Part shown: piece by piece, positions 1-64,000 of the stretch
How positions within the stretch are numbered: the stretch's first letter is position 1
Layout of the letters: every line of letters begins with the position of its first letter
Assembly (NCBI GenBank): GCA_963921275.4
Contig: OZ001293.3
Location: 160,001 to 224,000, forward strand
Length of the DNA stretch: 64,000 bases
Direction: 5' to 3'
From: an uncultured Hormoscilla sp.
Lineage (GTDB): Bacteria > Cyanobacteriota > Cyanobacteriia > Cyanobacteriales > Desertifilaceae
Position numbers and translations under genes: made by a program
The notes under the pieces: generated by a model
What the model was told of the DNA's origin: nothing
The model's input: the letters and a program-made list of their open reading frames with translations, nothing else
The model's database searches: none

Positions 1-81
1 GATCGTCATGTCTTTTTGCTCTTGGTGTGACAGATCGCCGGCGATCGGGGCTGTTGCTGACAGAGACGTTCTCGGTTGACT

Positions 82-550
82 TTACCGGTACTGGCTTAAC
101 AGTGACTGAATCAAATTTTCAGGGACAAAGAATGTGGTTTGCTGAAGACGGGAAATCGCATTGGGAAAGTTAACCATATTTTGCTGAGCCGCATCATTTA
201 ATACTCCAATTATTCCCGTGACTCTTAAACCTCGTGCTCTGGCAATTCTTCTACCTACGCCTTCATCTATTATGACTAAACTTGCTCCTTGCTGTTCTGC
301 TAAAATAATAGCTGCTTTTTCTCCGGCATCTAATACTTCTAAATCTGGATCGTCATTATCATTAACATTGGCGAGGATTAACCAGTTTGGAGGCTTGTCA
401 ACGCCGAACAATCTCAAGCGATCGCATGTCCGACAGTTCCTGTTTAACTATTGTCAGAATCAACACTTGACCGTAAAGCTGAGGCAATAACTCGATTTCT
501 CCAATTAGCAGCAAATAGCAAATTGAAGAAGTATCTGAAATAATAATCAT
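82..550 (-). pseudogene. DUF3368-type PIN-domain toxin, frameshifted near 410
   Basis: MIIISDTSSICYLLLIGEIELLPQLYG from ATG 550 runs into a stop; ORF 82..417 carries the rest (LDAGEKAAIILA, IIDEGVGRRIAR, GIIGVL). Confidence 0.8.
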
Positions 551-594
551 ATTGCTTTTAGTTTTCGGCTACCAACCTCAAGCAGGACAATTTT

Positions 595-942
595 CTAAGT
601 GCGATCGGCCTTTATACCCTCCGGCTGTAATCTTTGCATCATGGGCTGTCCTGGCTGAAGTTGGTAGCCTAGTTTTCCTTCTCGCCGTAGTTGCTCGTGG
701 GTAAACCGATCGGCTTCAAAATCTGCTTCGTCGTATGCGAAATAAATCCCTTTAGCTTTCAGAAAAGCATCTGCTTCCAGGCGCGTATTCATCCCCAGCA
801 ATTCTCGCACTTTCCCCCTACTTATCGCACCTTCCCTATAAGCTTCCAAGACGATCGCTATCTTAAGCCGACGCTCTAGATTACCCCATTTCGCTTCTAG
901 GTAACAGGCTATGTTATCTGGCAATGAAATCGTAATTTCCAT
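595..942 (-). CDS. UPF0175-family antitoxin-like protein
   Basis: MEITISLPD...EAYREGAISRGKVRELLGM pattern; directly upstream of the DUF3368 gene. Confidence 0.75.
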   Translation of the reverse strand: MEITISLPDNIACYLEAKWGNLERRLKIAIVLEAYREGAISRGKVRELLGMNTRLEADAFLKAKGIYFAYDEADFEADRFTHEQLRREGKLGYQLQPGQPMMQRLQPEGIKADRT

Positions 943-1087
943 ATCTTGCTCCCTCTTTACCGTCTCTAGCACACCCACTCCTGATTATAACATTGCGGTT
1001 TTCACCCTTCGCCTCGGACGGGCAGGCAAACGAGCAGCCCTACACTTGGCATGGGAAAATTATCCGAGATATCAATCCAACTCTTTG

Positions 1088-2566
1088 ATGAAGCTTTCCA
1101 CTCCCAACAGCATTTGGAGGACCGCAGCCATTCTGGGACTGCTGGGCATTCTCACGCGCCTGCCCTTCCAAAGCCAGATCCTCAGCGAACATGATGCGGC
1201 TAACTTTGCTCTGGCCCTGACCGACTTCGATGTCCGGTTGCACCAGCCCCATCCCCCGGGAACTTTTGTGTTTTTGATCTTGCTGGGACAGTTGTTTAAC
1301 CTGTTTCTCCATGATGCCAACCAAAGCTTGGTCTGCGTTAATATTCTGGCCTCGGGGATAGCTGCTGCTGCTACCTTCGTTCTGAGTGCCAGCTGGTTCG
1401 GCAGACCCGTGGCCTGGGTGAGTGGTCTGTTGATGCTATCGAGTCCCCTGGTCTGGTTCTACGGGGAGGTGGCACTCTCCTATATGCTGGAGTATGCCTG
1501 GGTTTTGCTGCTGGCGATTGCCTGTTTTCGACTGCGGTTAGGAGACAAAATTGCCTTTTTTGTTGCTGCTGGGATGATGGGGTTAGCGGGTGGCATCCGA
1601 CCCAATACTCCTGTTTTCCTATTTCCCTTGTGGTCAATAGCAGTTGCTTTGGGGATGCGCGATCGCAAATATTCGGGAGCCAACTTAATAGTAGCATTAC
1701 TGCTGATGGCAGGTGGGGTAGCCTTATGGGCGGTGCCAATGGTGGCAATGTCAGGGGGAGTAACTGCTTACTGGCAAGCTATTCAGATGTGGATCGATCG
1801 CCACCTGGAAGATGCCGATAATATTTTTGGGATGCTGAATAATGCGATCGCCCTTGTAAAAGCGCTACTCTTCTGTGTCGGTCTGGGGTTTTTTCCTCTA
1901 GTTTGGGTCTTAGGGAAAGAAAGAAAAACCCTCCTCTCCCGGGTGAAGCAGGACTGGCGAGTGCAAACCCTGCTGCTGTGGATCGCACCAGGGACAGCAT
2001 ACCTGATCTTTATCCACTTTCAGCGCCAAGGTCACAGTTTTACCATTATGCCAGCCTTCGTGCTGATCGGCGGTTTCGCGATCGGGCGATGGGGTCAATA
2101 TTTAGCCCGCTTGCATCGCCAAGCTGGGATTATTATAGCCGCGATCGTCATCAGTTGCAATAGTTTATTTTTCCTGCTGGGACCGGGGGAATTGCGCAGC
2201 TGGACAAAAATCCGGCAGCACGATACCTTTGTGAAAGAGCGAGTTGAAGCTATTCGCGATCGCTTTCCTGCCTCCCAGACAGTAGTGCTGACGAGAGGAC
2301 GCTACGCGCGCATATTAAACTTCTATCTAGAAGACTATCAGGAAACATCTCTGTCTCACAGACTGCAAACAACACCAACAGTTTTACCCCCTCAAGTCCG
2401 GACCCTAGTTTTGTTTGACGATCGCATTTTATCTCGACTTGCAGAAGATCCCGGTTTTGCCAGACTCCCGCTACTGGGGGGAGAAACCCTGCGATACATC
2501 AGTTGGAACGCCAACCAGCAAGTTAAAGTCGGCAAGTTTTCCCTGGAGGTGAATGGCGATCTGTGA
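1088..2566 (+). CDS. Multi-pass membrane glycosyltransferase-like protein (DUF2723/GT-C type)
   Basis: DAANFALA...HQPHPPG motif and many TM segments; start taken at ATG 1088. Confidence 0.7.
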   Translation: MKLSTPNSIWRTAAILGLLGILTRLPFQSQILSEHDAANFALALTDFDVRLHQPHPPGTFVFLILLGQLFNLFLHDANQSLVCVNILASGIAAAATFVLSASWFGRPVAWVSGLLMLSSPLVWFYGEVALSYMLEYAWVLLLAIACFRLRLGDKIAFFVAAGMMGLAGGIRPNTPVFLFPLWSIAVALGMRDRKYSGANLIVALLLMAGGVALWAVPMVAMSGGVTAYWQAIQMWIDRHLEDADNIFGMLNNAIALVKALLFCVGLGFFPLVWVLGKERKTLLSRVKQDWRVQTLLLWIAPGTAYLIFIHFQRQGHSFTIMPAFVLIGGFAIGRWGQYLARLHRQAGIIIAAIVISCNSLFFLLGPGELRSWTKIRQHDTFVKERVEAIRDRFPASQTVVLTRGRYARILNFYLEDYQETSLSHRLQTTPTVLPPQVRTLVLFDDRILSRLAEDPGFARLPLLGGETLRYISWNANQQVKVGKFSLEVNGDL

Positions 2567-2629
2567 TGGGCGATCTCCGGGCTATTTTTTGTTTGTAGTA
2601 AGCGCTTTAGCGCTATAGGCGGGACTTTT

Positions 2630-3022
2630 CTATGCTAAAAAATCGCGGATTAAATTAAGCAAAGGATTGCGATCGCATCCTGTCTGGTTGTCTACTTTAC
2701 AGAGAAATTTATGAGCAGCATTTCTAAAACTTTCCATAAATTCATCAATTTCTTTTACCTGCAAAGCCCTGTCTTTATATGAGATTATCATCCCCGATTT
2801 CCACGGTTCAAAGATAAGTGGATCTGGTTCTTCGGCAACTTCAACTGTTACCATCTTTCCTGCATTGACTGCTTTTATTCCTGTAATTAATGCCGAAAAC
2901 CAGGAGTCTAAATAAGTGGATTCTACGCTCAAAATTGTATGACTATCGGTAAGAATTATGTCTCCCAATGGATCTATGGGATCTATTCCTTCTTCATCTA
3001 ATGTCCATTTAATGTTTATCAT
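2630..3022 (-). CDS. Small acidic hypothetical protein, probable immunity protein
   Basis: 130 aa, AT-rich, acidic; overlaps the stop of the upstream toxin-like fragment by 4 nt. Confidence 0.45.
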   Translation of the reverse strand: MINIKWTLDEEGIDPIDPLGDIILTDSHTILSVESTYLDSWFSALITGIKAVNAGKMVTVEVAEEPDPLIFEPWKSGMIISYKDRALQVKEIDEFMESFRNAAHKFLCKVDNQTGCDRNPLLNLIRDFLA

Positions 3023-3313
3023 TCTGACTCTTTTCTGATATGTACGGAACGAATGTTTCCTATAGCATTAAGAACAACTCTGACTCTGACAGTCTGTTCG
3101 GAGAACACTACATCCTGCTCGAAAACTTGCCGTTCGCTTGGAGTTCCGATTAAGTTTTCCGGGCGCGTCGCAATCTCTTGACCTAGTTTAACTATGTCAT
3201 CTAGAGTGAGGTTGACATCATATTGTTGAAATGCTGGCAAATGCTTAGTGATGTGCTTGAGGTTCTTGTTGCTGAGGCTTTCTGGAGGATTAACAATCTT
3301 GCGTTCTCCTTGA
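3019..3313 (-). pseudogene. Orphan C-terminal polymorphic-toxin-like fragment
   Basis: Frame open from ~3313 with no ATG (NKNLKHITKHLPAF...VRVVLNAIGNIRSVH); coupled to the downstream small gene. Confidence 0.4.
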
Positions 3314-3542
3314 CTATTTAATATAAGTCGCTTTCAGTAATTGTAACCTTACAAAGGGGCGATGGCGATACTGCTGCACAGTCGCTGCGCGATCGGGAGG
3401 CTCTGCCTCTAACATTGCGTTCCCAGCCAGAGACTGGGAACGAGAGTAAACGAGGGGCGATCGCCTGCTGTCTGGATGGGCTTTTCCCAGCGGGCGATAC
3501 TGCTGCGCAGTCGCTGCGCGAACGGGCTTATTGACAATATTG

Positions 3543-4766
3543 TCATCTATCATTTGTTCGCCTTTTTTGATTGTTCGCCTTCTTCAGGTAAGACTTAGCC
3601 CAAGCATATCGTTTCGGATCTTTTTTGAGCAGATATTCCACAACTTGCCGTCGCTTATTATTATCAGCATTTTTGACAACTCGCTTGATTTCTGCATCCA
3701 TATCTCTTGGTGAAGCACCACGCTTAATTGCTTTATCAAACCAACGTTCTCCCTCTACAAATTGACCCCTTTCAAAACAAATCGCGCCCATTAAAGTGTA
3801 AGGATGATGACTTTGCGGTTGATATTCAATCGCTTTTCGAGCGCACTTTTCTGCGTCATCTAGTTTATGAAGATCGCGGTCATATAGTTCATCTAGTTTA
3901 TAAAGATCGCGGAAAGCACCCCCTCTTGTTGTGAGCAAAGCTGACTTGAGCTTATTTTCTTTGATTGTGTTGAAGTTCAGATTTTCTGTTACTTCCAATG
4001 CACGTCTCGGTTTCTCTGCCTTGCGCCAATGACTACTGGCGTTGGGTAAGTTCCATTTATTGCCAGTGCGATCGTACTCCTGTTCATAGAAAGTTGCTTC
4101 TATTTTGTGGTAAGCGATGCGAATCTTGCCATTAAACAGTTTATTCCCTTGGGAACGCCGCTCTCCATAATAACTATAATAGCTGTAACGTGGTTGAGAT
4201 TCTTCAACTTCATTCTCCTGAAGCCAAGCGACATCCATCTCCTCAAGCCGCTCTCCTTTCTTCAGCTTTTGCAGAATTGCGTACAATGGGCAGGAAGGTA
4301 ATTGGTCTTTGTACTCCGAGACATCATACTTTTTCTTGAGGATAGCAAAATATTCTTTCTCTTTAGCAAATTGTCGAGCAAAAATAATTACATCCTCACG
4401 TCCATTGTTTTTCAGCCAATCAATATCACCCTCACTCAACTGCTTTCCGACTTCAATCTGGGACTTTAAACTAGCAGCATATTTTTCATCAATCCAGAAG
4501 GCTAGCGTTTCAGTCTGTCCATTTTTTCTCAGCCAATCAATATCAGCCTCACTCAACAGCTCTCCCGCTTCAATCTTAGACTTTAAACTAGCAGCATGTT
4601 TTTCAATCCAGAAGGCTAGCGTTTCAGTCTGTCCATTTTTTCTCAGCCAATCAATATCAGCCTCATTCAACAGCTCTCCCGCTTCAATCTTATGCGTTAA
4701 ACTAGCAGCACATTTTTCAATCCCGATCGCAATCGTCTCAGTCAATTTCCGCTTTTTCAATAAATT
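3543..4766 (-). pseudogene. TPR-containing protein with three ~40-aa internal repeats, N-terminus removed at a MITE
   Basis: Repeats LKSKIEAGELLSEADIDWLRKNGQTETLAFWI; C-terminal TPR (AIEYQPQSHHPYTLMGAICFERG); the apparent start lies inside the MITE. Confidence 0.7.
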
Positions 4767-4944
4767 ACAATAGTCCGGACATTTTTTAGACCCCAGAACC
4801 ACGACATAGCAAGGGTTACGGCAAAAGGCGCATCATTTTTTTCAAGGTCAGGCCCAGGGCTAACTTGTAAAAAATGGCTCGCTCTCCCAAAGGCTGACGC
4901 TGTAAGGCTTACGGCGTCGTTCCCCAAAGTGTCCGGAGTATTGT
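4767..4944. mobile_element. MITE/IS end remnant (~178 bp)
   Basis: Terminal inverted repeats ACAATAGTCCGGACA / TGTCCGGAGTATTGT (1 mismatch); joins two truncated genes. Confidence 0.7.
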
Positions 4945-6921
4945 TATAACAATGTCAAAGATATCTGTCCCTTGATTGCTCACTGCGTCGATGGCGTCGA
5001 TGGCGGTTACCGTTACGGTAAAGATGCCTGCGGTAGTAGGGGTACCGCTGATAACTCCCTGAGTGTTGATGGTTACGCCCCCTGGTAAACCGGTAGCTGT
5101 GTAGTTGTTGATGTTGTTATTGATGTCGCCGAAGTTGTCGCTAATGTCTATGTCGAGGTTATTACCTAGCAAGAACTCGACGTCGGGAATCTGGGTTTTT
5201 ACATAAGGGGGGTTTTCCAACCGCTTTTCAGCCCGCAAATTTAAGACCTCTTGGGGGATGCTGCCAGTCAGTTGGTTTTTGTTCAGCCAGAGATCCTCCA
5301 AATTGGAAAGATTCCCTAACTCCGTCGGGATGCTGCCAGTCAGTTGGTTGTAGTTCAGCCGGAGATCCTCCAAATTGGAAAGATTCCCTAACTCCGTCGG
5401 GATGCTGCCAGTCAGTTGGTTTTCCTCCAGCCGGAGTTCCGTCACCCTCTTGTTAACTACCGTCACTCCATACCAACCATTAAGAATAGAAGCTTCGGGG
5501 GGAGTTTGGCTGTTGAAATTCCAGTCCCGCCAGCCTGTATTGTTCCTCCAAAAAGCCCCATTGGTGCTTTGATAGAGAGCCCTTAAAGCCTGATACTCCT
5601 GCTGGGGGATCTCATTGACGCTAATAGTCAAGGCTTCTGAGTAACTGTTCCCAGCAGCGTCGGTGGCAGTTACCGTTACGGTAAAGGTGTCTGCGGTAGT
5701 AAAAGTACCGCTGATAACTCCCCGACTGTTGATCGTTACGCCCCCTGGTAAACCGGTAGCTGTGTAATTGTCGATGTTGTTATTGATGTCGCCGAAATTT
5801 GCGCTAATGTCTATGTTGAGGTTATTACCTAGCAAGAGTTGGACGTCGGGAATCTCGGTTAAAACATAAGGGGGGTTTTCCAATCGCTTGAAGGCACTCA
5901 AATCTAGAACCTCTTGGGGGATGCTGCCAGTCAGTTGGTTGGAGTACAGCAAGAGATCCTCCAAATTGGAAAGATTCCCTAACTCCGTCGGGATGCTGCC
6001 AGTCAGTTGGTTGGAGTACAGCAAGAGATCCTCCAAATTGGAAAGATTCCCTAACTCCGTCGGGATGCTGCCAGTCAGTTGGTTGGAGTACAGCCAGAGA
6101 TCCTCCAAATTGGAAAGATTCCCTAACTCCGTCGGGATGCTGCCAGTCAGTTGGTTGGAGTACAGCCAGAGACGATTCAAATTGGAAAGATTCCCTAACT
6201 CCGTCGGGATGCTGCCAGTCAGTCCGTTTAAGTGCAGCCAGAGCCTAGTCACCCGGGAGTTAGCTACCGTCACCCCAAGCCAACCGTTAACAACAGAATC
6301 ATTGGGGGGAGTTGGGCTGTTGAAATTCCAGTCCCGCCAGCCTGTATTGAAACTCCAAGAAGCCCCATTGGTGCTTTGATAGAGAGCCCTTAAGGCCTGA
6401 TACTCCTGCTGGGAGATCAATATGCCCCCATAGGTTATCTGAGCTTCTGCGGACAATGCTAAGGGAGTTTTCATCCCCGGAGTTCGCCACTCCAACTTCC
6501 AATTTCCGCCCCGGGCTGCTGCCCCTGTCCGGGTAGTAGAGGCGGCGAGGGATGCCCCGGTCAGGGCCTGTAGCTTAGTCATCAACTCCTCTCCTGCATC
6601 TCCGGCGGCGACGTTACAGCCGTAGAGTAGGAGTTGTTTTACTTTCCACTTCTGCAGGGTAGAGGCGTAATCTCCTAGAGTATCTAAACTCAGTTGGGAG
6701 TTTCCCAGATACAGACAGCCAGGGCTGCCGTGGGAGAGTAGGTGCAGAACCTCTGTTTCTTGATGCTGTCGGAGAAGTTCGCTGATCTGTTGGATGCCAT
6801 CGGACCGAAGGTCTAAGAGGAAAGATTTGGCCCCAGGCCGGATGCCGTCTATAAGCTGCTGGTAGTTTTCTAGGGAGGCATCCACTACTACCATAGTGTT
6901 GGCATTGGTATTATGTTTCAT
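4909..6921 (-). CDS. DUF4347 + two (LRR + Ig/He_PIG-like) modules, surface-protein-like; C-terminus truncated by the MITE
   Basis: LHLLSHGSPG and LLLYGCNVAAG (DUF4347); plant-type LRR LxLYSNQLTGSIPTELGNL; YTATGLPGGVTINxxGVISGT. Confidence 0.85.
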   Translation of the reverse strand: MKHNTNANTMVVVDASLENYQQLIDGIRPGAKSFLLDLRSDGIQQISELLRQHQETEVLHLLSHGSPGCLYLGNSQLSLDTLGDYASTLQKWKVKQLLLYGCNVAAGDAGEELMTKLQALTGASLAASTTRTGAAARGGNWKLEWRTPGMKTPLALSAEAQITYGGILISQQEYQALRALYQSTNGASWSFNTGWRDWNFNSPTPPNDSVVNGWLGVTVANSRVTRLWLHLNGLTGSIPTELGNLSNLNRLWLYSNQLTGSIPTELGNLSNLEDLWLYSNQLTGSIPTELGNLSNLEDLLLYSNQLTGSIPTELGNLSNLEDLLLYSNQLTGSIPQEVLDLSAFKRLENPPYVLTEIPDVQLLLGNNLNIDISANFGDINNNIDNYTATGLPGGVTINSRGVISGTFTTADTFTVTVTATDAAGNSYSEALTISVNEIPQQEYQALRALYQSTNGAFWRNNTGWRDWNFNSQTPPEASILNGWYGVTVVNKRVTELRLEENQLTGSIPTELGNLSNLEDLRLNYNQLTGSIPTELGNLSNLEDLWLNKNQLTGSIPQEVLNLRAEKRLENPPYVKTQIPDVEFLLGNNLDIDISDNFGDINNNINNYTATGLPGGVTINTQGVISGTPTTAGIFTVTVTAIDAIDAVSNQGTDIFDIVITILRTLWGTTP
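5916..6222 (-). repeat. Near-identical 72-bp tandem repeats encoding 24-aa LRRs (more at ~5255-5420)
   Basis: GGGATGCTGCCAGTCAGTTGGTTGGAGTACAGC recurs every 72 nt. Confidence 0.9.
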
Positions 6922-7487
6922 TTTTTGGTTTCTCTTGTATTTTTCTGTAGAGGTGCTGGTGTAATACTAGCCCGACTATCGTCATATTTCTGACTTACGC
7001 CGGAACGAGTGGCACGTTTGTTTATTATAACTCAAGTGTTGGTTACCGGCGACATTGGTAACATTTCCTGCTTTAACTACAGTCATTAAAACATATTTTA
7101 CGGAAATTATCAAATTTATTTGCTACTATACCGTCGGAGTTGGGTGTCTTTCAATTTAACCCATATTTCGCAATTTCATACCCCAGCAGGTTTCCTCCGA
7201 CGCTGGCTTTCTTCGTCTACGATTCGTATACGAAATAAATCACTTGCTGAAAAGCGGTCTTTTATATCTACCGGCCCCATTTGTTTCACGCTTCCCATAC
7301 ATAGAGTCCCCCGACTGACTCAGGCACTTCCCCGACTGAGTGCGGCACTTTACCTCAGTAGTCAGGCACTTCCCCGTGCTTCTTTTCTATCGATATCCTC
7401 CCCATCGCAGAAGATTGCCAAAGTAGGAGGTAGAGGGTCGGAGTTTTCAACTAGATCGCCTCGCGGTTCCCCCAATCGTGGTAAACT

Positions 7488-7945
7488 TCAATTAACCACA
7501 GTGAAATCATCGACATTAATCAGGGTCTCATCAATCCCCGGCAGGGTGGCCATGGTTTTCGATTCAAAATTAATCCAGGTATCGAGGCCCTGAGAACCTC
7601 CTGCTAGCCTGATAAAGTCCGTGCCATCTTCAAAGTCTATGATAGTATCCCAGCCCATGCCCGACCCCAAGACAAAAAGATCGGCGTCCTCTCCTCCGTG
7701 GAGGGTATCGCTTCCCTCCCCGCCGATCAGAGTGTCCTCCTCCTCCTTCTCAAAGAGTGATAAAGTTAGGGGTTGGGGGTTAAGAGTTAGGGGTTGACGA
7801 GTATTGCTGAAGTTAAGGTCAGTAGGAGATTCGGCAACATCGTTCACATTAATAATCAAAGCCTCCGAGTAACTGGCCCCAGTAACGTCAATAGTCTGAA
7901 CGCGGATACTGTAACTATATCTCATCTCCAAGTCCGGAGAACTGT
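7488..7945 (-). pseudogene. C-terminal fragment of a cadherin/RTX calcium-binding protein
   Basis: YSIRVQTID, INVNDVAESPTD, DTLIGGEGSDTLHGGEDADLFVL, DTIIDFEDGTD; no proper N-terminus. Confidence 0.7.
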
Positions 7946-8142
7946 TATAAATTAATATCTGACTCTCCTAGCTGACTGCCTGCATCAATTTTTTTGAGAA
8001 CTTTATAGAGATGGCTGTCAGGAGATGAATCTTCATATTTACTCGCTTTATACTTAACTTTCAGTTCCGAAAATCGCTTTTCTTCTATCTCCGAAAATCG
8101 CTTTTCTTCCATCTCAGCTTTCTTTTTTTCTTTCATACTCAT
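7945..8142 (-). pseudogene. Fragment paralogous to the 3543-4766 TPR protein
   Basis: LKVKYKASKYEDSSPDSHLYKVLKKIDAG resembles LKKKYDVSEYKDQLPSCPLYAILQKLKKG. Confidence 0.55.
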
Positions 8143-8273
8143 GGCAGGTAATTTGTGATTGCATACTGTACGGTGATTGGGTATCGTTATTATTGTGATT
8201 ACCCGGGTTCGATAATACTCATTATATCATTCATTATCTTTTTTGCCATTTTGATTATGGCAATTTTCTACCT

Positions 8274-8620
8274 CCCCATACATATTCTACACTAAAATGC
8301 CCGATCGCACCGGTTCCGTTACCAACTTTCATACTCACCTCTCATATTCTACACCTCTATGGGCTACCTGTCAACTTTTCGGCAATCCCTATCTATTCTA
8401 TCGTATCTATGGGCTACCTGTCAACTTTTCGGCAATCCCTATCTATTCTACACCCCAATGCCCGATCTCGTCTAACCGGTGCCTGTCGGCGCCGCCCGAT
8501 CGCACCGGTTCCGTTACCAACTTTCAGGCTCACCTATCATATGCTATACCTCAATGGGCGACCTGTCAACTTTTCGCCTCTCCATATATTCTACCTTATC
8601 AATGGGCGACCTGTCAACTG
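8274..8620. repeat. Degenerate ~48-50 bp tandem repeat array
   Basis: ATGGGC(G/T)ACCTGTCAACT at 8359, 8409, 8554, 8602; GCCCGATCGCACCGGTTCCGTTACCAACTTTCA twice; recurring ATATTCTA. Confidence 0.8.
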
Positions 8621-8633
8621 GGGTTATCTGGCC

Positions 8634-8933
8634 TTATTCCCAAACCAGAGACACAAAAGCTATTCTTGACGGCAATTTATTAGCAATAAAATCTCTGACG
8701 ATAATTGCATTATTTTTTACATCTGTTCCTTGACTGATATCCAAAGAACCTGGGTCTTCAGCTATCTCTTGACCAATATAATACCACAGGTCAACTCCCA
8801 GAATCAACATACCCATTTGTTCCAGTTCGTCAGCAAGATTTATTGCATCAGCAGGACGCAAGAGCAATTTTCCTGCTTTTACTATACCGAGGTGATGATA
8901 CTTATCGATCGGTTGTTCTAGAACTGCTATCAT
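8634..8933 (-). CDS. Imm40-like immunity protein
   Basis: DAINLADELEQMGMLILGVDLW motif; 99 aa; second small gene behind a toxin fragment. Confidence 0.5.
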   Translation of the reverse strand: MIAVLEQPIDKYHHLGIVKAGKLLLRPADAINLADELEQMGMLILGVDLWYYIGQEIAEDPGSLDISQGTDVKNNAIIVRDFIANKLPSRIAFVSLVWE

Positions 8934-8977
8934 TTTACAGACTCCCTATAGTTGACGATACCGGGTTTCTTAATTGC

Positions 8978-9466
8978 TTACCAATTACCCTCAACCCCTT
9001 GCTTAGTCTGAGTTTCTTTTGCATATACCGATATAGACGCGATCGGCATTTTGGGAACCAATGCTGGTTGGGGGTCAATTTCTTGCACGTCAATTGCCAC
9101 ACCTGGAAACCCAGCGCAAAAAATTAGTTCTTCTGCCTCGTCATAATGCAGTCGCGGTTCGACTTTCATTGCTTCTGCCACCCCCATACCTACGGCAATT
9201 TTACCAAACAATTTACCCTGATAACCTTGGCAAGCAGTTAGTTTGAATATCTTCCCATTTCTGACATCAACAGAAATTTCTAGTTCTCCTTTGCCTAATT
9301 TATACCTAGCTTCAAATGGCGAAACCAATTCAAAACTGCCTGCTTGCCAAATGCCCAATCCCACCACCAAATCCTGTAATTGAGAAATCTTAGACCCCAG
9401 ATGTAAACCTCCCAGACTTTGATTAGGAATAATTGCTGCATCAAGTGCGATCTTAAATAACTTCAT
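8978..9466 (-). CDS. Probable immunity protein
   Basis: AAIIPNQSLGGLHLG...YQGKLFGKIAVGMGV; ATG 9466 immediately after the toxin-fragment stop. Confidence 0.55.
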   Translation of the reverse strand: MKLFKIALDAAIIPNQSLGGLHLGSKISQLQDLVVGLGIWQAGSFELVSPFEARYKLGKGELEISVDVRNGKIFKLTACQGYQGKLFGKIAVGMGVAEAMKVEPRLHYDEAEELIFCAGFPGVAIDVQEIDPQPALVPKMPIASISVYAKETQTKQGVEGNW

Positions 9467-9470
9467 AATC

Positions 9471-9806
9471 CTACTCCTTGAAACTTTCTCCTCCAATTCG
9501 GACTGTCCCACCTTCACCGGTACTTACCTTCCAATATGGATCTGGACCGTGATAGGTGCTATCTCCAGGATGCCATTGAATTATTCTCCCTGTGAAGTTT
9601 CCTTCTGATGTTACTTCGCGGAACACCACGCCTTTACCCTTATTACGACCTTTTTTAGTGGTATCGATCGCCCAGTTGGGATTATCTTGGAACAATAATA
9701 TAATATCATTAGGAATTTTTCCTTTGAGGATTTGGGGATTTTCCAAAATTTCATCAATACTTGTCATTGTACAGGATCTATGATATGGAACTGTCGAGTG
9801 AGACAT
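9471..9806 (-). CDS. Orphan polymorphic-toxin C-terminal domain (putative nuclease)
   Basis: IIQWHPGDSTYHGPDPYWKVSTGEGGTVRI, typical of Rhs/CDI toxin tips; no delivery domain. Confidence 0.55.
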   Translation of the reverse strand: MSHSTVPYHRSCTMTSIDEILENPQILKGKIPNDIILLFQDNPNWAIDTTKKGRNKGKGVVFREVTSEGNFTGRIIQWHPGDSTYHGPDPYWKVSTGEGGTVRIGGESFKE

Positions 9807-9856
9807 GGGATCTGCGCGATGGCTGGTGATGAGACAGCGATCGCCTATCCTAGGAA

Positions 9857-9990
9857 ATATATGCTCTCCATATATTCTACAGTATCTATGGGCGACCTGT
9901 CAACTTTTCTGCTCTCCATATATTCTGCACCCAAATGCCCATCTGCCAGTCCCCAACTTTCATGCTCCCCATACATATTCTACTCCATTC
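9857..9990. repeat. Second block of the 8274-8620 repeat family
   Basis: CCATATATTCTAC...ATGGGCGACCTGTCAACTTTTC at 9868-9909 plus two degenerate units. Confidence 0.75.
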
Positions 9991-10015
9991 CTGATTAAAA
10001 AATCTGCTGTAGACG

Positions 10016-10177
10016 GGTGTGGTCAAAACCTGTCGATCGCGTAGGACAGGTAGCCTGTCAGTGCGCGCAGCGCAATCTTCACGATCTCTCCCAGTCGCCG
10101 GATCCCCCAAAACCCCTCCGTGGCAATTGGGGGGGATTTCGGGGGATCCATCCTTGTGCAACAACTGCCAGACCACG
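10016..10177 (+). mobile_element. MITE copy A
   Basis: GGGTGTGGTCAAAACC...GGATCCCCCAAA...TGCAACAACTGCCAGACCACGG; inverted homologue at 10570-10771. Confidence 0.65.
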
Positions 10178-10515
10178 GGCTAGGAGGACGATAAACCAGA
10201 CCAGATTCCTCTCTTCCCAGGGCTGGAAAGACGATAAACCAGACCAGATTCCTCTCCTCCCAGGCTAAATTAATGAGAAACCTGACCAGATCCCTTTTCT
10301 CCCAGGCTAGGTTGATGAGAAACCTGACCAGATCCCTTTCTTCCCAGGCTAGGTTGATGAAAAACCTGACCAGATCCCTTTCTTCCCATTTCTGGGAGGA
10401 CGATAAACCTGACCAGATCCATTTTCCCGGGGCTGGGAGGACGATAAACATGACCAGATTCCTCTCCTCCCGGGGCTGGGAGGACGATAAACCCGAGCAG
10501 ATTTCTCTCCTCCCT
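10178..10515. repeat. 42-43 bp tandem repeat, ~8 copies
   Basis: Unit like GAGGACGATAAACC(A/T)GACCAGAT(T/C)CCT(C/T)TC(C/T)TCCCAGG(G)CT. Confidence 0.85.
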
Positions 10516-10569
10516 AGAGAAATTCACGGTCCTCCGACTAAATTTTTCCTATTGTTCCGCCCAAATCTA

Positions 10570-10771
10570 CCGTGGTCTGGCAGTTGTTGCATAGGGATCC
10601 CCCCCAAACCCCCCCCGCGCCAATTGCTATGCTTTACTCACATATTTTTTAACATTTGTCGGGGGCGATCGTCGAGATATCGTAATTCGCCCACAGTATC
10701 TTTTAAGAGAGGTTTGGGGGATCCTCCGACTGGGAGGGCCCATGAACGATCGACTGGTTTTGACCACACCC
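10570..10771 (-). mobile_element. MITE copy B (inverted), replaces the 3' end of the M48 gene
   Basis: Same terminal sequences as copy A on the minus strand. Confidence 0.65.
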
Positions 10772-11597
10772 GCTGTAGACTGGGCGGAAGGGGCGATCGC
10801 TCCCTGACCGGATACCTCCGTTCCTCAATGATGCGCTGTAATTGAGCGACGCGATTTCCGGGAGCAGGATGGGTAGACAAAAAGGCGATATTTGCTCCTC
10901 TTTTCCGATCGAGTCGGGCAAAAAAGTCCGTCGCCCCGGCGACGTGACCGTAAGTTGCTTGTAATAAATCGATGCCAAATTCATCCGCTTGCAGTTCCTG
11001 AGACTGAGAATATTGCGATCGGGAGAAAGCTTCCGCGCCAGAAACCAAAACAGCTTGCAGTCCGCCCACATCGCCGAAAATACTGGCGATCGCCAAGCGC
11101 AGCACCAAAGCTTGTCCCAAACCCCGCAGATGGTCGCGATTAGCAAAATGTCCCAATTCATGTCCCAAGACCATCATCAGTTCGTTTTCCGACTCCGCCT
11201 GGGCTACCAAACCTTGATAAATGACAATTGTATCTCCTGGTAGCGCCAAAGCATTGACTATTTTCTGGGGCACAAACAGCACCCGATAATCTCGGTCTCG
11301 ATGCTGTTCGGGAGGTAAGTTAGTTTCCAATCGATCCAACAACTGATTCAGGGTAGCTTGAGCTCTTGACGGCAGCGCCTGTTGCTCGTAAATTGGTACG
11401 ATCGCCGCCCCCAGCTGTTGTTCCACGCCGATCGGAATATACCAGACTAAGGCATTCACTAACAGCCCGATCGCCCACCACAGCAACCAAAAGACGATCG
11501 CGATAAATCCCACAAACAACCCGAAGATAATCAGCAATTCTCGGTTGCTAGTAGGAGGATTGCGATTTGGCTTTTTTCTTAGGTTATCGGCATCCAT
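10638..11597 (-). CDS. M48-family metallopeptidase
   Basis: NALALPG, HELGH, ELQADEFG, FLSTHP; N-terminal TM helix. Confidence 0.9.
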   Translation of the reverse strand: MDADNLRKKPNRNPPTSNRELLIIFGLFVGFIAIVFWLLWWAIGLLVNALVWYIPIGVEQQLGAAIVPIYEQQALPSRAQATLNQLLDRLETNLPPEQHRDRDYRVLFVPQKIVNALALPGDTIVIYQGLVAQAESENELMMVLGHELGHFANRDHLRGLGQALVLRLAIASIFGDVGGLQAVLVSGAEAFSRSQYSQSQELQADEFGIDLLQATYGHVAGATDFFARLDRKRGANIAFLSTHPAPGNRVAQLQRIIEERRYPVRERSPLPPSLQRVWSKPVDRSWALPVGGSPKPLLKDTVGELRYLDDRPRQMLKNM

Positions 11598-11605
11598 TTC
11601 TTAAT

Positions 11606-12304
11606 TCAGTCGCTACTTTTCACGGGACGGAAAGGATTCAAAAAATTAATCAACCCATAAAGTTCGCGGGACTGAACCCAGAGACGTCCGCGACCCCGGA
11701 AATGGCAAACCAATCCTTCCCCGCCCAAAATCCCCGTTTTCAGATTCTTAAATGATAACCCCCCAATTACCTCCACATTGTAATTCAAGCTATCTTCAAA
11801 GGCCACGATGTAGCTAGTATCTACCACATAGTCTCCTTCCACCGGAATTTCCACAATCCCGCCATAGGAATTGAACCAGATATCCCCGCTGCCAGTTGCC
11901 CGCACCAAAAACAAAGATTCGCCACTAAAGAAGCCCTTAAATCCTTGAAACTGAGTATCGATTTCCACCGTTGGACTAGCAGCTACAAACCCAGAAGATT
12001 GAATCAGCAAGCTTTTCTCACTCAGGTAATAATGCTGAATATCTCCCGGCATTGCTGGCGAGATATAGATTTGTCCTGGTTTTTCCTCAGCAGTAAACTC
12101 GCTGACAAACAGGGACTCCCCACTTACCATCCGCGCCATACCTTTCATCAAACCTCCTTGCATCTTAGATTTCATCAAGATGCCAGCATCCATTGCCGCC
12201 ATTGCCCCTGATTCAACTAAGACAGTTTGATTCGCCTGTAAGTTAATAATTAAAGAAGCATAAGCTGGCGAATGTTCTATTTCGTAAGCAATCTCATTTG
12301 TCAT
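11606..12304 (-). CDS. TIGR00266/AIM24-family protein
   Basis: VESGAMAAM, GESLFV, VDTSYIVAF, GEGLV, LWVQSR. Confidence 0.9.
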   Translation of the reverse strand: MTNEIAYEIEHSPAYASLIINLQANQTVLVESGAMAAMDAGILMKSKMQGGLMKGMARMVSGESLFVSEFTAEEKPGQIYISPAMPGDIQHYYLSEKSLLIQSSGFVAASPTVEIDTQFQGFKGFFSGESLFLVRATGSGDIWFNSYGGIVEIPVEGDYVVDTSYIVAFEDSLNYNVEVIGGLSFKNLKTGILGGEGLVCHFRGRGRLWVQSRELYGLINFLNPFRPVKSSD

Positions 12305-12334
12305 TTTCCTTTATCCTTTGCTATTCACATCTCG

Positions 12335-13027
12335 CTACTCCTTTCTGGGGGGCAGATGAGAGCCAACTAATTGACCAAAAGCGCCTGAGTTGTGAGTCTG
12401 ACAATATAATTTACCTTGTCCTTGAAACCGACAAACCAATCCTTCGCCGCCCAAGAATGATCCCCACCAGCTAGGATTAGCTTTACCAATATTAAAGGTC
12501 AGACTTTTTTCAAAAGCCACAATATGACCCGTATCCACTATATATTCTCCGTTAACGGGTACTTCATAAATCCCGCCAAAGGAGGTCAACAACAACTCAC
12601 CATTACCCGTCAGACTCAACCAAAATATTGATTCCCCCGAAAAGAGTGATTTTAAACCTTGAAAGCCTAAGTCGATATCAACATCTGAAGCAGATGCCAG
12701 ATAAGAAGTAGCCTGCACGACCAACTCCTGACCCGTCATTTGATAAAGCATAATATCGCCTATCAATTTGGGGGCGATAAAGATTTCACCCCCGTCTCTG
12801 GGCGATCTAAAGACGCTCAAAAACAGCGATTCCCCAGCCACCATCCGTTTCATTCCGCCGAGAATCCCGCCCCCTTTCCCTTGTCGCAAGGTAGTGTTCG
12901 CACTGATGAAGCCACTCATGGCAATCATGCTGCCTGCTTCTGCCACTAATTCTTCTCCCGCCTCCAGAGTCACGCGGGAGATCGCGCTATCTGGTTGATG
13001 CAAAAGTTCTATATCCATATTCTCCAC
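12335..13027 (-). CDS. TIGR00266/AIM24-family protein
   Basis: AEAGSMIAM, GESLFL, VDTGHIVAF, GEGLVCRF. Confidence 0.9.
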   Translation of the reverse strand: MENMDIELLHQPDSAISRVTLEAGEELVAEAGSMIAMSGFISANTTLRQGKGGGILGGMKRMVAGESLFLSVFRSPRDGGEIFIAPKLIGDIMLYQMTGQELVVQATSYLASASDVDIDLGFQGLKSLFSGESIFWLSLTGNGELLLTSFGGIYEVPVNGEYIVDTGHIVAFEKSLTFNIGKANPSWWGSFLGGEGLVCRFQGQGKLYCQTHNSGAFGQLVGSHLPPRKE

Positions 13028-13041
13028 CTTCTTGGAAATTG

Positions 13042-13704
13042 TTACTTAAATTTGGGGCGCATAAATGCCACCAAACCATCAATACTGCGAGACTGGAGAT
13101 AAATATCACCAGTACCAGTCAGTCGATTCACAAAACCTTCTCCGGAAGTTATCGACCCCAGCAGACCGCCAGCAAGTTTAATATTCATTTTAATTCCCGG
13201 ATCGTAGGCAACCAAGTGACCGGTATCGACAATAAAGTCGCCGTTAATGCGTTTCCGGGTAATGCCACCATAAGCGCCAAAAAACACTATACCCTTACCG
13301 CTGACTTGAAGTTTGAACAGTCCTTCACCAGAGAACCAACTCTTCAAACCGGCCCAGTACACTCCCAGCTTCACCCCAGTTCCATGACAAATATAGGCAC
13401 CCGGTTGAAAACAGAGGTTGCGCCCTCGTAATTCCACAGAAACTATGTCACCAATGCTGGACTGAGTGAGGACAAGATTTAAGGGTTGCTGGGTTTCATT
13501 GGAAAAGGTATTGACAAATAAGGACTCGCCCCCAAAGAATTTTTTCAGTAAAGCTGGGAAGAACCCGCCAGAAAAGTGGGTCTTCATAGTAAGTTGAGCG
13601 TCCATGCTAGTCATGGCTCCCGCCTCAGCGGTTATGGCCTCACCGGGATAGAGGGTAACGAAGATAGCAGCAAAAGCTGGTTTATAGCGAATTTCATGCT
13701 CCAC
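13042..13704 (-). CDS. TIGR00266/AIM24-family protein
   Basis: AEAGAMTSM, GESLFVN, VDTGHLVAY, GEGFV, YLQSR. Confidence 0.9.
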   Translation of the reverse strand: MEHEIRYKPAFAAIFVTLYPGEAITAEAGAMTSMDAQLTMKTHFSGGFFPALLKKFFGGESLFVNTFSNETQQPLNLVLTQSSIGDIVSVELRGRNLCFQPGAYICHGTGVKLGVYWAGLKSWFSGEGLFKLQVSGKGIVFFGAYGGITRKRINGDFIVDTGHLVAYDPGIKMNIKLAGGLLGSITSGEGFVNRLTGTGDIYLQSRSIDGLVAFMRPKFK

Positions 13705-13829
13705 TGGCCTTTCTCCTACATTTTTTCTGTGTAAAGTCGATCATCTCTAGCCAAAGCTGTAACCATAGCCATCTCGCCTGTGAACTGCCTGAATGTGATT
13801 TCTGGACACAGAGACTACCGCTCGCCAAA

Positions 13830-14240
13830 AAGATGATAGATTAAATATAACTGGAATCGGCTGGTCCATGTGTGCTTGGGCCCGATCGAGCAAGTCTCGG
13901 GCCATGGACAGTAAGGTCGCGGTCTTCCCAGAACCCGGTTCCCCCAGTATCAGGAGACTTCGCCCCTCTCCCAATTGGTCAAACAAGTCAATTGCCTTTG
14001 TGGGGGCAATATTTTTCGCGGTGCTTCTGGGGTTTCCCACCCCACCCCGATCGGGCCTTCTATAGCATCTAGTCGTTCTTCTAGACTCAGGGAGATTGCT
14101 GGAGAGCTAATTTTTTCTAATACACCTCCGATCCAATAATTTCTCACCTTATTCAGTAAAGTCTGGCGGTTGCGGTAACTTTCTCTGACGGAAACTGTTT
14201 CAATCCTCTTTTGCAACTGTGGTAATGCCTGGATCTTCAT
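13830..14240 (-). pseudogene. NACHT NTPase fragment (frameshifted, truncated)
   Basis: RNRQTLLNKVRNYWIGGVLE; Walker A LLILGEPGSGKT; IPVIFNLSS. Confidence 0.75.
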
Positions 14241-14421
14241 AGATTTATCTTACCCGAAGTAGTCATAGTCACGGCCAACCCCGATCTTATGGTATTTTAT
14301 GGCTTTTTTACTGAGGGAGCACGGATAATCTTAGTTTGCCCTATTTTGCGTTCTCGTCTATCAATATTCAAGAAAAATTAACAGGCCCAGTCTCTACATC
14401 ACTTCTAAGAATATAATCCCT

Positions 14422-15236
14422 ATGGCTCACCAACCCCGCAAGCGCTTTGCTCAACACTGGCTCCGCAGTGACCGGGTGCTCGATCGCATAATCATGGCGG
14501 CAGAATTGGACGAAGGCGATCGGGTACTAGAAATCGGTCCAGGGACCGGCAGTCTGACTCGTCGATTATTGCCCCTAGTGGAGTCGGTAGTGGCGGTAGA
14601 AATTGACCGGGATCTATGCCGGAAGTTGACTTCTGGGCTGGGGAAGTCGGAAAACTTTCTCCTGCTGCAAGGGGATATCCTCTCTCTGGATTTATCGGCG
14701 CTGCTGAGGTCTTTTCGGTCGTTCCAAAACTTAAATAAAGTTGTTGCCAATATTCCCTATAATATCACGGGTCCGATTCTGGAAAAACTGCTGGGCACAA
14801 TTGAACATCCTGCTGCTTTCCCCTATAATATCATAGTGCTGCTCGTGCAAAAGGAAGTGGCCCAACGCCTAGTTGCCCGATCGGGCTCTAGATCCTTCGG
14901 GGCCCTGTCAGTGCGAGTGCAGTATAATGCGGAATGCGAGTTAATTTGTACAGTGCCAGCGTCGGCTTTTTACCCACCTCCCCAGGTAGAGTCAGCAGTA
15001 GTGAGGTTGCGTCCCCGACAGTGCTCCCCAGCAGCAGTCCCCGGGCACCTGGAAATGCTAGTAAAGCTGGGTTCGCCGCTAAGCGGAAAATGTTGCGGAA
15101 TAATCTGAAATCGGTGGTCGAGAGCGATCGCCTGATTGCGTTACTATCAGAATTAGGAGTGAACCCCCAAGCCCGGGCTGAGGACTTGAGTGTCAGTCAG
15201 TGGGTATCCTTGAGCAATCTCTTGGTCAGTTCGTAG
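14422..15236 (+). CDS. rsmA: 16S rRNA m6,2A dimethyltransferase; one-base frameshift near 15070 (pseudogene or sequencing error)
   Basis: PRKRFAQHWL, VLEIGPGTG, VANIPYNIT; continues GFAAKRKMLRNNL...RAEDLS in another frame. Confidence 0.9.
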
Positions 15237-15298
15237 TAAACACTTTAGTGTTTGCGGGTTCGTAGTAAACACTAAAGTGTTTCGGGGGACGCGCTCAC

Positions 15299-15470
15299 TC
15301 ACAGTCCGAGGCCGCCACTCACTCTCAGCAGAGCCTCTGGCGCTCCCATTCCCAGCGAGACCCACTGGAACGAGGGGAACAAGGGTATAGCCATCACAGT
15401 CCGAGGCCACCACTCACTCTCAGCAGAGCCTCTGACTGAGCATTCCCAGGGAGACCCTGGGAACGAGGGT
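15299..15470. repeat. Two direct copies of a dispersed palindromic repeat (family also at ~3400-3445 and ~51700-51750)
   Basis: TCACAGTCCGAGGCC(G/A)CCACTCACTCTCAGCAGAGCCTCT...CATTCCCAG...GGAACGAG. Confidence 0.75.
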
Positions 15471-15626
15471 ATGGCCAACTAGCCCGCGCAGGCGGGCTTT
15501 GTTCATGTAGCCCCACCCTAAAGGGTGGGGGATCTGGTGCAGGCAAAGGTTCGGGCGGAGGTTCGGGCGCTGCGGAGGGATAGGTTAAATTAAAAAGAAA
15601 GGTTAGTAGTGGAAAGGAGAGGATAG

Positions 15627-16298
15627 ATGTCAACACAAATATTACTGGTAGATGACGAACCGGGAGTGCGCGAATCAGTACAAGCCTATCTGGAAGAGAG
15701 TGGTTTTACCGTTGAAGTTGCCAGCAACGCTATTGATGGCTGGGAAAAGCTACAACAGCTCGTACCTGAGGTAGTGATTACAGACATTATGATGCCCGAG
15801 GTAGATGGCTATCAGTTTTTGCAGCAAATGCGGGAAGATTCTCGGTTTAAGGGCTTGCCAGTGTTGTTTTTAACCGCCAAAGGCATGACAGGAGACCGCA
15901 TCCAAGGCTATGACGTCGGGTGTGATGCCTACTTGCCTAAACCCTTCGATCCCGACGAGTTGGAGTCAATAGTCAAAAATCTGGTGTTACGTCGCGCCCA
16001 GATGGGTGGAACGGAACTTGATGACATTAAAACTCAGCTCAATCAAATTCAGGGTATACTCCAAAACGGAGGCGCGATCGGCCATAAGACCCCACCGATG
16101 AAATTAGACTTCACTCCCAGAGAACAGAGTGTCCTGAACTTAGTAGTAGAGGGACTAATGAACAAGGAAATTGCCCGCCGCCTGGAAACCTCTCTACGAA
16201 ATGTGGAAAAATATGTCAGCCGCTTGTTTGCCAAAACTGAGACCAACAGTCGGACTGAGTTAGTGCGCTTTGCCCTGGAACATGGGTTGACTACATAA
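15627..16298 (+). CDS. ycf29: NarL/LuxR-type response regulator (Ycf29/Rre1-like)
   Basis: REC domain (ILLVDD, DIMMP, KPF) plus LuxR HTH GLMNKEIARRLETSLRNVEKYVSRLF. Confidence 0.8.
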   Translation: MSTQILLVDDEPGVRESVQAYLEESGFTVEVASNAIDGWEKLQQLVPEVVITDIMMPEVDGYQFLQQMREDSRFKGLPVLFLTAKGMTGDRIQGYDVGCDAYLPKPFDPDELESIVKNLVLRRAQMGGTELDDIKTQLNQIQGILQNGGAIGHKTPPMKLDFTPREQSVLNLVVEGLMNKEIARRLETSLRNVEKYVSRLFAKTETNSRTELVRFALEHGLTT

Positions 16299-16639
16299 AC
16301 AACCCCTTATGGTAGGGCGCTACTCTCATAGCCCAGAAACCCGGTTTTTCGGAAAAACCGGGTTTCTTAATGCTTATGACTACAGGCGATCGCACTTCCT
16401 AGGTCAGCGGCTATAGGTAAACTACCCACGCATTATAGCGTTTCTCAAGCTAGTGAGGTACCGTGTTTCGATCCCCCCAACCCCCCGAAGATGCGCTATG
16501 GCTTAAGCCTCGGGACGTTCGCCCTTAGCCAAAAAGTAAAATCATGATTAAATTTTACGACTCTTGCTTGGGCGCGTTGCTAATATTATATAGAGCCGGA
16601 GCTCTGAACAATTCGATATTGACAGAAAACTATGAAGCC

Positions 16640-17200
16640 ATAGGCATCCAAAGAACTAAAATCTGTTGGGCGATCGCCGTCCTCATCAAAGACTGGTGAA
16701 GATCGTATCAGATGAACGCAGAACAACCCTAGGGTACCACAAGCATGTGGAGACTGGGCAGCAACCCAAGCAGCTTATGATTTTTGGGCCGCATGTTAAA
16801 GCCTCAGCAATTCGCTCTAGCCATCAACAAAGTACTGTTGAACTCCTCAAGCAGAATGAAATTGTTTTAGCAGCCGGAGCGCTAGGTTGGACTATTGTGC
16901 TGATGGAGAGGGCTACGCGGTTACGCAAGACTCTCGAATGTGGTGAAAAAAAGCAAAAACTTTTGCTAGCAGCAGTAGCAACTTTAGCCGAATTATTTGA
17001 CAAAAGTGAGGCGCTAGTTTTATTCACCGATGGAGAGCTTCGTGGAGCGTCAATTAGTTTTTGATATCTGTCATCAACTGTTTCACAGTGGCCAATGAGG
17101 TAGACCACCTAAAGTGTTACCCTTATGCTTGGCGATTAGACTAAAAAATCCAAGTAGTAAAGGCGGTGACTCTCAGGGTAAAATTGACAAAATTGAAACC
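16640..17200 (+). pseudogene. Degraded IS transposase (IS1-like)
   Basis: GWTIVLMERATR...LFTDGE, then GRPPKVLP in a broken frame. Confidence 0.55.
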
Positions 17201-17340
17201 CCTGTAGGTTGTCAGTTGTAGGTTGTCAGTTGTAGGTTGTCAGTTGCAGGTTGTCCGCGTTCGACTAAGGATTAACAACTAACAACTAACGAATAACGAC
17301 TAATAAATAACGACTAACAACTAACCAGGAAAGATATTTT

Positions 17341-18057
17341 CTACATACGCTGAGCCAAGTTTTTCCCATGAGTATCAGTGCCGCAGGTATGCAGCAGACC
17401 GCCGTAGCGTTCTGCTAATTGTCGAACCTGCTCGGTTTGCTTGGGGCTAGGTTTCCAAGGATTAGGGTTGTTGTAGGCGTAGTAAGTTTCCACGCCATCA
17501 ATGCCCCATCGCGCTGCTTCTGGAATCAACTGGGCAGCTGAACGACGACGGTAACGTTCTGGATGAGCTAGCACAGCTAAACCACCCGCCTGATGAATTG
17601 CCGCAATGACATTAGGCGCTTGATAATCGCTGTTAGTGGAAGCCTTACCCTGTATATAGGGTTGCAGGCGCGGGTGTTCAGGGTCGAAGCCATAGCCCAA
17701 AATGTGAACCTGAGTTTTGAGCAAGTTAGCGTTAATTTCTACCCCACTCCAAAGTTCCGGTGCCCGACGCAAGGGATTAGCGGCTTTCCAGTTTTCTAGC
17801 CAGTTCTGAGCAACAAGATAGCCGCCCACGCTGTGGTGATCCGTAATGGCGATTCCTTGCAGACCGATCTCGAGAGCCTGAGACATCAGATCTTCTGGTT
17901 TCAGCTTTCCATCAGAGAATATCGTGTGCATGTGAAAGTTGAAATCATGCGGACAACTGTCTTCATCAATGCTCTCAAACACTTCCCTTAATCTTCTTGC
18001 TGACCCATTTTCCCCTGCTAGCTTGAGTGAACTAGGAATTTCAACTACATTAACCAT
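17341..18057 (-). CDS. PHP-domain metal-dependent phosphoesterase
   Basis: HMHTIFSDG, AITDH, VLAHP, GTDTH. Confidence 0.9.
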   Translation of the reverse strand: MVNVVEIPSSLKLAGENGSARRLREVFESIDEDSCPHDFNFHMHTIFSDGKLKPEDLMSQALEIGLQGIAITDHHSVGGYLVAQNWLENWKAANPLRRAPELWSGVEINANLLKTQVHILGYGFDPEHPRLQPYIQGKASTNSDYQAPNVIAAIHQAGGLAVLAHPERYRRRSAAQLIPEAARWGIDGVETYYAYNNPNPWKPSPKQTEQVRQLAERYGGLLHTCGTDTHGKNLAQRM

Positions 18058-18416
18058 CTCATCTTACCGCTTCTAATTACTGACTCTACTATAGCCAACT
18101 TTTTATTTTGTAACCTTGCATACACAACATCATGTCGAGCGGGCGATCTGGGAGTGGTCAGTCGTCAGTCGTCAGTAGCCGCACCGGCGTTGGCTAGTGT
18201 TTTTGGATGTTACCAGCTTCTTGTTGATAATTAAAAATTGATAATTGAAAATTGCTAATCGAACATTAATAAATATATGAATATTTATGACATAAATATT
18301 AACGGTCAACAATCAACAATTAACAACCCAAATCATCCCGTAATTGTGCCAACAAGTTTTGGGAAAGATTCGGTCCCATCAAGCCCGCGCAGGCGGGCTT
18401 TGTTATTGTAGCTAAT

Positions 18417-19880
18417 TTATAGCTGGGATTGCAAATACTGATTAATATCAGCGGCACGTCCCTGAGCCCTGAGCACGCAGTCTGGCAAAGCGACGCCATC
18501 AATATAGTTACTACACAGATATATACCTGGCAGCTGCTGAAGATTTGTAGTTATCTGCTGCCAACGCTGTTCGTGACCGAGATTATACTGGGGAATTGCC
18601 CGTTGCCACAGATGCACGGCTAAGACTTTTGGCTGTGCATCTGGCTTGAGCAGAATTTTACACAAGTCCTGATGGACCGCTTGAGCAATTTGCTCGCTGT
18701 CTAAATCAGTAATTTCTGGATCTGTGGCACCGCCGATATAGCTAGTTAGCACTTGCCATCCTTGGGGTGCCCGACCTGGAAACAGACTGGAAGTCCAGAT
18801 CGTGCCCAAAGTTCTAATTCCCTGACTTCTGGGAATTAGATTACCAAAGCCCCGTAGAGGATACTTGAGAGCAGATATCGGGTAGGCTAAGACAACACTG
18901 GCTACGGGTGGGTAGTAGAATTTCCGTAAGGCAAGGCTTGCTTGGGATGCTAGGGGTTGCAACAACTCAGCTGCCACATAAGCTGGTGATGTAATCACTA
19001 CTGTCCGTGCTTCTATCTGGCGAATGTCTTCGGCTGTGGCAAATCGAGCCATGTAGGTTTGCTGCTGGGTAGGATGCAAGCTAGTGAGACGCCAATTCAG
19101 TTTCACAGCACCGCCTAGCTGGGAGGCGATCGCCAGAGGCAATGCTTGCAGCCCCTGCTTAAAGGAGCCCAACTCTCCTGGTTTAGTTTTCGGCAAGTTA
19201 GGGTTCGGTATCACCGGTTTCCGGTTTTTCCGGGACATAATTGCCCCGGCTAACAGTCCGCCGCCGACTGATTCTAACTGTACCACGCGCCGAAAAGCCG
19301 CAGCGGCACTCAACTGATTCACATCACCAGCATAAACCCCAGAGACAAAAGGAGTCACCAGGCGTTCTGTCACCTCTGCACCCAGATGACGCCCAAAGAA
19401 TTGAGCTACCGTCTCCTCGCCACCCTGTTGAGACAATTGCTCGCCCATTGCTGGTGGCACAAACCCCAAAGCACCAGTCAATGCCCGGAGTTTTCCCGGC
19501 CAACTCAGCAATTGGGAGCTGATAGCAGCTGGTGGACTCATGGGCACCGGATGCAGTTTTCCCTGCCAGTAGACAAAACGAGGTAAGCGGCGGTCAGCTA
19601 GAATCAACTCCTGTTCTAGTCCCACATCGACAATCAGCTGTAGCATCTCTGGTTTCGGCTGAAAACTATTGGGGCCTTCTTCCCAGAGAAATTCCCCTGA
19701 GCTTTCTGTAGTGATGTTCCCCCCGACTCGTCCGGTGCTTTCAGAGACTAAAATCTGCCTGTAATGCTGCTTGTGCAAGCTGTAGGCCAGAGTCAAGCCG
19801 CTAATACCTGCACCGACAATCAGGGTATCGAGGACCTTGTCCGATTTTTCCGGAACGGTGGGAGTGGCTGAATCGGTCAT
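18417..19880 (-). CDS. hemG: Protoporphyrinogen oxidase (HemY type)
   Basis: GAGISGL, EEGPNSF, SGVYAGD, AIPQY. Confidence 0.92.
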   Translation of the reverse strand: MTDSATPTVPEKSDKVLDTLIVGAGISGLTLAYSLHKQHYRQILVSESTGRVGGNITTESSGEFLWEEGPNSFQPKPEMLQLIVDVGLEQELILADRRLPRFVYWQGKLHPVPMSPPAAISSQLLSWPGKLRALTGALGFVPPAMGEQLSQQGGEETVAQFFGRHLGAEVTERLVTPFVSGVYAGDVNQLSAAAAFRRVVQLESVGGGLLAGAIMSRKNRKPVIPNPNLPKTKPGELGSFKQGLQALPLAIASQLGGAVKLNWRLTSLHPTQQQTYMARFATAEDIRQIEARTVVITSPAYVAAELLQPLASQASLALRKFYYPPVASVVLAYPISALKYPLRGFGNLIPRSQGIRTLGTIWTSSLFPGRAPQGWQVLTSYIGGATDPEITDLDSEQIAQAVHQDLCKILLKPDAQPKVLAVHLWQRAIPQYNLGHEQRWQQITTNLQQLPGIYLCSNYIDGVALPDCVLRAQGRAADINQYLQSQL

Positions 19881-20110
19881 AGGGCATAGGGAGAGTAATT
19901 GAACAAAGCGTCTAGATAAATCCGGGCAGCTCTACGATAACTGTATTCTGCTTCTGGAGTGTGACCATTTCCATTTTGCAGCAAAAACAGAGACAGAGCC
20001 GCAGAAAATACCCGGTCTTGGTCCCAGTCCGGATGGCTATCCAAGTAGGTTTTGACCGATTCATGCAGATCTTCGGGGATTTCTGCCAGGATACTCACAT
20101 TGGTACGCAT
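19877..20110 (-). CDS. DUF2811 protein
   Basis: EIPEDLHES...HPDWDQDRVFSAALSLFLLQ. Confidence 0.85.
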   Translation of the reverse strand: MRTNVSILAEIPEDLHESVKTYLDSHPDWDQDRVFSAALSLFLLQNGNGHTPEAEYSYRRAARIYLDALFNYSPYAL

Positions 20111-20584
20111 GTCTAGCCTCCATGATGTAACGAGCCCGAGCGTCAGAGCGCTGGATATATGACGCTGACTCGGTCGGTCGCTTTATTGTGCGCTCACAGA
20201 GCATGGGATTGTCAATGTTGCGAAATGTTGCAACTGACCTTCGGTCTGAAAATTTTTGACGATATCATCAGGCTTTCAGGGCGATTTTTGTTACATTCCT
20301 TTACAAACAGAGGGGCTCTCGGGGTCTTAAGAGGCTCAACCGAGAAATCCCCAATCAAATTTAAGAGACCCGATCGTACCGTGCTCCCTTGTGGAAAACC
20401 GGAGGTTTTATTGTGGAAAACTGTCCTAGGCTTGTGGAAACAATGTGGAAGCTGTGGGGATTTTTCTGGCAAATGATAAGAATCACAAACTGTATGACAA
20501 ATTATGCCAAAAATTGTTAATTGCTAATTGCTAAAATCAGCCCAAAGATCTTGATAAATGCCATAATGTCTGTTATAGTATAAT

Positions 20585-22348
20585 TCATTCTTCATCCAGA
20601 AGTGGTAAGCTGTAACCGATAACTTGATAAACTTGGCGTTGCTCGAACAGATCGACTAAGTCGCGGTTGATTTTGTTGGCGGCGGCTTCCTTACGCATGA
20701 TTTTCAGCACGGTTTCCACGGAGAAGGGGTCCTTGTAGGGGCGATCAGGGGCTGCCAGAGCGTCATAAATATCAGCAACAGTGATAATCTGAGTTTGAAT
20801 CGGAATGTCTGGCTGCTTCAGACCTCGGGGGTAGCTGCTGCCATCCAGCTTTTCGTGGTGACCATAGGCAATAATGGGAATATCTTGGAGATGGGGAGTC
20901 CAGGGAAGGCGTTTGAGAAATTCGTAGGAGTGAGTGACATGCGCTTGGATTGCCAACCGTTCTGCTGGCGTCAGATTCCCCTTAGTAATCATCAGCTGAG
21001 CCATTTCTTCTGATGATACCAGTGGTTTTATCTGACCATCGACATCCAGATAAGTGTATTCAGAAATTGCCCTCAGTTGCTCTTCTACCTCTGGAGGTTT
21101 TACCTCAGACTCGTGATTTTCCCACAGTTCCGGTTCATTAACTTTAAGTAGTAGCTCCCAATAAGAATTCAGTTGCTCAATAGTCTGGGTCACTTGGGTA
21201 TCTAGTCGATCTAGCTGATGGCAGTGAGGACATTCCCGATCGCCCCCGTGGGTAGGATGATCTAGTAGATACTTGAACTTAGCTTGAGCGCATTCCATTT
21301 CCAGGGTCCGTTGTGCTAGAGCAAACCTGTGACGAATCACCTCTAAATGTTCGGGATATAGTTTTTTTCGCTTCTGCAAAATCGCTTCAGGAACCCCGAG
21401 TTTGCCAAAGTCGTGCAACAGGGAAGCGTAGCGAATTTGCATGATTTGGCGATCGCTCAACTGAATCGACCTCATTGGTCCAGTGGTCACAGCATTAACT
21501 TCTTTGCTGAGGGTGACTGTGAGTTTCGCCACCCGTTCCGAATGACCAGAGGTGATCGGGTCTCGGGCTTCTATCAACTGAACAGACGCCTTGACAAAGC
21601 CTTCAAACAGGTTTTCTATACTTTCTTGCAGGTGATTTCGTTCAATGGAAATTGCTGCCATCGACGCCAGACTGCGGACTATGCGCTCTTCTGATTGAGA
21701 ATAAGGCTGTGTCACGAGTAGGGCATTCTTATCTGTGATTACCGCCTCTGGCCTTACCTTGCGATTCAGCAGTTGCAGCACACCTATGATCTGGCCATTC
21801 TGGTTTTGCATGGGCAGCACCAACACCGAGCAAGTGCGGTAAGAAAAGTCGCGGTCAAAATTGCGGTCCAGTTGATAGGGGACTTCTGGTGGTAAATTAT
21901 AGGCATCGGCCAAATTTAAGCTTTCACCCGTGATTGCCACATACCCGGCCAAGCTTTTGGGGGTTATCGGCATGGCAAACTCCCGAAAGGAGGCCGTGGG
22001 CAGAGAATCGTTTTGCGCTGCCTTGAATAGCAACATATGAGTTTCATCCCTGCGATCGAGCAGATATACACTCCCAGCGTCACTACAAGTAATTTCCCGA
22101 CTCTTCTGTAAAATTAAATTTAGTAATTCCCCCAAGTCATAGCTGCCCGAAAGCGCCGTCCCTACACCCAGCAGTTGCTCAATCAGTTCAGCCCTACGTT
22201 CTGATTCGAGCCAGTGCCAGTCATCTTGGTTAAATACAGTCCCGAGATGCAATCCATCCATTTTTTCCTCCCTCTCTTGGTAGACCGCAGTTTGGCTCCC
22301 TAACTGGCGATCGCCAGATCGGTTGCCATCGGAGAGCGCTATGACCAT
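20585..22348 (-). CDS. GAF + HD-GYP cyclic-di-GMP phosphodiesterase-like protein
   Basis: GAF domain; SGHSERV, LHDFGK, HHEKLDGSSYP, ADIYDAL, RPYK. Confidence 0.9.
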   Translation of the reverse strand: MVIALSDGNRSGDRQLGSQTAVYQEREEKMDGLHLGTVFNQDDWHWLESERRAELIEQLLGVGTALSGSYDLGELLNLILQKSREITCSDAGSVYLLDRRDETHMLLFKAAQNDSLPTASFREFAMPITPKSLAGYVAITGESLNLADAYNLPPEVPYQLDRNFDRDFSYRTCSVLVLPMQNQNGQIIGVLQLLNRKVRPEAVITDKNALLVTQPYSQSEERIVRSLASMAAISIERNHLQESIENLFEGFVKASVQLIEARDPITSGHSERVAKLTVTLSKEVNAVTTGPMRSIQLSDRQIMQIRYASLLHDFGKLGVPEAILQKRKKLYPEHLEVIRHRFALAQRTLEMECAQAKFKYLLDHPTHGGDRECPHCHQLDRLDTQVTQTIEQLNSYWELLLKVNEPELWENHESEVKPPEVEEQLRAISEYTYLDVDGQIKPLVSSEEMAQLMITKGNLTPAERLAIQAHVTHSYEFLKRLPWTPHLQDIPIIAYGHHEKLDGSSYPRGLKQPDIPIQTQIITVADIYDALAAPDRPYKDPFSVETVLKIMRKEAAANKINRDLVDLFEQRQVYQVIGYSLPLLDEE

Positions 22349-22559
22349 TATCCCTCATAGCCTAGGTAAAGGCATGTCAGTCAGCGATGCCTGAGGGGTT
22401 GCCTGCGTTGCATCCCGAAGGCCTCGAAGGTCAGCCGCGATGAATTTATCGTAGTCCTGCGGAGTCCAACCGTTCCAGGGAAGCCAAAATTAAACTTATT
22501 CTACCAACTTGCTTGAGTCGAGCGCTCTCACGCGGGGGAGAAAGTCCCCATAGAAAAAG

Positions 22560-22880
22560 TTAAACGGACAAGCTTCCTTGCCAGTGCGATCGCAGGGACT
22601 TTACCTGTTCGGATTCGCGGCGCGGCGGCGGCAAATCTTCGCCGCCTTCGCAAAAGGGATGGCATTTGCCCAGCCGCCGCAATGTCAGCCACAACGCCAG
22701 CGGCGACGGATGCGAACGAAAAACCGCTTTGGCGTATTCCGAACAAGTCGGCGAAAAACGGCAAGCGCCGCCCAGCCACGGCGACAATAAATATTGATAC
22801 GCCGCCAGCAGCCATCACGCCATGCGCCGCACGAGGGCATCGGCCTGTTGCGCAAATAATTTAAAAAATTTAATTAGCAT
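22560..22880 (-). pseudogene. yidD: Membrane protein insertion efficiency factor, in-frame TGA at 22815-22817; foreign origin
   Basis: MLIKFFKLF...RRMA*WLLAAYQYLLSPWLGGACRFSPTCSEY...RRLGKCHPFCEGGEDLPP. Confidence 0.85.
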
Positions 22881-23036
22881 GTATTTGATGGGTAATCCGC
22901 ACTTTTTGAATATTTGAATTTTACCCTGTTTGCCAAATTTTTGCGAATAACAAAAAATGCGGCAAATACAAATTATTTGTAATAAATTACTTGTCCGCTC
23001 AGAATATTTTTCCTGTTTTATGCTATACTTTTCCAT

Positions 23037-23651
23037 ATGGAACACTCAAAATTAACCGCGATTTTATCCCAAAAAGGATATTGTCATCTTGCGGCGCAAT
23101 CAGCCGGGCAGGTTCATGCTCTAATTGACGCTCTGGGCAGAGTTTTCTTTACCACCGATGTAAAGGTTGTGCCCAACAGCAAAGCATTGGTAACTTCCGC
23201 CCGGGCATTGGATGTGCATACCGACCACCATCGGGCGCATTGGATACTGTGGCATTGCCTGGAACAAACGGACATCGGCGGGGAGAGCGTTCTGGTGGAT
23301 GCCATTCAAGCGTATCGGACGCTCGCCCCCGCCGACCAGAAGATGCTTTCGCAGGTTATACTGCTGGAGCATAAAATTTTTGACAAAGGCATGGATTTCT
23401 GCCCGCTGTTGTGGAAAGATAATGGGGCACTGAAGTTCTATTATTCTTTCTGGCTGGCAAAGAAAGACATGCCGCAGGATCAGAAAACGGCTTTTGACGC
23501 TTTCCGAAAAGCCGTGGATGCCCAAGAACGGACCATAATCAAGCTGGGCCAAGGGGATGTGCTTATTGTCGCAAACCATAGAATTCTACATGGAAGACGG
23601 GCAATAGAAGGACACCAAAAACGGCTGCTGAAAAGATATTGGATAGAATAA
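23037..23651 (+). CDS. TauD/TfdA-like Fe(II)/2-oxoglutarate oxygenase
   Basis: HTD motif, GGESVLVD, GDVLIVANHRILHGR, RLLKRYWI. Confidence 0.8.
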   Translation: MEHSKLTAILSQKGYCHLAAQSAGQVHALIDALGRVFFTTDVKVVPNSKALVTSARALDVHTDHHRAHWILWHCLEQTDIGGESVLVDAIQAYRTLAPADQKMLSQVILLEHKIFDKGMDFCPLLWKDNGALKFYYSFWLAKKDMPQDQKTAFDAFRKAVDAQERTIIKLGQGDVLIVANHRILHGRRAIEGHQKRLLKRYWIE

Positions 23652-23771
23652 CCGGGAAATTTTTCCCTAACCGCCGCTTGGCGGCGGAAACCCCGCGCCT
23701 TAAAACTCATCAATACCGCCAAATCCCAAAAACATTTGTTAAAAGTTAAAATTTTTAGTAGAATGAAATCT

Positions 23772-23967
23772 CATTTTTGACACACATGGAGGACTAACCA
23801 TGACAACAACTCTTGTACTGCCGGAATCGCTCACCGGTGATCGCGTGGATTTTCTGCAAGCCAAGGGCATTTTTGATACACATGGAGGACTAACCATGAC
23901 AACAACTCTTGTACTGCCGGAATCGCTCACCGGTGATCGCGTGGATTTTCTGCAAGCCAAGGGCATT
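23772..23967 (+). repeat. 96-bp tandem duplication covering the RBS and first ~24 codons of the next gene
   Basis: CATTTTTGA(C/T)ACACATGGAGGACTAACCATGACAAC... at 23772 and 23868. Confidence 0.95.
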
Positions 23968-24401
23968 GACGAAGACATTGCTCGCGTCGATTTGGAGATG
24001 GTCAAAATGAAACTGGCCGAACCCGAAGAAGGCGCGGGCTGGAATGCTGAGCAAACCAACGATGCCGAAATCGAATACAAACGGTATTTGACGCTCTGCC
24101 GAAAATACCCGTACCCCAAGTATTCCATCGTGCCCAACAAAATTATGGACACCATGTGGCACTACCACATTCTGGATACGCGGGCCTATGTTAAAGATTC
24201 GGAAGCAATCTTGGCGGTTATTTTCACCATTTCCCGTACTTTGGCATGCGCGGCAAAGACGATGAGGAGCAGCTCAAATCGTCTTTTGAAAAGACCAAGC
24301 AATTGTACGAGTCTCTATTCGGCGAACCGATGGCACGGGAAGGTGAAAGTAACTGCTGGCATGATTGCGAAGATCGATGCTGGCATGCGTGCTCGGACTA
24401 A
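23800..24401 (+). CDS. DUF1399/glycine-rich-domain-like protein with CWHDCEDRCWHACSD tail; one-base frameshift at ~24211
   Basis: EYKRYLTL, VPNKIMDTMWHYHILDTRAY; restoring one T gives FGGYFHHFPYFG...YESLFGEP...NCWHDCEDRCWHACSD*. Confidence 0.7.
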
Positions 24402-24454
24402 ATAAAAATGCGGCGCATTTTTATTTAAATTTTCCCGTATTGACATCCCGCCGA

Positions 24455-24560
24455 TTATTGCCGCCGCCACTGCGTTGCGCTGGCGGCATCTTCCAGCACA
24501 ATGCCGGCATCGGCCAATTGTTTGCGAATAGAATCGGCGGCGGCAAAATCGCGCCGCACC
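24455..24560 (-). pseudogene. cysS: 3' fragment of a foreign cysteinyl-tRNA synthetase
   Basis: RRDFAAADSIRKQLADAGIVLEDAASATQWRRQ* matches the CysS C-terminus. Confidence 0.75.
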
Positions 24561-24802
24561 GCATCTCTATTCTCAAACTCAAACATACTTATACTCAAGA
24601 GGTTTTCAATTGACAAGCAATCTGTTCTTTTTTGTAGTCGTAGGCAGATTTTCAAACCCAAATCAATTCGCAGAGAACAATGTTATTGATTAAACAATAT
24701 TCTCCATCAGCAACCATTTTTTCTATGAATTGGGATGCTTTTTCACTCGGGGTCATCCTGTACTAAATAGCGTACCAGAACATTAGTATCTATTCCTTTC
24801 AT
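24556..24802 (-). pseudogene. VapC PIN toxin, broken and truncated at the foreign island
   Basis: MKGIDTNVLVRYLVQDDP...NNIVLCELIWV*...FEFENRDAVR. Confidence 0.75.
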
Positions 24803-25047
24803 TGCAGTTTTTCGCATACCCGTTGTTTTACTGCCGCATTCATCGCTTCTATGGAGATGGATTCCATGCCCTCGCGGTGTAGTATTCCTTTGAGAGACTG
24901 CACCTGGATCTTGGCCGGTTGGACTATCACCCGCCCGTCCGAGTCAATGATGAAGTCAATGGTATCTCGGGGGTTGAGTTTGAGGAAGTCTATGATCTCT
25001 CTGGGCACAGTAGTTTGCCCTGACTCAGCGATCGTAGCAATTGGCAT
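24799..25047 (-). CDS. AbrB/MazE-family antitoxin
   Basis: ATIAESGQTTVPREIIDFLKLNPRDTIDF; ATGA overlap with vapC. Confidence 0.85.
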   Translation of the reverse strand: MPIATIAESGQTTVPREIIDFLKLNPRDTIDFIIDSDGRVIVQPAKIQVQSLKGILHREGMESISIEAMNAAVKQRVCEKLQ

Positions 25048-25402
25048 TTTACTTTTCCTGACCAGTTGTTCTTTCCTTTATTCTAAACCATAACTAGAAG
25101 GATATCAATTTTGTTAACTGCAAAAGTTGGTGTAAGTCTAGGACATCTGTCAAGTATTGGCAGAAACCGGTTTTTTTGTCATGGGAACGACGAGTATTAA
25201 TGCCCTATGACTTGATAAACCCGGTTTCTTAACCGATTCCTTCTGGGTTCTTGCTTTGTCTCACGTGCGATCGCGGCTATCCATTTTATATTATATCACA
25301 GGGTTCAAAACTGATGTATAAATTAGCGGAGGCCATCTGAACCAAGAGCCCAGAAACCAGGTTTTCCGCAAAAACCTGGTTTCTTAATTCATATATATGC
25401 GC

Positions 25403-25798
25403 TCAATTAAGTTTGGCAATCAATTGTTCTACTCGTTCCTTAATTTCATCCCGAACCCGGTGAAAGGTTTCCATCGGTTGCCCGTCGGGGTCGTCTAATT
25501 GCCAATCTTCAAAGATTTCTCGCATCACCCAAGCTTCTGGCAAGTTGACGCCGCAGCCACACAGAGAAATTACGGCATCGTACTCTTCCGGGTTAAAATC
25601 AGTTAATGGCTTAGAAGTCTGGTCGCTGATATCAATTTCAATTTCATCCATGACTTGAATGGCTGTAGGATGAACTCTGCTGGCTTCTAGTCCGGAACTG
25701 GTAACGGCAATTTGGCCCGTTCCTAGCTGACGAGCAAATCCTTCTGCCATCTGAGAACGACAGCTGTTTCTCTTGCAAACAAACATGACTTTTTTCAT
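25403..25798 (-). CDS. arsC: Arsenate reductase (LMW-PTP fold)
   Basis: VCKRNSCRSQMAEG, SLCGCG, DDPDG. Confidence 0.92.
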   Translation of the reverse strand: MKKVMFVCKRNSCRSQMAEGFARQLGTGQIAVTSSGLEASRVHPTAIQVMDEIEIDISDQTSKPLTDFNPEEYDAVISLCGCGVNLPEAWVMREIFEDWQLDDPDGQPMETFHRVRDEIKERVEQLIAKLN

Positions 25799-25818
25799 TT
25801 TTGTCTTCCATTAAACAA

Positions 25819-26535
25819 TTATTTTATATCCCGAAATCCATGGGAAAGTTGCCCATAGAATATCACTGCTAATTGGGCTCCTAAAATGGGGGCTACCCAA
25901 TAAACCCAATGATGCTGCCAAATGCTCGCAACTACGGCGGGACCGAGCGATCGGGCTGGGTTCATGCTGGCTCCGGTAATTGGCCCCATACAGGTGGCTT
26001 CTAATCCGACTGTTAGCCCGATCGCTATCCCGGCAAAACCATTCGGAGAGCGGCGATCGAGCCCACTTCCTAAGATAACAAACATCAGGATAAAGGTGAG
26101 AATTGTTTCCAGGACTAATGCTTGCCACCAGTTCCCATTTAATGGTTGGGTGGCGCCCAGATCGGCTACGGCACCTAGGGTGAGCAGCAGTAAGGCCGAA
26201 GCGGCGATCGCTCCTAGGCATTGAGCCAAGATATAGGGTAGTACCTTGCGGGTGGGAAAAAAGCCACTTGACCAGAGACCTAGGGTTACAGCTGGGTTAA
26301 TATGCGCTCCGCTGATGTGCCCTGTGGTATAAATTAAAGCGGCTACCACTGCCCCAAACACGAAGCTGATGCCCAGATGAGTCAAGGCTCCATCTGCTAT
26401 CTGATTTACCATCACAGCACCCGTGCCCACAAACACTAAAACGAAAGTGTCTATGGCCTCTACCACTGCCTCTTGCCAGCAATGGGAAACCGCGTTCCAC
26501 AGATTCTTTTTAATTCCCTGTTTTTTCCCGATCAC
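25819..26535 (-). CDS. MIP-family aquaglyceroporin (probable arsenite channel)
   Basis: SGAHINPAV and GASMNPARS motifs; adjacent to arsC. Confidence 0.88.
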   Translation of the reverse strand: MIGKKQGIKKNLWNAVSHCWQEAVVEAIDTFVLVFVGTGAVMVNQIADGALTHLGISFVFGAVVAALIYTTGHISGAHINPAVTLGLWSSGFFPTRKVLPYILAQCLGAIAASALLLLTLGAVADLGATQPLNGNWWQALVLETILTFILMFVILGSGLDRRSPNGFAGIAIGLTVGLEATCMGPITGASMNPARSLGPAVVASIWQHHWVYWVAPILGAQLAVIFYGQLSHGFRDIK

Positions 26536-26654
26536 GATGTTATTCTTTCCCTGTCAATGAACAGCAAATTATACCATTTGAATTTAATCATGATACAGTT
26601 AGTAGCAACACCTCAATTATCTCATAACCCTGTTGCCGATCCCCCCCAACCGGT

Positions 26655-26706
26655 AGCAGGGAGCAGGGAGCAGGGAGCAGGGAGCAGGGAGCAAGGAGCA
26701 GGGAGC
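26655..26706. repeat. AGCAGGG heptamer tandem repeat (~7 copies)
   Basis: Direct reading. Confidence 0.85.
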
Positions 26707-26799
26707 TTTGAGAAATGTTAAGAAATATGTGAGTAAGGCATAGCTTATTAAGGGGGGTTTGGGGGGATCTTAACTGTTTCATCGCCAATAAAATTTGTA

Positions 26800-27100
26800 T
26801 TATCTACTTAAAACTCTGCTTGTTTTTTCAACACTTCTCCAATGGTCAGGTCTGACATGGCTGCGCCACGCTACGCGATCTGACTTGCCCCCATATACTG
26901 TTCACCTTCACTTGATAAAAATTATGGTAGAGCAAGTTATAACTGCGTGTGAAGAAAGGCACGTAGCGACATCATTTACTACTCCCGGTGCGTTTTTCAT
27001 GTAAAAATCCACGAAATCTACTATCGCTGGGTTGTTCTGAGCAACTTCGGCATTGATGTAGATAGACAGTGGGCGGGCCAGGGATTGATAAGTACCCCGG
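26800..27100 (-). pseudogene. C-terminal remnant of a PstS-like phosphate-binding protein
   Basis: GTYQSLARPLSIYINAEVAQNNPAIVDFVDFYMKNAPGVVNDV, then decays. Confidence 0.6.
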
Positions 27101-27212
27101 CTGCAAGACCCAGAAACCAGGTATATGGGAAAAACCTGGTTTCTTAATTCAAACCACCTTATCGCTTTTATTCCTCGAATAAAGGCGATCGCCCTCTAAT
27201 CTTCAGCGATCT

Positions 27213-28403
27213 TTAACAACAGCTGCTTTCTGGCCCACAGCAATCACTTGCATCCTTATTCACCCGATAATTCATTCCTTTAGTTTCCCGGGGGTGGCGG
27301 ATGCTGGGGCGAGAACAATCAAATACTCCCGCCTTTTCTAAAGGAATCTCTACATAGGGTTCTACGGGCAAGAAATCGCCATTATATGGATCATTAGGGT
27401 TAGTCAAGATGTGGAAAGTCTTGTCACAAACTGCTGTCCGCTTGCCCCGCTCGTAAGTATGTCCGTCATCATCCAACACCTGTTTCCAAGGTCCAGTATA
27501 AATCACTGCCTGATTCCGTTCCCAGCAAGGACCATCCTTCCCCTTAAAAGCTTGCACCGTCACAGAACGAAATTAAATTCCGTCAATCACTTGCCAAGGT
27601 TCCGACTGGCGGCTGAGAATTTCCATCCCATAAAAACCCGCTTGTGCAAACATTTCCACAAACGCATCTTCCCGGAAAGCACCCGCAATACAGCTACTCC
27701 ACAGTTGCGGGTCATTGATAATTTCCGCAGTCGGGTCTTCATCGCAGACAATATCAGAAATCACGGCCCGTCCACCCCGTTTCAGGACGCGATATATTTC
27801 GGCAAACAGCTGTTTTTTATCTTGGGGACGCACCAAATTTAACACGCAATTAGAAACTACCACGTCAACGCTATTATCTGCGATCAGGGGCTGTTCTTGC
27901 CGCAGCCGATCGCATTCGGCCTCAAGCTTGGCCACATCTTCGATCGAAGTAATCGGATGTTCGGACAACCACCGTTGTACCGCCTCTAAATCCAAAGCCA
28001 AGTCTTGAATTTTTCCCTTGAAAAACCGCACATTATGGTATCCAATCTGTTTGGCAATATTATCTTGATATTTCTTGGCCAAGGTCAGCATTTCATCATT
28101 GAAATCAACCCCGATCGCCTTGCCCTGCGGACCCACTTTCTGAGCTAAAATATAGCAAATCTTGCCCGAACCAGAACCCAAATCCACCACCGTTTCGCCT
28201 GGCTTGACGTAGCGACTGGGGTCGCCACAACCATAATCTTTCTCAATGATTTCTGCTGGCAGGATATCCAGATATTCGCTCTCGTATTTAGTAGGGCAAC
28301 ACAGACCATCCTCTACCTGACGCGCACCTGCTTGGTAACGCTCTAACACAGTGCTTTCGATATCATAGGCAGTTGTTGGCATTTCAGTCAAACTTTCCAT
28401 CAT
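27213..28403 (-). pseudogene. arsM: Arsenite methyltransferase-like protein, in-frame TAA at 27573-27575
   Basis: LCCP, DYGCGDP, VDLGSGSG, SNCVLNL, CIAGA, AVCDKT, C-terminal CC; both ORFs are in the same frame. Confidence 0.75.
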
Positions 28404-28824
28404 TGTTCTCTCTTTTGGACAATTATATCCTACAATTGCTATTTTACTAGTAAATTATGGCTAGATTAATTTTTCCTGAAAATTCGCGAGCAGCAGTTAA
28501 GAATAAGCTGAGCTGCGGTTAATATCGAGCACCTTCGACTGCTTTTGCAGATGGTCGCACGGCACCTTTGCCTCGGTCGGGTGCATCTTTGTCAATTGAG
28601 AATTGTTGATGATTTTTCATGACCTTCGCAATTAGCTCGGTTATATTTGCAATAATCGGTTTTCATTTGCAAAGACAAAGGTGAGATGCTCCTTTTGCGC
28701 CTCCCGTACGATCTACTGTTGCTATTATCTCAAGAGTTTTATTATGTTTGTCGGAACCGCCGTTCGCGCTAGCGTGGCGCCAGCTACTCTAATTATATCA
28801 AGTTTTTTACATATCAAGTTAAGG

Positions 28825-29069
28825 GACTCTTCGGTACTTACTATGGTATTTTATGAGGCCATTGATGATGTAAGGCTTGCAGTGCAAAGGAAAGATGCTA
28901 TAAACTTACTTTTTTTGATAATTATTGGGCGATGTCACTTGACAAGGGTGATATTCTATTTAGACACCCTTGTCAAGTGACCTTGTTGCTTGATTCGCCA
29001 AAACCTTGCGTAGCAATACTTTAGGGGCTTTTTCACGGCTAGATATAGCTTCCCTTGTACCGAAGAGCC
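28825..29069. mobile_element. ISL3-type MITE (245 bp)
   Basis: TIRs GACTCTTCGGTAC / GTACCGAAGAGCC; 8-bp target duplication AGTTAAGG at 28817 and 29070; internal 17-bp hairpin at ~28935-28981. Confidence 0.85.
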
Positions 29070-29178
29070 AGTTAAGGAAAGTTTAAGACTTGCCGGGTTA
29101 ACCCTAGGTTTGTAGTGATCCACTGTACTTTACGGCTACTCTCCGGCAAAGGACTAAAGTCCTTACTACGAACGGCAG

Positions 29179-29511
29179 TCATAAATCAGATGGGGAGACG
29201 AGGCGATTTGTCAAGCGTTGGATGACCAGTTGCACTGCTAAAGCTAACAGACCCAGGGTCGCGATCGCAAAAATTCCGGTTCCCAAGGCACTCAGACCGA
29301 CTATCAGGGTACGAACGGCGGCAGCAATATTGAGAGTAATGGGGTTGGTGGAGTGGATGGGTTTGTCAGCGAAGTTCTGAGCAATAGATGCCGTGAGCAA
29401 ATAAAAAGCAGTGGCGCAGGCCCCACTGATAACTGCGCCACTGATGCAGCGCCAGGGACTCGTCTTGTCTGGCGCTGTCGGAGATTCTGTTTTTGGGTTC
29501 TTCTCAGTCAT
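29179..29511 (-). CDS. DUF3082 membrane protein
   Basis: SPWRCISGAVISG...NIAAAVRTLIVGL; downstream of ispE. Confidence 0.8.
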   Translation of the reverse strand: MTEKNPKTESPTAPDKTSPWRCISGAVISGACATAFYLLTASIAQNFADKPIHSTNPITLNIAAAVRTLIVGLSALGTGIFAIATLGLLALAVQLVIQRLTNRLVSPSDL

Positions 29512-29526
29512 TGGTCACAACTTGGA

Positions 29527-30471
29527 TTATTTTGCTATCCGAATGCCTGTGGGGGTAAACTTGGTTACCCACAGATCTAACTCAGGGTCGGAAATTGCCT
29601 GCTTTACAGTTTCCTTTACTAATTGGGCCTGTTCTGGGGTTTCTGTCAGAGCAAAGATGGTGGGACCAGACCCGGACATAATTGTCCCCAATACCCCCGC
29701 TTGCTCAAATGCTGCTTTCAGTTGCATTAACTGCGGATATTCGGGAAAGACTACTCGCTCAAAGTCGTTGTGCAGTAACTTGCCGATTTGGGTACTATCA
29801 AAATGGGCGATCGCCCTTACCATCGGACCGGAATGGACTTTTTCCCAGCAGGCTGCTAAACTTTGGGCATCTGTAATGTAACAATCGCTCTCATTTTCCC
29901 GGTAGGTTTGATATGCCCAAGGGGTAGAGATCGTCAGATTACGGTATTTTGCCAAGACTACATAGATACTATCTAGATCTGGTAAGGGAGAGAGCTTTTC
30001 TCCCCGTCCCGTGGCCAGTGCTGTCCCACCCATAACACAGAATGGTACGTCCGATCCTAACTGGGCTGCTAAAGTTTGTAATTCTGCTTGAGTTAGTCCC
30101 AACTGCCAAATTAAATCTAAGCCCACCAGGACCCCTGCGGCATTAGTGGACCCCCCTGCTAGTCCCGCTGCTACGGGTATTTGTTTGTCTATGGTAATGT
30201 CAATGCCTCCATATTTGGCAAAGGCGTCCGGGAATTCGGTTTTCATCAGTTCGGCGGCCCGGTAGGCCAGGTTCGTGCGATCGGACGGCACTTGGGGATG
30301 GTCGCAATGGACGCGAATGCTATCATTGCCAGACAGACGCAAATCGATTTTATCAACCAGGTCGATGCTTTGGAAGACTGTCGCCAGTTCGTGATAGCCG
30401 TCGGACCGCGAGCCAATAATTTCCAGATACAGATTTATCTTCGCAGCAGCTTCTAAAGAGTAAGAGTGCAT
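29527..30471 (-). CDS. ispE: 4-diphosphocytidyl-2-C-methyl-D-erythritol kinase
   Basis: AKINLYL, KQIPVAAGLAGGS, GSDVPF, MSGSGPT. Confidence 0.95.
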   Translation of the reverse strand: MHSYSLEAAAKINLYLEIIGSRSDGYHELATVFQSIDLVDKIDLRLSGNDSIRVHCDHPQVPSDRTNLAYRAAELMKTEFPDAFAKYGGIDITIDKQIPVAAGLAGGSTNAAGVLVGLDLIWQLGLTQAELQTLAAQLGSDVPFCVMGGTALATGRGEKLSPLPDLDSIYVVLAKYRNLTISTPWAYQTYRENESDCYITDAQSLAACWEKVHSGPMVRAIAHFDSTQIGKLLHNDFERVVFPEYPQLMQLKAAFEQAGVLGTIMSGSGPTIFALTETPEQAQLVKETVKQAISDPELDLWVTKFTPTGIRIAK

Positions 30472-30489
30472 GATGATTAGTGAGCTGAA

Positions 30490-31268
30490 TTATAACCATT
30501 CTATTTTACGGGCTGCTTCTGGGAGTTTAGCTTCTTGTTGACCTCTAGATCGCGCTTTGGCTGTAAACAGACCAATGTACTTACCAAGTCGAGAACAGTT
30601 GCTTTGCCGAGGGTAGCCTTGACCATTGTGATTGGCAACTCTTTGAGCAACCACCGACTCAGGCCATAGTTCTCGTCTCGCCAAGTCATTTCTGGCATTA
30701 ATTTTACCCCGTGCAGTTCGTGCAGGTAAAGATTCGATCGACCATACCTGCGCCATTGACTTTCCAGTTCCTTCATTGACTGGCGATGACGGTGCTGTAC
30801 AATGGCTGTGGGGATGGGCTAGAGTATGTTTTTGGGATAGGGTATTCTGGCGATCAGCATATTGTTCTAGAAAGGTTTTTCCTGGCAGGGCCAATATCTC
30901 TCCGGCTACAATTCCTATACTGGGGTTGCTAAAAGGGCAATTAGGTTTTCTAACTAATCGGGTTGGGGGCGACAATCGGCATCGGTAAATGCTAGAATAT
31001 TACCAGTGGCTGCTTTGATACCCCGATTGCGAGCAGCATAGGAGCTTTGGATTTCCAATTCCGTCAGGTGTTTAATTGCTAGTGTCTGGTCCGATGCTGC
31101 TTGCAGGATATCAGGCGTGCGATCGCTACTCCTATTGTCTATCAGCAAATACTCTACTCGCGCTGCCGGGAAGCGCTGCTCTCTCAAGCATGACAGCAAC
31201 TCTGGCAAGTCTGCCTCTCCATTATATACTGGGACTATAACTGAAACCTTAAATTTTTCTTTGTTCAT
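30490..31268 (-). pseudogene. GT2 glycosyltransferase with several frameshifts and an internal deletion
   Basis: VSVIVPVYN, SYAARNRG, FTDADC; remainder spread over three frames. Confidence 0.8.
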
Positions 31269-31423
31269 TTTTTTGCTAACTGCACGATTTGTGTTATTAT
31301 CTTTATGGGAAACCGATGCTTGCTGCCGGCACTAGGCACAGATTTCCCATTATGAAAAAAAGCCGATCAGAAAATGTCAACTTTGGCAACCCCTTTTTTC
31401 AGATCGGGAGGGCAAGGTAGGGG

Positions 31424-31897
31424 ATGAAAAAGATGATTATCGGTGTAATGGGACCGGGTACTGGAGCCAAGGCCCAGGATCTGGAAAATGCCTATGAACT
31501 GGGCAGGCTAATTGCCGAACGGGGATGGGTACTGCTGACTGGCGGCAGGAATGTCGGGGTCATGGATGCTGCTAGTCGCGGGGCGAAGGCGGCTAATGGT
31601 TTGACGATCGGCATTCTCCCCAGCAGCGATAAAACAGGTATTTCCCCAGCGATCGATATTCCCATTATCACAGATTTGGGCAATGCTCGCAATAATATTA
31701 ACGTGCTTTCCTCTGATGTGGTGATTGCCTGTGGCATGAGTGCCGGGACAGCTTCGGAAATTGCTTTAGCCCTGAAAAGCCATAAGAAGGTAATTCTCTT
31801 AACCGATAATCAAGAAGCTAAAGCATTCTTCAGCCAACTGTCACCCAACCATGTTATGCTGAGCAATAGCCCAGAAGCGGCGATCAGGCTAATTTAG
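31424..31897 (+). CDS. LOG/SLOG-family protein (TIGR00725-like)
   Basis: TGGRNVGVMDAASRGA, GNARN, GTASEI. Confidence 0.85.
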   Translation: MKKMIIGVMGPGTGAKAQDLENAYELGRLIAERGWVLLTGGRNVGVMDAASRGAKAANGLTIGILPSSDKTGISPAIDIPIITDLGNARNNINVLSSDVVIACGMSAGTASEIALALKSHKKVILLTDNQEAKAFFSQLSPNHVMLSNSPEAAIRLI

Positions 31898-32189
31898 GCA
31901 TGTTAGACTCACGATCCGGCCCTTGGCTTAATTTATACCTTCATAAACTTTTAAAACAGCCTCTTAGGACTATTGGGAGTTTTTGATGTTTGCGGAATTT
32001 GCGCGAGCGCTTCTTCTGCGGTTTGGTGCGGTAAACCTGACGCCATTTCATATTCTTCATAACCCGCCGGTAGGTGGTAGCCGTTCGTAGTAAGGACTTT
32101 AGTCCTTATCAGCCGGTAGAAAGAATTCAGCACCGTACTGTTAACTGTGCTATAGTAGATGAGAACAGTAATTACCCCAAGGCTGGAAA

Positions 32190-32777
32190 ATGAACCCGAC
32201 CGCATCAAGCAGATTACAATTGACTTCTGACTTAAACATATGCCGGATATTGAATGGCATGTGGCAAGTATCTGGTGCCCACGGAAAAATCTACCCCAAA
32301 AAGGCGATCCAGAGTATGTTTGACTATATGGATGCAGGCTTCACGACCTGGGACTTGGCAGATCATTACGGTCCTGCGGAAGATTTTATTGGCGAGTTCC
32401 GACGTCAACTGGTGGCCAAACGGGGTGAAGAGGCTTTATCCAACCTGCAAGCTTTTACGCAGTGGGTGCCCAGACCTGGTAAAATGACTAAGCAGCTGGT
32501 GGAGAAGAATATTGATATCGGGCGCCAACGCATGGGAGTGGAGGCGATCGATCTAATGCAGTTCCACTGGTGGGAATATCGGGATGAAAATTACCTGGAC
32601 GCCCTCAAGTATATGGCGGAACTGCAAAGTGAGGGGAAAATTAAGCATCTGGCCTTGACTAACTTTGATACGGAACACCTGCAAATTATTACCGATGCTG
32701 GCATCAAAATTGTATCCAATCAGGTGCAGTTTTCTTTGGTTGATCGGCGTCCGTTAGTGAAGATGGTCCTTCATTGA
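32190..32777 (+). pseudogene. Aldo/keto reductase, N-terminal part, cut by an IS
   Basis: GMWQ, WDLADHYG, IDLMQFHWW, SNQVQFS; ends abruptly. Confidence 0.85.
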
Positions 32778-33040
32778 AGCGGCGATATCTCTTGCGTGCC
32801 GAGTCCCCTGGGACAAGAGCACGACAAGAGATATCGAAGGGCGATAACTCGAATCCATTGCAAGCCGTAGCCAGTGACTTCCGCCACGAAGGAAACTCTT
32901 GTTTCCTTTGGCTAACAACCAGACAATCTGCCACTGAGAGCGCTCTACCGGGTCAGCGGCTTCTCGATAACGCTTGGACATCTCTTCTACAGAAATATGC
33001 TCTTTGATGCACAGATGCTTACCCATAGTGAACAATAGAT
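32765..33040 (-). mobile_element. IS630-like transposase N-terminal remnant
   Basis: MGKHLCIKEHISVEEMSKRYREAADPVERSQWQIVWLLAKG...RYRRFNEGP. Confidence 0.65.
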
Positions 33041-33067
33041 TGCAACTTACCTCTAAAAGCATATATT

Positions 33068-33233
33068 AACTCAAGTTGCTACCTATAAAAATTGCGACCT
33101 CCCAGACAGCCATTTTGGTAAATTTATTCGCCAAAATGCCGTTTTGGGGTAAATCACAAGGTAATTTTGGCTGATTTTGGCTGATTTTGGCACTTTGCAA
33201 GGAGTTGAGGTTCTATAGGTAGCAACTTAGGTT
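33068..33233. mobile_element. MITE (~166 bp)
   Basis: TIRs AACTCAAGTTGCTACCTATA / TATAGGTAGCAACTTAGGTT. Confidence 0.75.
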
Positions 33234-33348
33234 ATATTATACAACCGGATTTCCTATCATAAGTAGTGATTTTAATGTCTGAAACCCAGGGCGGACCGTA
33301 GTCGAATCACTACTTCTTGACTACTACCCAACCATCAACCATCAACCA

Positions 33349-33981
33349 TCAACTATACAGCTGGACGTATTCCCGAAATTTAGGGCCAAAATGTTTTAAG
33401 CAACGCTGATAAAAGGAACTTAAAGTCGAAATGCCAATGGAAAAATGAGCAGATATATCTTTCCAAGATTCTCCTTCAGCGCGGCGTTTGGCTATGGCCC
33501 GCAAGTTAGCGTCGGGCCGATCGCATATATACTTGGACTTAAACAATCCATCTGGGTCTTCATCCAGACAATTAATCACCAGAATGATCGGGGACATTTG
33601 CTTACTGTCATCGGCTAGTGTCTCATCTAGATAAGCTAACAGGGAATCATATTTTTTCTGTCCTATTCTATCCCAGTAGGGAGTATCTAAAGAAGTTTCA
33701 TACCAGGGGGTGTTGTAGCTATTAATCACGTCCAGAAACTTCTGGCGCAACAGAAAGTTAACCCAGTTCATGACCTTGCCTTTCCTAGGGTCGTAGTTGT
33801 CAATCTTGCGCCAGATATATAACCAGTTTTCCTGAAGGGCCTCGTCATAATTCTCTCGCCAAAAGTAATATTTATATTTATTGGGAACGTACAGGTCGCC
33901 AGAATTTTCCAGGGCCCGGATCAGGTTGGCAAAAGCCCGATCATGTTCGCGAGTGCCGGGTCGATGCCTTTGAATTTCCAA
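33349..33981 (-). CDS. Cyanobacterial sigma-70-like protein (start uncertain)
   Basis: YDEALQENWLYIWRKIDNYDP, VMNWVNFLL, C-terminal HTH ISTLSSFYQRCL. Confidence 0.7.
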   Translation of the reverse strand: MEIQRHRPGTREHDRAFANLIRALENSGDLYVPNKYKYYFWRENYDEALQENWLYIWRKIDNYDPRKGKVMNWVNFLLRQKFLDVINSYNTPWYETSLDTPYWDRIGQKKYDSLLAYLDETLADDSKQMSPIILVINCLDEDPDGLFKSKYICDRPDANLRAIAKRRAEGESWKDISAHFSIGISTLSSFYQRCLKHFGPKFREYVQLYS

Positions 33982-34025
33982 TGCCAGGTGAATTAGCTGT
34001 TTTTGAGTAATCTGACCGTACTCTT

Positions 34026-34502
34026 CTACTGGTTCGGACTCTTCTGGCTCGGAAGTGGAAGCTGCTCGTGATGGCGAATTTCTTCAGCGTAGTTGTTACC
34101 TGGGTCGATATCTGCTATTAGCTCAGCTACTTGCTTTCGGAGTTCGGGCTCCTGACTCCAATATAGCAGTTTGGTGAGGGCGGATATCGCCTGTGAGTTG
34201 CCCGTACCAACTTTTTTCCAGCTTGACACCGCCAGGGAGAGAGTCTGACGATCGGGACTTCGATGCAGCAGCTCAGTTAATATCTGGAGAGCATCGGGGT
34301 TGCCTGGCTGGATTTGAGCTAAAGTGGTGGCAACTAAGCAATCAGTATAATCAGCCTGATCGGTTTGCAGCTGTCCGATCAGATATGCCTGAGCCTCCCA
34401 ACTATCACCAGCAATAGACCGCAGCTCGGCCACCGCAGACCAAAACTGATATTTTTGCCGATCGCGGCTGAATAAATCAATCATAGCACCAAGCAGATAC
34501 AT
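34026..34502 (-). CDS. HEAT-repeat protein (possibly truncated by IS607)
   Basis: LAQIQPGNPDALQIL, VGTGNSQAISAL, IADIDPGN. Confidence 0.55.
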   Translation of the reverse strand: MYLLGAMIDLFSRDRQKYQFWSAVAELRSIAGDSWEAQAYLIGQLQTDQADYTDCLVATTLAQIQPGNPDALQILTELLHRSPDRQTLSLAVSSWKKVGTGNSQAISALTKLLYWSQEPELRKQVAELIADIDPGNNYAEEIRHHEQLPLPSQKSPNQ

Positions 34503-36194
34503 TTAACCCGAAAAAATCTTGTAATTGCCGGAAATTTCTGAGTATGGCACAATCTGGAATGAAGCTATCAGGCCAGATGCGGAGGTATCTCTCAAAGCCT
34601 TCAACAAAATGTTGAAAGCGCCATTAATATCACGACTAATAGTGTGACCACATGAGGGACAAATAAATCGTTTGTTGCCTCCTAACTTTATGTGAATGTG
34701 CCCACATTTTGAGCAAGTTTTGCTGGTGTACTCTTCCGTCACGTCTACTACAACACAGCCGTATTTAGCTGCTTGATGCTTCAACGTTTGCTTAAAACGG
34801 TAATGAGACCATGTAACCATTTTACGTGCTGTCTTAGTTGACAACCGTCGCTTGCCTCGTTTGACCATATTTTTAACCTCAAATGTAGGCAAAAATATGA
34901 CTTTGTACTTGGTGCATAGATAGTTGGCTGCTTTCTTATGCAGTTCATCAACCAAGTTACGAATCTTAACCCGAATCTTTTGTGCCGCCTTTCGCAGGCA
35001 GTGCCGTAGCCGCTTAAATTGGCGTCCTTTAGATAAGCCGATTCGAGACATTAGCCGATCGAGATGACTGGCTAACCGATAGATACGACCCATATCAGAC
35101 TTGCCAACCTCCCAAATTTCTTGACCGTCAAACCCAGTTAGAAATGTCCTGACACCTGGATCAAGGGCGATGGCTAGCTCACTGTTTAATGGTTCCAGTT
35201 TAGGCACGTCTATGGCATAACAGATAAACCAACGTCCTCTGTCTAGTACCAATGTAGGCTCATGGTGCATTTTGTCTATAATTGGCTCACTTGCTTTGAA
35301 CCTTAATCCTTTGGTCTGTGTTGGATAAAAATTTCCTTTTTTCCAGTTATTTTTCTGAAACCGGATAGACTTAACAGATTCACGTACTGAGCGAAATTTA
35401 GCATCTTCTCCTGATTTTCTTGCTGCTTTGTGTGCCTCATAAGCCTGAAATACCGCCAATTGGCGTGGGCTATATGGGGTTTGACTTACCCAAGATGGAG
35501 CCATATCCATGACCGTTTTGCGTAGGTCATATTTGCCAATCTTCTGATTTTTGAGTATAGCAATGGCTTGATTGAAGCACCATCTGGCTGCTGATATCCA
35601 TTGAAACCAGGTTTTAGCTAATGCCGTTTCTGGGTAAACTCGAATCTTCTTTGATAGCAGATTTGTACTTCCTGAGTCCATAGAGTCTGCAACTGAAGAC
35701 ATGGACGATGGCAAGGATATCCTCAACCATTTCTCGTTCTGGAGATAGGTCACTTCGGTTGAGAACCACGAGTTGGCAATCTTTTTGTTGACAGAGCCAC
35801 TCGATAAGGTCAAGTCCAAACCTGACAAGTCTGTCTTTGTGGCAGACCACAACTTCTTTGACATCTCCTGACATGACTTGTCCCAGAATGGATAAAAACC
35901 CTTTGCGTTTGTAGTTGAGTCCTGATCCGATTTCCTTGACAAGTTTTCCGTCTGTGAACAAGGATTGCAAATAGTCGGCTTGCCGTTCAAGGTCTGACTT
36001 TTGCTTATATGAACTGACTCTGGCGTAGAGGATTCTGATTCTTGGGGAGCCGTCTGGATTAATGACGGAGTCGATGTCGTATCGTCGATGACCAGCGGGA
36101 GTTCTAATTGTCTGTATTTTTCCGTCTCTATCCCAGTTTCGGAGTGTTTTTTCCGAGACCTGAAGGACTTGTGACGCTTCTCTCGGTGTGGCAT
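34503..36194 (-). CDS. tnpB: IS607 TnpB RNA-guided nuclease, Fanzor-like clade; start uncertain, ORF overlaps tnpA
   Basis: KKIRVYP, ARWCFN, IALDPGVRTF, VIFLP, VTEEYTSKTCSKCG, CPSCG, RDINGAFNI. Confidence 0.9.
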   Translation of the reverse strand: MPHREKRHKSFRSRKKHSETGIETEKYRQLELPLVIDDTTSTPSLIQTAPQESESSTPESVHISKSQTLNGKPTICNPCSQTENLSRKSDQDSTTNAKGFYPFWDKSCQEMSKKLWSATKTDLSGLDLTLSSGSVNKKIANSWFSTEVTYLQNEKWLRISLPSSMSSVADSMDSGSTNLLSKKIRVYPETALAKTWFQWISAARWCFNQAIAILKNQKIGKYDLRKTVMDMAPSWVSQTPYSPRQLAVFQAYEAHKAARKSGEDAKFRSVRESVKSIRFQKNNWKKGNFYPTQTKGLRFKASEPIIDKMHHEPTLVLDRGRWFICYAIDVPKLEPLNSELAIALDPGVRTFLTGFDGQEIWEVGKSDMGRIYRLASHLDRLMSRIGLSKGRQFKRLRHCLRKAAQKIRVKIRNLVDELHKKAANYLCTKYKVIFLPTFEVKNMVKRGKRRLSTKTARKMVTWSHYRFKQTLKHQAAKYGCVVVDVTEEYTSKTCSKCGHIHIKLGGNKRFICPSCGHTISRDINGAFNILLKALRDTSASGLIASFQIVPYSEISGNYKIFSG

Positions 36195-36201
36195 ATCTCA
36201 T
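35614..36201 (-). CDS. tnpA: IS607 serine-recombinase transposase
   Basis: MerR-like HTH (TLRNWD...GHRRY), YARVSS, DLERQ, GSGLN, DRLVRFG. Confidence 0.93.
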   Translation of the reverse strand: MRYATPREASQVLQVSEKTLRNWDRDGKIQTIRTPAGHRRYDIDSVINPDGSPRIRILYARVSSYKQKSDLERQADYLQSLFTDGKLVKEIGSGLNYKRKGFLSILGQVMSGDVKEVVVCHKDRLVRFGLDLIEWLCQQKDCQLVVLNRSDLSPEREMVEDILAIVHVFSCRLYGLRKYKSAIKEDSSLPRNGIS

Positions 36202-36309
36202 GATGTTTTTGTTTGCACTATCAATATTATACCACGCGCGAGAATATATTTCCGGAAAAATATATAAAATTCCTGAAAATCATACTTTAGTTATCAACAC
36301 CCAACGCTG

Positions 36310-36468
36310 TCAGGAAGATCAGGGTATCTGGAAGCAGTGGCTAGCTGGCTATCGCTGGGTGTATAACTGGACAGTGGCCCAACGGCGGCAGGATGCCAGA
36401 TCCGGAGCCTACAGCCTTCAAACTAAGTGCCGAGTCAGCAATCGCCCTGAGTGGGTGCGGGTGTGGCC
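36310..36468 (+). pseudogene. N-terminal relic of a second TnpB
   Basis: IWKQWLAGYRWVYNWTVA...AYSLQ...PEWV resembles WFQWISAARWCFNQAIA...KYDLR...PSWV. Confidence 0.55.
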
Positions 36469-36594
36469 AAAAGTAGTTGATAGAGTAGAGGAGAAAAGCT
36501 GTCCCCTTGGGTCAATTATGATAATCATTACGCGATGTGCAACTTTCTACGGAAGAATAAAGGCGAGACGCCCGCCCTACACGCTGCGCTTCCT

Positions 36595-36999
36595 CTACAG
36601 ATTGATAGAAATCGCTTGGACGGGACAGGCGGGAATGCATTGCTCGCAGACGATACAGCGCGATCGGGTGAAGGTGAGGCGCCCGCTGTCCGGGTCAAGT
36701 TTGAGGGCCTGGGTGGGACAGACGCCGGTGCAAAGTCCGCAATGGACACAGCTGTCTTCATCAATCAAAATCTCGCTTTTGGCCAGGGAGACGCTGATGT
36801 CCTGGGCGTGCATCCACTCGATCGCCGCTTCCAGTTCGTCGATGTCACCGGAGAGTTCCAAAACCAAGACCCCAATTTGATTGGGTGCTACCTGGGCCCG
36901 GATGATATTTGCTGCCACGTTAAAATCTTTAGCCAGTCGATAGGTAACCGGCATGCGCACAGCACTGCGCGGAAAAGTTAGCCTTACCCGTTTCTTCAT
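36595..36999 (-). CDS. NIL-domain 4Fe-4S dicluster ferredoxin
   Basis: NIIRAQV; CVHCGLCTGVCP and CIVCEQCIPACP. Confidence 0.9.
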   Translation of the reverse strand: MKKRVRLTFPRSAVRMPVTYRLAKDFNVAANIIRAQVAPNQIGVLVLELSGDIDELEAAIEWMHAQDISVSLAKSEILIDEDSCVHCGLCTGVCPTQALKLDPDSGRLTFTRSRCIVCEQCIPACPVQAISINL

Positions 37000-37055
37000 A
37001 CCTGTTATTATCTAAGAACTGTGCAATTGCCAACAAATATCATAGTTGTGCCCAG

Positions 37056-37646
37056 ATGACTTCAAATAATCCTGAATCTAAAACTACAGAACAATCCCCA
37101 GCTGCCATCCGGGTGAGAAATTTCTTGGTGGCGGTGGCGGCGATCGCCTTAACGGTTGCTATTTTCTTGGGTTTGCAAATCCAGAACCCTTCTACTTCCC
37201 TGACGGAGATAGCGGAAGCATCCACGCCTTACGCAGTCGCCAAAACCAATGGCAAACCAACCCTGCTAGAATTTTATGCCAATTGGTGTACAAGCTGTCA
37301 GGGAATGGTATCGGACATGGCAGCACTGAAACAGCAGTACGATGAACCGCTGAATTTCGTGATGCTGAATGTAGACAATAGCAAATGGTTGCCAGAACTG
37401 GTAGAGTATCGCGTGGATGGGATTCCCCATTTTGTGTTTTTGAACGATCGAGCAGAGGCGATCGCCCAAACCATCGGCGAACAACCCCGCAGCGTCATGG
37501 AAGAGAACATCAAAGCCCTCATTGCTGGTAGATCCCTGCCCTACGCCCAAACTACGGGTCAGTTTTCCAGCTTTTCAGCCCCGGTGGCACCCGCAAAAGC
37601 CAGTGCCACTGACCCCCGCAGTCACGGCGGCCTTCCCCAGGGCTGA
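37056..37646 (+). CDS. txlA: Thylakoid thioredoxin-like protein
   Basis: TM anchor, EFYANWCTSC, MLNVDNSKW, DPRSHG. Confidence 0.8.
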   Translation: MTSNNPESKTTEQSPAAIRVRNFLVAVAAIALTVAIFLGLQIQNPSTSLTEIAEASTPYAVAKTNGKPTLLEFYANWCTSCQGMVSDMAALKQQYDEPLNFVMLNVDNSKWLPELVEYRVDGIPHFVFLNDRAEAIAQTIGEQPRSVMEENIKALIAGRSLPYAQTTGQFSSFSAPVAPAKASATDPRSHGGLPQG

Positions 37647-37737
37647 CTTTTTCGGCGTCTTCCGCGTACTCTTGTCCTGAAGGACGCGGTACGCTCCAGA
37701 CACCGCGTTGACATTCGACCAAAACAATGATAGATAG

Positions 37738-39518
37738 ATGTTAGCTAGATTGCCATCGCCCTTCCGGTTATTTAAGTCTCGCTTGTCTCAGGGAATAGTC
37801 GCTTGGGTTTCACCAGCATTCTGACGATCGAGGTGATTATTTTCATCCCTTCCTATCGCCAACGGGAAGCAGATCTGCTATTGCAGCTAGAAGATGTCTC
37901 TTCGGAAGTGATTGCCTCAACTGTAGACATGATAAAAACAGGCAGGGCCTCAGCAGAAATTATAGGGACGATCGCCAATTCGCGGAAGCCAGATTCGATA
38001 ATTTTGGGAGGGGCACTTTACCAGGGTAACAGACAGCAGATCGGGACATTTGGAGAGTTGCCCGAAATTGAGATGGCTCCCATGAAGGGCGATGGGATAT
38101 TGCGTCAGCAAAGTCCGGATGGCGATCGCTACGATGTGGCCTGGTTAATTGGGGCTTCGCCAGGAGAAAAGTACATCCTGGCGATCCGTCACGACTCGTC
38201 GGGGATTAAACCAGAATTGTACGCCTTCACGGGACGTATTGCTGGCCTAGTGCTACTGATATCGGCTTTTGTTACTGTCGTCACGATGGTGGTTTTGGGA
38301 GTAACGGTGATTACTCCCATTCTCGGACTCCGAGATGACCTCATAGCTGCCGATTTAGCCACAAGCAACCAGCAAGTTAATATTGATTTCTACTCGCAAA
38401 AGGTAAAGCGATCGGATGAGTTAGGAGAGGTGATGAAAGCTTTCAATCAGATGTTCCAACATATTCATCAGGAAATAGGCGATCGCATTGGGGCGGAAGC
38501 AGAAGTGCGCAAGCTAAATGCGGAACTGGAACAATGGGTGCAACAACTAGAAACAGAGATTAACGAACGCCAACGGGTAGAGACGGCTCTGCGTCAGTCA
38601 GAAAAGGAATTGCTCCAGCAAACTTAGCGGCTGGAGTTAACTCTAAATCAACTTAAGAATACCCAGGCGCAGTTGGTGCAAACTGAGAAGATGTCTAGTC
38701 TAGGTCAACTGGTAGCGGGGGTAGCTCATGAAATCAACAATCCGATCAATTTTGTTTACGGCAATATTGCCTATGCTAATCAATATACTAAGGATCTGCT
38801 GGATCTGCTGTCTCTCTACCAGGAAAAATTTCCCGCTCCGGGAGAAGAAATTTTGGCGGTTGCAGAGGAGATGGATATAAAATTTCTCAGGGAAGACTTA
38901 GCCAGAATGCTGAATTCGATGCAGGAGGAGTCCGAGCGCGTTCGCGATATTGTGCTCTCCCTGCGGAACTTCTCTCGCCTGGATGAATCAGATTTGAAAC
39001 AAGTTGACATTCACGAGGGGATTGACAGCACGATGTTGATTTTAAAATACCGTTTGCAGTCGGAATTTGCTGAGATTGAGATCGATAAAAAGTATGGAAA
39101 TTTGCCTTTGGTGGAATGCTATCCCGGACAACTGAACCAAGTATTTATGAATATTTTAATTAATTCGATTGAGGCTTTTTCAGCAGAGGAAAAAGAATCT
39201 TCAGAAATTAGTCAGAGGACCAGGAGAATTATCATCCGCACTCGACATAATGAGCAAAAAGCGGTAGTGCGAATCATCGACAATGGACCGGGAATGTCCC
39301 CAGAAGTCAGAAAGAGACTGTTTGACCCTTTTTTCACTACCAAACCAGTGGGGAAGGGAACGGGGTTAGGACTTTCGATCGGCTACCAAATTGTAGTAGA
39401 AAAGCATGGGGGAGTATTGCAATGTTTCTCAGAACCAGGGAAAGGAGCGGAGTTTTGGATTGAAATTCCTCTGAGTCAAAGTCAGAGAAGATCCGGACTT
39501 AACCAGAGACAAGTGTGA
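37738..39518 (+). pseudogene. HAMP sensor histidine kinase; frameshift near 37810 and in-frame TAG at 38625
   Basis: TM + HAMP (DELGEV), EKMSSLGQLVAGVAHEINNP, DNGPGM, FFTTKPVGKGTGLGL. Confidence 0.85.
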
Positions 39519-39641
39519 AAGCATGTCAGAGAATGGAAAATGGAGAATTGAATAGCAATTGAAACGCGATCGAGTCCTAGTGGTAGGATAGGTAAAGGTA
39601 AAAAAAAGAATGTTTGAGTTGGTTAACAATTGATAGCAAGT

Positions 39642-40502
39642 ATGAACAATAATCCTAACCAAGCGCAAGTACCAAGTGCAGATGAACATCAGAAAGCCAA
39701 AGGTCGTTTTCCTCTGGGAATTGCTCTAACATTTACCCTATTGGGGGCCTTGGGAAGCCTGGCAATTTTTTCCCCATTGGTGTTCAAGGGGCGAGAAGTG
39801 CAAACGGCAAATATCGGCGATCGCGCCGTGGTAGACCTCACCCATATCATGCACGATGATATGCCTTTCTGGCCTGGGGGAGTGCCCTTCACTAAAACCG
39901 TGCTAGTGGATTACGATAAAGGCTATCTATTGCATAAATTTGAAATGGGTGAAAACACGGGCACTCATATTGATGCCCCCGCTCACTTTATCAAAGGAAA
40001 TCGGTCGATCGATCGCATCCCCATCTCAGAATTGATTGTTCCCGCCGTGACGATCGACATCCAAGACAAGGTGGCGAATAATCCTGACTATCAGCTATCA
40101 GCTGCCGATGTCATCGCGTGGGAAGCAAAGCACGGTCAAATTCCGGCAGGTTCCCTGATGATTTTGAACACGGGTTGGCACAAACGCTTTGACAATCCCC
40201 AGGCGTATATTAATATGGACAGTAACAAAGTGATGCATTTTCCCGGTTTTGGTGCCGATAGTGCTAAACTGCTAGTAGAGCGAGATGTGGTGGGAATCGG
40301 AATTGATACCCTCAGTCTAGATTATGGTGGCTCGTCGGATTTTGCTACCCACGGGATTATGCTCAAGGAAAACAAATACCAGATTGAAAATATGGCGAAT
40401 TTGGATGCTCTTCTCCCCACAGGCGCAACGGTGATTATTGGCGTCCTCCCAGTTAAGGGGGGTTCCCAGGCACAAGCACGCATTTTTGCTATTCTACCTT
40501 GA
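39642..40502 (+). CDS. Cyclase/kynurenine-formamidase-like metal hydrolase with N-terminal TM
   Basis: NTGTHIDAPAH, GIDTLS, IENM. Confidence 0.85.
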   Translation: MNNNPNQAQVPSADEHQKAKGRFPLGIALTFTLLGALGSLAIFSPLVFKGREVQTANIGDRAVVDLTHIMHDDMPFWPGGVPFTKTVLVDYDKGYLLHKFEMGENTGTHIDAPAHFIKGNRSIDRIPISELIVPAVTIDIQDKVANNPDYQLSAADVIAWEAKHGQIPAGSLMILNTGWHKRFDNPQAYINMDSNKVMHFPGFGADSAKLLVERDVVGIGIDTLSLDYGGSSDFATHGIMLKENKYQIENMANLDALLPTGATVIIGVLPVKGGSQAQARIFAILP

Positions 40503-40541
40503 TGGTCCCAGTCCTATTGAAATGCAAGGAGTCATAGGAAA

Positions 40542-41048
40542 ATGTTTTGGAGACAAAATAGATCGTCTCGGCGGCAGATATTGCCCCTAGGGGCGATCGC
40601 CCTGTTGCTTGCTGTTAGCTGTGGGAGGGGCGATCGCCATCAAAGTAGCATGGTGGCGGAAAAATCGACAGCACCCGTGACGCGGGAGGTTCTGGCCCAG
40701 GGAAAACCGGGGGGCGAACCCTGCCGAGTGCTCGAACTCGTGCGCTATACTATTGCAGCAGGTGTCAAGCTGCCACCTCACACTCATCCGGGAATGCAGA
40801 TAGGAACAGTTAAGTCCGGAGTGCTCACTTACCAGGTGGTGGAAGAAGAATCAAAAATTACTCGGGGGAAAGATGGGTCGGTTGAAACTCTCAGATCTGG
40901 AGCACAAACCAAACTGTATGCAGGAGATTCCCTGGTAGAACCAGAAGCAATGGTGCATTTTGGTCAAAATGATGGGTCTGAACCCTTAGTCATCCTCACG
41001 TCGTCGTTGTTCGCCTGCGATCGACCTCCCAGTCAGATATTGGAGTAA
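40542..41048 (+). CDS. Cupin-domain lipoprotein
   Basis: LAVSC lipobox; PHTHPG and VHFG. Confidence 0.75.
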   Translation: MFWRQNRSSRRQILPLGAIALLLAVSCGRGDRHQSSMVAEKSTAPVTREVLAQGKPGGEPCRVLELVRYTIAAGVKLPPHTHPGMQIGTVKSGVLTYQVVEEESKITRGKDGSVETLRSGAQTKLYAGDSLVEPEAMVHFGQNDGSEPLVILTSSLFACDRPPSQILE

Positions 41049-41073
41049 AGTCAATCCCTAAGAAGTGAAAGTT

Positions 41074-42049
41074 ATGACAGAACCCCCCAATAATGAATTC
41101 AGAGAATTTGAATATCAGGGCTGGCAAAAATCAGCCCAGCAATATCATGCGTTTTTTGGTTCTTTAACTAATCAAACGATTGAGACTCTGCTGGATGCAG
41201 TAAATGCACGATCGGGTACAAAATTACTTGATATTGCCACTGGTCCTGGCTATGTAGCCGCTTAGGCCCAAGACCGCCAATGTCAGGCGATCGGGTTAGA
41301 TTTTTCGGAAGCGATGCTAGCTAAAACCCGCGAACTGCATCCGGAAATTGAATTCGTGCAAGGGGGCGCGGAATTTTTGCCCTTTGAGGATTCTCAATTT
41401 GATGCAGTGGTGATGAATTTTGGGATCTTGCATCTAGCTGAACCCGATCGGGCGATCGCGGAAGCCTTTCGGGTAATCCGTTCGGGAGGGAAATATGCTT
41501 TCACTGTTTGGAAAGATTTGCAACAATCGATCGGCATAAAGATCGTTCACGAAGCAATTCAAGGCTGTGCTTACTAGAGTTACTGCTGCCAGAGCCCCCC
41601 CTCCCAATGACACCAACAATGCAATAAAGCGCAAGTCGTATCCCTTACGGGACGCGCAGCGCAATCCCTTTCAAAGTATAATCCATTTTAACTCGATCTA
41701 CCTGGACTTCAGGTCGGCCCATGGGAATTTCACGGTAAGTCTTCCGGAAGGACCGCCATTTTTTTATTATAGCGACCCCAACAACTGCATGGAAGCCTTG
41801 CAAAAGGCAGGATTTGTAAATCAGATGGTGCAGGAAATGCAGCTAAGTTGGGAAATAGAGAGTGCAGAGGAATTGTTTGACGCTTTTGCTGAAGGGACAG
41901 GAAGAACGGGTGGTTTTCTGCGCAGACAAACAGAGGAATGTCTGGCAAAAATTCGGGAAGCGGTTCGTCAGGCTGCATCAAAATATATGCAAAATAACCA
42001 CCTGGTTTTACCGATGGCAGCTTTAGTGGCCTCTGCTGAAAAATTGTGA
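41074..42049 (+). pseudogene. Class I SAM methyltransferase; TAG at 41263 and ~154-bp insertion at 41562-41715
   Basis: LLDIATGPG, LPFEDSQFDAVV; EAIQ|AHGNF flanks the insert. Confidence 0.8.
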
Positions 42050-42210
42050 GTCAAAGGTACTCGGGTGCATCTCAGTTTTGCAAGCTGGCCCGCGCAGACG
42101 GGCTTTGTTCCTGTAGCCGGACCCTTTAGGGTTCGGCGGGGGTGGTATTAGACTACAAGTCATTTTCAGTAGCGCGTGCAAAAAATAGCATCATCCTCTG
42201 TGCAACTTTT

Positions 42211-42964
42211 CTACTTTGATTTGACATGAGTTTCTAAATGACCGGCCAGTTGAATAAAGAAACGTTTGGCACTAAGCATATCGCATGGTTGTGTTACAGA
42301 AGGTGGGTTTGCTAATTTTGAAAGTAACAAACAACCAGCATCATAATGTCTTTCTCGGATTAGTTTTGTTAGTAAGATTTCGTAACGTTTAGCGTAGGAG
42401 ACTCCAATCTTGTTTTTGGGAGTGTATGTGCGATCGTGAAATTCGGCAAATGTTTCAAAATGAGGTTCCTTCAGTTTAATAGCACTTGTTGATTTTCGAT
42501 GTTCTTCCAATACAAAGAGATATCCTAACCTTGGTTTGATTCGATCGCCAAAAGCTCCCTCTCGGTAAGCGATCCATAAGTCATTAGCACTACCAATTGC
42601 TTCTTCTGCTCGATTATTAAAATTTTTCCCAAATGACCCTACTTGAGACTTAAATTCCATAGCTGCAACCAGAACTTGCTCATCTATTATGAGAATATCC
42701 CATTTTTTTTCAGGACGAAAGTACCCAGGTAATTCCAGTGCTTTTGAATGAAAGATACAGTCTTCTGATATCCCCTTTTCTAGCGCAATTCTTACCGTAA
42801 TTTCCTCAAAACCAGCCATTTGTTTTACCACCAGTGACAGCTGCTCGACCAAGGGATTGCGCATCTCTTTTACCGGTTGTCTTTTGCTCTTGGTTTCTGC
42901 GCGTATCCCAAAAATATTTTACGGCGTCTTCAATAAGTTTGTCGAGATTGTCTAGTACAGTCAT
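42211..42964 (-). pseudogene. PaeR7I/XhoI-family type II restriction endonuclease; extra A near 42825
   Basis: AVKYFWDTR, GRAAVTGGK|QMAGF, LPGYFRPEKKWD, EFKSQVGSFGKNFNNRAEEAIG. Confidence 0.8.
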
Positions 42965-44262
42965 TTTGTTAATAAAACCATATCTTCAAAGTAAATCTTT
43001 CCTTTCTTGTATTGGTTAGATTTGCTATTCACATGTGCCATGTGACCGCGAATAATTTCTCGATTGACAATTTCACTCTTGACTCCTAAATTATTCCCCA
43101 TCTCTACGTAAATATCACCAAGCTTGATTTCATGCTCCTTAAAATAGGAAGATTGAACTACGATAATGGCTCGATCATTATGCTTCAAGACTCTGATAAT
43201 TTCTCTTAGAGATAATTCAATATCCCGAAAATACTGGAGCATATTAGGTAGGTAGTAGGATGTCGCGGCTTTACTCCCATGTTTCTGTACGTTTTCTAGT
43301 AGCTGTAAACAAGTTTTACCCCAGGTAGAATTAATTTTGATAGATTTGTCTACGATCACAGGAGCACCAATAGTGTTTTCCCTGATTGTTCTCAAAGTTT
43401 TCGGGTCGAACATAATCAGAAGTTCCGGTCTCGTTGACATGGCGTAATCAATTCGCGTTAAATATGGAGGAGATGTTATCACTGCATCGATCGCATTGTC
43501 TAGAAGGCAAATATTTCGAGAATCTGCTAAAAGTGGTAAATGCAAGATTTTATCATTTATTGCGATCGAGGATAAATCTAAATCCCGAATCATCGAACCG
43601 ACAACTCTCTTGTATTCCGAGATAATATCTGTTTCGCCTACCTCGGGTTTTTCTGATTGAGTTTTCACCCAAGTTGGGTTAGAGCCACATTTGTATCCAG
43701 CCAAATTCCGGGCTGTTATAAATAATGCTGCTTGGAAAAACGCCTGAAAAGGGTTGAGTTGAATTTTATCCTTGACAATCATTTTTAAGATTGCTCGATC
43801 GAAGTGGGGTTCGGGATACTCTTGTGAATGAACGATTGCATATAAATTCCGAATACCGCAGCAGAGGCTTGCAGATATAAAATCCCCAAGGGGGTCTGGG
43901 GTTGGGATTGAACCATGAAGGCTTTTACAGGTAATCTTTAGGGATAGTTCTGCTAGCAAATGTTTTTGGCCGAGCAAATAACCGCTCTTAGCATAGGAAA
44001 ATACATTCATTACAGGATTTATTTCGCATCCCAGGGTTGCTATTCCCCACCGGGAAGCAACCAGTGCTGTCGTCCCGCTGCCATTCCAAGGATCCAGCAG
44101 TAGAGGAGAGGAAGTAGAGTCAAGCTTTAGGTAGGCGATTGCCGAGGAAACGAAGGCTTCACTATAGCCAGCATAATAGGGATGCTAAGCATGTACCCCA
44201 AGTCGTTCTTTGCGGCTGCGTTTAGCACTAGCCAAGGTGGGAAAAAGAGAAGTTTGCAGCAT
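42961..44262 (-). pseudogene. Amino-type (probably N4-cytosine) DNA methyltransferase; in-frame TAG at 44185-44187
   Basis: HA*HPYYAGY, LDPWNGSGTT, ITSPPY; overlaps the REase start. Confidence 0.8.
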
Positions 44263-44325
44263 TGTCAGCTAGTTGATCGTTCTGGGTTGATGGTATGTGT
44301 GGCGACAATATACCATCAACAATAC

Positions 44326-45381
44326 TTATTTTGACTCTATCATCTGGCGGACCAAGGTGGCAAGACGATCGGCACTGTCGGGAACTGCTAGGGTTAAAGC
44401 ATTTTCCTGCATTTGAGCGAGACGATCGGGCGATCGCAGCAAGTTCAATACGGTCACCTTGAGGAGTTCGGGAGTGAGTTCTGCTTGGGGGAAAACATTG
44501 GCCGCACCCGCTGCGGCAAAGATGGCGGCATTGTAGGTTTGATGGTTGTCGGCAGCGTAGGGATAAGGGATTAAAATTGCAGGCGTCCCGGCGATCGCCA
44601 ATTCGGTCAGGGTACCGGCACCAGCGCGGGAGATGACAAGAGTCGCCGGTTGCAATAATGCTGCGACGTTGTCAGAAAATGGCATCGGAAAATATTGCCC
44701 ATGCTGCAAACTGCCCGCATCGGGGTCGTTGTCCCCAGTTAAATGGGCGATCGCCACACCTGCATCCCACCAAGCAGGGGCACATGCACGCACGAGTTTG
44801 TTAACAGGAACGGCTCCCTGAGAGCCACCGAGGACTACAATTAGGGGCATGTTTTCTTCGATGGGCAGATCTAGGGGTTGAGGGTGGTAAAATTGCGATC
44901 GCACGGGAGTACCGACATAAACAGTCCGAGCGCGACGGAGGTAAGCAGAAGCTGACTTAAACCCCAAGGCAACAGTATGACACCAGGGAGCAAATAAGCG
45001 AGTCACCCTACCGGGAAAGGCATTAGATTCGTGGAGCATAACTGGCAACCCCAAAGAACGAGCTGCTATAATCGCTGGGGCGGAAATATAACCGCCAGTG
45101 GTGAACACCCCTTTAATCTGCTGGTCCTGAAGCAGTTGTCTGCAGGTACGAATGGAACTGACCAGATGCCCCATGATTTTGAAAGTACCCAGACCAAAGC
45201 GCTGTTGAAATCCTTCGACGGCAATGCGGTGCAGGGGGTACTCTTGGGGGACGAGTTTGGTTTCCAGGCGGTTGGGGACTCCTAGCCATTGTATTTTATA
45301 GTCCTGCAGTTGCTCTGCTACTGCTAGGGCTGGAAATAGATGTCCGCCGGTGCCACTGGCGGCTATGAGTAGATTTGACAT
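44326..45381 (-). CDS. murG: Lipid II GlcNAc transferase
   Basis: SGTGGHLFP, HESN, GGSQGA, RAGAGT, HQTYNA. Confidence 0.95.
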   Translation of the reverse strand: MSNLLIAASGTGGHLFPALAVAEQLQDYKIQWLGVPNRLETKLVPQEYPLHRIAVEGFQQRFGLGTFKIMGHLVSSIRTCRQLLQDQQIKGVFTTGGYISAPAIIAARSLGLPVMLHESNAFPGRVTRLFAPWCHTVALGFKSASAYLRRARTVYVGTPVRSQFYHPQPLDLPIEENMPLIVVLGGSQGAVPVNKLVRACAPAWWDAGVAIAHLTGDNDPDAGSLQHGQYFPMPFSDNVAALLQPATLVISRAGAGTLTELAIAGTPAILIPYPYAADNHQTYNAAIFAAAGAANVFPQAELTPELLKVTVLNLLRSPDRLAQMQENALTLAVPDSADRLATLVRQMIESK

Positions 45382-45453
45382 GGAAATAGGTTCGGCTTAA
45401 GGGTTTACGTTAAGTTAGTAGAATCAGTAATCGGCTGTGAGTCAACATTAACT

Positions 45454-46284
45454 ATGCACATTTTGAGTTTATTGTCAAAGAAGTCTTCTGGTCAGGCCAG
45501 ATCGAGGCGAACAGTACGTGCGATCGCGCCCCTGTTAGTGAGTTTATCGGTTTGGCGTGCGGGGATGCTACCAGGGAGTATTGCCAGGGCCGAAACCGCC
45601 CAAACCGCCCCACCAGAGGTAATCGCGCTGCTGGCAGATCTTGATGCAGCGGCAAATAATCGTAGACTTAAGAAGCTGATGCGGTTCTATGACAATAATT
45701 TTACCAATTCTGATGGTTTGAATCGCTCCTCGATGCAACGGGTGTTAAAGCAATTGTGGTCGAGTAGCCCGCAGTTAGAATATAGCACGGAAATTATATC
45801 TTGGGAAGAGAATGATGAAGAGTTGATTCTGGAAACTGTGACGCAAATCACTGGTGTTCGGGAAATGGCTGGCAGACAGATGAATCTTATCTCTACCATC
45901 CGATCGCGCCAGCGCTTTGCCGATCGGAAGCTAGTGCAGCAGGATATTTTAGCCGAACGTACTCTGTTGACTTCTGGTGCTAACCCTCCTACTGTGGAGA
46001 TGAGATTACTGGAGCAGGTAAAAGTCAATCAGCGGTATAATCTGGATGTGATTGTCCAAGAACCCCTGGGGGATGATTTGCTGATGGGTTCTCTGATCGA
46101 GGAACCTATCAGGGCCGACAATCATTTTAAGCCAGCAACTGCGGATTTGGAGTTAATTTCTGCGGGTGGGATATTTAAGCAAGGTGTAGCACCCGGTTTG
46201 TCTGATAACCGCTGGGTTTCCGCTGTCTTTGTACGGGGGGGCGGCATTACTATGATCACTCAGCGCTTGCGCATTGTCCCGTAA
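45454..46284 (+). CDS. Exported NTF2-like cyanobacterial protein
   Basis: LDAAAN...FTNSDGL; AGGIFK; signal-like N-terminus. Confidence 0.7.
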   Translation: MHILSLLSKKSSGQARSRRTVRAIAPLLVSLSVWRAGMLPGSIARAETAQTAPPEVIALLADLDAAANNRRLKKLMRFYDNNFTNSDGLNRSSMQRVLKQLWSSSPQLEYSTEIISWEENDEELILETVTQITGVREMAGRQMNLISTIRSRQRFADRKLVQQDILAERTLLTSGANPPTVEMRLLEQVKVNQRYNLDVIVQEPLGDDLLMGSLIEEPIRADNHFKPATADLELISAGGIFKQGVAPGLSDNRWVSAVFVRGGGITMITQRLRIVP

Positions 46285-46315
46285 TCGCCCTCGCCCGCCC
46301 ATTTTTTCGGTATTA

Positions 46316-46744
46316 TTACGCCTCAGATGCGCCCAAAAGCCGCACGGGAAAGCCTCGTCCCACTGCATTACGATAGAGGGGACCATCGAGAGTCCAGAGT
46401 TCAGCGTTCAAGGTTTCTGCTAATGCCAAGTAAGCAGCATCGTAGGCACTGCGGCGGCCCAAGGATAAGGCTATTTCCACGACTCTCGTTCCTCCTGAGA
46501 AAAGATGATAGATAATGGAAAGCTTGTTGATATAATTCCATGCTTCTGGCAATTTTTCCTGTGGGAATATTCCTGCCGCAATTAACCGTGTTAGGGAATT
46601 AGCAATTTCATAATATGCTAAGACCGGAACATGAATTTCTATCCCTTGCTCTTCCCATTCGTCGAACTGCCTCTGAACTATCGGACGGCGAGGATCTCCA
46701 TTGGCTAAAACTACTATCAGATTTGAATCGACTACAACTGCCAT
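46316..46744 (-). CDS. VapC PIN-domain toxin
   Basis: VVDSN, YEIANSL, SAYDAAYLALAE, LWTLD. Confidence 0.9.
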   Translation of the reverse strand: MAVVVDSNLIVVLANGDPRRPIVQRQFDEWEEQGIEIHVPVLAYYEIANSLTRLIAAGIFPQEKLPEAWNYINKLSIIYHLFSGGTRVVEIALSLGRRSAYDAAYLALAETLNAELWTLDGPLYRNAVGRGFPVRLLGASEA

Positions 46745-46747
46745 CAG

Positions 46748-47017
46748 CTAAAATATCCCCCGCTGTTCTAACTGTTCCCGACTTTCTCGTACTAATTTCA
46801 CCGTATCTACTGGAGGCAGGTCTTTAGTTAGTTGACGCAGTGATTCTAGAGCCTCTTTCGGGGTCATGTGCTTCCCTTCTGGACGCGGCAGATAGAGGTT
46901 AATCATTTTCGCTGCCATCCCTTCTGGTGTCGTCTTGAATTTTTCCGCTTCCCATTCCAGATACTTCCAGTCTTCTGCTGGTATTTCTATGGTAATCTTT
47001 TTTACTTCTTTGCTCAT
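46748..47017 (-). CDS. Antitoxin-like protein, copy 4 (toxin-proximal)
   Basis: KKITIEIP RHH-like N-terminus; DTVKLVRESRE; 3 nt before vapC. Confidence 0.75.
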   Translation of the reverse strand: MSKEVKKITIEIPAEDWKYLEWEAEKFKTTPEGMAAKMINLYLPRPEGKHMTPKEALESLRQLTKDLPPVDTVKLVRESREQLEQRGIF

Positions 47018-47085
47018 TTTTCTTTCCTCAATATACTCCTCTCGTCATTCTAACCACATTGCACCTTGTTGTCAAGGTCTTTCGG

Positions 47086-47370
47086 CTAAAATATCCCCCG
47101 CTGTTCTAACTGTTCCCGGCTCTCTCCTACTAATTTTACCGCATCGATCGTCGGCAGGTCTTTGCCAGGCATGTCTTTGCGTAGTTGACGCAGTGACTCT
47201 AAAGCCTCCTTAAAAGTCCCGGGCTTCTCTTCTGGACGCGGCAGGTAGAGGTTAATCATTTTCGCTGCGATCGCTTCTGGTGTCGTCTTGAATTTTTTCG
47301 CTTCCCATTCTAGATACTTCCAATCTTCTGCTGGTATTTCGATGGTAATCGTTTTTACTTCTTTGCTCAT
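47086..47370 (-). CDS. Antitoxin-like protein, copy 3
   Basis: Paralogue of 46748-47017 with a divergent middle. Confidence 0.75.
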   Translation of the reverse strand: MSKEVKTITIEIPAEDWKYLEWEAKKFKTTPEAIAAKMINLYLPRPEEKPGTFKEALESLRQLRKDMPGKDLPTIDAVKLVGESREQLEQRGIF

Positions 47371-47394
47371 CTTTCTTTCCTCAATCTACTCCTC

Positions 47395-47423
47395 ATTATA
47401 ACCGCATCTCACCTTGTTTTCAA
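47395..47423 (-). promoter_or_regulatory. Sigma-70 promoter, repeated in every antitoxin unit (also 47047-47075, 47730-47758, 48056-48084)
   Basis: TTGAAA-17-TATAAT twice; TTGACA-17-TAGAAT; TTGACA-17-TATCAT. Confidence 0.8.
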
Positions 47424-47433
47424 GGTCTTTCGG

Positions 47434-47700
47434 CTAAAATATCCCCCGCTGTTCTAACTCTTCCCGACTCTCTCGTACTAATTTTACCGTATCTACTGCT
47501 GGAATGTCCTTGCCTAGTTCATAGAGCCGCAATAGCGCTTCATCGGGATCCATTCGCACCTCAGTCCGAGGCAGGTATATCCTCATCATTTTCGCTGCGA
47601 TCGCTTCTGGTGTCGTCTTGAATTTTTCCGCTTCCCATTCCAGATACTTCCAGTCTTCTGCTGGTATTTCGATGGTAATTGTTTTTACTTCTTTGCTCAT
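47434..47700 (-). CDS. Antitoxin-like protein, copy 2
   Basis: Paralogue with the most divergent middle (TEVRMDPDEALLRLYELGKDI). Confidence 0.75.
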   Translation of the reverse strand: MSKEVKTITIEIPAEDWKYLEWEAEKFKTTPEAIAAKMMRIYLPRTEVRMDPDEALLRLYELGKDIPAVDTVKLVRESREELEQRGIF

Positions 47701-47768
47701 CTTCCTTTCTTCGATATACTCTTCTCATCATTATAACCGCATCTCACCTTGTTTTCAAGGTCTTTCGG

Positions 47769-48038
47769 CTAAAATATCCCCTGCTGTTCTAACTGTTCCC
47801 GACTCTCTCGTACTAATTTCACCGTATCTACCGGAGGCAGGTCTTCAGTTAGTTGACGCAGTGACTCTAGAGCCTCCTTAAAAGTCATGTGCTTCCCTTC
47901 TGGACGCGGCAGGTAGAGGTTAATCATTTTCGCTGCCATTGTTTCTGGTGTCGTCTTGAATTTTTCTGCTTCCCATTCCAGATACTTCCAGTCTTCTGCT
48001 GGTATTTCGATGGTAATTGTTTTTACTTCTTTGCTCAT
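47769..48038 (-). CDS. Antitoxin-like protein, copy 1
   Basis: Close to copy 4 in sequence. Confidence 0.75.
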   Translation of the reverse strand: MSKEVKTITIEIPAEDWKYLEWEAEKFKTTPETMAAKMINLYLPRPEGKHMTFKEALESLRQLTEDLPPVDTVKLVRESREQLEQQGIF

Positions 48039-48110
48039 CTTTCTCTCCCAATTATATGATAACTACATCTCACCTTGTTGTCAAGGACTTGCTGAATGTA
48101 CAGGCGATCG

Positions 48111-48259
48111 GGTGCATCTCACTTTTGCCTCGCCACCACCGCCGGAACCCTGAAGGGTCCGGCTACAGGAACAAAGCCGCCTGCTTCGATGTCTCGGAAG
48201 AGCGCTATTCGCACTACTCCCGAGACATCGAGGGCTAGATTACAAAATAGAGATGCTCC
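48111..48259. mobile_element. MITE-like element (related copy at ~42064-42196)
   Basis: Imperfect TIRs GGTGCATCTCACTTTTG / CAAAATAGAGATGCTCC. Confidence 0.5.
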
Positions 48260-48278
48260 CCAGGCGATCGCCTCAATT

Positions 48279-48683
48279 TTATGTTCTGAGCCAGTTTTCT
48301 ACAGTCAGTCCCTGAACCCTCAACATATCTGAATCATCGGAAACCAGAATTAAGTTGTGTGCTATTGCTGTCGCCGCTATCAAGATATCTGCATCTTGGA
48401 TCGGTCTTCCTTTTCGTTTCAAGTCGGCATAAATTTCGGACGCTCTCGCGATTATTTCTAGATCGTCCAATAATAAAACTTGCGCTTCTTGGCAGAGAAC
48501 AAGAAAATCGGATATTTTCCTGGTAGCATTGACAGCCAGCAGCCCTCTTTTCACCTCATAGTAGGTGATGCAACTCATATACAATCCTTGTCTTTGGTTC
48601 CGCAGTTCCTGAATCTTTTGTTCGATCCTTTGATTATTCTTCAAAATCGCCGTGACGATATTCGTATCCAGCAGATAACTCAC
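48279..48683 (-). CDS. VapC PIN-domain toxin
   Basis: YLLDTNI, YYEV, DADILIAATA, LVSDD, ENW. Confidence 0.92.
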   Translation of the reverse strand: MSYLLDTNIVTAILKNNQRIEQKIQELRNQRQGLYMSCITYYEVKRGLLAVNATRKISDFLVLCQEAQVLLLDDLEIIARASEIYADLKRKGRPIQDADILIAATAIAHNLILVSDDSDMLRVQGLTVENWLRT

Positions 48684-48688
48684 TTTCT

Positions 48689-48985
48689 CTATCTCCCAGC
48701 AACTGCGGCATCAAAAATTTCCATCTCTTCCGGAGTCAAATCAGCTAACAACCCAGACATCGCCTTAAATACCATGATATCCTTCATGATGCTGGTCAGC
48801 TCATCATCGGGAATTTCCATCACTTGTTCGGGGGTCCATGTCTCTAACATCCCGTCTGATAACATTTTACTCATTTCCGCTGGGTCGAATTTCTGGAATA
48901 TGCTTTTGCTTTGAATCAAGTTCGAGACTATCTCTGAGATGCGGGTTCTTACTTCACCGGTCATGTCTACAGCAGTTTTGTTCAT
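48689..48985 (-). CDS. Probable antitoxin of the 48279-48683 VapC
   Basis: Small acidic ORF 5 nt upstream of vapC. Confidence 0.6.
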   Translation of the reverse strand: MNKTAVDMTGEVRTRISEIVSNLIQSKSIFQKFDPAEMSKMLSDGMLETWTPEQVMEIPDDELTSIMKDIMVFKAMSGLLADLTPEEMEIFDAAVAGR

Positions 48986-49102
48986 AAGTCCTCCTAGTTG
49001 ACGATCGCGAAACGGACTCTCGCATCGAGTGCTTCTTTGATTATAGCTTACTTTTGCTCTTGCATCCTAATGTCAGTTATTTTCCCACCAGGTTTCGTTC
49101 CT

Positions 49103-49202
49103 GATGCTGTTGGCGAATTGGGAGAAAGCCAAATTTATCGTTGATGCTGTCTACCGTAGAAAAGGGGTTTCAGAGAATTAAACTGATTTCGCCAACAGCA
49201 TC
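49103..49202. mobile_element. 100-bp MITE inserted inside a GGTTTCGTTCCT...CAACCCAACCTAC repeat
   Basis: TIRs GATGCTGTTGGCGAA / TTCGCCAACAGCATC. Confidence 0.75.
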
Positions 49203-49275
49203 CATGCCTCAACCCAACCTACGGGCGATGAAATTTTTATTATGGGCATTTAATCGGACATGATATAACCTCACA

Positions 49276-49611
49276 TTAGACAGAGCCATATTCAGTGTAC
49301 TGTCGCTTGTAGGGAGGCTGCAACCCGAGGACGATATCCTCTTTAGGGACTCCCATTGCAACTAATTCTTCTGCTGGATTTCGATCGGTTAAATTCTGTT
49401 GAAGCCAGATTTTACCATCTTTAATATCAAAGTGTATCACACATCGATAGACGCGATTAAGATGCTGCCACCCCACATTCATCCATTGATAATGATCTCG
49501 AACTGTGTCCAAGATCAGTTGAACCTCCACTTGGTCATCCGAGATATCGTTACTAGCGTAACGAGTCAACAGATTCTGAATATACTCCCGATATTTTGTT
49601 ATCTTCTCCAT
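49276..49611 (-). CDS. xisI: XisI-family protein
   Basis: DHYQWMNVGW, HFDIKDGKIWLQ, GVPKEDIVLG. Confidence 0.92.
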   Translation of the reverse strand: MEKITKYREYIQNLLTRYASNDISDDQVEVQLILDTVRDHYQWMNVGWQHLNRVYRCVIHFDIKDGKIWLQQNLTDRNPAEELVAMGVPKEDIVLGLQPPYKRQYTEYGSV

Positions 49612-50012
49612 TGCACAATCACCTCATTAACTGGATCGTATACAATTAGCCAAATCTGATATAATTGTATTGCCGCTTGGGTAAACTCCAATTGAAAAAA
49701 TGTTTCATATGCATCCAATGGAACCGCCAAGTAGAGCGCCCTTTCAGGTTCAGTGTCTGACAATCCCAGGCGGTAACTAAGGAACTGACCCAAAGCGGGG
49801 TAGAAGTCTGTAATTGCAGAGGGATTGAGAAAGCTCTTGATCTCAACTGCTATTTTTTCACCCTCTCTCTCTGCTGCTACTATTCTTTCTAAGGCCAGAT
49901 CGACCTGAAAATTGACGTTACCATATTGAAACCTCAGTGGATCGTCTGTGATTGTCCACCGTTCTTTTTGAAGAGCTTGTTTTACTGCTTCGTGGAACTT
50001 ATCCTTAAACAT
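49599..50012 (-). CDS. xisH: XisH-family protein
   Basis: WTITDDP, IAVEIKSF, ALGQF, LYLAVP. Confidence 0.92.
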   Translation of the reverse strand: MFKDKFHEAVKQALQKERWTITDDPLRFQYGNVNFQVDLALERIVAAEREGEKIAVEIKSFLNPSAITDFYPALGQFLSYRLGLSDTEPERALYLAVPLDAYETFFQLEFTQAAIQLYQIWLIVYDPVNEVIVQWRR

Positions 50013-50205
50013 ATTGATGAGATCGAGCCTTTTGATTATTTTACCCGATATCTTGCACTATCAATAGTTTGTAATACTTCGTAGGTTTTGCATGGCGGCA
50101 GGTACATTTGTCATTGCGAGGGTCGTGTCCAGAGATACCACCCATGTCACGCGCGAAAGCGTGACAGGGTGGTACTCTCGGACACGAGGGGGTACTCCGC
50201 AGCTT

Positions 50206-50285
50206 GCGAGCAATAGGGTTACACCGTGCGAGCAATAGGGTTACACCGGTGCGAGCAGTAAGGTTACACCGGTGCGAGCAATAAC
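50206..50285. repeat. 21-22 bp tandem repeat (~3.5 copies)
   Basis: TGCGAGCAATAGGGTTACACC(G)G. Confidence 0.85.
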
Positions 50286-50422
50286 CTCATAGCGGGTGTG
50301 GTCTTGCACTAGTTGGTATGGCATCAAGGGTACTGTGACCGAGATTGCGCTCTCAAGAGAACTGCCCATCTTGAATCTACAGAAGTTTTTCTTGTCATTA
50401 GCTATTTCAACAGCACAACGCA

Positions 50423-50665
50423 GCTTGACAATAAGCCATTGTTGGCTTACAATAAACTATTGCTGGCTTACAATAAACTATTGCTGGCTTACAGCGAATC
50501 ATTCACTGGCTTACAATAAGCTATTGCTGGCTTACAATAAGCTATTGTTGACTTATAATAAGCTATTGCTGGCTTACAATAAGCTATTGTTGGCTTACAA
50601 TAAGCTATTGTTGGCTTACAATAAGCTATTGTTGGCTTACTGTTGGCTTACAATAAGCTATTGTA
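50423..50665. repeat. 21-bp tandem repeat (~11 copies)
   Basis: GGCTTACAATAA(G/A)CTATTG(C/T)T. Confidence 0.9.
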
Positions 50666-50789
50666 AACCTATTGTAAACCTATTGGGTGTTACAATTTTC
50701 TGACACTCGGCGCCAGCAGCCGCTCCCAAAATCGCCGTGCCGGGCACGGCGACACCGTAATTCAAATAGAGATAAACAAAGAGGAAAAA

Positions 50790-51401
50790 ATGGCTAAATT
50801 TCCAAGAACTGAACCAGAAGTTATTGCTCTCGCTCAAGCTGTAATCGCCGGATTAACGGCTAACACCACTGTCTATCCCTCACCACCACTGACAATAGAA
50901 GAGTTGACAATTAACCTTAACAAGGTTATCGCCTCCCAAAACGCGACGATCGCTGCTACCGCCGCCGCCAAAGAGGCAACAATCGCTAAAAACAAAGCTT
51001 TGGAAATGCTGACAGATAGCCTCAAAAGGGTATTGCGCTATGCCGAGAACACCGTAAATTATAGCGATGAAAAGCTGGAAGTATTGGGCTGGAGAGGGCG
51101 ATCGCGTCCCAGTTCCCAAGGCGCTCCCGGGCAAGTACGCTCTCTGAAAATCGTCAGTCAAGGACCGGCCTGGATAGCTTTAGCTTGGAAAGCCCCGACA
51201 GAAGGAGGTCTCGTAAAAGCATATAAAGTGCAACGTCGCATTACCGCTGAGGAAAACGAGCCTATGGATGTGGGCACTGCTCTAGAGTCAGAAATCGCTC
51301 TAGTCAATCAACCCCGGGGGAAAGAGTTAATTTACCAAGTGATCGCCATTAATAAAGCAGGAGAAGGAACCCCAAGCAATATAGTCACGGTAATTCTGTG
51401 A
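50790..51401 (+). CDS. Helical N-domain + fibronectin type III domain protein
   Basis: GAGGA RBS; APGQVRSL...IALAWKAP...YKVQ...YQVIAINKAGEGTPSN. Confidence 0.8.
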   Translation: MAKFPRTEPEVIALAQAVIAGLTANTTVYPSPPLTIEELTINLNKVIASQNATIAATAAAKEATIAKNKALEMLTDSLKRVLRYAENTVNYSDEKLEVLGWRGRSRPSSQGAPGQVRSLKIVSQGPAWIALAWKAPTEGGLVKAYKVQRRITAEENEPMDVGTALESEIALVNQPRGKELIYQVIAINKAGEGTPSNIVTVIL

Positions 51402-51769
51402 TAATGGGCGATCGCTAATCGGCTCGAAAGGCGTTTGTCAATAGTTAGATTTTAGAAGCGATCGCCAGTGGTCTTGCGCCCGTTGGTAAGAGGATCCCCC
51501 TAACCCATCTTCTGGGGTGCTTTAACGCTGGGAAAGCGATTGCGCTTGACAGCAAATTTTACCTTTTCGATGCAACCTGCGATCGGGACGTTATAGTTCA
51601 TCTAGAGCAAAGCTACTATCGATCGTAGTACAGTAGAATATCCGCCCCAAAGCAAGTTTGTGTCACAATGAGCGTCATAACTCATACAATTCATCCCTTG
51701 AGGCAGAGCCTCTAGATGCGCGTTCCCTGCCAGAGTCAGGGAACGAGAAGAATTACTCTGAAGCATTCT

Positions 51770-52090
51770 TCATCGCCGATATTCATCTCCGCAGTCACCG
51801 ATCGACTGATACAAGTCCCGTGACTTGCCAACAACAGCCGATATCTGCTCATAATCAGAACTATCCAGCTGCAGATCGAATACCTTGGCATTCTCCTGAA
51901 TATGTGCTGATATTCCTAACCGCGCACCCACGATCGCCCCTGCCACCGCCGGTTGTTTCAAGACATAGCGCACTGCCACATTAGAGATACTAACTCCATG
52001 TTTGCTAGCAATTTGCCCAAGAGTAGCAAGCAGTTCCTGAAACAGGTTCCAGTCACCCCAAACATCAACTATGATCTTATATTTCCGCGG
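51770..52090 (-). pseudogene. Aldo/keto reductase, C-terminal part
   Basis: RKYKIIVDVWGDWNLFQELL...NVAVRYVL...IVGARLG...GDCGDEYR. Confidence 0.8.
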
Positions 52091-52289
52091 CCCTGGTAAA
52101 TGAACCTTTTTGTGCGATCGGAGGTAGCTAAACAGCTTGCAGAGATTAAACTAGATCAAGCCTTTGATAGTTTAATGCCAGGGTTGCAAGATGGGGATGC
52201 CCGGGTGCGGCGGGCCGTGGTAGAAGCTTTGGCGAAAATCAATAGTTACGCAGGGTAATTGCGTTTTGATTGTGTGTTGTAATAATTGT

Positions 52290-52879
52290 CTTGTGGCTAA
52301 AAATTGAAATATAAGTCTTAACTTTATGCCGAGCCAATTTTGAGGTAAATGAAACTGTTTCTCAATGCTCGACAAGTGAGGAAATAATTTGGAACATGTC
52401 CCATGTCAGAAAAATTACCGAGGATTCAAAGCTAAAGAACCTTGGGACATTTTAACAAATTTACCTAGGGATGGCAAGCTTATCAAAAACGGTTTGAGCT
52501 TGAGGAAATGTTTCGAGATTTCCAATCAGGTGGCTAGAATCTTGAAGGGTCAAGACTGGGAGCATGCATAGCTTATCTTACTGATGATTATTGTGGCTAT
52601 TGCCTAGGGTAACTCGACAAGGGCAAAAAATAAAGCGAATGGGGATTCAAAAATAGCGGTAGCGTGTTGCCCGTCCTGAGATTAAAGGGAAATCTCAAGG
52701 CAGACATAGCTCTTTTTATGTTGGTCAGCATCTGCAGGCTAAAACGGAGAGCAATTGTGCTCAAAAACTGTGAAGGAACTTTGGCAAATTAACCGCCGTT
52801 TCATCAAGGATTATAAAAAAGGACAGCGTGCCATAGAGCTTGCCCTATCTACGTTCTAACCCGCCTTGTCCCCCTATCA
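52290..52879 (+). mobile_element. Degraded IS4-like transposase 3' part and right end
   Basis: KNYRGFKAKEPWDILTNL, EEMFRDF..GG, RHSSFYVG with many stops; end CTTGTCCCCCTATCAG. Confidence 0.65.
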
Positions 52880-53263
52880 GGCGACTAGCACCATTTCGTC
52901 GATGAACTGGAGCAGCTTTTGGGTGCGGTGGTGAGCTTCTTGGAGAAATTCCCGCTCTTCTTCCTTTGAGTCGCATAAACCTTCTCTAATCATCTGGTGT
53001 ATGCCGATGATCCCATTAATGGGCGATCGCAGTTCGTGGGACACCCGGGCCAAAAACCCTTCCTTAAACTTGCTCATCTCTGACGCCATCTGGTAAGCTA
53101 ACTGCATCTGCTGGAGTTTCTCTTGACAAGCTTTGATCTCCGACCCGTCTCCTTCTGAAGCTTTTGAGTTCTCCAACCGGCTGCTGAAGGTCTGCCATAG
53201 ACTCCTACTTGCTACGCCGATGCCCAGTCCCGCCAGTAAATAAACCAAGTTGCTCGGGCCCAT
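52877..53263 (-). pseudogene. Histidine kinase (HisKA) N-terminal part, truncated by the IS
   Basis: FLARVSHELRSPINGIIG; no HATPase domain. Confidence 0.75.
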
Positions 53264-53305
53264 AAGAGTTTTTCTTTGCTAATTGCTTATTGCTCATTGT
53301 AGGGA

Positions 53306-53896
53306 TTAGCTTTGAAATTTAACCGCTCCCTGTCGCAGGATTTCCCACTCCTTAGAAGTCCATTTTGCCACAGTGGTGGGGACTCCGCTTGCTGGTGGCA
53401 CAGTTTGCCGATCGCAAGGGGATAGAGTCAGCACTTCGGGAAACTCTGCTGCTATTTCCGCCATTGACAGCAGAGGCGGTCTTCCCGACCGGTTAGCACT
53501 GGTAGTTGCCAGAGGGCCTGTTTGGGCCAGGATTTGCCGGGCGATCAGATGGTTGGGGATCCTCAGTCCGATGGTAGTCGGGTCTTGCGGGTTCATGGCC
53601 CTGGGTACCCGATCGGACGCTGGTAACACCAATGTTAAAGCACCGGGCCAGTATTTGTCAGCCACTTGCTGCCAAAGGGCCATCTCTTCTGGCGTTCCTT
53701 GACAGAATGAAAGTAACGTGTTAATAGTATCTCCCATAAGAATCAGGGGTTTATCTTGAGGACGCTGCTTGGCGATGAAGATTAATTCACTCCGGTCGGG
53801 TCTGGTTGCTAGTGCTGGGACAGTATCCGTAGGGAAGCTAACTATCGAACCAGATATTGCTCCGGCTACGAGGGCCTCTAGAGAAACTTGAGTCAT
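53306..53896 (-). CDS. tsaC: Threonylcarbamoyl-AMP synthase (Sua5/YrdC)
   Basis: FPTDTV, KQRPQDKPL, WPGALT, TTSANRSG, ILRQG. Confidence 0.9.
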   Translation of the reverse strand: MTQVSLEALVAGAISGSIVSFPTDTVPALATRPDRSELIFIAKQRPQDKPLILMGDTINTLLSFCQGTPEEMALWQQVADKYWPGALTLVLPASDRVPRAMNPQDPTTIGLRIPNHLIARQILAQTGPLATTSANRSGRPPLLSMAEIAAEFPEVLTLSPCDRQTVPPASGVPTTVAKWTSKEWEILRQGAVKFQS

Positions 53897-54181
53897 GGAA
53901 AGCTAATGGCTAATCGCTAATTGCTAATTGTATGGTATATACAACTACTGGAGCGTAACCCGCAAACCTTCTCGGTAGATGCAGCTATTAAGCGCGATCG
54001 TCCCGTAAGGAAATATTCACCACATACATGTGAGGGGGTTATTGATGACGAAAGGAAGCATAGGGGGGAGATCGCCTTGAGCTTGGAGGCGATGTTACAA
54101 AATCTGTAATGTATTCTCCAAACCTTCGTAGATATCCACCTGCTTCAATTTCGGGCGCTGCACTCCGGAGTGCAAAGCCCG

Positions 54182-57100
54182 CTAATTATTCTGTTCAAGG
54201 CAGACTTTGAGTTTTTCTGCTATAATCTGAACGTGGGGGAGAGCATTCATGGTAATGTGGTTGCCACTGACTGGGTGGATCTCTATCCCGGAAGCAGCTA
54301 GCTCCATCCAGGCGTATTCTGGATGTACAGGGTCGTATTTTTCACGCCTGTCTTGGGCGCGAAAAAAGATAATTTTTCCAGGATATATACGTGGCGTGTA
54401 GTTCCACATCGCCTCCATATTTGCCTTGAAGACTCGAATTATTTGGCGAGTTGTCGGGATCTGGAAATCATTGGGCACCAGGTTGGCAATCTTTGCTTGC
54501 TCCAAAGCATATATTACTTGTTCTTCAGCATTGCCCTGCTGTCGGATGGAGTTGAGGGAAAGAAATTTTTTGTCTAACTCGAATAGGCTATCAAGAATAT
54601 AAGTGGCGATCGCTGTTTCATCTTCTAATTTCACGCCCATTTGACCGGAACCGGGGGTATCGATCATGGCAAGCACTGCTACCTTTTCACCTTCTGCGTG
54701 GAGTTGCTGTGCCATCTCGAAAGCGATCGTACCTCCAAAGGAAGCACTTCCGATAAAATATGCACCATTCGACTGAATGACGCGCATCGCTTTGATATAT
54801 TTAGCCGCCATCTCTTCAACCTTGGTAAGCAATTCGGTTTTTTCATCTAAATCTAGTGATTGGAATCCGTAAACTGGTCGCTCTGATTCTAAACAACTAA
54901 CTAAATCCCGATAGAAGTACACTTGTCCGCCAACGGGGTGGACTAAGAAAAGAGGCTGTTTGTTATTGCTTCCTACCTGAATTTTCACCAGAGAGGAGGG
55001 AAACTCCGTCGGCGGTTTGTCAGAAGCAGAGGATGAAGATGTCGGTGCAATCAATTCAACTAAACCGGCGATGGTGGGGTTATCTAGCAGGCTATTAACA
55101 GATAACCCCATTTGAAGATTTTCCTTTAAACCAGCAATTAGCTGAACTGCTAGTAGGGAGTCTCCCCCCAAATCAAATAAATCATCGTAAATGCCTACAT
55201 GCTCGATTACTAGTAATTTTTCCCAGCTCTCGGCAATCTGCCTTTCCAGCTCATTGCGGGGAGCTACATAAGCGTTACTCAGTTGCGGTCGTGGATGTAC
55301 TTGTTTCGGTAGATGTTCCTGTTCTGTTTCTTTCAAAGAACTCAGAAATGTGCTCATATTGTCCTGTTCTAGGCGAGACAGTAAATCTCGCGTCGATACA
55401 AGAACTTGAGGTAGTCCACTCCCGAGAATGCGGTCGAACACCTCTATGCCTTCTGTGGGTAATAATCCGAGATTATGGTCATGGGTAATACTCATAGTCT
55501 CTGCTCTTTGCTTGGCTGCTTCTGCTGCCATCCCAACTTTTTGCCAACCATCCCAGTTTATCGCTACAGTAAGCGTGCCATCTTTTGCGCTTTTATACTG
55601 AGCGAAAGCGTCCATAAAGGCATTGGCCTCGCAGTAGTCTATCTGCCCAAATACACCCATCATCGAATTGATTGACGAACAGAGAACAAAGAAATCCAGT
55701 CGAACATCTTTGAAAATAGCGTCCAGAACCACTGTCCCCTTTACTTTAGGTTCTAGAATGCTTTCCGCTCTTTCCCGTGTTTTTCGAGCGAGCGCGCCTC
55801 CACCAGGAACCCCAGCGGCATGGATTACACCATTAATTGAGCCAAATCGCTCCCTTGACTGAGTTATAGCAGCTTGCATTTGTTCTGGGTTGATAACATC
55901 GGCACTGACAACTAAAACCTCGGCACCAAGAGCCTCTATATCCAGTAATTTCCGAATTTTTATACTGGTGGCATCCCTTTCACCGCGAGTAGCCAGCCAT
56001 TTTTCCCACTCGTCTCGTGGGGGAAATTGAGATCGCCCTGTGAGGAGCAGTTTGGCTTGTACGGCCTTTGCCAAATGTTCAGCTAGAGTAAGACCAATGC
56101 CTCCGAGTCCACCTGTAATTAGATAAACTCCCTGTGGTTTTAATCGTGTGGAGTTCCAGGGTCCGGAAGCACCACGTCAATACTCCTACAGATTATGTTA
56201 GGGTATTCTTGTCCAATGACTCTAATTGGTCCTGTCACGGTTGCTTGCTCTGGGTGTAACAAGGCTTCCTCGCCTATTTTCTGCATATTGTTGGTTACTA
56301 CCCCGAGCAGCAATTCATTGGTAAGAAGTTGTTTTCCCAGTGCCTTTGCTAGGAATAACAGGCTGTAGAAACCCAGATTTTGTGACTTTTCCACCCACTC
56401 AATTTCTAATTTTGCCTTACTGTTGGCCGCTACACTCCATAAATGAAGGATGGTTTTTGGGAGCTGGTTGCGATCGCGCAGTTCTTGGTATAAGGCGTGA
56501 TAGTCATCCTCTTGTTGGGGATTAAGGTTATAGAGGCGATCGCTTATTTTATTAAACTCCGTTCCTACTTTCACTGTAATAACATTTTGACCATCCCTTT
56601 CCAGTCTTTTTACTATTTTTTCACCCAAACCACACTCATCAGCAAACAGGAGATGGGTGGTAGATATGAGAGGTAAAGTCTCATTAATGTTAGAGCGTTT
56701 CCAGGATGGAATATAAAACCAGTCTGCCAGCTCTGGCTTTTTATTAAGTATGGATGGCTTGGGTTGAACGTTACCCTTTAGCACTCCCCCAGTAGTCGCA
56801 TTTCGATCTAAAATGCGACTGCTAACTTCCCCCGACCGCAACTGTTTGGTAATCCAGTAACTCTGGCGTTCAAAGGGATAAGTAGGTAAGGGAATGCGGT
56901 AACATTGTTGATGGCTGTAAAATCCAGACCAATCTACCCGTACCCCAGCTAACCAAAGTTGACCCAATGTATTGAGTACGAAATCCATATCCGATCTCTT
57001 TTCTTAGGGATGGCGTATCGAAGTTAGTACAATTTGCTCGTCGGCAAGGCCGGGATTCCGTTTAGCTAAAGTCCTCAATGTCCGTCCCGGTTCCACCTCC

Positions 57101-59585
57101 AACAAGATTTGCGAGCGATCGCGCCCAAAATGCTGTAGACCTTCAGCAAAGCGTACTGGTTGACGCAAATGCTTTGCCCAATAGTCAGGATCCGTTGCTT
57201 GCTCTACGGTAATCCAAGTGCCTGTAACATTGGAGATGTAGGGGATTTCTGGAGGGTTGAGGCTGACTTGTTTTACCGCGAGCGCGAAAGGCTCTATAAT
57301 AGGTGACATCATCTGAGAATGGAAGGCATGGGAAGTATGCAGGCGACGGCATTCTATGCTTTTTTGGGCTAGTTGCTTCTGTAATGCTTCTATATCTGCC
57401 GTGGGTCCGGAAACGACGTAATTAGAGGGTCCGTTGATCGCAGCTATTTCCAGAGAGGTTCCCAGTTGGGGTTGCATTTGAGCTTCCGGAAGGGGAACAG
57501 CAAGCATTGACCCAGTCGCCATTTGTTGCATCAATTTACCCCGCGCAGCTACTAGGGTTAAGGCATCTTCTAAGGAGAATACCCCTGCAACTGTTGCAGC
57601 AACGTACTCGCCGATGCTGTGACCGATCGCCCCGGACGGACGCACTCCCCAAGACATCCATAATTGCGCTAATGCGTACTCGATGACAAACAACGCTGGT
57701 TGGGCGATCGCCGTTTCTTGTATGGAAGCAGTTCCGACGGATGTCGTAATCTGGTAAGGACTAAAGTCCTTACTACGAACCTCTTTCCGGGGATAGAGTA
57801 TATTCCGCAGATCTAGCCCCAGGTGGGGTTGCAAAAGTTCGCAGCAGAGGTCAACCCAAGAGCGAAATGTCTCCGACATCTCGTAGAGTTCCCGCCCCAT
57901 ATTAACATACTGAGAGCCTTGCCCGGAGAACATAAAAACTACTGGTCTAGTTTTTGCCTCTGAGTAGTTGCTAAAAACCCGTGTCGGCTCTACATTGCTT
58001 AAAGGATTTACAGCATCCTCTATATCCGAACAAACCAGCATTCTACGATAATTGAAAGCCCTACGACCAATGCTTAGAGTATAAGTCACATCAGCGAGGT
58101 GTAGTTCGGGATGCTGTTTTAGGTGTTCCGCTAGATTTTCTGTCGCTTTTTCTAAAGCCGAAGGTGTTTTAGCAGAAAGTAGCAACAGTTCATTAGGCGG
58201 GTTTATTCCCTCTTCCCCTACTCTTTCCTCTGAAGTTAGGGCTACTCTTCCCCTATTAGCAAAGAGGGGTTGAGGGAAGGTTACTCCCTCCCACTCTTCC
58301 AAAACCACATGAGCATTTGTTCCCCCAATCCCAAAGGAACTAACCCCTGCTCGTCTGGGAGTGCCGTTAGTTTTCCATTCAGCCAGTTTAGTATTAACAT
58401 AAAAAGGACTGTTAGTCAAATCTATCTGGGGATTGGGTTTTTCAAAGTTGAGACTGGAGAGAATTAATTTATGCTTTAAAGCTAAAACTGTTTTGATTAA
58501 GCCTGCTACTCCGGCTGCTACATCCAAATGTCCCATATTTGTTTTTAAGGAACCGATGGCACAGAAGCCTTTTTTCTTGGTGGCAAATGCTTCTTTTAAA
58601 GCCGCAATTTCAATAGGGTCTCCCATAACTGTTCCCGTGCCGTGAGTTTCTACATAGGTGATGGTTTCCGGTTCGATTTCAGCTATTCCCTGAGCTTGTT
58701 TAATTACTGCTGCTTGACCCTCAACACTGGGGGCCGTGTAACCAACTTTGACAGCACCGTCATTATTAATGGCTGACCCTCTAATGATAGCAATGATGTT
58801 GTCTCCATCTGCGATCGCCTCCTCTAACCCCTTTAGCACAACAATTCCTACCCCGTTACCTCCCACAGTTCCCTTGGCGTTTGCATCAAAGGCGCGGCAG
58901 TGTCCATCGGGGGACATTATCATGCCTTCTTGATACAAATAGCCTACTTTTTAGGGAACTCTAATGGATACTCCTCCTACTAAAGCCATGTTGCATTCAC
59001 CATTAATTAAGCTTTGACAGGCTAAATGTACTGCTACTAATGAAGTAGAGCAGGCGGTTTGTACGTTTACACTCGGTCCTGTTAGGTTTAGTTTATAGGA
59101 AATCCGTGTAGACAAAAAATCCTTATCATTGCCGATCATCACCTGATAAGATGATCCTGAGTCTATTGGATAAAGATTGTTTAGCAGGTAAGTATTTATG
59201 CCTACGTAAACTCCAATGGAACCGGGGTACGTTTCCGGGTCATAACCTGCGTTTTCCAGTGCCAACCAAGCACATTCCAAAAAGAGGCGATGTTGCGGAT
59301 CTGTAAGCTCAGCTTCTTTGGGACTAAAGTCGAAGAAATTGGCATCAAATAGTTCTATATCTGAGAGGATAGCATTGGCTTTTACATAGTTCCGTTTACT
59401 CAATACTGCCGGCTCTATACCTTCTGAAAGCAGTTCTTCATCATCAAACCGTGCAATTTCTTCTCTCCCATCTCGGATATTTTGCCATAATTTATCGATA
59501 TTTTTCGCCCCGGGAAAACGACCGGACATTCCGATTATTGCTATAGCTGATCATCTATTGCCAATTCTTGTTCTGATTTGTTCAT
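54182..59585 (-). pseudogene. Type I PKS KS-AT-KR-ACP-TE, broken near 59545, 58950, 57003 and 56140
   Basis: DPQHR, VQTACSTS, HGTGT, NMGHL; AT GHSIG/HAFHS (malonyl type); KR HAAG; ACP GGDSL; TE ASFGG. Confidence 0.9.
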
Positions 59586-59592
59586 TGCGCTT

Positions 59593-60238
59593 TCATTCTC
59601 GTTTTTTGCTTAGCAGAGCGGAGCCTGGCTTAGCTCTTGCACAGAACCCCACCCGACTGTTTAAATATACTCTTTTCGCCGTTGTTTTTCCCATTACGGA
59701 AGCTTGGCGTTCCTTGCGAATCCGAATAATGTCATTAGTTTTTTCTGATTGCGAACTTACTTTCTGGCGCTCCTGTTGTAAATGTTCTGCTAAAGCCTGT
59801 ATGGTTGGATATTTAAACATTTCCACCATTGACAACTCTTGCTGTAAAATGCTTTGTAATTTTTCCCTTACTTGAACTATAAGTAATGAATGACCTCCCA
59901 AATCGAAGAAGTTGTCTTTTCTGCCCACATTGTCTAATTTTAACACATCCTGCCAAACCGCAGCAATAAGTTTCTCAGATTCTATCTGAGGCATTACATA
60001 AGTCCCTGCCAATTCTGGGCGCAGACTTGCTGGTGCTGGCAAGGCCCGGCGATCGATCTTGCCGTTGGGCGTCAGGGGCATTGCTCCTAATGAGACAAAG
60101 GCTGCTGGCACCATGTACTCTGGTAGCTTGGCTTTCAGGAAGTCCCGCAACTCACTCACCGTGGGTGGTTCTCTGTTGGCAACTACATAGGCTACCAGGC
60201 GCTTGTCACCTGGCAGATCTTCTCGGGCGATGACTACT
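59593..60238 (-). pseudogene. NRPS fragment: A-domain C-terminus + PCP
   Basis: VVIAREDLPGDKRLVAYVV, LPEYMVP, NGKIDR, FFDLGGHSLL. Confidence 0.9.
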
Positions 60239-60924
60239 ATTAGGGATCGAGCTGGGAATCACTTCCCAACCCTCCCGTTCGGAACCGGACTTGCGACTTT
60301 CACCGCATCCGGCTACTGGGTAGTAGGCCCAAGTCAATGGTAGAATTACTAGGGATTACTCCCGTTGTCCCTTGTCTTATGAGATTTCGCACCTTTTTGG
60401 TTAGTCTGTGGACTAAATAATCCCTAACGCCGGAAGCTTCGTGGAGGGTAACAGGACAGAAACCTTTGATCCACTCTTTTCTAACGGTTGCCCGTATCTC
60501 TGGGGCTTCCTGTTTTTACCGGTTAGGCGTTTATTCTACATTACTCCCTAGTTCTTACGAACCGGTTTAGCACGTATACAGTACTACTCTCTCCCAAGAC
60601 TTCCTACTATCACCCACCCTCACCGCACGTCCGCGTATCCTGGGTATTACCCCAGGCATTTGCCTCTTGGGGGCAGGCTTGGGCTCCCACTCGCGGCTTG
60701 CGCTTCACATCTGACTGGTCCTGACGGACAGCTCGCGAGGGGTTACTTCGTTCCCTGGTATCATTTCACGATTTCGATGTCTTCCGGACGCACGGCGAAA
60801 ACCCGGGAGACATCGCCTTTAGGTTCCTACTATACCCCGGTAGTTGTTTTGAGTACGATGTTAGCCAAAAAGCACAACTAACACTAACCACAGAGACTTT
60901 TGTCTCCGGCGCATAAAGCCTTAT
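60239..60924 (-). mobile_element. ORF-less group II intron, 5'-truncated
   Basis: Domain V AGCCGGATGCGGTGAAAGTCGCAAGTCCGGTT, domain VI ending CCCTAAT; domain I-III segments homologous to the 61734-62667 intron. Confidence 0.88.
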
Positions 60925-63431
60925 GCAGTTCTGAGCAGCAACACCGCATATACTTGTAATTCGTACTCTGACCAAACAGCTTCCCGAATACTTTCGACCA
61001 CTGCCGAGACATCCAGACCTTTGAGCGCCTGACGTTCTACCTCCGCCGCTACTACTACCCTTTCTTTGCCATCCACATCCACGGAGAAGGCCGTGCTACA
61101 AGTAGGTCTGAGGGATGGATGACTCTGTTCTACTGTCTGTTCTATATCCTGGGGATAATAATTCCGTCCTCGGATGACAATCAAATCCTTGAGCCGTCCG
61201 GTGACAAACAACTCCCCATCCTGCATAAATCCCAAATCCCCCGCAAAAACGGCCCTTCTCCTGTGTCTGCTAGGTATGCCTTGAATGTTTCTTCTGTCCC
61301 TTCCGGTTTCCTCCAGTATCCCATAGCTACACTAGAACCAGATACCCAAATCTCTCCTACTTGGCTAGAAGAACATTTTGTTAAAGATTCTGGCTCGACA
61401 ATTATGATTTTCCCATCTAACCAGGCCCGACCACAGCTAACAATTTCTCTGTTGTCCCTTTTTTCCCCATTGCTTGTGACTACCCGGTTTTGCTCTAGGG
61501 CCTCCCCGGAAACCTGTAAAATAACGGGAGGTTCGCTCTTTACTGCTCCTGATACGAACAAAGTCGCCTCCGCCATCCCGTAGCAGGGATAAAATGCCTC
61601 CTTCCGAAAGCCACAGTCGGCAAAAGCACTACTAAACCGCTCCAGGGTGGAACTCCGGACTGGTTCAGCCCCATTGAAAGCTACCTCCCAACTGCTCAAG
61701 TCCAGAGTTGCTTTTTCTTCAGGAATTATCTTGGTCGGGGTCGAGCTGGGAATCACTCCCCAACCCTCCAAGAGGGGAACCGGACTTGCGACTTTCACCG
61801 CTGGGGCTTGTCCTTAGGCATATCATCATCAATAATTAGGTTACCCCGTATTCCCCTTACCCTCTGTAATTTTACCCCTTATGGTCAATCCTATTGGACC
61901 GTTAATGATTTCAGCTCCGGAAGGTATGCGCTGCGCGCACGCTGCGCGATCGCGGAGGGTAGTTCAGCAAACCATTCTAGCCGCTCTTCTCTAACATTTC
62001 CCCATTCTGGCAATTTATCGGGGCTCTGAACTTTACCCGGCTGAGACTCTAGTCCATATTCATACTTTTGGATTTCTCCTAAGTTTTGCGACGTGTTAGG
62101 GCTACTTTCACCAAAGGCTTCTTACCATATCCGTCCTACGTCTGCATATCCCAGGCATTACCCCAGGCGTTGGCTTCTTAGAACATCCTTCCTCTTCGCG
62201 GCTTGCGCTTTACATCTAACTGGTCCAAATGGGGACAGCTCACGTGAGGTTACTTCGTTCCCTGGTATCATTTCTCGATGCTTTTAGGTTCCTGCTATAC
62301 CCCGGGAGTTCTTCGAGTGCGATGCTGGTAAGCAAATACTACCAACACTAACTGCCATTTCCCTTTTGGGCCAGCGTATAAGCCTTATTCCGCTGGTTCT
62401 TATTAACGAGGCTTTCACAGGTTCGCTTGTTCTAACCATGAGCATCTAACAAGCGCGGTGTCACTAGCTTAGGCTGCTAGCTATCCTACATTTAAGTCCT
62501 AGCGGAGCACCACGGCGATGTGACTCCGCAGCACTAAGGACCGGTAGTACCCTCGACCCCCCACACCTGGGGAGAGGGAATTTAACCCCCATGATAACCA
62601 GAGTTATCCGGCAAATGAAACCAGACCAGACTTCACCGTCGCCAGTTTACGCCTGAACGAATCGCACATTTACACATAAGTCATAGGCGAAAGAAGGTCC
62701 GTCCCCCGCTGGTTGTCCCTTGGTAGCGAGCAATTGCCTGTAACCAGCGTATGGGCTTCTGGAGAAATGCCACTGGCAACATGAGAATGCAGGGAATCCC
62801 TAAATACAAGGGCTGTAACACATTTCCTATCAGTCCCATATCATGGAACAAGGGCAACCAACCGACACCAACCGTCTTGTCGCTATGTCCAAAGGCTAGC
62901 TTGAGCATTTCCAAATTATGCAGCAAATTCCCATGACTTACCATCACTCCTTTTGGCTTCCCTCACCACCTGGCAGTCCGAAGCTAAGTGGCTGCCGAGA
63001 ATATCTGTGGCGATAACTTTCAACCGGGCTAATTCGGGATTTTCCCCCAAGCGACTCTCGATGAGGCTCAACTGTGAAGATGTGGTCAGCGTCACTGTCG
63101 CTCCCGCATCCGATCCTATTGCCTGCAGTCTGGACGTTTTCTGATTCCGCTTGGGCGGATAAGCCGGAACTGCCACTACCCCTGCATACAAGCATCCGAA
63201 AAACCCCGCTATGAACTTCAGTCCCGACGGATACAGCAGTAACGCCCTGTCCCCAGGTTTACAGATTGACTGGAGGTAGGATGCAATGGTCCTGGCCCTA
63301 GAGTCCAATTCAAGATAACTCAATTTGTCGCTTTCTTTTTCCCCGTCCTGCAGCCATATATAAGCTGTGCTTTCTGGCTTTATGAGCGCTCTTCTAACCA
63401 GCAGTTCTACTAAATTCTCTTGCTTGCCCAT
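60921..63431 (-). pseudogene. Fatty acyl-AMP ligase (FAAL): intron-split, frameshifted, P-loop deleted, C-terminus lost
   Basis: YAGVVAVPAYPP, PKGVMVSH, WLPLFHDMGL, YPCYGMAE, GRLKDLIVIRGRNYYPQDIE. Confidence 0.9.
61734..62667 (-). mobile_element. ORF-less group II intron (~935 nt) within FAAL
   Basis: 5' GTGCGATTCG at 62667; damaged domain V; domain VI ending CCCCGAC; exons rejoin AYDLCVN|KIIPEEK. Confidence 0.9.
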
Positions 63432-64000
63432 TCCTCTATACCCTCCAGCGAGCGCTATCTTTCAACTCTATCGGAGACTTTTTCTATTACTAATTCCTAC
63501 ACTTAAACAAGGCAGCATTCCAGTGAGATAAAGAAAATTGTTGCAGCCCTGCTTAGAGTATAGGTGGCCACTGCTGGCATCCTTTCGATGTCTCTGCTCG
63601 AACTACCCCAGAGACGAGTCAATGGCATCTAGGCACGTACTTGAGAGCGATCGCCCGTTTTAGCTAGCAACTGGCACACAGGCTGCCAGTGGTAGTTGCC
63701 GTGCCTTCGCCTCGGGCGATATCGCCCCTCTGCCAGAAACCCGGTGGGGAGCGCTAAAAAGACCTTCCACGCGCGAGCGGGCAGGGGTTTAGATGATCGC
63801 CAGTTTATGTGGGGTGGCCAGTGCGATCGCCCCATCCTCCGAAACAATTTGCGGTATCTGCAAACCCGGTTTCTCTGAGAGACCGGGTTTGTTACCACTG
63901 GCTATATGCTGCACAAATCAAATCAGCTAACGGATGTCAGGCCATAATAGTGGAACGAGTGCTGGGGGAGTGGAACGAGTGCGGGTTGGATAGTGACTGT

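Follow-up and report, generated by a model that had tools for sequence, protein, structure and literature searches.

Here we describe a widespread but uncharacterised gene pair, consisting of a shortened ("mini") TauD-type Fe(II)/2-oxoglutarate oxygenase and a partner protein with a Cys-containing C-terminal tail. A copy of the pair occurs in a 64,000-nt stretch of DNA from an uncultured Hormoscilla sp. (GCA_963921275.4 OZ001293.3:160001-224000; hereafter the window), where an oxygenase gene at 23037-23651 is followed by a partner gene at 23896-24401, both on the (+) strand. The linkage pattern among relatives indicates that the two genes form a functional unit, and we class the module as one in which an oxygenase has a protein or peptide dedicated to it; the local copy is a broken and probably imported member. 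The pair is often fused into one protein, we found no paper on it, and the partner fold has no identified solved relative; it gives simple entry to an extensive family, comprising 8030 clusters at 50% identity, in which a conserved His-motif domain bears variable Cys peptides. The pair might represent new post-translational chemistry, a new metal-handling device or a new metabolic enzyme pair. For this genome (7.03 Mb over 7 contigs) the finding is smaller, namely a probably imported module that has just been inactivated.

The first gene encodes an apparently intact, 204-aa member of the TauD/TfdA family (Pfam PF02668; E 6.9e-18, score 65.9 bits with the cut-off at 27), and an earlier note on this DNA, which placed a co-oriented Fe/2OG (TauD) oxygenase gene ahead of the second gene, is borne out. 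The match spans only positions 81-267 of the 267-position profile: this is a shortened form that lacks the N-terminal part, and a full-length TauD domain with N-terminal sheet and lid was not found in the 204 residues. Residues H61, T62, D63, H185, R187, R196 and R200 are invariant in an alignment of 28 orthologues, and H61, D63, H185 and R196 are also invariant across 44 natural fusions of oxygenase and partner. The HTD motif (H61, D63) and H185 correspond to the HxD...H iron triad, and R196 to the 2-oxoglutarate-binding Arg; the predicted catalytic triad is intact. The nearest solved relatives by sequence were gamma-butyrobetaine dioxygenase (E 2.9e-13) and TmpA, and by fold TmpA (E 1.9e-13), BBOX1, CarC, AsnO and clavaminate synthase. 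All NCBIfam equivalogs scored far below their cut-offs (TmpA, 54.7 vs 400 bits; gamma-butyrobetaine dioxygenase, 49.8 vs 414.75 bits). The gene is preceded by an AT-rich region (22841-23036, GC 0.30) containing a promoter-like site at 22930-22958 (+ strand, consensus match only), and when the 140 nt preceding the oxygenase gene were inspected by eye in 48 loci, no common motif was apparent.

A search with the N-terminal piece of the partner recovered 232 proteins at E values up to 0.001, mostly of about 169 aa and with precomputed matches to PF27765, which homologues at 60-91% identity carry as well. The PF27765 model was absent from our local Pfam, and the assignment was made via these precomputed matches and the WHxHILDT and HHxPYFG motifs, both of which are present in the window's two pieces of the gene. 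The protein had previously been called DUF1399-like; its motifs and a weak match of its first part to PF07173 (E 0.001) agree with that name, but the match (20.2 bits) lies below the cut-off of 22.7 and the homologues carry PF27765. Among the positions invariant across 30 sequences are E58, E60, D85, W88, H89, H91, D94, D101, H111, H112, P114, Y115, G117, D123 and E144, and four Cys.

A model of the best homologue, P0001, based on these 30 sequences, predicted an all-helical domain (mean pLDDT 83.7, pTM 0.82; domain pLDDT 84-98), whereas tail residues 156-169 scored below 50; the tail looks like a flexible, low-confidence appendage on a confidently modelled domain. No relative was found by a PDB sequence search with the partner profile (best E 2.9), by Foldseek (best E 1.5), or by VIA-align against 48161 chains (best Z 3.8). 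The modelled domain is thus one with no identified solved fold relative, which is no proof of a new fold. The Pfam HD profile gave no match, and an HD-domain entry was absent from both the Foldseek and VIA lists; comparison with BURP gave neither a Pfam nor a fold match, and neither the partner nor the multi-copy members matched an NCBIfam family. No signal peptide is evident in the sequence.

Translation confirmed that the second gene ends in a repeated CWHxC motif: the tail, CWHDC-EDR-CWHAC (24354-24392, + strand), has four Cys at a spacing of 4, and its two units constitute a 15-nt DNA repeat (24354-24368 and 24378-24392, 87% identical). Conservation of the repeat, proposed earlier as a check, was evident in the four-Cys ladder C-x3-C-x3-C-x3-C, which lies within 15 residues of the C-terminus in 109 of the 120 best near-length homologues, the remaining 11 being mostly truncated or frameshifted. 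Among these 109 tails, W occupies position 2 in 100, H position 3 in 93, D position 4 in 102 and R position 8 in 90; tails without the W usually have R in place of H. The consensus, C-W-H-D-C-x-x-R-C-W-H/N-A/E-C, is conserved across phyla.

In the window, the partner gene is divided between two frames. The first part (23896-24210, + strand, 105 codons, from ORF and homologue alignment) begins MTTTLVLPESL, runs to MWHYHILDTRAYVKDSEAI at 24210, and has the end ...WHYHILDTRAYVKDSEAI; the second (24213-24401, + strand, on the same evidence) begins GGYFHHFPYFG, reads GGYFHHFPYFGMRG...ESNCWHDCEDRCWHACSD, and closes with a stop codon at 24399-24401. An intact reading frame for a PF27765-like gene is lacking in the window by one base at 24210-24212 (+ strand), a TT site at which contigs of near-identical strains carry one T more. 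The earlier note had restored a T at ~24211, and this proves correct since the two pieces abut exactly when aligned over their full length with intact homologues of 169 aa, which read I/V-F-G-G-Y across the join; the best of these, P0001, shares 91% identity.

Comparison of strains, based on Logan contigs rather than raw reads, bears on the same position. Two runs from organism A (X1 and X3), which contained 0.96 of sampled words and are probably from the source strain, yielded contigs (depth 30 and 41) without the T, as in the window; two runs from two other studies (X5 and X6), 95-99% alike to the window, yielded contigs in which a T is put in behind 24210 and the frame is restored. Because the T is present in near-identical strains and absent from both likely source-strain runs, the break is probably a real and recent inactivating mutation. 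An error in sequencing or assembly, or programmed ribosomal frameshifting, might be suspected from the position of the break in a short T run and from the extra T of near-identical strains, but we consider this very unlikely: the run is only 2-3 T long, the separately assembled contigs of the two organism A runs agree, we do not read the site (ATC TTG GCG) as a slippery heptamer, and relatives encode the protein in a single frame. The partner gene here is most likely a recent pseudogene. With the T lost, the HHFPYFG motif and the tail are out of frame, and the module has probably lost its activity in this genome. The oxygenase gene in X5 has a 1-nt deletion of its own at 23462 (depth 6.5). The sole RNA run contained 0.11 of sampled words.

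The start of the partner gene lies within a tandem duplication, a feature that the earlier note does not mention and that covers the ribosome-binding site and start codon. Two in-frame 96-nt copies, 23772-23867 and 23868-23963 (+ strand), differ by one mismatch, and each comprises a Shine-Dalgarno sequence, an ATG and the first 22 codons; translation could begin at 23800 (adding 32 residues) or at 23896. A promoter-like site (consensus match only) lies ahead of them in the intergenic region at 23736-23764 (+ strand). The duplication is real: X3 yielded a repeat unitig at twice the usual depth (80 vs 38-41) and a 66-nt junction unitig covering 23842-23907, and in both X5 and X6 a 90-nt contig spans the junction (23842-23931), with a 3-nt deletion within the first copy. 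A single-copy contig in X1 jumps 96 nt, which we read as a collapsed repeat. Since the junction contig occurs in X5 and X6, which keep the T, the duplication appears to predate the break; intact alleles exist.

Fragments of two other genes flank the pair. On the left is a pseudogene fragment of a second yidD copy (22528-22840, - strand; Pfam YidD E 9.2e-17, internal TGA, GC 0.59); a search of the same genome with yidD matched the window at 22635-22826, with one TGA inside, and located a full yidD elsewhere (109.6 bits). On the right is a remnant of the 3' end of cysS (24455-24560, - strand, last ~30 codons, GC 0.60), whose CysS_C match (E 1e-4, 22.8 bits) falls just under the cut-off of 23; the full cysS of this genome is found elsewhere as a 577-aa frame. 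Between the partner gene and this remnant, a perfect 14-nt palindrome (24399-24427, + strand) overlaps the stop codon and could be a terminator hairpin, with a predicted fold of -12.9 kcal/mol that is not significant (z-score -1.1). In run X6, 25 nt are deleted at the palindrome.

The flanking fragments (GC 0.59 and 0.60) differ in composition from the window (0.47), whereas the cassette's own GC (0.49-0.50) gives no mark of import. Neither the yidD nor the cysS fragment had a match among the best 80 of at least 557 related loci. The partner gene is single-copy in the window's genome, four same-genus genomes contained no match to it, and other relatives had only matches of at most 43% identity. 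In a tree of 117 domain sequences, P0001 grouped with sequences from Alphaproteobacteria, sponge-associated Gammaproteobacteria, Prochloron and Leptospirales (support 95), and a Pseudanabaena copy was nested inside Bacteroidota. The pair is probably a self-contained two-gene module acquired by horizontal transfer.

We scanned genomes for relatives of the locus; at least 557 were found, of which the best 80 loci were kept, a sample that favours close relatives. Named strains with such a locus include Marivirga sericea DSM 4125, Winogradskyella sediminis DSM 28134 and Raineya orbicola SPSPC-11. The earlier note had suggested looking for co-occurrence with TauD, radical SAM, peptidase or transporter genes, and for TauD the expectation holds: an oxygenase homologue (32-53% identity) was present in 51 of these best 80 of at least 557 loci, directly upstream on the same strand in 49, downstream in 1 and on the opposite strand in 1. 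Within the same sample, the CWHDC tail occurred in all 51 loci with the oxygenase and in 1 of 29 without it. This single exception, L021, is a locus with only ~1 kb of upstream sequence available. The pair was found in at least 7 named bacterial groups, and oxygenase-linked forms together with a small oxygenase-free subclade make up one clade (support 97). Members of the subclade (L054, L055, L058 and L059) have tails such as CKRACPSYCKRAC, in which the four Cys are kept and W-H-D is replaced by K-R-A, a single evolutionary event that supports no statistic. Five genomes with other tail types contained no mini-oxygenase orthologue (one weak match, 24.5 bits).

The two proteins also occur as one chain. 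Among 110 matches in a search for longer proteins, 44 combine PF02668 and PF27765 in 385-428 aa, and the order in these 44 protein clusters is always oxygenase, linker, partner, tail. Tree parsimony requires five changes to account for the fusions, at least two of them forced by well-supported branches. In the fusions, the Cys are the only strictly conserved residues of the tail: D is replaced by S or N in two, W-H by K-R in two and by G-H in one, and H by N in one. A model of a natural fusion (pTM 0.55; tail pLDDT 62, 51 and 47 in successive blocks) gave no confident docking, and complex prediction for the separate proteins returned 'no answer' (score 0.00), which bears neither way on binding.

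No radical SAM, peptidase or transporter gene was conserved within 6 kb of the pair, nor did neighbour clustering reveal a third conserved gene, among the best 80 of at least 557 loci; the next commonest neighbour cluster was present in only 7 of the 80, its listed example being an ORF antisense to the partner gene. A secreted RiPP (ribosomally synthesised, post-translationally modified peptide) is unlikely given this lack of maturation and export genes beside the pair. Of the two-gene precursor/modifier module previously suggested, the unit itself stands, on the tail linkage and the 44 fusions, but the genes expected for a secreted RiPP are not conserved nearby.

What the unit does can be framed around its tail. 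Our leading suggestion, to which we give somewhat less than an even chance, is that the oxygenase modifies the tail of its partner. The oxygenase would act on the partner protein and hydroxylate or otherwise oxidise a tail residue. The conserved Asp would be the likeliest target, given that enzymes such as SmaO hydroxylate Asp in peptides (PMC12186529); Trp and His come next. Such a reaction would leave a modified, Cys/His-rich terminus attached to the protein, where it would bind metal or take part in redox reactions. Secretion as a free peptide is not expected, since no signal peptide is evident and no protease or exporter is conserved nearby; the partner is predicted to be cytoplasmic and all-helical. 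Arguing for tail modification are the linkage of the oxygenase to the CWHDC tail, the fusions and the apparently intact catalytic residues, together with the low model confidence of the tail, the conservation of its sequence across phyla and the hypervariability of Cys tails family-wide. The oxygenase was found only alongside the W-H-D version of the tail, within the best 80 of at least 557 loci sampled. Against it, the solved enzymes nearest to the oxygenase all act on small molecules; the fusion model places neither the domains nor the tail with confidence; the fusions have no strictly kept non-Cys tail residue; no protease or exporter is conserved nearby; and a function of the partner domain itself would be left unexplained.

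An alternative is a metabolic cascade, in which the mini-TauD enzyme would hydroxylate a metabolite (for example, a betaine- or phosphonate-like compound) and the His/Asp-rich helical partner would act as a second metalloenzyme on the product, the Cys tail being an accessory; TmpA/TmpB, PhnY/PhnZ and SmaO/SmaX provide precedent. In its favour, the oxygenase matches TmpA and gamma-butyrobetaine dioxygenase best, both by family and by structure, pairs of a hydroxylase and a helical Fe-enzyme exist and are sometimes fused (PMC12186529), and the partner domain has the invariant residues E58, E60, D85, H89, H91, D94, D101, H111, H112, D123 and E144. We nevertheless regard a cascade as rather unlikely: NCBIfam matches are far under their cut-offs, as for TmpA, the oxygenase follows the tail type (51/51 vs 1/29, best 80 of at least 557 loci), and most family members stand alone without a hydroxylase and with hypervariable or repeated Cys tails, which is unexpected for a metabolic enzyme.

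The four invariant Cys at a spacing of 4 could also be read as a metal or redox site that involves no covalent modification. The Cys ladder, with His and Trp, would then bind a metal or an Fe-S cluster or serve as a thiol reductant, and the role of the partner would be to supply the oxygenase with Fe(II), to rescue that enzyme, or else to buffer a thiophilic metal. The 1:1 fusions suit such a dedicated helper. Many tails in the family, such as CKAPKCRTQCKPMKCK, have a high content of Cys, Lys, Ser and Gly and resemble metallothioneins, and one Atlas cluster was auto-named '4Fe-4S ferredoxin-type', although that is no more than a name. Multi-copy tails in which each unit of ~10-14 residues has one Cys and the spacers vary in length, such as the AAWCSIEQP repeats, do not resemble metal sites; moreover, W-H-D goes with the presence of the oxygenase and the Cys do not, and a helper role names no substrate for the oxygenase. 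We consider it improbable, to about the same degree as the cascade.

Modification of the tail, which remains our preferred reading, has to be seen against the diversity of the family as a whole. A profile search of 1.84 billion representatives identified 8030 clusters at E ≤ 0.001, 2498 at 1e-10 and 413 at 1e-30. The census of tails covers those of the best 150 representatives in which the WHxH motif is present, 140 in all. At least two Cys follow the domain in 120 of the 140, at least three in 109, and none in 15; 48 have RPx[LFVI] near the end, and only 3 have a tail of the CWH type. Multi-copy repeats are present in 19 of the 140. Repeats seen in the family include (AAYCSVAKPAYCSVAVTGEK)n, (AAWCSIEQP..)n, (AMCAVA..)n and (AMKCPQACPNPG)n, separated by spacers that differ in length, and (SDCGAHF)x4 occurs in a cyanobacterium from the same taxonomic family as the window. 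To this extent the wider family does look like the folded leader with repeated C-terminal cores that the earlier note had in mind. Across the 140 representatives the carrier domain is conserved while the Cys peptide varies; within the CWH subfamily the tail is conserved too.

Members without the oxygenase occur in other settings. In 80 loci of the Burkholderiales multi-copy type, no modifying enzyme, protease or exporter was conserved within 7 kb. A ~1000-aa protein (cluster median 1002) adjoins in 62 of the 80, mostly directly upstream on the same strand, and the one that was scanned is a CHASE-PAS-GGDEF-EAL protein. Other oxygenase-free members are found in diverse neighbourhoods, among them ones with Cas9, WYL, SMODS, TIR and restriction genes; PADLOC anti-phage defence models matched none of 8 proteins, and PHROGs gave one weak match (E 0.0099). 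At the loci of 7 members whose tails have little or no Cys, no convincing small, independent Cys-rich gene lay alongside. Because the His motifs are kept in all subfamilies examined, including those without an oxygenase, the conservation pattern indicates that the partner domain is more than a passive leader and has a function of its own.

One form that this function might take, although we think it quite unlikely, is that the PF27765/GRDP-like His-motif domain is a self-acting, metal-dependent peptide modifier of its own Cys-centred C-terminal cores, with the oxygenase as added tailoring. It would be a bacterial counterpart of plant BURP cyclases, with cores in single or many copies, and in the CWHDC subfamily its action with the oxygenase would give a metal- or redox-active peptide end that is either hydroxylated or cross-linked between Cys and Trp/His. 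If true, the 8030 clusters would amount to a large class, hitherto unrecognised, of chemistry that makes ribosomal peptides or protein-derived cofactors. Plant BURP-domain cyclases (burpitides) have a conserved His-rich domain fused to C-terminal, often repeated cores (PMC12186524, PMC11253845), and the His-motif domain of the present family likewise bears C-terminal, often repeated cores. No sequence or fold relation to BURP was found, however, and this family is bacterial and cytoplasmic, with Cys-centred cores.

The partner shares its WHxHILDT and HHxPYFG motifs with PF27765 (UCP032817-like) and PF07173 (GRDP-like, formerly DUF1399), a family that is catalogued in Pfam with no function assigned. 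Plant GRDP proteins are not known to have Cys tails or a TauD partner. In the literature searched, no bacterial paper on UCP032817 or the PF27765/PF07173 family was found, the DUF1399/GRDP papers concerning plants, fungi, Hydra and one soybean GWAS, and no paper was found on a RiPP with a 2-oxoglutarate oxygenase plus this partner family. The earlier description of the system as undescribed holds for the literature searched, but not for the partner family, which is already catalogued as PF27765 'UCP032817-like'. With TauD/TfdA hydroxylases such as TmpA and gamma-butyrobetaine dioxygenase, the window's enzyme shares the double-stranded beta-helix fold, the HxD...H triad and the 2-oxoglutarate-binding Arg; it differs from them in having only 204 aa, in lacking the N-terminal part, in scoring below every NCBIfam equivalog cut-off, and in belonging to a type that is always paired or fused with a Cys-tailed protein.

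RiPP tailoring offers chemical parallels. CinX is a RiPP-tailoring Fe/2OG hydroxylase. SmaO, which works with SmaX, is an Fe/2OG hydroxylase that acts on Asp in a genetically encoded peptide, and the partner enzymes are sometimes fused (PMC12186529). In contrast to SmaO/SmaX and CinX, the present system lacks a short GG-leader precursor as well as an ATP-grasp enzyme and a PCAT exporter, and its putative 'precursor', unlike those of SmaO/SmaX systems, is a conserved, confidently modelled 150-aa domain. The NHLP and Nif11 long-leader RiPP precursors resemble the present family in that a hypervariable C-terminal core follows an N-terminal part that is large and conserved; they adjoin maturases and GG-cleaving exporters. 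Most members of the present family, in contrast, stand alone, and their putative metal-ligand motifs are conserved.

The pair formed by the mini TauD-family Fe(II)/2-oxoglutarate oxygenase gene (23037..23651) and its PF27765/GRDP-like partner (23896-24401) is flanked by fragments of two housekeeping genes, both with a G+C content of 0.59-0.60: a second copy of yidD, interrupted by an internal TGA (22528-22840), and the 3' end of cysS (24455-24560). Full copies of both yidD and cysS are present at other sites in the same genome, and the G+C-rich fragments around the pair look like the scar of an imported piece of DNA. At the start of the partner gene, a 96-nt in-frame tandem duplication (23772-23963) covers the ribosome-binding site, the start codon and the first 22 codons. 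Two near-identical strains share this duplication, and one of them has an additional 3-nt deletion in the first copy.

Decay of the oxygenase gene itself may be under way in relatives. In X5, a sequencing run of a strain near-identical to that of the window, the gene carries a 1-nt deletion at window position 23462 (depth 6.5), and at a Prochloron locus (L010:5344-5925) the oxygenase match contains a stop codon and is divided between two ORFs, one of 85 aa and one of 119 aa. Downstream of the pair, all on the minus strand, lie an ORF for a PrlF/MazE-like antitoxin (24799-25047), assigned by Pfam, and ORFs (25403-28403) resembling by eye an ArsC-type phosphatase, a MIP channel and a SAM methyltransferase; these last three possibly form an arsenic cluster.

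Several Bacteroidota loci (L026, L031, L033, L040 and L048) have in common a conserved stretch of ~60 nt directly 5' of the oxygenase start (...AAAACGTTATAGCCAATGGTATGACGACAG...), a candidate for a promoter or for part of a leader.

In proteins of 455-524 aa (P0168-P0173), two of which NCBI assigns to cyanobacterial MAGs, the His-motif domain occurs a second time as a more degenerate copy, as read from the sequence of P0168; after it come a hydrophobic stretch and then a Gly/Cys-rich end (e.g., CGGGGCGGCGGG). An RPx[LFVI] motif is conserved a few residues from the C-terminus, past the Cys region, in 48 of 140 family representatives (P0231-P0374; e.g., ...NTSLRPRLALAA), and is missing from the CWHDC subfamily, the oxygenase-linked tail type. 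Among Burkholderiales members with many AAWCS- or AAYCS-type units, a ~1000-aa protein adjoins in 62 of 80 loci (L093-L172, e.g., L093:3563-7825), mostly on the same strand with the family member directly downstream. The one such neighbor scanned is a CHASE-PAS-GGDEF-EAL signaling protein, and the two genes may encode a peptide signal and its receptor.

No PADLOC model matches the PF27765/GRDP-like family. Members without the oxygenase (loci L059, L068, L072, L074, L077, L080 and L081) are located in variable islands, where their neighbors include Cas9, WYL/WCX, SMODS, HNH, type III restriction, TIR and DUF4145 genes; at L080, a different TauD gene lies downstream of the family member.

Follow-up and report, generated by a model that had tools for sequence, protein, structure and literature searches.

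The window analysed here is a stretch of 64,000 nt from an uncultured Hormoscilla sp. (contig OZ001293.3, positions 160,001 to 224,000), and all coordinates are given in window numbering. An IS607 element of 1,806 bp, including a TG core at each end, is located at 34494..36299 on the minus strand (-), on which all features of the element and its junctions described below are read. The element carries two genes, of which tnpA (35614..36201) encodes a protein of 195 aa with a MerR HTH and a serine recombinase part (Pfam MerR and Resolvase, NF033518) that scores 196 bits against NF033518, transpos_IS607 (cut-off 110), as an IS607 TnpA should. The second gene, tnpB (34503..36194), was identified by ORF analysis as a frame of 563 codons in +1 relative to tnpA, with an ATG located 7 nt after the tnpA ATG; TnpB residues are numbered according to this 563-aa frame. 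A preliminary description of the locus had reported an IS607 element with unbroken tnpA and tnpB; indeed, both frames are intact, and the TnpA score and the TG core at both ends agree with the family assignment.

The ends of the element were determined by aligning its copies. The genome contains five full copies (≥99.5% identity), one right half and one 110-bp left end (95%); among the full copies, four are of equal length and 5-10 nt apart, and the fifth has a 1-nt deletion in tnpB. Agreement runs from the TG at 36299 to the TG at 34494, both ends are identical in the five full copies, and the flanks diverge directly after the TG, so that the extent of 34503..36290 proposed earlier had to be corrected. 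The right end, ATGTATCTG, is conserved in relatives. At the insertion site C1:49.9k, a single TG in the reconstructed empty site restores a long open host frame, which fits the expectation of a shared dinucleotide core, and the element has the properties of an IS607 in that this core is common to both ends, without target duplication and without long inverted repeats. From the five copies, the close similarity of the four equal-length ones and the restored frame at C1:49.9k we conclude that the element is intact and recently mobile, as had been supposed. Neither an excision joint nor a circle was detected in the DNA contigs of four runs, which drop rare forms. The RNA-library contigs of four runs stem for the most part from diverged relatives and give no information on ends, strand or level, and were therefore set aside as evidence of expression. 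A metagenome scan for the left end yielded four stretches with two distinct sites, and a 16-mer scan of viral contigs for the right end yielded 80 loci, 0 of which had TnpB homology. The right ends of six more distant relatives (L034, L035, L039, L055, L060 and L164) read GTATC-AG and not GTATC-TG, which suggests an AG core in this branch.

Similar short motifs had been noted at both ends of the element. Indeed, TTTCCGGAA (≤1 mismatch) occurs three times, at element positions 22, 42 and 1766 of 1806, all of which are at most 45 nt away from an end, compared with about 0.4 occurrences expected at the genome rate, and a fourth, weaker copy is located at element position 1786. Two 9-bp motifs at the left end (TTTCAGGAA and TTTCCGGAA; 36250..36278) are 20 bp apart, as are two right-end motifs (TTTCCGGCA and TTTTCGGGT; 34506..34534) identified by motif search. 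By analogy to the phased TnpA sites of IS1535 (PMC6188088), the paired end motifs are likely to be TnpA binding sites. A possible extended -10 promoter element, TGGTATAAT (36226..36234), was picked out by eye; a promoter scan, which requires a -35, returned nothing above chance and did not list TGGTATAAT in its output.

Both flanks are decayed, in agreement with the decaying region described before. The right flank (34026-34493) is the tail of a NACHT-HEAT gene, which is intact in G001 (>900 codons), and the left flank (36300-36458) is a broken piece of another pro-Fanzor-type tnpB on the opposite strand. The right end of the element coincides with the break point of the NACHT-HEAT gene, and no front part of this gene was found in the genome. 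The arrangement might result from the loss of the DNA between two element copies, in which case the two flanks at this locus may stem from different insertions; cross-pairing left with right flanks of different copies identified no swap partner. The 72 bp at 36459-36530 belong to another repeated element, of which they form one end and which has at least 6 further copies in the genome. Elsewhere in the window, a truncated glycosyltransferase (104 aa) and an aldo-keto reductase remnant (profile 2-170 of 291) lie at 30954-33062, with a 102-aa ORF at the break, and an XhoI-family restriction endonuclease adjoins a DNA methylase-like gene at 42211-44010. In the same assembly (G000), contig C3 (31 kb, 17.6% GC vs 47% GC in the genome) is likely to be foreign to the organism.

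The active site of TnpB is rearranged. RuvC-I Asp345 (35160..35162) reads DPG and RuvC-III Asp522 (34629..34631) is part of RDING, while P436 of VIFLP aligns to the canonical RuvC-II Glu of ISDra2 TnpB, i.e. the canonical Glu is lost. A relocated RuvC-II Glu487 (34734..34736) falls in VTEEYTSKTC, six residues before the zinc finger, and is Glu in 97 of 97 aligned proteins, across which the entire D-E-D triad is invariant. All of these motifs had been reported at the places where we find them, and TnpB had been interpreted as Fanzor-like (pro-Fanzor). The published pro-Fanzor pattern (5-6 spacer) matches TnpB and 116 of the 150 nearest cluster representatives, and the score of TnpB against the canonical IS607 TnpB profile NF038280 (56.7 bits) is below the cut-off of 350. 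The best PDB match, both by sequence and by fold, is the mimivirus Fanzor2 9B0L. A phylogeny with TnpB and Fanzor2 had been named as a check: in a tree of 85 proteins, which excludes 18 near-duplicate loci and does not contain ApmFz2 itself, TnpB is placed in a cyanobacterial clade (SH-aLRT 99) inside a DPG group that also holds giant-virus MAG loci and the Naegleria Fanzor2 P0059 and that is split from 9 canonical rows (SH-aLRT 87; long branches). Since the tree cannot root the DPG clade, we leave the direction of transfer uninferred. The same-genus and nearest relatives are cyanobacterial, which corresponds to the cyanobacterial, IS607-encoded setting of pro-Fanzors; the host is a cyanobacterium, not a eukaryote or eukaryotic virus as for Fanzor2. 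In addition, Table S5 of PMC10711439 lists the Coleofasciculus protein WP_052307456.1 as a pro-Fanzor, which we assigned to the same family by eye; the L016 locus of C. chthonoplastes has 88% identity. Judged by these comparisons, the element encodes a pro-Fanzor of an already published group, and TnpB is likely to be an RNA-guided DNA cutter.

The omega-RNA had been expected to overlap the tnpB 3' end. We predict its scaffold core at 34494..34624, in the right-end part of tnpB, as a candidate derived from covariation and fold. It would comprise a 10-bp hairpin (34619-34597), a stem-loop with a 3-bp stem (34593-34582) and a pseudoknot (34589-34585 with 34500-34496), formed by the loop sequence GAUAC and the GUAUC that directly precedes the terminal UG; the pseudoknot variants in relatives are GACGG/CCGUC, GCAAC/GUUGC and GAUAU/AUAUC. 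The covariation set consisted of the last 141 nt of 21 sequences, excluding L018, L033 and L036 with unclear ends, and leans in its own favour, because the structure was drawn from the same sequences and three loci were left out; in this set, 98.1% of the 378 cells of the 18-pair structure are paired, compared with 37-43% when the structure is slid, and 12 of the 18 pairs changed on both sides. The pseudoknot cells are 100% paired, with two-sided changes in 4 of 5 pairs. For 10 close relatives, the prediction includes an outer helix, and synonymous change is suppressed in the last 43 tnpB codons (0.075 vs 0.275 per codon). In the folding check suggested for the right end, single-sequence folding gave a weak signal (z about -2.2), and only the covariation was convincing; an Rfam search of 33500-37000 gave no match. 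From these results, an omega-RNA with a pseudoknot is predicted inside the tnpB 3' end. The guide, which had been thought to run into the right flank from about 34505, is still predicted in this flank, yet with a different boundary: as the copies fix the right end at the TG at 34494, it would start at 34493, 11 nt off. According to the boundary rule of PMC10711439 and PMC10690162 and the divergence of the flanks right after the TG, we place it at 34474..34493, with an assumed length. No match elsewhere in the genome to any of the six 14-nt flank guides (five guides examined plus one copy without right end) was found behind GTG with 1 mismatch allowed.

At the left junction (36298..36302), host GGG is followed by the core TG, and from the flanks of the five copies and by analogy (PMC10711439 supplement; PMC10690162) this junction is predicted to act as TAM with the consensus RRG-TG. 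The left flanks read GGG, GAG, AAG, GAG and GGG, so that all five copies have a G directly ahead of the left TG; in the genome at large, 17% of TGs follow a G, and in close relatives this base is mostly C. Residue 242 of TnpB, a predicted TAM-reading position (AGC, 35469..35471), is Ser in the family of the window element and in L010; the other 17 close relatives compared all have Asn. Among the sites for which both are known, counted by distinct site and tallied by hand, Ser occurs with G-TG in 6 of 6 and Asn with C-TG in 13 of 14, with A once (L201) and G never (Fisher test, p 3e-5 by site and 0.008 by lineage). Among the 758 residues of TnpA and TnpB, residue 242 is the sole one exclusive to the window element and L010. 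L010 groups with the Asn, C-TG relatives, and since a single clade of the window element and L010 is rejected (AU p 2e-11), Ser arose twice. By hand count of the alignments, residue 242 corresponds to His215 of ApmFz2, a TAM contact at dG(0)/dG(-2) (PMC11832414), and to the TAM contact F77 of ISDra2, which adjoins K76, the reader of the -3 base (PMC10097598).

Residue 242 is thus likely to be a natural TAM switch, at which Ser or Asn likely determines whether TAM position -3 is G or C. The case, which is a new lead, rests on two Ser lineages, one of them with a single site. The association is in line with the published view that it is TnpB that decides which insertions are kept (PMC10711439 supplement). 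Alternatively, the transposase or the donor end might determine the preference for G-TG or C-TG, with Ser242 being a coincidence or having been adjusted later. TGGG sites are preferred by CboTnpA on its own (PMC10690162), the left-end nucleotide 36276 is also exclusive to the window element and L010 among the covered relatives, and just two Ser lineages are known; nevertheless, no TnpA residue is exclusive to the two G-TG lineages, and residue 242 maps onto known TAM contacts. We consider a preference set in this way unlikely, although it deserves to be taken seriously.

No stop interrupts the tnpB frame over the entire length of tnpA, which gives an extension of 171 codons, and many of the nearest representatives have 548-600 aa and the same offset between tnpA and tnpB. 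Within the extension, the conserved PFW..LW..SWF (P-F-W, S..LW and N-S-W-F) marks a putative Fanzor2-type N-terminal domain overprinted on tnpA (aa 100-175, 35670..35897; PFW 102-104, NSWF 141-144). W143 is invariant across 97 of 97 aligned proteins, and in a profile alignment NSW matches N82-S83-W84 of ApmFz2, which shares the SW part of the motif only and in which N82 and S83 contact the omega-RNA pseudoknot (PMC11832414). The pLDDT of an AlphaFold2 model is 88 for aa 101-110 and 92 for aa 141-150, and <50 for aa 1-99 and at aa 163-174; the thumb part is poorly modelled. Residues 100-539 of the model align to aa 53-518 of 9B0L (Z 26.9, rmsd 3.3, 411 aligned), whereas TnpB structures align to it only from aa 176-178 onward. 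Based on the model, residues 100-175 are predicted to fold like the N-terminal domain of Fanzor2 (RuvC-R, thumb), which was termed unique among the available TnpB structures (PMC11832414); the extension has no match in Pfam or PHROG families. The preliminary term 'compact' for this nuclease was overstated, because the N-terminal domain is written inside tnpA: the frame has 563 codons and not about 390, and the protein likely has 465-563 aa.

Selection on the second frame was assessed in 82 distinct intact tnpA genes. Stops in +1 are absent from the tnpA 3' half in 54 of 54 DPG-type loci, 0 of 11 canonical and 2 of 17 unclassified ones, where only 16 of the 54 (two of them from this genome) are unbiased, because the other 38 were retrieved with a query containing the extension, and where the canonical control genes have a lower GC content (0.36 vs 0.46). 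When the window tnpA was resampled, 11 stops were expected with uniform synonymous codons and 3.1 with its own codons shuffled, compared with 0 observed; zero-stop outcomes occurred in 0 of 300 and 2 of 300 resamplings, respectively. Conservation of the +1 frame in the 54 loci (W104 in 51, S142 in 52, W143 in 51, F144 in 50) means that synonymous codons in tnpA are fixed. Of 42 loci that gave no tnpA match, 32 still keep the domain. In Coleofasciculus derivatives, the tnpA 5' half is deleted up to just before the motif and a new Met is supplied; in L048, the motif has disappeared from the tnpB frame. For aa 1-98, close relatives show 0.045 synonymous vs 0.309 non-synonymous changes per codon, i.e. 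no protein-level constraint. From the sequence evidence as a whole we conclude that the tnpB frame through tnpA likely encodes an RNA-guided nuclease of 563 residues that has an N-terminal domain of the Fanzor2 type.

How this domain is reached by translation allows for other readings. It might be real and yet be produced via a programmed +1 frameshift from tnpA or an internal TTG start, resulting in a fusion of the TnpA HTH and TnpB or in a protein of about 480-495 aa. Some relatives tolerate +1 stops up to tnpA codon 76, and the window frame has TTGs at aa 69 and 85; the in-frame fusions in L004, L010 and L017, which would also fit, resemble indel mutants or assembly errors. An in-frame ATG follows the last stop ahead of the motif in 56 of 56 loci, a weak argument given its high chance rate, and the ATG near +7 is retained in most cyanobacterial copies examined, from which we regard a frameshift or TTG start as rather improbable. 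No Shine-Dalgarno sequence is evident before the ATG at 36194. The other possibility is a TnpB start at Met172 (which would give 392 aa) or close to it, following NCBI-style annotation; the open second frame would then be either a remnant or a side effect of how tnpA uses its codons. The published pro-Fanzor WP_052307456.1 begins just before the core, after the motif, and pro-Fanzors are treated as shorter than Fanzor2 in PMC10711439 (Yoon) and its supplement. However, Met172 is Thr in most close relatives, the absence of stops departs from both resampling expectations, and the motif persists where tnpA is gone, often closely preceded by a Met, which makes the short protein very improbable.

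The first codons of the overprinted frame (36194-36140) are rich in Lys/Arg and predicted to be disordered, and by eye resemble the Fanzor2 NLS region. A second pro-Fanzor IS607 family is present in the genome as decayed copies (G000:C1:4418693-4419400 and 3054844-3056387), which also carry PFW..SWF in the tnpA +1 frame. In Microcoleus phage My-WqHQDG (OR578706.1; L211:1065-2772), an intact 200-codon tnpA is nested in a long tnpB frame, of which the GenBank annotation gives the long frame only, as hypothetical protein. Vibrio phage F100 (OZ195714.1; L345:656-2200) encodes a TnpB with the same N-terminal motif and relocated Glu, with DVG in place of DPG and without zinc finger, and its annotated start lies after the motif. 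Matches to it occur in twenty Vibrio phage records, so the lineage is not confined to cyanobacteria.

No description of the tnpA/tnpB overprint was found in the literature searched, with subscription journals, ISfinder entries and most supplements beyond reach; the term look-ups returned none in the accessible text of the PMC10711439 preprint, PMC10530073, PMC10432273, PMC3627910, PMC3673617, PMC13565253 and PMC10691335, of which PMC3673617 mentions that IS607 ORFs overlap and nothing further on an overprint. The overprinted domain thus appears to be unpublished. That TnpB binds DNA or RNA and no longer cuts, e.g. as a repressor, has little to recommend it beyond a private G263E change in this copy, given the invariant triad and the cleavage by ApmFz2, which has the same rearranged triad (PMC11832414).

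Taken together, we put at roughly three in four the reading that the locus holds an intact, recently mobile IS607, whose tnpB runs through tnpA and likely yields a 563-residue Fanzor2-type nuclease, with Ser242/Asn242 likely setting TAM position -3. In analogy to known IS607 systems, TnpA would bind the end motifs, excise the element as a circle and insert it at TG cores, leaving a scarless joint. What our analysis would add is that a single transcript gives TnpA from the ATG at 36201 and TnpB from the ATG at 36194, and that the overprinted domain is needed: TnpB residues 1-99 are predicted to be disordered, and the part from residue 100 to 175 would both complete RuvC and grip the pseudoknot of the omega-RNA. 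The last bases of the omega-RNA would be UCUG, with the right flank as guide, and, again as in known systems, TnpB would cut the empty joints, which would be restored by recombination from another chromosome copy. These joints would be of the RRG-TG type by our reading, and if Ser242/Asn242 sets the -3 base, TAM-matching insertions would be the ones that are retained.

A construct cloned from a database pro-Fanzor annotation would likely lack the RNA-holding domain, which the long frame supplies. A folded domain over a transposase in another frame would be a rare case of bacterial dual coding, and the overprint suggests where a Fanzor2 feature that has been termed unique may have come from. 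With the Ser/Asn242 pair, a single residue bears on the idea that TnpB rather than TnpA shapes the spectrum of IS607 insertion sites, and the pair provides a lead to TAM determinants. In its widest form, the proposal would be that the N-terminal domain of Fanzor2 arose through overprinting on the IS607 transposase gene and that pro-Fanzors depend on it, their annotated proteins thus being truncated; that two starts 7 nt apart give both proteins from one mRNA, which could have enabled this IS607 lineage to function in eukaryotes; and that in this family a single natural Asn-to-Ser change twice retargeted the TAM and reshaped transposon sites via retention of cuttable sites. This we hold tentatively, as having somewhat less than an even chance of being right in full.

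Compared with the pro-Fanzors of PMC10711439 (TnpB2 with DPG), the element shares the DPG, the alternative Glu, the IS607 TnpA and the cyanobacterial host, but the frame extends 171 codons into tnpA with a predicted Fanzor2 domain, and the core is TG vs GG. The mimivirus Fanzor2 ApmFz2 (9B0L, PMC11832414) has the same rearranged triad, N-terminal domain and pseudoknot at the scaffold 3' end; in contrast, the protein described here has 24% identity to it, a prokaryotic host, an omega-RNA inside the coding end and a predicted TAM of RRG-TG vs GGG, as well as a domain overprinted on tnpA, a comparison that leaves aside the tnpA layout of ApmFz2 itself. The Naegleria lovaniensis Fanzor2 cluster P0059 belongs to the DPG clade and keeps PFW..LW..WF, but is eukaryotic. 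In the cyanobacterial canonical IS607s compared here, the tnpA overlap is at most 26 nt, with 13-24 stops in the +1 frame. The canonical ISXfa1 and CboIStron (PMC10711439, PMC10690162) differ in their canonical RuvC-II and resemble the element in the serine TnpA, the dinucleotide core and a scaffold ending at the core, and they share the model of donor-joint cleavage with the reading proposed here.
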